Virus record (IMG/VR): IMGVR_UViG_3300009164_000061
Location: 58,377 to 78,376 of that record
From: an uncultured virus (IMG/VR IMGVR_UViG_3300009164_000061)
Lineage: Duplodnaviria > Heunggongvirae > Uroviricota > Caudoviricetes
Length of the DNA: 20,000 nt
Reading direction: 5' to 3' (one strand)
Position 1 is the stretch's first letter, and each line of letters opens with the position of its first letter. Both the position numbers and the translations under genes were made by a program. The notes below the pieces were generated by a model. That model was not told where the DNA came from. It saw nothing but the letters and a program-made list of their open reading frames with translations, and did not search any database. Of the stretch, positions 1 to 20,000 are shown one piece after another.

Positions 1-325
1 CTCGATCAGTACCTGAACCCACATAATCATCCATTAAGTCCGTTTCATCTGGCAATAATGGGTCCGGTGCAAATTGATCCTTACGTGGAACTTTAGTAGT
101 TGGACACTCTAATCTGGCTTTAGTATCCCACCATTCAACCTTTAATGGATAGTGTAGGGTTTTACTATAATAGGCAGTGTAACCTTTGTGCTCTAACTTG
201 ATTGAACTAGGCACTAACTTAATTAAACTAGGTTCTAATTTAATTGTTGCAGGGTCTTTAATAAAGCCAGTACATAGCAGTAGAGCAAGTACTACAGCTA
301 CTGATAAAAATTTAAAAGTTTTCAT
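1..325 (-). CDS. DNA/RNA non-specific endonuclease (Serratia NucA/EndoG-type) with N-terminal signal peptide; runs off the window start
   Basis: Manual translation from ATG at 325: MKTFKFLSVAVVLALLLCTGFIKDP...HKGYTAYYSKTLHYPLKVEWW...RKDQFAPDPLLPDETDLMDDYVGSGTDRG. The F-x-PDP...DY-x-GSG-x-DRG(H) motif is typical of this family. Absent from the ORF track because the stop lies outside the window. Confidence 0.85.
   Translation of the reverse strand, partial: MKTFKFLSVAVVLALLLCTGFIKDPATIKLEPSLIKLVPSSIKLEHKGYTAYYSKTLHYPLKVEWWDTKARLECPTTKVPRKDQFAPDPLLPDETDLMDDYVGSGTDR
188..244 (-). repeat. Imperfect 21-nt tandem repeat (about 2.7 units) encoding IKLEPSL-IKLVPSS-IKLEH
   Basis: Minus strand ATTAAATTAGAACCTAGTTTA / ATTAAGTTAGTGCCTAGTTCA / ATCAAGTTAGAGCAC. 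Confidence 0.75.
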
Positions 326-331
326 ATTTTT

Positions 332-339
332 TATTTATT
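332..339 (-). promoter_or_regulatory. Putative late promoter (AATAAATA)
   Basis: TAAATA core 6 nt upstream of the nuclease ATG; same core as at 2049, 2446, 5480 and 19089. Confidence 0.45.
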
Positions 340-402
340 ATGGAAAGTTTATTAGGTTTAATAGTATAATATATTTAACAAACACTATAAACCTATCAAG
401 TT

Positions 403-774
403 ATGAAAAAATTAATCTTCGCAATCATTTTCGCTGTAAGCTTTCAGGTTGCAAACGCCCAAACTAATTCAACTGAACAAGATCGTCAAGCCGTTGCCTT
501 TCTTAAAGACCGTTGCTTAACTTTCAATCAAGGTCAAGTTCCAATCAAGATCAATAACCCAAAGGAGTTAATGGACTCTTTAGACAATAAGAAAATAAAC
601 TACAGTTATACAACTTACACTTTTGCAGGCAATCAAATTAATGATGAAACTTGCATGGGAGGTAGCAGTGATGCAAAGGTTGGAAAAACTGCAATTCCTT
701 TTGTGAAGTACTACATTTACACTAAAGGCGGCTTAACCTATATTGAATTAGTAGACGGTAACTCTTACTTTTAA
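403..774 (+). CDS. Hypothetical exported protein
   Basis: 123 aa; classical signal peptide MKKLIFAIIFAVSFQVANA|Q; followed by a terminator. Confidence 0.8.
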   Translation: MKKLIFAIIFAVSFQVANAQTNSTEQDRQAVAFLKDRCLTFNQGQVPIKINNPKELMDSLDNKKINYSYTTYTFAGNQINDETCMGGSSDAKVGKTAIPFVKYYIYTKGGLTYIELVDGNSYF

Positions 775-791
775 ACTTCTCAACCCTAACC

Positions 792-822
792 AAAAAGGGA
801 CTCATTAGAGTCCCTTTTTTTT
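792..822. terminator. Bidirectional rho-independent terminator
   Basis: AAAAAGGGACTC-ATTA-GAGTCCCTTTTTTTT between convergent genes. Confidence 0.9.
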
Positions 823-845
823 ATGTGTGAGTGTTTGTTAGTTTA

Positions 846-2018
846 TTAACCTCGGCCTACTTGACCTTCTCCCTGCTTTTTACCACCAGTTCCGCCGCCA
901 GCTGGAACATTTGGGGCTCCTGTCCAAGTTTGAACACTTTGAACTCTATCAAACCATTCATTAAGATTATAGGCGCTAGCTTTAGACAGAAGTCCATTTT
1001 TAATAATATCAGTATATCCTGCAAAAACTGCAGCTCCGTCATTTCCAAATTCAACTGGAGATTTGGTTGGAGAAACTGCCTCTGCTATTTTGGTGAATAC
1101 TGCGGTTAATCGTTTTACACCTTCAGGTAAAAGCTTGAATTTTTGAGACTTCTCGTTGTACGAAATCAATATTTTAAAATCGGCAGAGCTTAATCCTGTC
1201 CAGGCAGCACCAACATCCGGAATTGGATTATTGACTAACATACGTTTACCTTTAACGAAGTTAGCCGCACCATTCGCAATTGCGGTAGTTGCAGCAGCTG
1301 AGTCCTTTCCATTAACGTATCTTGTAAAATAGTCACCTGCTACTGGGTCATTTTTTGCAATATGATCCGGCACTCCAAGCGCATTTAATAGATTAATTGA
1401 AATAGCTGCAGCAATCATATTTGAAATTGAGCCTAATTGGCCAGGTTTTGCCCAATAATAACTAAAACCTCTTGCGTCAGCTTCAGCTACTGGATTGCCT
1501 AATGTAAATTTAAGCACAAAGTTTTGACAATTACCAAGATAAAATTTAAAACGAGTAACCATATCGGCTTGGGAATTTGCAAATCTAACGAGTGCAAGCA
1601 TTCCATTATTTGAAGCAGTTATTGTGATTGGTCCAGTTAGGTCAGCCTTTTTAAGAAAGATTGTACCTGTTTCAAGTAGTTTTCGACCGTTGATCTCTAA
1701 CATATCGTCTCCAGGTTTTGCAGTCTTTTGAGTTGAATCTAAATTAATTGTGATTCGAGTTTTGGCCTCAGCTCCACCAAATTTACTACCGTCCGTATCA
1801 ATAAATCTTAATGATGCAATGTTTTGCATTGTTAATGTATAGACAATATCCTTTTTTATTCCAATATTTGCAGCTAATTGATCAGTAATATTTGATGCAC
1901 TAGTTGAGGACGAAATGAATGCTATACCATCAACTGCTGGAGCAGTAGTAGATAAAGGAGAAGCTTCAGTTGCCTCGTTTATCCAACTGGCATAGCTTTT
2001 AATTAATTGATTTTTCAT
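846..2018 (-). CDS. Hypothetical protein, probable internal virion protein
   Basis: 390 aa ORF; N-terminus MKNQLIKSYASWINE resembles a capsid-targeting sequence; GATAAATA upstream. Confidence 0.8.
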   Translation of the reverse strand: MKNQLIKSYASWINEATEASPLSTTAPAVDGIAFISSSTSASNITDQLAANIGIKKDIVYTLTMQNIASLRFIDTDGSKFGGAEAKTRITINLDSTQKTAKPGDDMLEINGRKLLETGTIFLKKADLTGPITITASNNGMLALVRFANSQADMVTRFKFYLGNCQNFVLKFTLGNPVAEADARGFSYYWAKPGQLGSISNMIAAAISINLLNALGVPDHIAKNDPVAGDYFTRYVNGKDSAAATTAIANGAANFVKGKRMLVNNPIPDVGAAWTGLSSADFKILISYNEKSQKFKLLPEGVKRLTAVFTKIAEAVSPTKSPVEFGNDGAAVFAGYTDIIKNGLLSKASAYNLNEWFDRVQSVQTWTGAPNVPAGGGTGGKKQGEGQVGRG

Positions 2019-2048
2019 TATATTATAGAGTAATTATTTTCTAGGTAT

Positions 2049-2056
2049 TATTTATC
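2049..2056 (-). promoter_or_regulatory. Putative late promoter (GATAAATA)
   Basis: AGATAAATAAT 30 nt upstream of ATG 2018; the identical 11-mer precedes the 2425 gene. Confidence 0.6.
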
Positions 2057-2083
2057 TTTTGTACTATTTGATATTTCAGGGTT

Positions 2084-2425
2084 TTAAAGTACATCAGCCA
2101 CTATGATAAATTCAATCCAACCTAAGTCATTTCCGCTTATGTCAGATAGACTTTCAGTATACCTATCCCATTCAGCTAAATCTTCCAAATTATCAAGGTC
2201 TATCCATTTATCCATATACTGATTGGTTTTGTTCTTTAGTACCCGAATTGCAGCATTAACTTCAGGATCACCGCCCCATTCATCAATCATTTTATCTAAA
2301 CGGTTGTCAAAAGGTTCTTTGTCAGCTAAACCTAGATCCCTTAACTGGTTAAGATCATCATCTGGATCCAGATTAGCCTCAGATTCCTGGAGTATAAATT
2401 GATTAAATGGTTTAATTTGTCCCAT
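2084..2425 (-). CDS. Acidic hypothetical protein, probable internal virion protein
   Basis: 113 aa; MGQIKPFNQFILQE N-terminus; LRDLGLA motif. Confidence 0.8.
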   Translation of the reverse strand: MGQIKPFNQFILQESEANLDPDDDLNQLRDLGLADKEPFDNRLDKMIDEWGGDPEVNAAIRVLKNKTNQYMDKWIDLDNLEDLAEWDRYTESLSDISGNDLGWIEFIIVADVL

Positions 2426-2445
2426 TTTTAAAGAGATATTTTGAT

Positions 2446-2453
2446 TATTTATC
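2446..2453 (-). promoter_or_regulatory. Putative late promoter (GATAAATA)
   Basis: AGATAAATAAT 20 nt upstream of ATG 2425. Confidence 0.6.
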
Positions 2454-2527
2454 TAGAGTCGACCAAATTTAAAAAAGGTTGGTACTATAAACTCAAGTAA
2501 TAATTTTTTAAATTAAACCAAAAAAAG

Positions 2528-2836
2528 ATGAAAACGTCAAAGACAACATCAAAGTCTGCTACTAAGGTTGCAGCAAAGTCAGTATCAACTCCAGTAGTTG
2601 CAACTGTTTCACGTAGTACTAATAGCCGTAAAGGTGCTAGCTACAAAAAATTATCAATTCCACAAAAATTGGAAATCATCACTAGCCGCAAGCGTCGTGG
2701 AGATAACCAGGTAATTGCTGCTGAATTGAATGTGACCCCTACTTACGTAAGTGGAGTAGTAAACGGCCGTCACCAAAACACTAAAATTGTGAATCGTATG
2801 TACGATAAAGTACGCGGTCGCAAGGTAGTTGCATAA
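2528..2836 (+). CDS. Basic helix-turn-helix DNA-binding protein (Cro/XRE-like) with K/S/T/A-rich N-terminal tail
   Basis: GDNQVIAAELNVTPTYVSGVVNG fits an HTH pattern; very basic; A-rich leader; terminator downstream. Confidence 0.7.
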   Translation: MKTSKTTSKSATKVAAKSVSTPVVATVSRSTNSRKGASYKKLSIPQKLEIITSRKRRGDNQVIAAELNVTPTYVSGVVNGRHQNTKIVNRMYDKVRGRKVVA

Positions 2837-2856
2837 GTTTAGTAACTCACAACAGC

Positions 2857-3147
2857 CTAAAGGGAATCAGTTAATGGTTCCCTTTTTTTTGTGATTTGAA
2901 CAGTTAGATCACCAGTGCCTTGTAGCAATCGGTGCCATTCGCCTTTTGGAATAAGGACTGGGCTGGTTAGCACTCTAGGCAAACAGTTCTCAAATTGAAT
3001 GAGCCAGTCAGTTTGGCCTAGCGATTCAACCACTCGATCTTCATCATCACGGTGCCAAGTAAGTTCTTCCCGATCAAGCTCGGCACTGAATTTTCGGACT
3101 GAGATTTCACCAGTAATTTGGGTTTCTTGAAATGGAAGTTGCATCAT
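2857..3147 (-). CDS. Cupin-like conserved phage protein
   Basis: WHRDxEDR and IPKGEWHRL resemble cupin motifs 1 and 2. Confidence 0.7.
   Translation of the reverse strand: MMQLPFQETQITGEISVRKFSAELDREELTWHRDDEDRVVESLGQTDWLIQFENCLPRVLTSPVLIPKGEWHRLLQGTGDLTVQITKKREPLTDSL
2861..2890 (+). terminator. Rho-independent terminator
   Basis: AGGGAATC-AGTTAAT-GGTTCCCT followed by a T run, just after the 2528 gene. Confidence 0.75.
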
Positions 3148-3150
3148 TTA

Positions 3151-3438
3151 TTACTTTTTACCAAGTTGGCGTTTTACTTCAGCTCTAACGCTTTCCATCT
3201 TTTTTGCATAAGTTGGATTCTTTTTACGGTTAAACACAATTTGCTGATTAATACTGCCTGTAATTTTTTGCATGTTCCTTTTTCTGGTTCTGATTAACCA
3301 GCTGGCCAAGGCCTTGACCCCAAGCGTCTTGAATTTACCATTTGCATCAGGTGCACCAGAGTCATGCCAGTCCGGCGAGCCCTTTGGTTTTTTGGCTTCA
3401 GTAATTAAAAAATCGTTATAATATAATACGTGTTGCAT
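3151..3438 (-). CDS. Basic hypothetical protein, probable internal virion protein
   Basis: MQHVLYYNDFLITE N-terminus; tightly packed in the minus-strand operon. Confidence 0.75.
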   Translation of the reverse strand: MQHVLYYNDFLITEAKKPKGSPDWHDSGAPDANGKFKTLGVKALASWLIRTRKRNMQKITGSINQQIVFNRKKNPTYAKKMESVRAEVKRQLGKK

Positions 3439-3447
3439 CGTTGTAGA

Positions 3448-3966
3448 CTACTTTTTCTTTGATTTTCTGACCCTTTGTGCCAGATCCTTGTCGGCCTTGC
3501 CCCAAGTTCCACTTGACTTTGTAACAAATGAATTTACTCTGGCATGGGCCCAGGCAACCTGGCTCTGACCTGGACGATGACCCGTTTTCCAGGCAGCCAT
3601 ACCTCGATTAAACACCTGTTTAAGAATACCAAACGGCATGCCGTATTTTTTGGCTTTTGCTTTTAGTGAAGTATCTGCTGAACTTGATTCATTAATCTCT
3701 GCCCATTCCCCAAATCTCCAAACTTGGGTCTCATTCATTTCACGGTTTACCTCCTTGGTAAACGGGCTCTTGACCTTTGAGCCTTTGAATTTGCCAGATT
3801 TATCTAGATCACCGGGCATTGGTTTATAGGCTGATGAGTCTGAATCGCTCATCTCGGCTTGACGCTTCATTTGAGACTCTTTCTTCGCCTTTTGTTTTGA
3901 GTCTAGACCTTTAAAATATGGACCTGACTTGCTGGTCACTTTTTTCTCGTTAAGATTCATCTTCAT
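3448..3966 (-). CDS. Conserved viral protein with GHRPG motif (DUF5824-like)
   Basis: ILKQVFNRGMAAWKTGHRPGQSQVAWAHARVNSF recalled as a motif shared by large phages and NCLDVs; family name not verified by search. Confidence 0.7.
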   Translation of the reverse strand: MKMNLNEKKVTSKSGPYFKGLDSKQKAKKESQMKRQAEMSDSDSSAYKPMPGDLDKSGKFKGSKVKSPFTKEVNREMNETQVWRFGEWAEINESSSADTSLKAKAKKYGMPFGILKQVFNRGMAAWKTGHRPGQSQVAWAHARVNSFVTKSSGTWGKADKDLAQRVRKSKKK

Positions 3967-3974
3967 TCTTTTTT

Positions 3975-4559
3975 TTACCAGAAACCTGGGTAAGTTTTAC
4001 CGCCCCAAAGATGGGCATAACGGTTAATACGGCAAGCCCAGTAACCTGCACTCATGCGGTCCGTTTTAAGATGGCACTGGTGGCGGGCTGCAAAGCTTTT
4101 ACGAGCAGCCGGATTGCTTACTTTTGCAGTAAGCCCGCCGTGAACATCGCCAAATGCAATTTTCTTGACTTTACCAGTGGCCGGATTCTTTACATAGACA
4201 TGGTACTTCTTGGCTCCGCCGCGTTGAGGTTTACCAAGTTCAACGGTTTTACCCTGATACTCGGCCTCAAAAATTGGAAAGTCAAGTAGCACAGTCTGGC
4301 CCTCAAATTGGGCAACTCGACCAAGATCAGTATCCCTAAATAGTTCTCGATCAACTCCGGATAATTCAATCTCTCCAGCCTGCCAAACCCTGCGAGCCTC
4401 AACAATTAAGCGCTGATGGGCAAGACTACCGGGTCTAAAAATAGATTCGCAAACCGAGAGGCCAGCGGTTAGGTGGTACTGTAGGGATTCTTGTAGTACC
4501 TCAGCTTCAGCTGTTTCAGTATAGGCTTCAGTTATCCAAGCCTGGAATGGTTTCAACAT
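3975..4559 (-). CDS. Conserved phage protein (T4-like aquatic phage family with RKSFxARHxC...YWxC domain); start reassigned to ATG 4559
   Basis: A-rich leader directly before MLKPFQAWITE; the track's start at 4664 overlaps the upstream gene. C-terminal EAEYQGKTVELGKP...KIAFGD...ARKSFAARHQC...YWAC. Confidence 0.75.
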   Translation of the reverse strand: MLKPFQAWITEAYTETAEAEVLQESLQYHLTAGLSVCESIFRPGSLAHQRLIVEARRVWQAGEIELSGVDRELFRDTDLGRVAQFEGQTVLLDFPIFEAEYQGKTVELGKPQRGGAKKYHVYVKNPATGKVKKIAFGDVHGGLTAKVSNPAARKSFAARHQCHLKTDRMSAGYWACRINRYAHLWGGKTYPGFW

Positions 4560-4633
4560 TTTCTTTTTTTCTTTTTTCTCGGCCACGCCCAAGGGGGTAA
4601 CCGTGGCGGTGCAGGCACGCCCAATTTTATCCG

Positions 4634-5008
4634 CTAAAATCGCCATCGGGTTTCCAGTGTCCAATAAATTTGGTTTTCAGTAAATCCCATCTCTGCCATG
4701 CGTTTTGCAAAGGGTTCAAATACTACACCTAGCAGATCGGGTCTAAACCGCTTAAGCGTTGCTGCAACTGCTTTTGCTCGGCGAACCAATTTTGCCCTGT
4801 CCGTAATTAGTTTAGACATTGATACCGATTTACTTACTGGGTTTGCGGAGTCTATTAGGTTTCTGGCACGTAACCAGTCCTTGTCTTCTGGGTAATGCGC
4901 GTCAATTTGGCGGTCGGGTGTTGCAGCCGCTAGGCCAAGTTCGGCCATATCAGCATATTCCTGATATAGATTTTCAAAAATGTGGAATGGTTTAATATAC
5001 TGTTTCAT
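4634..5008 (-). CDS. Hypothetical protein, probable internal virion protein
   Basis: MKQYIKPFHIFE N-terminus; MAELGLA motif. Confidence 0.8.
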   Translation of the reverse strand: MKQYIKPFHIFENLYQEYADMAELGLAAATPDRQIDAHYPEDKDWLRARNLIDSANPVSKSVSMSKLITDRAKLVRRAKAVAATLKRFRPDLLGVVFEPFAKRMAEMGFTENQIYWTLETRWRF

Positions 5009-5012
5009 TTGA

Positions 5013-5474
5013 TTATAGTTTATTTAATTGAGGTAGAGTTTCGCCGGTTTCCACGAGGTACCAGGTATTGCGGTTAACAACGTGCAATACCTCAGCTCCG
5101 TGTCGACGCGATTCAGTAAGAAGATAATCCAGGATTAATTTTTCATTTTTACGACTGGCCTCAAAATCAATGGTTGAGCCGTATGCTCTGGTGTCTAGCC
5201 CTTTGACCCGTGCAATCTGGTCTGACCAAGTATCCCATTCCGGGTCCATGGGAGAAGGCCAATCCCCAAAAAATGCCCAGTTAATAAAGGATTTACCAGT
5301 ATCTATCCCAATCTCTAGGATACCGTATTTAATGGTTGCCTCGATTAGTTTAAGACCGTTGGCAAGGCCTAATTGATAGAGCTCAAGTTGATCAATAATC
5401 CGTTGAGCCTCATCGGAAAGCCCAATAGACTCATTTAGTGCAAAATTATGAAATTGACTAATATACTTCTTCAT
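5013..5474 (-). CDS. Hypothetical protein, probable internal virion protein
   Basis: MKKYISQFHNFALNE N-terminus; LYQLGLA motif; first gene after TATAAATA. Confidence 0.8.
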   Translation of the reverse strand: MKKYISQFHNFALNESIGLSDEAQRIIDQLELYQLGLANGLKLIEATIKYGILEIGIDTGKSFINWAFFGDWPSPMDPEWDTWSDQIARVKGLDTRAYGSTIDFEASRKNEKLILDYLLTESRRHGAEVLHVVNRNTWYLVETGETLPQLNKL

Positions 5475-5479
5475 GAGGT

Positions 5480-5487
5480 TATTTATA
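5480..5487 (-). promoter_or_regulatory. T4-type late promoter TATAAATA
   Basis: Exact T4 late consensus 5 nt upstream of ATG 5474, heading the minus-strand operon. Confidence 0.7.
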
Positions 5488-5519
5488 GGAGCCTGTTCCG
5501 CGGATTTATTTAATTTATT

Positions 5520-6062
5520 AGCCTATTAGGTAGACCCCAACCCGGGGGAGAATTTGCTCCAGGTAGAGTGTGACCTCCCAAATGAGCCCAGGAAACCGCC
5601 TCCGGGCCTGGGGAGAATCTTGAAATAGCTCTTGGGCACATTTGGATTTCTGGTGAATCCTGGTCCGTGGAGAAACCGGAAAAAAGTAAAGTGCTGCGGC
5701 CGGCCTCCAGGAGTACTTTTTTTATGTCAGCAAAGTCACTCCTGGGGCACCTCCCGGAGTCACCCCGGGCTGCTATATTGTGAGCCTGGGGCAGCTCCGG
5801 TAGTGACCGCCAGGGCAGTCCCCAGGGGCAGCTCCTGGCCGGGAGTAGTTCACTTTTTGCTGCTCCCGGGGCAGCTAGCCCGGTGGCAGGCCAGGAGCCG
5901 GCTGGCCAGTTGCTAGTTAGCCAGCTCCTGGCCGGTGCTGGGCTTAGCTAGTAGCCGGTCGGTCTAGAGACAGGCCGAGCTTAGCCTAGGCTGGAGCTGG
6001 TCTAGTTGGTAGGTACCCCGCCGAAAGTTGGTTGACCCCGCCGAAACCAAGTTAAGCTTAAC
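5520..6062. other. GC-rich non-coding repeat/palindrome block at the late/early divergence (origin, genome end/packaging site or structured RNA?)
   Basis: GGGGCAGCT x3 (5788, 5825, 5868); CAGCTCCTGGCCGG x2 (5829, 5922) with inverted GGCCAGGAGC (5889); ACCCCGCCGAAA x2 (6015, 6035); palindrome GTTAAGCTTAAC (6051-6062). Confidence 0.6.
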
Positions 6063-6149
6063 CTAACCTGCTCTAGAGAAAAGGAATCTATCTAAACTTT
6101 GTATCTGGATAGAGTATAAGATTTCTGTAAAATATAGTTTAGGTAGAAG

Positions 6150-6443
6150 ATGTTATTACAAACCTTGGTTGCAGAATTCCTAAGGATTCTCGAGAAGTCT
6201 GGCCGCGACTGGCACCGGATAGCATGGGCAATTCGCGGACTGGAATCTGAAGTTAAGAGGTCAAGTCTTACCCAGGAATCCTGGTATCCGGAATTAGAAG
6301 AGTATTTAGAGAGCAGAGTTGTTGAAGCCTTGCAGCTCGCAAAGGACGAGGCAATAGTGCGGGAAGAGTTTGAATGGGCGCATGAAATAACCGTTAGACT
6401 AACCGAACTTGGTTGGGAAAAATTACAGGAAGAAGAATGTTAG
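6150..6443 (+). CDS. Hypothetical protein with UvrB/UvrC-like coiled-coil motif
   Basis: AIVREEFEWAHEI resembles the UVR motif. Confidence 0.7.
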   Translation: MLLQTLVAEFLRILEKSGRDWHRIAWAIRGLESEVKRSSLTQESWYPELEEYLESRVVEALQLAKDEAIVREEFEWAHEITVRLTELGWEKLQEEEC

Positions 6444-6625
6444 ACAGACCAAAGGATATAATCGATCAAACTCTTGAGACTGCCTTATCCAGACCAGGTC
6501 TAATTGACTGGAACTGGATCTTAGCCGATCTGAGCAAAAAAAAGATTCTGGTAGAAAAACGGATTCTTTACCGCAGGGTTAAAGCTCTGCTCAGGTCTAG
6601 AAGAGAAGAACCTTGGTTATGGTAA
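6437..6625 (+). CDS. Hypothetical protein (start reassigned to ATG 6437)
   Basis: MLDRPKDII... overlaps the upstream stop by 7 nt, suggesting coupling. Confidence 0.6.
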   Translation: MLDRPKDIIDQTLETALSRPGLIDWNWILADLSKKKILVEKRILYRRVKALLRSRREEPWLW

Positions 6626-6652
6626 GATATAAAATATAATAGAAAATACAAT

Positions 6653-6874
6653 ATGAAAAATAGAACAGAACAGATTGGTGCTCTACTTGGAGCTCTTGCA
6701 ATTGGATTAGTTGCTTCAGTAATAATGGCTTTTCCGGTCAAGTGGCTCTGGAACTGGTTGGTACCCGAAATTTTTACTGGTGTTGCACAGGTTTCTGCAC
6801 TGCAGGCTTGGGGTCTAGTATTCCTAATCCAATTGCTGGTACCTAAATCCGCAAAAGACTTAAATAAGAAATAA
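6653..6874 (+). CDS. Small membrane protein
   Basis: Two hydrophobic segments; WLWNWLVPEIF...ALQAWGL. Confidence 0.8.
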   Translation: MKNRTEQIGALLGALAIGLVASVIMAFPVKWLWNWLVPEIFTGVAQVSALQAWGLVFLIQLLVPKSAKDLNKK

Positions 6875-6878
6875 TATC

Positions 6879-7109
6879 ATGGGAAAAGGCGGACGCAAAG
6901 GCGGAACAGAAGACAAGGTACAGGACCGAATAGACAAGTCTAGACGAGCAGAACCAGATCCAGGAAAAGAATTTTGGACCTATCTACAAATGGTACAGGA
7001 CTGGGCAAAGAGACATAATTTTTCCTACACCGAACTCGAGGTCAAGCAGGCCTGGGCAAGCGGACAATGGGCTGAAGATTTTATCCTAGCTAAATGTAAA
7101 CGTAGATAA
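6879..7109 (+). CDS. Hypothetical protein
   Basis: 76 aa, 4 nt after the upstream stop. Confidence 0.7.
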   Translation: MGKGGRKGGTEDKVQDRIDKSRRAEPDPGKEFWTYLQMVQDWAKRHNFSYTELEVKQAWASGQWAEDFILAKCKRR

Positions 7110-7127
7110 CTCTTAACCGAATCTTTT

Positions 7128-7179
7128 TTAAAAAAGGTCCCTAACTATTTTTTTAGTTGGGGATTTTTTGTTATATTTG
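7128..7179 (+). promoter_or_regulatory. Terminator-hairpin/early-promoter cassette (type B)
   Basis: TCCCTAACTA-T5-TAGTTGGGGA-T6 then TATATTTG (7172-7179), the Bacteroidota -7 consensus TAnnTTTG. Confidence 0.75.
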
Positions 7180-7200
7180 TATTCTAAAACCTGATAAAAT

Positions 7201-7365
7201 ATGTTGTGGTCATTAAATTGTAGTTACTACCAGAAAAGTTTCCGCACGGTGCAGGAATTATTGGACGATATCCTCGAGAGCGGTGTAGATCCAAATTACG
7301 AAATTCTACGCGACGGCAAACCAACCGGCGAAAGCGCTTGGGACCTAATCGGTCCCGAGGCCTAG
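7201..7365 (+). CDS. Small hypothetical protein (54 aa), not in ORF track
   Basis: MLWSLNCSYYQKSFRTVQELLDDILESGVDPNYEILRDGKPTGESAWDLIGPEA directly behind the promoter cassette. Confidence 0.7.
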   Translation: MLWSLNCSYYQKSFRTVQELLDDILESGVDPNYEILRDGKPTGESAWDLIGPEA

Positions 7366-7442
7366 CCGCCCGCAACCTTGCACCGGTTGGACGTTACCCT
7401 TTGCGGAACGGGCGGTAGACTCCGACCTATGTGGTACCCAAA

Positions 7443-7511
7443 TTGTTAATAACTTTTCGCAAAAATAATTCACTAAAAATTTTTTGGTGTCAAACCTATT
7501 TGTTATATTTA
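7443..7511 (+). promoter_or_regulatory. Early promoter cassette (type A)
   Basis: TTGTTAATAAC (7443) ... GTGTCAA (7487)-N10-TATATTTA (7504). Confidence 0.75.
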
Positions 7512-7540
7512 CTCTATCAAACCAATCTAAAAAATCAACT

Positions 7541-8059
7541 ATGAGAAACCAGTCAATTCCCCGTCCGAACCTTAATCCACTCGCTCTTCCAAAACTTGCC
7601 TTAGCGGGCAGAGCGGTGCTTACCTTCCGTAACCTTGCCGAAGGCAGCCACATGACAGTTAAAATCAAGCAGTTGCGCGACAAGCAGGATCGCAAGAAAC
7701 TGTTGCCAATTTTCTACGTGTATATTTCTCTCTTGCAAGACGGTCGTACCGGCATGGATTTTGCAGGTACCCTGTTCGCGGAGGATATGGGAACCAAACT
7801 TGGTCGCGGAGTTCAGCCGGACTCTCGCCTAGCCCGTGCTCTCAACTGGATCGTAGCCGCAATCAAGAATCCTGAAATCTTACGCGGTCGAGTTGGACTC
7901 TTCCACGAAGGTAGATGTTGCAAATGCGGACTACCGCTTACCCATCCGGAATCTATCCACACAGCTCTTGGCCCAGTATGCTTGGAGAGAATGGTAGCCG
8001 CAGCACAAAGAGAGAATATCCGAATTGAAGAAATCTTTACACCAGTCGAGTCTATTTAG
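7541..8059 (+). CDS. DUF6011-like zinc-binding domain protein (start reassigned to ATG 7541)
   Basis: CCKCGLPLTHPESIHTALGPVC matches the CxxCGxxLTxPxSxxxGxGPxC pattern; the track's upstream TTG lies inside the promoter. Confidence 0.8.
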   Translation: MRNQSIPRPNLNPLALPKLALAGRAVLTFRNLAEGSHMTVKIKQLRDKQDRKKLLPIFYVYISLLQDGRTGMDFAGTLFAEDMGTKLGRGVQPDSRLARALNWIVAAIKNPEILRGRVGLFHEGRCCKCGLPLTHPESIHTALGPVCLERMVAAAQRENIRIEEIFTPVESI

Positions 8060-8089
8060 ACTCGGCCGGTTCGGTCTCCCTAGTCCCAG

Positions 8090-8136
8090 TTGTTAATAAC
8101 TTTATTTTTCCGTGTCAATTATTATTTGTATATTTG
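8090..8136 (+). promoter_or_regulatory. Early promoter cassette (type A, short)
   Basis: TTGTTAATAAC (8090), GTGTCAA (8112)-N10-TATATTTG (8129). Confidence 0.8.
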
Positions 8137-8162
8137 TATTAACCAATCTAAACCAACCAAAC

Positions 8163-8375
8163 ATGACAGAAGAACAATCGCTAATTTTCAGCCAGGTGTT
8201 AGACACCAATTGGCAAGTTAAAGAACTAATGGACGCCAACAAATGGCTCGAGTCTTTTGAGAAAGTAAAAGAGTTAAATGCCTTAAAGCAGAAACTTAAA
8301 GAGTCAATGGGCGCGGCCGCGTACGATAAATTTATTACTACTGGCCAGAAAATGTTTGCCCCAATTCAAGATTAA
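8163..8375 (+). CDS. Hypothetical protein (start reassigned to ATG 8163)
   Basis: MTEEQSLIF... after the AACCAACCAAAC leader; the GTG at 8112 is part of the promoter repeat. Confidence 0.8.
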   Translation: MTEEQSLIFSQVLDTNWQVKELMDANKWLESFEKVKELNALKQKLKESMGAAAYDKFITTGQKMFAPIQD

Positions 8376-8398
8376 TTAACCCTTAAATCCAATCAACC

Positions 8399-8584
8399 AT
8401 GAAGAAGATTATTAAATCATTTATCGAACGCTTAGCCGGTCTCCACCAGACGGCTGGAACCCCAGTAAACTTAGCGTACGGCGGAGGTCCACGGCTACAG
8501 AGCACAGTTTTACCTGATGAGACCCTAAGCTTCAACGAGTTTTGGATAAGGGTATATAAGCTCAACGGGCACAAGACTCCCTAG
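8399..8584 (+). CDS. Hypothetical protein
   Basis: 61 aa with CAATCAACC leader. Confidence 0.7.
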   Translation: MKKIIKSFIERLAGLHQTAGTPVNLAYGGGPRLQSTVLPDETLSFNEFWIRVYKLNGHKTP

Positions 8585-8635
8585 TCCCATTGTTATACCT
8601 AATTAATCATTAATCAACCCTAAAACAAATCAACT

Positions 8636-8935
8636 ATGCAAGAATATAAATTAGTGCTCGGAGAAGAAGAATATCAAGTAACACTTGAGTTTGGTAAATA
8701 CCATGGAAACGGAAGAACTGCAATTACGGTTGTAGATGCAACGTTTGGCGAAGACCTTCTAGTAGCTACGGTAAATATACCGGAAGCAAGTTTGGAAGAA
8801 GGAGAAACGGTAATAAAAGATTATTCAGAGAACGAAGGAATCCTAAAGTTCTTGGTCGAGAATAAGATCGTTAGTAAACCAGTCAGAACCGTAAGCACAG
8901 GTTTTGTACAATGTCAGGTGGTCAAGGTATTATAG
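8636..8935 (+). CDS. Hypothetical protein, DUF4313-like
   Basis: ATVNIP...IKDYSENEGILKFLVENKIV...TGFV recalled as similar to DUF4313; not verified. Confidence 0.65.
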   Translation: MQEYKLVLGEEEYQVTLEFGKYHGNGRTAITVVDATFGEDLLVATVNIPEASLEEGETVIKDYSENEGILKFLVENKIVSKPVRTVSTGFVQCQVVKVL

Positions 8936-8938
8936 AAA

Positions 8939-8985
8939 TTGTTAATAACTTTATTTTTTAGTGTCAAGTATTCTTTGTATATTTG
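8939..8985 (+). promoter_or_regulatory. Early promoter cassette (type A, short)
   Basis: TTGTTAATAAC (8939), GTGTCAA (8961)-N10-TATATTTG (8978). Confidence 0.8.
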
Positions 8986-8989
8986 TATT

Positions 8990-9109
8990 ATGAATAAGCA
9001 ATCAGAAAAACCCTGCTCTCACGAAAAAACTTATGTTGCAGTACGTCACGTAAGCGGAACTAAACTTGTAAAATGTAGCAGTTGCGGAAAACCCGTATAC
9101 TGCGGATAA
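8990..9109 (+). CDS. 39-aa zinc-ribbon mini-protein, probably leaderless; not in ORF track
   Basis: MNKQSEKPCSHEKTYVAVRHVSGTKLVKCSSCGKPVYCG has CxH...CxxC; ATG is 4 nt after the -7 element. Confidence 0.65.
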   Translation: MNKQSEKPCSHEKTYVAVRHVSGTKLVKCSSCGKPVYCG

Positions 9110-9133
9110 CCAAACCCTAAAACCAAATCAATC

Positions 9134-9379
9134 ATGGCAAAAAAAGAATTCACAGTAAAACAAGGGCTCGCAGTCCAGTCCAAGAACATGGCGTTCTGGA
9201 AAAAACTCTTAAAGAAGAAACACTATGCAACATTAGAAGAAGTTGTTGCTACACGAAATAGAGAGATCAAAGCTCGAGACGGTTATGAGGTCTATCGCGG
9301 TTCAGATATAAGTTGCGCAGTGCAGAACTTGTTCTATATTTCTGGAGAGTGTGACTCATTAATTCCAGTGGAAGACTAA
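9134..9379 (+). CDS. Hypothetical protein
   Basis: 81 aa with AAATCAATC leader and downstream terminator. Confidence 0.75.
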   Translation: MAKKEFTVKQGLAVQSKNMAFWKKLLKKKHYATLEEVVATRNREIKARDGYEVYRGSDISCAVQNLFYISGECDSLIPVED

Positions 9380-9401
9380 GGTACAAGTAATCCTTCATTA
9401 T

Positions 9402-9433
9402 AAAAAAGCGCGGCCAGTCAGCTGCGCTTTTTT
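9402..9433. terminator. Rho-independent terminator
   Basis: AAAAAAGCGCGGC-CAGTCA-GCTGCGCTTTTTT. Confidence 0.85.
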
Positions 9434-9466
9434 GGTATAGTATAATTATTATTAAAGACCAAAGAG

Positions 9467-9583
9467 ATGAGACACGATAACCAGGGCAAGAGACCTGATC
9501 AACCAGAATTCTCTGCCAAATTAGTAAGTATAGCAATAATAGGAATCTTAATTAGTGTAATTATTATTAAGATATTTGGGTAA
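9467..9583 (+). CDS. 38-aa single-pass membrane protein, not in ORF track
   Basis: MRHDNQGKRPDQPEFSAKLVSIAIIGILISVIIIKIFG; GTATAAT upstream. Confidence 0.6.
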   Translation: MRHDNQGKRPDQPEFSAKLVSIAIIGILISVIIIKIFG

Positions 9584-9615
9584 GATAATATTATAACCAA
9601 CTAGATATAAAGGAT

Positions 9616-9891
9616 ATGGACGCAAGAGAATTAGAAAAGAAAAAGATTATTACAGACTTAACTGACTTAGCTCAAAGTCTAGTAATCGGCGGAATCCGTA
9701 AAGACCAGCCGGATATTTTAATGTTAGGCAAGACCTTGCTTGCCGCGATTGGCGCAGTAGAAACACCGGGCGGTGCAGACATTCTAGAAGGGGTAATTAG
9801 AGAAACAAGCAACCGGATAAGAGTGGAACAAGCGCCAGTTGACGTATTAAAAGATTTACTTAGTGGGCTAGGAATCTCAACTAATGGGTAA
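9616..9891 (+). CDS. Hypothetical protein
   Basis: 91 aa ORF in the plus-strand cluster. Confidence 0.75.
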   Translation: MDARELEKKKIITDLTDLAQSLVIGGIRKDQPDILMLGKTLLAAIGAVETPGGADILEGVIRETSNRIRVEQAPVDVLKDLLSGLGISTNG

Positions 9892-9908
9892 TATAACCTT
9901 AAATAAGA

Positions 9909-9970
9909 AACTAAATTTGATTGGTTTGGTTGATTGATCCAGGACTGGGAACCCTAACAGGTTCCCTTTC
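9909..9970 (+). ncRNA. Candidate small RNA complementary to the early-gene leader motif
   Basis: TTTGATTGGTTTGGTTGATTGAT followed by hairpin GGGAACC-CTAACA-GGTTCCC-TTT; no ORF on either strand; expression not demonstrated. Confidence 0.4.
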
Positions 9971-10005
9971 CAGGTATTAAGAGCCAAAGTTAAATACAAG
10001 ATAAT

Positions 10006-10956
10006 ATGAAACAGATAAATTCAAAAGACGTTGTAAGAACGCTAGCCGAAAACAAAGAGGGCTATGATAAGTACGTAAACGAGATTGGTAAAAACAGACC
10101 CCTAAGCCGGGAAGAAGAGCTTGAAACCTTTGCACGAATCAAGGCTGGCGACGAGAGCGCGGTGGATAAGATTATAAAACATAACCTTCTGTTTGTTGTA
10201 ACTGTCGCAAAGAAATATCAGAACGTTGTGCAACAAGGTAGCTTGACTCTAGAAGACTTGATAAGCGAGGGTAATGTTGGGCTAGCCAAAGCGGTCCGCC
10301 GTTTTGACCCGGAAACCGGTAACAAGTTTATATCATATGCAGTATGGTGGATCAAGCAGACAATAATAGAAGCAATCAACGATCACATTAAGGTAATCCG
10401 GGTTCCAGTTAATGCAAGATACACTATGAATACGCTTAACGAGATCGAGAACGATCTGGAAATCAAGCACGGTAGACCAGTATCAGTTGAAGAATTATTG
10501 GAAGCAGCGGAGGTCCATCCAAAGATGGAAAATAAAATGAAGGTCTCGGCTCGAGTTATTTCAGAACTTAAGGGTATTAGTAGTTTTGAGAAAAGAATAG
10601 ACGATCCAATCGGTGAGGATTCCGAGGAGAAATTTTCAGACAGATTGCAATCTACGGATCTAACGGATTCCGAATTATACCGGGAAGAAAAGTCTAGAGT
10701 AATAGAGGCTATGCTTTACGGTATAAACTCCGAAACCCGGGAATGGATTAACTTGATCTATGGGCTCAACGGCTCGGAACCTCAAAGTTATAAAAGCCTT
10801 GCTGACCGATTTGAGTGTAGTCCGGAAACTATTAGACAACGAGTTAGCACGGCTCTCACTAGAATCCGCCGAACCCATAAAGATAAACTAACTTACTTTG
10901 ACCCAAATTATACTGGAAGAGATTCACAGTATAAAAGAATTAGACCGACCTGGTAA
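10006..10956 (+). CDS. RNA polymerase sigma70 factor, RpoD/SigA-like (Bacteroidota type, no region 1.1)
   Basis: Regions 1.2 to 4: LSREEELE, NLLFVVTVAKKYQ, LEDLISEGNVGL..AV.RFDP..GNKFISYAVWWIKQ, IRVPVN, C-terminal HTH SPETIRQ. Confidence 0.95.
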   Translation: MKQINSKDVVRTLAENKEGYDKYVNEIGKNRPLSREEELETFARIKAGDESAVDKIIKHNLLFVVTVAKKYQNVVQQGSLTLEDLISEGNVGLAKAVRRFDPETGNKFISYAVWWIKQTIIEAINDHIKVIRVPVNARYTMNTLNEIENDLEIKHGRPVSVEELLEAAEVHPKMENKMKVSARVISELKGISSFEKRIDDPIGEDSEEKFSDRLQSTDLTDSELYREEKSRVIEAMLYGINSETREWINLIYGLNGSEPQSYKSLADRFECSPETIRQRVSTALTRIRRTHKDKLTYFDPNYTGRDSQYKRIRPTW

Positions 10957-11023
10957 TTGTTAATAACTTTTGAAAAAAGATTCCCTAAACATTTTTTTGT
11001 TTGGGGATTTTTTGTTAGGTTTG
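10957..11023 (+). promoter_or_regulatory. Terminator-hairpin/early-promoter cassette (type B)
   Basis: TTGTTAATAAC (10957), TCCCTAAACA-Tn-TGTTTGGGGA-T6, TAGGTTTG (11016). Confidence 0.8.
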
Positions 11024-11051
11024 TATTCTAAACCAATCTAAAAAATTAATT

Positions 11052-11285
11052 ATGAAACAGGAAGTTAAAATTAAAAAAGTTTATGCGGCCGGCATTATAA
11101 ATCCAAAAGACCAATGGTCTTGGCAAGGCACAGTGGTTGCCCATTCAATAGCGGAAGCTAAAAGATTATTAACCTCATATAAAAAAGAGGATGGTATGCA
11201 GGGTCGTTGCGAGGTAATCGATATGGATGGACCTCATTATACTAATCGCCCAATCGGCGTAAGCGATACTACTCAATTATTTTAA
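11052..11285 (+). CDS. Hypothetical protein
   Basis: 77 aa directly behind the cassette. Confidence 0.75.
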   Translation: MKQEVKIKKVYAAGIINPKDQWSWQGTVVAHSIAEAKRLLTSYKKEDGMQGRCEVIDMDGPHYTNRPIGVSDTTQLF

Positions 11286-11307
11286 ATCAATCTAAACCCC
11301 AAATCTC

Positions 11308-11436
11308 ATGATAAAGAAAATCATAACTGTCGCAATCGTAATACTATTAATAATTAAGTTTAGACTCGTTGGAGAAATTATTATTTCAGTCTTAAATTTA
11401 TTAGAGTCAATTATACAGACCCTAATCTCAATTTAA
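11308..11436 (+). CDS. 42-aa hydrophobic membrane peptide, not in ORF track
   Basis: MIKKIITVAIVILLIIKFRLVGEIIISVLNLLESIIQTLISI; typical leader; stop abuts the next cassette. Confidence 0.6.
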   Translation: MIKKIITVAIVILLIIKFRLVGEIIISVLNLLESIIQTLISI

Positions 11437-11504
11437 TTGTTAATAACTTTTTTGAAAATAATTGTGAAATAATTTTTTAGTGTCAAACCTATTTGTTATA
11501 TTTG
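11437..11504 (+). promoter_or_regulatory. Early promoter cassette (type A)
   Basis: TTGTTAATAAC (11437), GTGTCAA (11480)-N10-TATATTTG (11497). Confidence 0.8.
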
Positions 11505-11533
11505 TATTCTAAACCAATCTAAAAAAATAAATT

Positions 11534-11710
11534 ATGACAAGCAGACAAATCGCCTACCAAAAATTAGAAGAACTTCGCGAAGCAGGTTTTTCAGACACCC
11601 AAATCCTAGAAGATATTTTAGGTAATCAATTATCCGGCTCTGAAGCAGAAGAGGCAATCACTGCAACAGCTGAAGCATTTATCGAATACATGGATTTTGA
11701 TTCTGAATAA
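11534..11710 (+). CDS. 58-aa acidic protein, not in ORF track
   Basis: MTSRQIAYQKLEELREAGFSDTQILEDILGNQLSGSEAEEAITATAEAFIEYMDFDSE. Confidence 0.75.
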   Translation: MTSRQIAYQKLEELREAGFSDTQILEDILGNQLSGSEAEEAITATAEAFIEYMDFDSE

Positions 11711-11750
11711 ACTAACCTAATTTAACCAACCCCTAAAAACCTTATCAATT

Positions 11751-12146
11751 ATGGAAATCAAATTAACCACAACCGAATCAGAAGAAATATTTCATACCGC
11801 TCTTTGCAACGCGCTAGGCTATGTACAAGGATATGGAATCGAATTAGACTTTTTTAAACAGGACTATGAGCGAGCTTCTAGTGCCTTGAAGAAAGAAAAT
11901 CCTGGAACCCAAATCTGTTACGAAGATGTTTTACTTAGACTCTTGAAAGACGGCAAGGAACTTACAATGGTCGATCATGAATGCGACGGAGAATATACTC
12001 GTTCTATTTCTATCAAGGACGTCCACGAGCGAGTTTCTAAAACTCCAATCAGACACTTAATGGATATGATAAACGAAGACGGGGATGCAGTAACATCTGA
12101 TGTAGTGTTACAGACAGTATTCTTTGAAGACGTAATATTCGGCTAG
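11751..12146 (+). CDS. Hypothetical phage protein
   Basis: 131 aa ending DAVTSDVVLQTVFFEDVIFG, a C-terminal pattern recalled from early proteins of large phages. Confidence 0.8.
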   Translation: MEIKLTTTESEEIFHTALCNALGYVQGYGIELDFFKQDYERASSALKKENPGTQICYEDVLLRLLKDGKELTMVDHECDGEYTRSISIKDVHERVSKTPIRHLMDMINEDGDAVTSDVVLQTVFFEDVIFG

Positions 12147-12183
12147 CCGGAACCGGCTTTGGCCGGTTCTCCCTAGTCCCAAA

Positions 12184-12230
12184 TTGTTAATAACTTTATT
12201 TTTTAGTGTCAACTTAATTACTTATATTTG
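12184..12230 (+). promoter_or_regulatory. Early promoter cassette (type A, short)
   Basis: TTGTTAATAAC (12184), GTGTCAA (12206)-N10-TATATTTG (12223). Confidence 0.8.
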
Positions 12231-12271
12231 CTTTATCAATTATTAATCAACCCTTAAAAAAAAAATCAATC

Positions 12272-12691
12272 ATGGCAACAAGAAGCAGAATCGCAATCGA
12301 AAATTCAGACAAGACAGTATCAAGTATTTACTGTCACAGTGACGGCTACCCAGAAGGAGTCGGTCAAACCTTAATGTCTTTCTATCAGGACAGAAACAAA
12401 GTTGAAGAACTAATCGCGCTAGGCGATCTTAGTATCTTGGGAGCCCGAACAGCCCCAACCCCAGGTGTACCACATTCGTTTGATGGAGAACGCGAAAAAG
12501 GAGTAACTGTCGCCGACCACCGAGACAGAGAAGAGGATCTCCGTAGTCCCAGACTAGATGCTGGCCTAGCAGTATTCAACAGGTCAGACGTTGAAGAATA
12601 CGGATATGTATATACCCTTGAAGGAGAATGGTACATGGTAGACGGTCATAGGGATATCCGTAATTTAACACCACTCGCTGAACTATTATAA
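12272..12691 (+). CDS. Conserved phage protein of the MxTRS...YxHxDGYP family
   Basis: MATRSRIAI...SIYCHSDGYPEGVG...EEYGYVY. Confidence 0.8.
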   Translation: MATRSRIAIENSDKTVSSIYCHSDGYPEGVGQTLMSFYQDRNKVEELIALGDLSILGARTAPTPGVPHSFDGEREKGVTVADHRDREEDLRSPRLDAGLAVFNRSDVEEYGYVYTLEGEWYMVDGHRDIRNLTPLAELL

Positions 12692-12697
12692 AAATAA

Positions 12698-12730
12698 ATT
12701 TTTCCGTGTCAAAATAATTTATTATATTTA
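12698..12730 (+). promoter_or_regulatory. Early promoter (type A core, lacking the TGTTAATAAC box)
   Basis: TTTTTCCGTGTCAA (GTGTCAA at 12706)-N10-TATATTTA (12723). Confidence 0.65.
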
Positions 12731-12757
12731 CAATCAACCCCCTAAAACCAATCAATC

Positions 12758-13486
12758 ATGAGTAATAAGAGATTTGAAACAGCAGCTGGACTGCCACAGT
12801 ATTTTAAAAGTTTAGATAGAAATTCTAAACCAATCAGTAAAGAAGAAGAGCTTAAGCTTGCTAGACGGATTCAGGCTGGAGACGAGACTGCCGTTAATAT
12901 CCTGGTTACGGCCAACCTTAAGTTCGTTGTAACTCTTGCCAATAAGTTTATTGGTATGGGCTTATCAATTGAAGACTTAATTCAAGAAGGTAATGCTGGT
13001 CTTATCGAAGCTGCTCGCAAGTTTACAGCAGATAAGAATGTAAAGTTTATAACCTATGCCCAGTTCTGGATTCGCAAGAGACTAAATCTTTCTCTTTGCG
13101 AGTATGGAAGAACCGTTAGGATTCCGGTAAATCAGGAATATGCAATATACAAACAGAAGATGCTAGGTGAATCAATTAACCTAACCAATATTGCACTAGA
13201 TCGCCCAATCGGCGAGGATGGAGACAATACGCTAGGTGATCTTATCTTAAGAACAGAAGCAGTTGATCCGTTTGAATCACAGGAAACTACACAGTTTATT
13301 AATCGATTACTCGGTAAGTTAAAGGTAACCGATAGAGAAATTGTAGAATTATTCTATGGTCTAGTAGGCGATGGCTTATCTACAAAAGAAATTGCTGCTC
13401 AAGTCGGTAAAACTCCAGCGGAAGTTAATCGTTCTCTTAAAGTTGCTAGAGCTCAAATGAGAAAGGAGGTTGTATGCAAACGCTAA
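12758..13486 (+). CDS. Second RNA polymerase sigma70-family factor (shortened region 3)
   Basis: ISKEEELKLARRIQAGD, NLKFVVTLANKF, IEDLIQEGNAGLIEAARKF, KFITYAQFWIRK, VRIPVN, C-terminal HTH. Confidence 0.93.
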   Translation: MSNKRFETAAGLPQYFKSLDRNSKPISKEEELKLARRIQAGDETAVNILVTANLKFVVTLANKFIGMGLSIEDLIQEGNAGLIEAARKFTADKNVKFITYAQFWIRKRLNLSLCEYGRTVRIPVNQEYAIYKQKMLGESINLTNIALDRPIGEDGDNTLGDLILRTEAVDPFESQETTQFINRLLGKLKVTDREIVELFYGLVGDGLSTKEIAAQVGKTPAEVNRSLKVARAQMRKEVVCKR

Positions 13487-13689
13487 CTCACGCAAGCACA
13501 ATGGCCGAAATGGCGGTTGATATTCTATTCTCGGAAGGAGACCCATTCAAGGGTAAAGTAGACAGACTTAAACTATACGATGCAATTCGTCAAGCCACAT
13601 TGAAGAAATTAGTTATTGAAGACGACGATATTCTAGATGAGGAAGAATTCCAGGAATGTTTAAAGGTTTCTAAAATAGAAAACTGTTAA
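13474..13689 (+). CDS. Hypothetical protein
   Basis: 71 aa overlapping the sigma stop by 13 nt. Confidence 0.7.
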   Translation: MQTLTHASTMAEMAVDILFSEGDPFKGKVDRLKLYDAIRQATLKKLVIEDDDILDEEEFQECLKVSKIENC

Positions 13690-13749
13690 TAACTTTTAAA
13701 AAAAAGATCCCCAACCATTTTTTTGTTTGGGGATTTTTTGTTATATTTG
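13684..13749 (+). promoter_or_regulatory. Terminator-hairpin/early-promoter cassette (type B)
   Basis: TGTTAATAAC (13684), ATCCCCAACCA-Tn-TGTTTGGGGAT-T5, TATATTTG (13742). Confidence 0.8.
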
Positions 13750-13780
13750 CTCTATATTAATCAATTAACCCCAATAGACA

Positions 13781-13957
13781 ATGAAAAAGCCAAAGACTGC
13801 CCCAAAGAAATTACTCAAACAACTAGAGTATTTTAAACAAACTGCCGACTTCTTCCGAAATGCAACAGGAACCCAGAACGATTTGGATAATGCTGCAAAA
13901 TACGATCGATGGGCGGATGGTGTACAGAAACAAATAGATGATATTATTAATTCTTAA
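13781..13957 (+). CDS. 58-aa hypothetical protein, not in ORF track
   Basis: MKKPKTAPKKLLKQLEYFKQTADFFRNATGTQNDLDNAAKYDRWADGVQKQIDDIINS. Confidence 0.7.
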   Translation: MKKPKTAPKKLLKQLEYFKQTADFFRNATGTQNDLDNAAKYDRWADGVQKQIDDIINS

Positions 13958-13968
13958 TCCAATATCCT

Positions 13969-14139
13969 ATGAAAATCTTAAGCATTATAAATAATGAATT
14001 CGTAGAAATCCTATGGATTGACGATTCAGAAATAGAGATTATTCCTATTCAAGAGTTTATTGACATCCATGGAGCTGCAAAATTAAAAACATTTAAAAAA
14101 CTAGATCATGATAATAGAAATCAACCATCCAGCAATTAG
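13969..14139 (+). CDS. 56-aa hypothetical protein, not in ORF track
   Basis: MKILSIINNEFVEILWIDDSEIEIIPIQEFIDIHG... fills the gap between neighbouring genes. Confidence 0.6.
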   Translation: MKILSIINNEFVEILWIDDSEIEIIPIQEFIDIHGAAKLKTFKKLDHDNRNQPSSN

Positions 14140-14389
14140 CTTCAATAAAGAAGACTCTACCTTTGTGGCTGAGCTCTCTTCTCTAGAGCAGACTCGGTTT
14201 GAAATAACTGACCTGTGTTTTAAAGCAACTCCGATTTATGTTCGGAATCCAAAAACCGGCAAGCAGATTCGAATGACCCGAACCGCAGTTGACTCTAGCG
14301 ACGGCGGCGAAGACATTGCAGGCTGGTGGTACCGCGGTTTTAACCAGGAAAATGGAAAGAGCTTCAAGTTTCTATTCATTAATGACTAA
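14108..14389 (+). CDS. Hypothetical protein
   Basis: 93 aa; EDIAGWWY...FLFIND. Confidence 0.75.
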   Translation: MIIEINHPAISFNKEDSTFVAELSSLEQTRFEITDLCFKATPIYVRNPKTGKQIRMTRTAVDSSDGGEDIAGWWYRGFNQENGKSFKFLFIND

Positions 14390-14453
14390 AATCTTTTGAC
14401 CCCAATTAGGTATAATAATACTAGCAGAAATATGAAAATAAATAATAGAAACC

Positions 14454-14717
14454 ATGGCAGACTTAAATCAATACTCGCGAATATTATTGGATCTAATCCA
14501 TCTTAGACAGACCGATTACGATGCCTTCATGAATAGACTTTATGAAGCCCTAACCGGCGAGTTTAAAGATGCTCTTTACGATACAAGCCCAATTGAAGAG
14601 AAATCTCAAGCAGTTTGGAGCATGATAAAACATTTTGAAAAACAGGAAGAATTTGAGAAATGTGCAAGTCTCAAGAAGATGATAGAAGAAATTGACCATA
14701 AACCCATTAACAAATAA
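14454..14717 (+). CDS. Hypothetical protein with UvrB/UvrC-like motif
   Basis: HFEKQEEFEKCASLKK. Confidence 0.75.
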   Translation: MADLNQYSRILLDLIHLRQTDYDAFMNRLYEALTGEFKDALYDTSPIEEKSQAVWSMIKHFEKQEEFEKCASLKKMIEEIDHKPINK

Positions 14718-14721
14718 GACT

Positions 14722-14787
14722 ATGTGTATAATCGCAGGAATCCTAGTAATTGTAGCAGTCATTGCTCAATTTAAAATAAAAGACTAA
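14722..14787 (+). CDS. Possible 21-aa membrane micro-peptide
   Basis: MCIIAGILVIVAVIAQFKIKD exactly fills the gap between the flanking genes. Confidence 0.4.
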   Translation: MCIIAGILVIVAVIAQFKIKD

Positions 14788-14788
14788 T

Positions 14789-15088
14789 ATGGCAGCTTCA
14801 TTAATTAAAATTGTAACCTCAACCTCAATTCGAGAGTTTACGCCAGCTTCAGTAATAAAGATTGAATATCAGGTTGGAGCAAACAAACTAGATATTGTGT
14901 TGCAAGGCTTGATTGTTGTAACACTACAATTACAGTCTTCAACTGAAGCCTTAATTAAGCTAGGCCAGCTCGAGACTGCCATGAATTCTGGAACTGGAAT
15001 CGTAACAATAAACGAGACTCCAACTGTTACAACTACAACTGTTGCTCCAACAACTACCACTACTACTTTGGGAGAAGCTCCGCATTAA
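14789..15088 (+). CDS. Hypothetical protein with Thr-rich tail
   Basis: TPTVTTTTVAPTTTTTT low-complexity C-terminus. Confidence 0.75.
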   Translation: MAASLIKIVTSTSIREFTPASVIKIEYQVGANKLDIVLQGLIVVTLQLQSSTEALIKLGQLETAMNSGTGIVTINETPTVTTTTVAPTTTTTTLGEAPH

Positions 15089-15093
15089 TAACT

Positions 15094-15161
15094 TTGTTAA
15101 TAACTTTTGGGAAAATAGTTTAATAAAAGTTTTTTAGTGTCAAATAGATTTGTTATATTTG
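15094..15161 (+). promoter_or_regulatory. Early promoter cassette (type A)
   Basis: TTGTTAATAAC (15094), GTGTCAA (15137)-N10-TATATTTG (15154). Confidence 0.8.
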
Positions 15162-15192
15162 CTTTATCAATTAACAATCTAAAAAACAAATC

Positions 15193-15573
15193 ATGACAAC
15201 ATTCGCTTTAATTCGCTTCGGCCAAACCCCAAGTCCAATCGTATCGCAAGCATTAGCTCCGCATATCATTGGCAAAGCAGTAGCAGTACCAATTCCTGGT
15301 GCAATACTATCAATCTTCAATACTGAGTCATCAGTAGACGAGGTAAGAGAGTCAGTCCAGGCAACTGGTGTATTCTTTATCCTATCTGATCGTGCACAAT
15401 TAGCACTACCTCAACCTCTCATGGACGCAATCACAAAGGCTTTTCCAAATGATGGTGAACCAGCTAAGGAAGATAATGCTTTAACGATGGACGAAATCCT
15501 GGACCTCATAAGTCAAAATGGAATTGAGTCCCTAACTCCAGCTCAAAAGCAGCAACTAGAGAATCTCAGTTAA
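15193..15573 (+). CDS. Hypothetical protein
   Basis: 126 aa; C-terminal MDEILDLISQNGIESLT resembles the DUF6576-type 'LDKI..G..SLT' helix pair (unverified). Confidence 0.75.
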   Translation: MTTFALIRFGQTPSPIVSQALAPHIIGKAVAVPIPGAILSIFNTESSVDEVRESVQATGVFFILSDRAQLALPQPLMDAITKAFPNDGEPAKEDNALTMDEILDLISQNGIESLTPAQKQQLENLS

Positions 15574-15586
15574 GAGATTCTTTTTT
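15560..15586 (+). terminator. Probable rho-independent terminator
   Basis: AGAATCTC-AGTTAA-GAGATTCT followed by T5. Confidence 0.6.
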
Positions 15587-15618
15587 CTCCGTGTTAAATA
15601 ACCAAAAAGCACCTAATC

Positions 15619-15834
15619 ATGAATGAGATCGTAAGACTATACCTCGAACAAAACGGTACTGAAACCTGTATCAAAGACCCAGCGGAAATGGCAAGAATAC
15701 TGTCAGACCCACAGGTCGATATCGACTTGGATTACCATGACCACCGCGGCCATGCCAAAGCGGCAAGCAGTCGAGACCTAATCGGACAGACCGTCAAGAT
15801 TGGAGAGGAAGAGATTGAGATACCTCAACACTAA
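15619..15834 (+). CDS. Hypothetical protein
   Basis: 71 aa; stop abuts the next cassette. Confidence 0.7.
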   Translation: MNEIVRLYLEQNGTETCIKDPAEMARILSDPQVDIDLDYHDHRGHAKAASSRDLIGQTVKIGEEEIEIPQH

Positions 15835-15835
15835 A

Positions 15836-15903
15836 TTGTTAATAACTTCTTCAAAAATAATAGGACCCAGATTTTTTAGTCTGGGTTTTTTTTGGTATTT
15901 TTA
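15836..15903 (+). promoter_or_regulatory. Terminator-hairpin/early-promoter cassette (type B variant)
   Basis: TTGTTAATAAC (15836), ACCCAGA-TTTTTTAG-TCTGGGT-T run, degenerate TATTTTTA (15896). Confidence 0.6.
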
Positions 15904-15908
15904 CTCTG

Positions 15909-15990
15909 TCAATCAAACACTGACTGGACGGTTCGGAACAAGGAAGCGGGAGGTATACTCCGACCTGCACCAGACCTAGGCAGTTGTTAA
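15909..15990 (+). ncRNA. Candidate structured small RNA behind a promoter cassette
   Basis: No ATG; nested pairings ACTG/CAGT, CTGG/CCAG, GGAG/CTCC; shares an 18/20 motif with 7409-7428. Confidence 0.3.
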
Positions 15991-15997
15991 CATACGA

Positions 15998-16066
15998 TTG
16001 TTAATAACTATTTTTAAAAATAATTCACAAATAATTTTTTAGTGTCAAACCTATTTGTTATATTTG
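15998..16066 (+). promoter_or_regulatory. Early promoter cassette (type A)
   Basis: TTGTTAATAAC (15998), GTGTCAA (16042)-N10-TATATTTG (16059). Confidence 0.8.
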
Positions 16067-16098
16067 CTTTATCAATTAACAATCTAAAAAAATAAAGT

Positions 16099-16356
16099 AT
16101 GACAAATTCAATGCAGCCCATCAACGCTCAACTCCTCAGGACAGAGTTAAATCAGCGTATCGTAAAATTCTTTTTTGTAAAGAAAGACGGCAGCCTCAGA
16201 GAGGTACATGGTACAACCAAACTTGCGCATGTTCCGGCGGACAAACATCCACAAGGAGTACGTGAAACCCCACCAAGCGTTATCACCTTCTGGGATCTTC
16301 TAGCGGGCGATTGGCGCAGTGCTAAAGTAGAAACACAATTCTTTATTAACGACTAA
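16099..16356 (+). CDS. DUF2693/WYL_2 SH3-like beta-barrel protein
   Basis: VKFFFVKKDGSLREVHGT...FWDL...DWRS matches the FxKxDGxxR...DxxxxxWRSF pattern. Confidence 0.8.
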   Translation: MTNSMQPINAQLLRTELNQRIVKFFFVKKDGSLREVHGTTKLAHVPADKHPQGVRETPPSVITFWDLLAGDWRSAKVETQFFIND

Positions 16357-16375
16357 CCCCCTAAACCAAAATCAC

Positions 16376-16561
16376 ATGGCAACACAAGAAGCAATCAATG
16401 AAGCAATCGCCCGATGGGGAGAAGATGCAGTTTATCAAGCAATGGAAGTTGTGGCAATGTCAGACGCTGACGGAGCCTACACAATGTTCGAGGATCATGG
16501 AATGTTCGAATGCGCAGAGGTAGTAGACTTTCTCTACTTCGACGGGGCGGCTGAAGACTAA
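16376..16561 (+). CDS. Small acidic hypothetical protein
   Basis: 61 aa, D/E-rich, typical leader. Confidence 0.75.
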   Translation: MATQEAINEAIARWGEDAVYQAMEVVAMSDADGAYTMFEDHGMFECAEVVDFLYFDGAAED

Positions 16562-16621
16562 AGCCAAAATAGATAAAACTGTAGTACATTAGTAATAATT
16601 AACCAATCAACAATCAAACTT

Positions 16622-17752
16622 ATGCAAGAGAAAATCGGTAAAAAAGAAATCACAGTCAGAGACTTTTTTGAGAACCACCATAACGGTCGAGTTCCTAACT
16701 TAACCGTACAACAACTGTACACGCAGTTCATGACGCAAGACCAGGACTCAACTGGTATATCCTATGGATTATTTAATGGAGTAGTTAAGAAACTACGCTT
16801 TGAGACCGGCGACTCCCTAGTCCCGGCATCAGGTCAAAGTACAATAGCGCGCCCAACCTCACAAGACCAGGCGGACTCCGTAGTAACACTAAGCGACGAG
16901 CCAGAGATCTTCGAGATTGGGTCAATGCAATTCCCTGACTTCAAGAAGTTTACCACAGGTACCGTGTTCGACCAGTTAATGTCAGACCATGACGAAGAAG
17001 GCGGAGTCTTTGCAGGTACAGCTAATATAGTTATTGGAGAGTCAGGAGTTGGTAAGTCAACTATTACCCTAGACCTCTTAGCTAAGATTAAGCAGCAGCA
17101 ACCTGATGCAAAGGTGCTCTATATTTCTAGTGAAATGACCCGTAACGATCTTTACTTCTATTACAGAAAAATGCCAATCATCGAGACAATCCCAACCCTC
17201 TTGATTATGGATTATCTAATGGGTCGCTTCGATAAGACCTTGGAAAAAGCAATCAACGGCGACTATGACGTAATCCTAATTGACTCTCACCAGGATATTA
17301 TTGTTAAACTCAAAGATGTACTAGGCTGGAAGAGTACAAAGGCTGAGACTTGGTTAACCAATCTTATTATTGAAGCAGCTGACAAGAAAGGAAAAGCAAT
17401 CTTTGCAATTCAACACATGACCAAAGGCGGTCAGTATGTAGGTTCAACCTACTTAAAACATGCTACCACAAGTATGATGGAAATCCGCAAGGACGAGAGC
17501 GGTCGCCGATACGCCGAGTTTACAAAGAACCGCCGTGGAGGTAGCTTGGTAGGTAAGCGCCTTTATTACTCCCTAGTAAACGGAGAGGTTCAATGGGACA
17601 AGGACTCATGGAGACAAGAGAATGTTGTTGCTGAACTTGCAGGTCAGGAGTCAGAACGCCGCCAACAGTTAGAGGGCCAGTTCAACGATCTTTTCTTAAG
17701 TGTTAAACGTCCAAGAACTGATGAGGAACCTACTGAAGCTGAAGCCGAGTAG
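16622..17752 (+). CDS. RecA-superfamily ATPase, RadA/Sms-like
   Basis: Walker A GESGVGKS, LYISSEM, Walker B ILIDS, HMTKGGQYVGSTYLKH (cf. RadA HVTKxGxxAGPxxLEH), KNRRG (cf. KNRFG). Confidence 0.85.
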   Translation: MQEKIGKKEITVRDFFENHHNGRVPNLTVQQLYTQFMTQDQDSTGISYGLFNGVVKKLRFETGDSLVPASGQSTIARPTSQDQADSVVTLSDEPEIFEIGSMQFPDFKKFTTGTVFDQLMSDHDEEGGVFAGTANIVIGESGVGKSTITLDLLAKIKQQQPDAKVLYISSEMTRNDLYFYYRKMPIIETIPTLLIMDYLMGRFDKTLEKAINGDYDVILIDSHQDIIVKLKDVLGWKSTKAETWLTNLIIEAADKKGKAIFAIQHMTKGGQYVGSTYLKHATTSMMEIRKDESGRRYAEFTKNRRGGSLVGKRLYYSLVNGEVQWDKDSWRQENVVAELAGQESERRQQLEGQFNDLFLSVKRPRTDEEPTEAEAE

Positions 17753-17807
17753 TCGGAAACTAGTGCCAAATTTTTAGTATATTAATCTTATAAAATAAAA
17801 AACAAAT

Positions 17808-18926
17808 ATGATAAATCAATCGCAATTCAACCAAGCCAAAGAAGAACTTTCAGGATTAGATCCGTTAGTTAAACGAGTAAAACTCTCTGATATTATCTTG
17901 AACGATAATTCAATTAAACACAACTCAATTGAGATTGAAGGCTCAAGAGTTCCAGTGTCAGATAAGTTCTTCAATCGTCTAGGCCAAATGGTAAACCTAA
18001 ATACTGGGTTAATTACCAAAATGTCTAAGGGCGGAGACAAGGAGATCGAGACCAAATTATTACAGTCAGTAAAAGCCTATTCTGAAACCCGCGATGGAGG
18101 TAAAGAGTTCTTATTGGTAGGCGACAGTTCAAGCCATCAGGTTACTAATATCGTGCGAGCTGACAAATACCACAGGTTATCTAACGATACCCTATTCGCA
18201 ACGGCTGACACCATCCTAAATGAAATTCCGGACATGCATATCGAGTCAATTGACCGTACTGGGCCAGGTGGAGTAAGTATTAATCTTATTCACGGCAGCC
18301 AAGTTGGTTATGAGAAAATCGGTAAGGACGAGGTGTTCCGTTTTGGGATCTCCCTAGTAAATGGTGCTACTTCAAGTCGAGTTGACGATTTCTTCTATCG
18401 TCTTGCCTGCGCAAACGGTGCAGTTGCTCGTAACCTAAATACCGCATTTGAATTTGGTAACGGCGACGAAGCCTTCCGTAAATTGCTAGAGCAAATGAAT
18501 GGTTGGGCCAAAGCAGGATTTGTACCACGTACTTTCCAAGACAGATTGGAACGTGCAATGGTAACCAAAGCAAGCTATGCGGAAGTTGAGAAAGCATTAT
18601 ACTCAGTAACTGGTGCAATCGGCGAGAAAGATTTCGATATGAAAGGCAAGTTGGTAAAAGGTGCAGAACAGCAGTTCTTCCCAGAATACGATGCAGCTAC
18701 CAAACGTATCTTCCGTGCCGGCCACAATCCACTAAGCTTAACTGATGCTCAAAAGAAGTTTATCAAAACTGATGCTACTGTTTGGGATGTTGTTAACGAG
18801 TTAACCTGGATTGGAAGTCACGATACCATTTTTGACCTTAAGAACTCAAAAGGTTTTAAAGTAGCAGGTGGTAATCTATTCGCTAAGACATGGGATTTAG
18901 AGCATGCTGGCTTAGCCCAAATCTAA
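17808..18926 (+). CDS. DUF932-like phage/plasmid protein
   Basis: YHRLSN, GISLVNG...FFYRLACANGAV (RLVCxNG signature), TVWDVVNELT. Confidence 0.7.
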   Translation: MINQSQFNQAKEELSGLDPLVKRVKLSDIILNDNSIKHNSIEIEGSRVPVSDKFFNRLGQMVNLNTGLITKMSKGGDKEIETKLLQSVKAYSETRDGGKEFLLVGDSSSHQVTNIVRADKYHRLSNDTLFATADTILNEIPDMHIESIDRTGPGGVSINLIHGSQVGYEKIGKDEVFRFGISLVNGATSSRVDDFFYRLACANGAVARNLNTAFEFGNGDEAFRKLLEQMNGWAKAGFVPRTFQDRLERAMVTKASYAEVEKALYSVTGAIGEKDFDMKGKLVKGAEQQFFPEYDAATKRIFRAGHNPLSLTDAQKKFIKTDATVWDVVNELTWIGSHDTIFDLKNSKGFKVAGGNLFAKTWDLEHAGLAQI

Positions 18927-18948
18927 AACTTAATAAGTATTATAAAAG

Positions 18949-18977
18949 AAAGGGGTCCTCTACAGGGACCCCTTTTT
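18949..18977. terminator. Rho-independent terminator
   Basis: AAAAGGGGTCC-TCTACAG-GGACCCCTTTTT. Confidence 0.85.
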
Positions 18978-19088
18978 GGGGTTAGTTTAGATTACCTATG
19001 ACCCAAACCCGTGCCGTCCCGGAGAGGCTTCTGGATGCGGCCCCAGGCCATGGGGATTTTCGTCACATAGTACTCCACTCGCCCCGAA

Positions 19089-19096
19089 TATAAATA
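19089..19096 (+). promoter_or_regulatory. T4-type late promoter TATAAATA
   Basis: Exact consensus 5 nt upstream of ATG 19102, same spacing as at 5480. Confidence 0.7.
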
Positions 19097-19101
19097 ACAA
19101 T

Positions 19102-19503
19102 ATGAAACAAGCTTCTACATCAGACATTAGTTTTGTCCGGTTCTGTATTGCAGAATTAGAGATCCAAACAAGTCCCAATATCAGGATAGGCGATGACCAC
19201 CGTAAGGCGCAAGAACACCGGGCTATGGGTTACTATAGTCCAGCAGATAACCTGATCTGGGTGTTACGCGGTAGTCGGGTACCTGCAGACTGGTACCGCA
19301 CGCTAGCCCATGAGTTGGTACACTGGCGCCAGCGCGAGCTAGGCCAAGGCTTGGACGGAGCGGACGGTAGCGAAATCGAGAATGAAGCTAACTCTAAAGC
19401 AGCGGTGCTCTTACGTGAATGGGGCAGAAGGGATGCGGGAATCTATGTCTTACCTATTGAGGCGCAACCGGCTGACCCCCAAGTAGAGCCTGCGACCCCA
19501 TAA
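19102..19503 (+). CDS. Zincin-like HExxH metallopeptidase-domain protein
   Basis: RTLAHELVHWRQ...EIENEAN. Confidence 0.8.
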   Translation: MKQASTSDISFVRFCIAELEIQTSPNIRIGDDHRKAQEHRAMGYYSPADNLIWVLRGSRVPADWYRTLAHELVHWRQRELGQGLDGADGSEIENEANSKAAVLLREWGRRDAGIYVLPIEAQPADPQVEPATP

Positions 19504-20000
19504 TCAGGTAGCTTAAGTCTTCTTTTAACTCTGCCCTGTACTCTTCCTGGTACAGGGTTTTTTGTATAACATGTAGTTCAACACCGTGCCAGGTTAGGAA
19601 TCTCTCTAGAATCTCGGCACCCGCAAACCTGGCCAGGCGGTCCGGGGTTTCAACAACAACCATGCTTATCTGCTTGCGTAACACTAGATCAAAGATCTTG
19701 TCTAGCCCACTTCTGCCGACTAGACTACCAGCCTTACCGACCTCCGCAATTACCTGGTCTACCCGGATTCCAGCCGCCGTACAGTAGGCTAGCACCCGGT
19801 CCTGCTGAGCCTGTAGCCGGGTTCGGGACGAGACACCGGCCGCGCCCTGATCCGGAATTCCCGCCGCCCGGCAGTAGACTACTACTTCCCTGGTCTGGGG
19901 TAGCCTACTCCCTAGTAGCTTCAAGAGCTCCTGCTTGTCGTAGTAGGTCCGGCCGTTAATCTCGTTCTTCCATTTGTTGACCGCACCCCGGTTGACATAG
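19454..20000 (-). CDS. IS607-TnpA-like serine recombinase with N-terminal HTH; start outside the window; catalytic Ser apparently replaced
   Basis: Frame is open to the window end (YVNRGAVNKWKNEINGRTYYDKQELLKLL, a MerR-type wing), then VVYCRAA, EVGKAGS..R.GL, VVVETPDRLARF, ELKEDL helix. Confidence 0.8.
   Translation of the reverse strand, partial: YVNRGAVNKWKNEINGRTYYDKQELLKLLGSRLPQTREVVVYCRAAGIPDQGAAGVSSRTRLQAQQDRVLAYCTAAGIRVDQVIAEVGKAGSLVGRSGLDKIFDLVLRKQISMVVVETPDRLARFAGAEILERFLTWHGVELHVIQKTLYQEEYRAELKEDLSYLIMGSQALLGGQPVAPQ

Follow-up and report, generated by a model that had tools for sequence, protein, structure and literature searches.

A conserved G/U-rich element mirroring early-gene leaders lies within the predicted leader hairpin of a phage sigma-factor gene

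In a phage genome, the leader of a sigma-factor gene carries a conserved RNA element, present once, that mirrors the private leader word shared by about ten of the phage's early genes. The element lies in a 20,000-nt window, the last 20 kb of a 78,376-base IMG/VR record (CheckV completeness estimate, 29%); positions in this window are prefixed with w. Its core is a G/U-rich "anti-leader" 26-mer on the + strand, AAATTTGATTGGTTTGGTTGATTGAT (w9913-9938), situated upstream of sigma-1, a sigma-70-family gene of 316 aa (w10006-10956, +; Pfam regions 1.2, 2, and 4; phrog_351, E 4e-50). The complementarity of the 26-mer to the early leaders is sequence-specific and conserved. The best explanation, for which belief and doubt are evenly balanced, is that the element forms part of a cis-acting structured leader that would control sigma-1, and pairing in trans with early mRNAs is a more tentative reading of the same element.

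Ten k-mers of early leaders had been proposed as perfect matches in the earlier note, and every one is a substring of the reverse complement of the 26-mer, confirmed at positions 7518, 8154, 8390, 9108, 9127, 11030, 11511, 12265, 12745, and 16601. Within the element, TTGATTG is present twice. Directly 5' of the 26-mer lie GGGTAATATAACC (w9886-9898) and then TTAAATAAG (w9899-9907), and 3' of it the inverted words GGGAACC/GGTTCCC (w9947-9953/9960-9966) are followed by TTT. Rfam covariance models returned nothing at w9892-10005, even with E up to 1. The word TAAATTTG (w9912-9919, +) matches the Bacteroidetes sigma-A -7 box TAnnTTTG, probably by chance; as a host promoter it was rejected, there being 116 such matches in 78 kb and this one lacking the GTGTCAAA plus TTGTTATATTTG context of the phage's early promoters.

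For the tests against chance, gene starts were taken from a crude custom ORF caller that accepted ATG as the only start codon, required 45 aa or more, and took the longest ORFs first, and 23 "early" genes were picked by coordinates (w7100-16700, + strand), a set that includes some leaders of a non-early type. In RNAduplex predictions the 26-mer paired with these 23 leaders at a mean of -14.1 kcal/mol, compared with -8.5 kcal/mol for the 89 other leaders of the 78-kb record and -9.8 kcal/mol for mid-gene windows, and none of 300 dinucleotide shuffles of the 26-mer reached -14.1 (mean -9.3, sd 1.15). At least 8 Watson-Crick bases in common with the 26-mer were found in 10/23 early-region leaders versus 2/89 others, the same count for shuffled 26-mers averaging 2.3/23 with a maximum of 11 in 1000 shuffles. 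The uniqueness scan took in both strands of the 78-kb record and scored 569 windows with G+T of at least 20/26; of the 50 that scored best, the sole + strand locus is w9911-9917, and the remainder are literal antisense of leaders. In a relative represented by a 128-kb contig (G001), the element is shortened and still pairs with the early leaders at -12.2 versus -7.3 kcal/mol, with 0/300 shuffles as good; the list of 965 G/T-rich windows of this contig contains no other leader-like + strand locus, G001's own shortened element falling below the filter. A check against shuffled controls, of the kind proposed in the earlier note, shows enriched complementarity to early leaders, with no shuffle as good in either genome, and the chance origin it had allowed for a low-complexity motif gives way to a signal that exceeds chance by both the shuffles and the single + strand locus among the best windows.

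Individual duplexes vary in strength. The leader of the gene at w9134 (w9104-9133, +), an example of the early type, has a predicted duplex of -18.6 kcal/mol, and its G001 ortholog one of -21.2. The best predicted trans partner in the window genome is the leader (w12728-12757, +) of a second sigma-70-family gene, sigma-2 (w12758-13486, +), at -24.6 kcal/mol with 9 + 11 Watson-Crick pairs around a 5-nt bulge. This energy drops to -16.7 and -18.3 in two relatives, so the strongest target is not conserved.

The called genes from w6100 to w19600 all lie on the + strand, except for a 64-aa minus-strand ORF (w16395-16589) that was discarded because it mirrors a leader. Gene leaders contain little G (~4-12% over -20 to -1), much A, and almost no Shine-Dalgarno (SD) sequence, and many genes are preceded by the word TTGTTATATTTG, which matches the Bacteroidetes sigma-A -7 box given as TAnnTTTG in the cited parts of PMC6847099 and PMC9723704. 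Since the leaders are of this SD-less style and the promoter word is of the TAnnTTTG type, the host is likely a Bacteroidota species, judging from these promoter and leader signals only. The sequencing runs in which at least half of the sampled words occur, X1-X3, come from freshwater metagenomes. The one RNA run among the 24 listed is a lake metatranscriptome (X24), whose contigs match exactly only at w7582-7860 (DUF6011 gene) and w10053-10242 (sigma-1), none covering w9900-9975; an RNA library thus contained the phage or at least its DNA.

Upstream of the element, an intrinsic terminator (w9401-9434, +; A-tract, 14-pair stem, U6; fold -19.4 kcal/mol, z -5.0) ends the preceding early operon. 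It is followed by a promoter-like word of the extended -10 type, TGGTATAGTATAAT ("class 3"; w9433-9446, +), whose class also stands before other genes and whose function as a promoter is putative; from it, a unit comprising a 38-aa ORF, a 91-aa ORF, and sigma-1 would start. The 38-aa ORF (w9467-9583, +) has a hydrophobic C-terminal half and is kept in both relatives described below (codon-position changes 2/4/8). The 91-aa ORF (w9616-9891, +) has no Pfam or PHROG match, shows a coding substitution pattern (8/4/22 by codon position against the relative L083), and overlaps a promoter-like motif with its stop codon. Both ORFs terminate in GGGTAA followed by a ATATAACC-like word. The overlapped motif, the internal, middle-type TGGGTAATATAACC (w9885-9898, +), is similar to GGTATA(A/T)TAACC in G001 and to AATGGTAATATAAC-ATG at other places in the record, and is followed by TTAAATAAGAAAC (w9899-9911, +) of the A-rich TAAATAA word class, the same 13-mer standing before the w6879 gene. 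TAAATAA matches lie at most 70 nt upstream of a same-strand start in 29/57 cases. A composite of GGTATA(A/T)TAACC and then (A/G)ATAAATAAC precedes many genes outside the early block, and w9885-9911 (TGGGTAATATAACCTTAAATAAGAAAC) is a close variant of it. Of the middle/late-like signal that the earlier note placed before the element, the likeness holds, the + strand GGGTAATATAACCTTAAATAAGAAAC resembling the composite GGTATA(A/T)TAACC..ATAAATAAC; its function as a promoter is deduced from this motif likeness only. A putative internal middle-type promoter at w9885-9898 would start transcription near w9900-9903. The intergenic region w9892-10005 sits between the coding 91-aa ORF and sigma-1, with terminators at w9401-9434 and w10982 and none between; the latter (w10982-11007, +), an intrinsic terminator after sigma-1, is fused to the next early promoter.

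Searches yielded two relatives: L002, on the same 128-kb contig as G001 (sigma-1 88% identical), and L083, on a 35-kb contig (sigma-1 79%). Across w9008-11540 the window is 82% identical to L083, and the flanking genes differ at ~25% of third codon positions. The three longest runs identical to L083 are w10954-11017 (64 nt), a terminator and promoter block that holds the terminator after sigma-1; w11471-11524 (54 nt), an early promoter and leader block; and w9899-9952 (54 nt), which contains the entire 26-mer and whose length equals or nearly equals that of the local promoter and terminator blocks. The region of the upstream terminator and promoter-like word, w9393-9442, has 3 differences from L083, and the stretch between the hairpin described below and the sigma-1 AUG is much less conserved. 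All 26 bases of the 26-mer are kept in L083 and 22/26 in L002, where a 4-nt deletion removes one TTGA unit. The conservation of seed and hairpin that the earlier note had made a check of its proposal was borne out by these counts and by a longer hairpin, enclosing the 7-bp one of that note, that is predicted in all three genomes, with the loss of 4 nt of the seed in L002. A link between this deletion and a shorter sigma-2 leader was rejected: L083 has the short leader yet retains the full element. The site is also spanned by variant DNA contigs from two runs, with 133 differing letters and 1 gap over 2073 nt in X4 and 206 differing letters and 20 gaps over 2426 nt in X8; they diverge from the window by 6-8.5% across w8600-11050.

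Searches for further relatives covered several collections. Among isolated phages, blastn of w6001-14000 gave no match and tblastn with sigma-1 gave matches only below 60% identity (144 records). Two scans of viral contigs with the sigma protein plus alignment left the 128-kb contig as the only close relative, and the metagenome scan recovered it again together with one new contig, L083. In a first DNA-pattern scan of viral contigs (6 loci), homologous flanks were seen by eye only in the known 128-kb relative; gapped-pattern scans of genomes and viral contigs (at least 132 loci) gave a BLAST alignment for the same contig only. For distant sigma loci, the richest 25 of 80 viral loci (L002-L081) lack a G/T-rich element of this kind in the 400 nt before the sigma gene. 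The upstream regions of distant sigma homologs fold with z below -2 in 16/101, a count taken with no control set, and some carry palindromes right after the -7 box. In three homologs of 30-50% sigma identity (L030, L039, L144), short palindromes or hairpins lie between a TAnnTTTG box and the start codon, and such palindromes before distant sigma genes could be operators or leader hairpins.

The indels of the relatives also bear on the strand that is read. The earlier note held that the element is not the leader of a minus-strand gene, and indeed the minus strand has no ATG, GTG, or TTG after the leader-like word, beyond which this strand is antisense to the 91-aa ORF. As for a lost minus-strand gene, which that note had named as a refutation, the 4-nt indel in L002 and the 1-, 2-, and 9-nt indels in L083 preclude a conserved ORF through the element. 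A minus-strand 40-aa ORF (w9877-9999) is likewise excluded by frameshifting indels in the relatives.

A free-standing, terminated sRNA gene is not supported. The apical, G+C-rich 7-bp hairpin (w9947-9966, +), which had been read together with its TTT as the end of such an sRNA, was not called by the terminator scan. It is followed by UUU only, two of the three lying inside an extended stem, whereas the phage's own terminators (w7132, w9401, w10982) consist of an A-tract, a stem, and ~6 U. The extended core (w9938-9976) folds at -18.8 kcal/mol, and in L083 the apical hairpin has U-G in place of one C-G pair, with a loop shorter by 1 nt. With intrinsic terminators and 3'UTR-derived sRNAs the site shares a G+C-rich 7-bp hairpin placed 3' of a would-be seed, and the short, partly paired U-run sets it apart from them. 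As the tail is not terminator-like, a discrete sRNA would need processing.

The structure into which the 26-mer is predicted to fold is an imperfect 81-nt hairpin (w9915-9995, +) of 31 pairs, 4 of them G-U, with the 26-mer as its 5' arm. The G/U-rich stretch is predicted to pair with w9976-9995, and the 3' arm (w9969-9995, +) spans about -11 to -37 and stops 10 nt before the sigma-1 AUG. The sigma-1 leader would be ~105 nt and unusually long. The fold of w9905-10040 has -33.1 kcal/mol (z -3.08), with 1/200 shuffles as good, and the hairpin has MFE values of -31.6 (window), -30.0 (L002), and -31.8 kcal/mol (L083). The minus-strand RNA folds at only -24.3, and each of the 4 wobble pairs is a G-U of the + strand. 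The RNAalifold consensus of the three genomes contains 30 pairs, and its unpaired columns take up every indel, one of 4 nt in L002 and two of 2 and 1 nt in L083. Substitutions in consensus pairs leave 2 kept as U-G and 1 broken, and among these three close genomes 0/30 consensus pairs show a compensatory double change. Compared with L083, the 5' arm has 0 changes and the 3' arm 3 to 4, which break one pair, alter one bulge, and delete 2 nt from a bulge. Shuffling the 5' arm only gave a fold as good in 3.3% of 1000 shuffles (p about 0.03), and 22 other anti-leaders swapped in as the 5' arm were all less stable (-21 to -30 versus -31.6). Taken as a prediction, the cis structure has moderate support.

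Under the preferred cis-acting reading, the 26-mer would be the 5' arm of a conserved ~81-nt stem-loop filling the sigma-1 leader, which would be transcribed from the internal middle-type motif (w9885-9898) or by read-through from the w9433 motif. In Flavobacterium johnsoniae, according to the cited parts of Baez et al. 2019 (PMC6847099), secondary structure tunes initiation and the region from -20 to +20 tends to be unpaired. Initiation in the likely host would be SD-independent and favor a region left unpaired from about -20 to +20. A leader folded in this way would therefore lower sigma-1 translation or set its timing, and may double as a processing site. Promoter and transcript of this leader are inferred, as is its influence on translation. 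As in structured leaders that mask initiation, a stable hairpin is predicted between promoter and start codon, with its 3' arm reaching into -20 to -11. Unlike in such leaders, -10 to -1 and the start codon remain free (the 3' arm overlaps the initiation region up to -11, at w9995, and the AUG begins at w10006), and the 5' arm mirrors a motif of many other phage mRNAs. Points against the cis reading are the 0 compensatory changes, the arm-shuffle p of about 0.03, and the start codon outside the stem. In addition, cis pairing alone does not predict the asymmetry of conservation between the 5' and 3' arms, and a cis-only role leaves unexplained why the 5' arm is an exact mirror of the consensus early leader. 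Local alignment of the sigma-1 leader with the reverse complement of the 5' arm scored 5, a value that 75% of random windows also reach; with this random-level score, a 3' arm derived from a decayed early-type leader, as well as arms forming a DNA inverted repeat or MITE, was rejected. Because sigma-1's own leader is not of the early type, the mirror likeness is not a mere by-product of cis pairing. If the element acts in cis only, it would be a structured leader of an ordinary kind, placed before a key regulator and having a curious sequence history.

A second reading, possible but on balance doubtful, is that a + strand RNA containing w9913-9938, either the sigma-1 leader or a processed fragment of it, would pair in trans with the SD-less early mRNAs and shut them down as middle transcription starts. 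Trans pairing with the early leaders appears thermodynamically feasible in the models. The full leader gives a dimer-minus-monomers energy of -8 kcal/mol or better with 10/23 early-region versus 10/89 other leaders, and the short RNA with 11/23 versus 10/89. The specificity of the complementarity in both genomes, its enrichment among early-region leaders, and its position as the only non-self + strand locus among the best G/T-rich windows all favor this reading, as does a 5' arm perfectly kept in L083 where its cis partner is not. The non-early type of sigma-1's own leader points the same way, and a location downstream of a middle-type promoter-like motif would fit the timing. However, the 3' end is not terminator-like, and the element is mostly paired in prediction, with a mean P(unpaired) over w9913-9938 of 0.34 in the full leader and 0.39 in the short RNA. 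Moreover, the energy of the best target is not conserved, L002 is without 4 nt of the would-be seed, and the early leaders are low-complexity and A/C-rich, so that any G/U-rich RNA pairs with them somewhat.

The literature retrieved by our search, in the portions it covers, describes no phage RNA as acting on a whole early regulon. In the cited parts of PMC12197685, c4 of phages P1/P7 is a processed 77-nt antisense RNA that carries its complementary bases in loops, has one target mRNA (ant), and belongs to an immunity circuit; like the trans role considered here, it is a phage RNA complementary to the sequence around a ribosome-binding site that blocks translation, and its function needs its own secondary structure. 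The sigma-1 element differs in that its complementary bases lie in a predicted stem rather than in loops, and that its potential partners are about ten early leaders, plus its own leader, with initiation regions that lack an SD. In phage T4, many initiation regions are repressed by RegA, and RegB cuts GGAG in early Shine-Dalgarno sequences (PMC3014915, cited parts), and the likeness, in logic only, is that many early mRNAs are inactivated together via a common feature of their initiation regions. T4 uses proteins and an SD motif; here an RNA and an A/C-rich, SD-less leader are proposed. If pairing in trans takes place, the element would be an RNA counterpart of T4 RegA and RegB. To our knowledge, Bacteroidota phages cannot regulate translation through a Shine-Dalgarno handle, and we know of no account of how they shut off their early genes. 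The P1/P7 c4 RNA is co-transcribed upstream of its target.

Roles in cis and in trans are not exclusive, and their occurrence together is unlikely without being far-fetched. A specific form of this combination, which we regard as decidedly unlikely, is a two-way RNA switch in which the G/U-rich arm of the sigma-1 leader would either mask sigma-1 in cis or pair with early leaders in trans. The predicted trans duplexes (-14 to -24.6 kcal/mol) exceed the roughly -12.8 kcal/mol added by the lower stems. In such a switch, sigma-1 translation would be opened by early transcripts that are themselves silenced by the same pairing, and one RNA element would govern when a large freshwater phage of Bacteroidota type passes from early to middle expression, with no SD involved.

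It is improbable that the hairpin is an intercistronic processing site or mRNA stabilizer of the RNase III type, separating sigma-1 from the upstream cistrons, with the anti-leader likeness incidental. T7 early mRNA carries RNase III-type processing hairpins, and here too a 31-pair interrupted stem would lie between two cistrons of one inferred transcription unit, the stem being conserved and specific to the + strand RNA. However, this would leave the mirror likeness to the early leaders unexplained, and no like hairpin was shown in other intergenic regions of the record.

Very improbable is a DNA-level site, in the form of a CAATC/GATTG-rich word read in either orientation by a phage regulator, or an early leader cassette left behind as an inverted relic with no function. 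The promoter-leader cassettes of early genes occur in many copies that cross-match in BLAST, so an inverted fragment could arise by recombination, and TTGATTG occurs twice in the element, but the leader word precedes promoterless internal genes (w8399, w8636) and apart from this site occurs in sense orientation only, which points to RNA rather than DNA, the inverted word has no promoter box, and where divergence is about 18-25%, a relic would not keep 54 nt unchanged.

The repeated early cassette consists of TTGTTAATAACTTT, a T-run, (A/C)GTGTCAA, ~9 nt, and TTGTTATATTTG, followed by a leader with AACCAATC. Its copies at w7441-7544, 8064-8181, 8936-9004, 10954-11058, 11434-11540, 12168-12252, 12681-12775, 13678-13762, 15094-15199, and 15997-16106 are among the best-conserved blocks. 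The minus-strand TTGACA matches of a sigma-70 scan arise because the cassette's GTGTCAA reads TTGACAC on the other strand. At w7132-7180, 10982-11020, and 13699-13745, terminator hairpins with CCC..GGGG stems have a U-run that continues into the early promoter box TTTTTTGTTATATTTG, so that terminator and early promoter are fused in one conserved block.

Other initiation signals of the phage depart from the early type. An ORF at w13474-13689, overlapping the end of sigma-2, is preceded by AGAAAGGAGGTTGT (w13455-13473), a strong SD-like word that is kept in G001 and is exceptional in a genome otherwise without Shine-Dalgarno sequences. Upstream of the window, (T)AGTATAATA words lie only 13 nt before the ATG of several + strand genes (G000:C1:35454, 36773, 39910, 45553), which suggests that this gene class has very short or absent leaders. 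In G001, a G-rich tandem-like word at C1:82817-82842 (G001:C1:82817-82842), containing GGTTGGGTATA twice, lies in a G+C-rich island just past the point corresponding to the end of the window's record.
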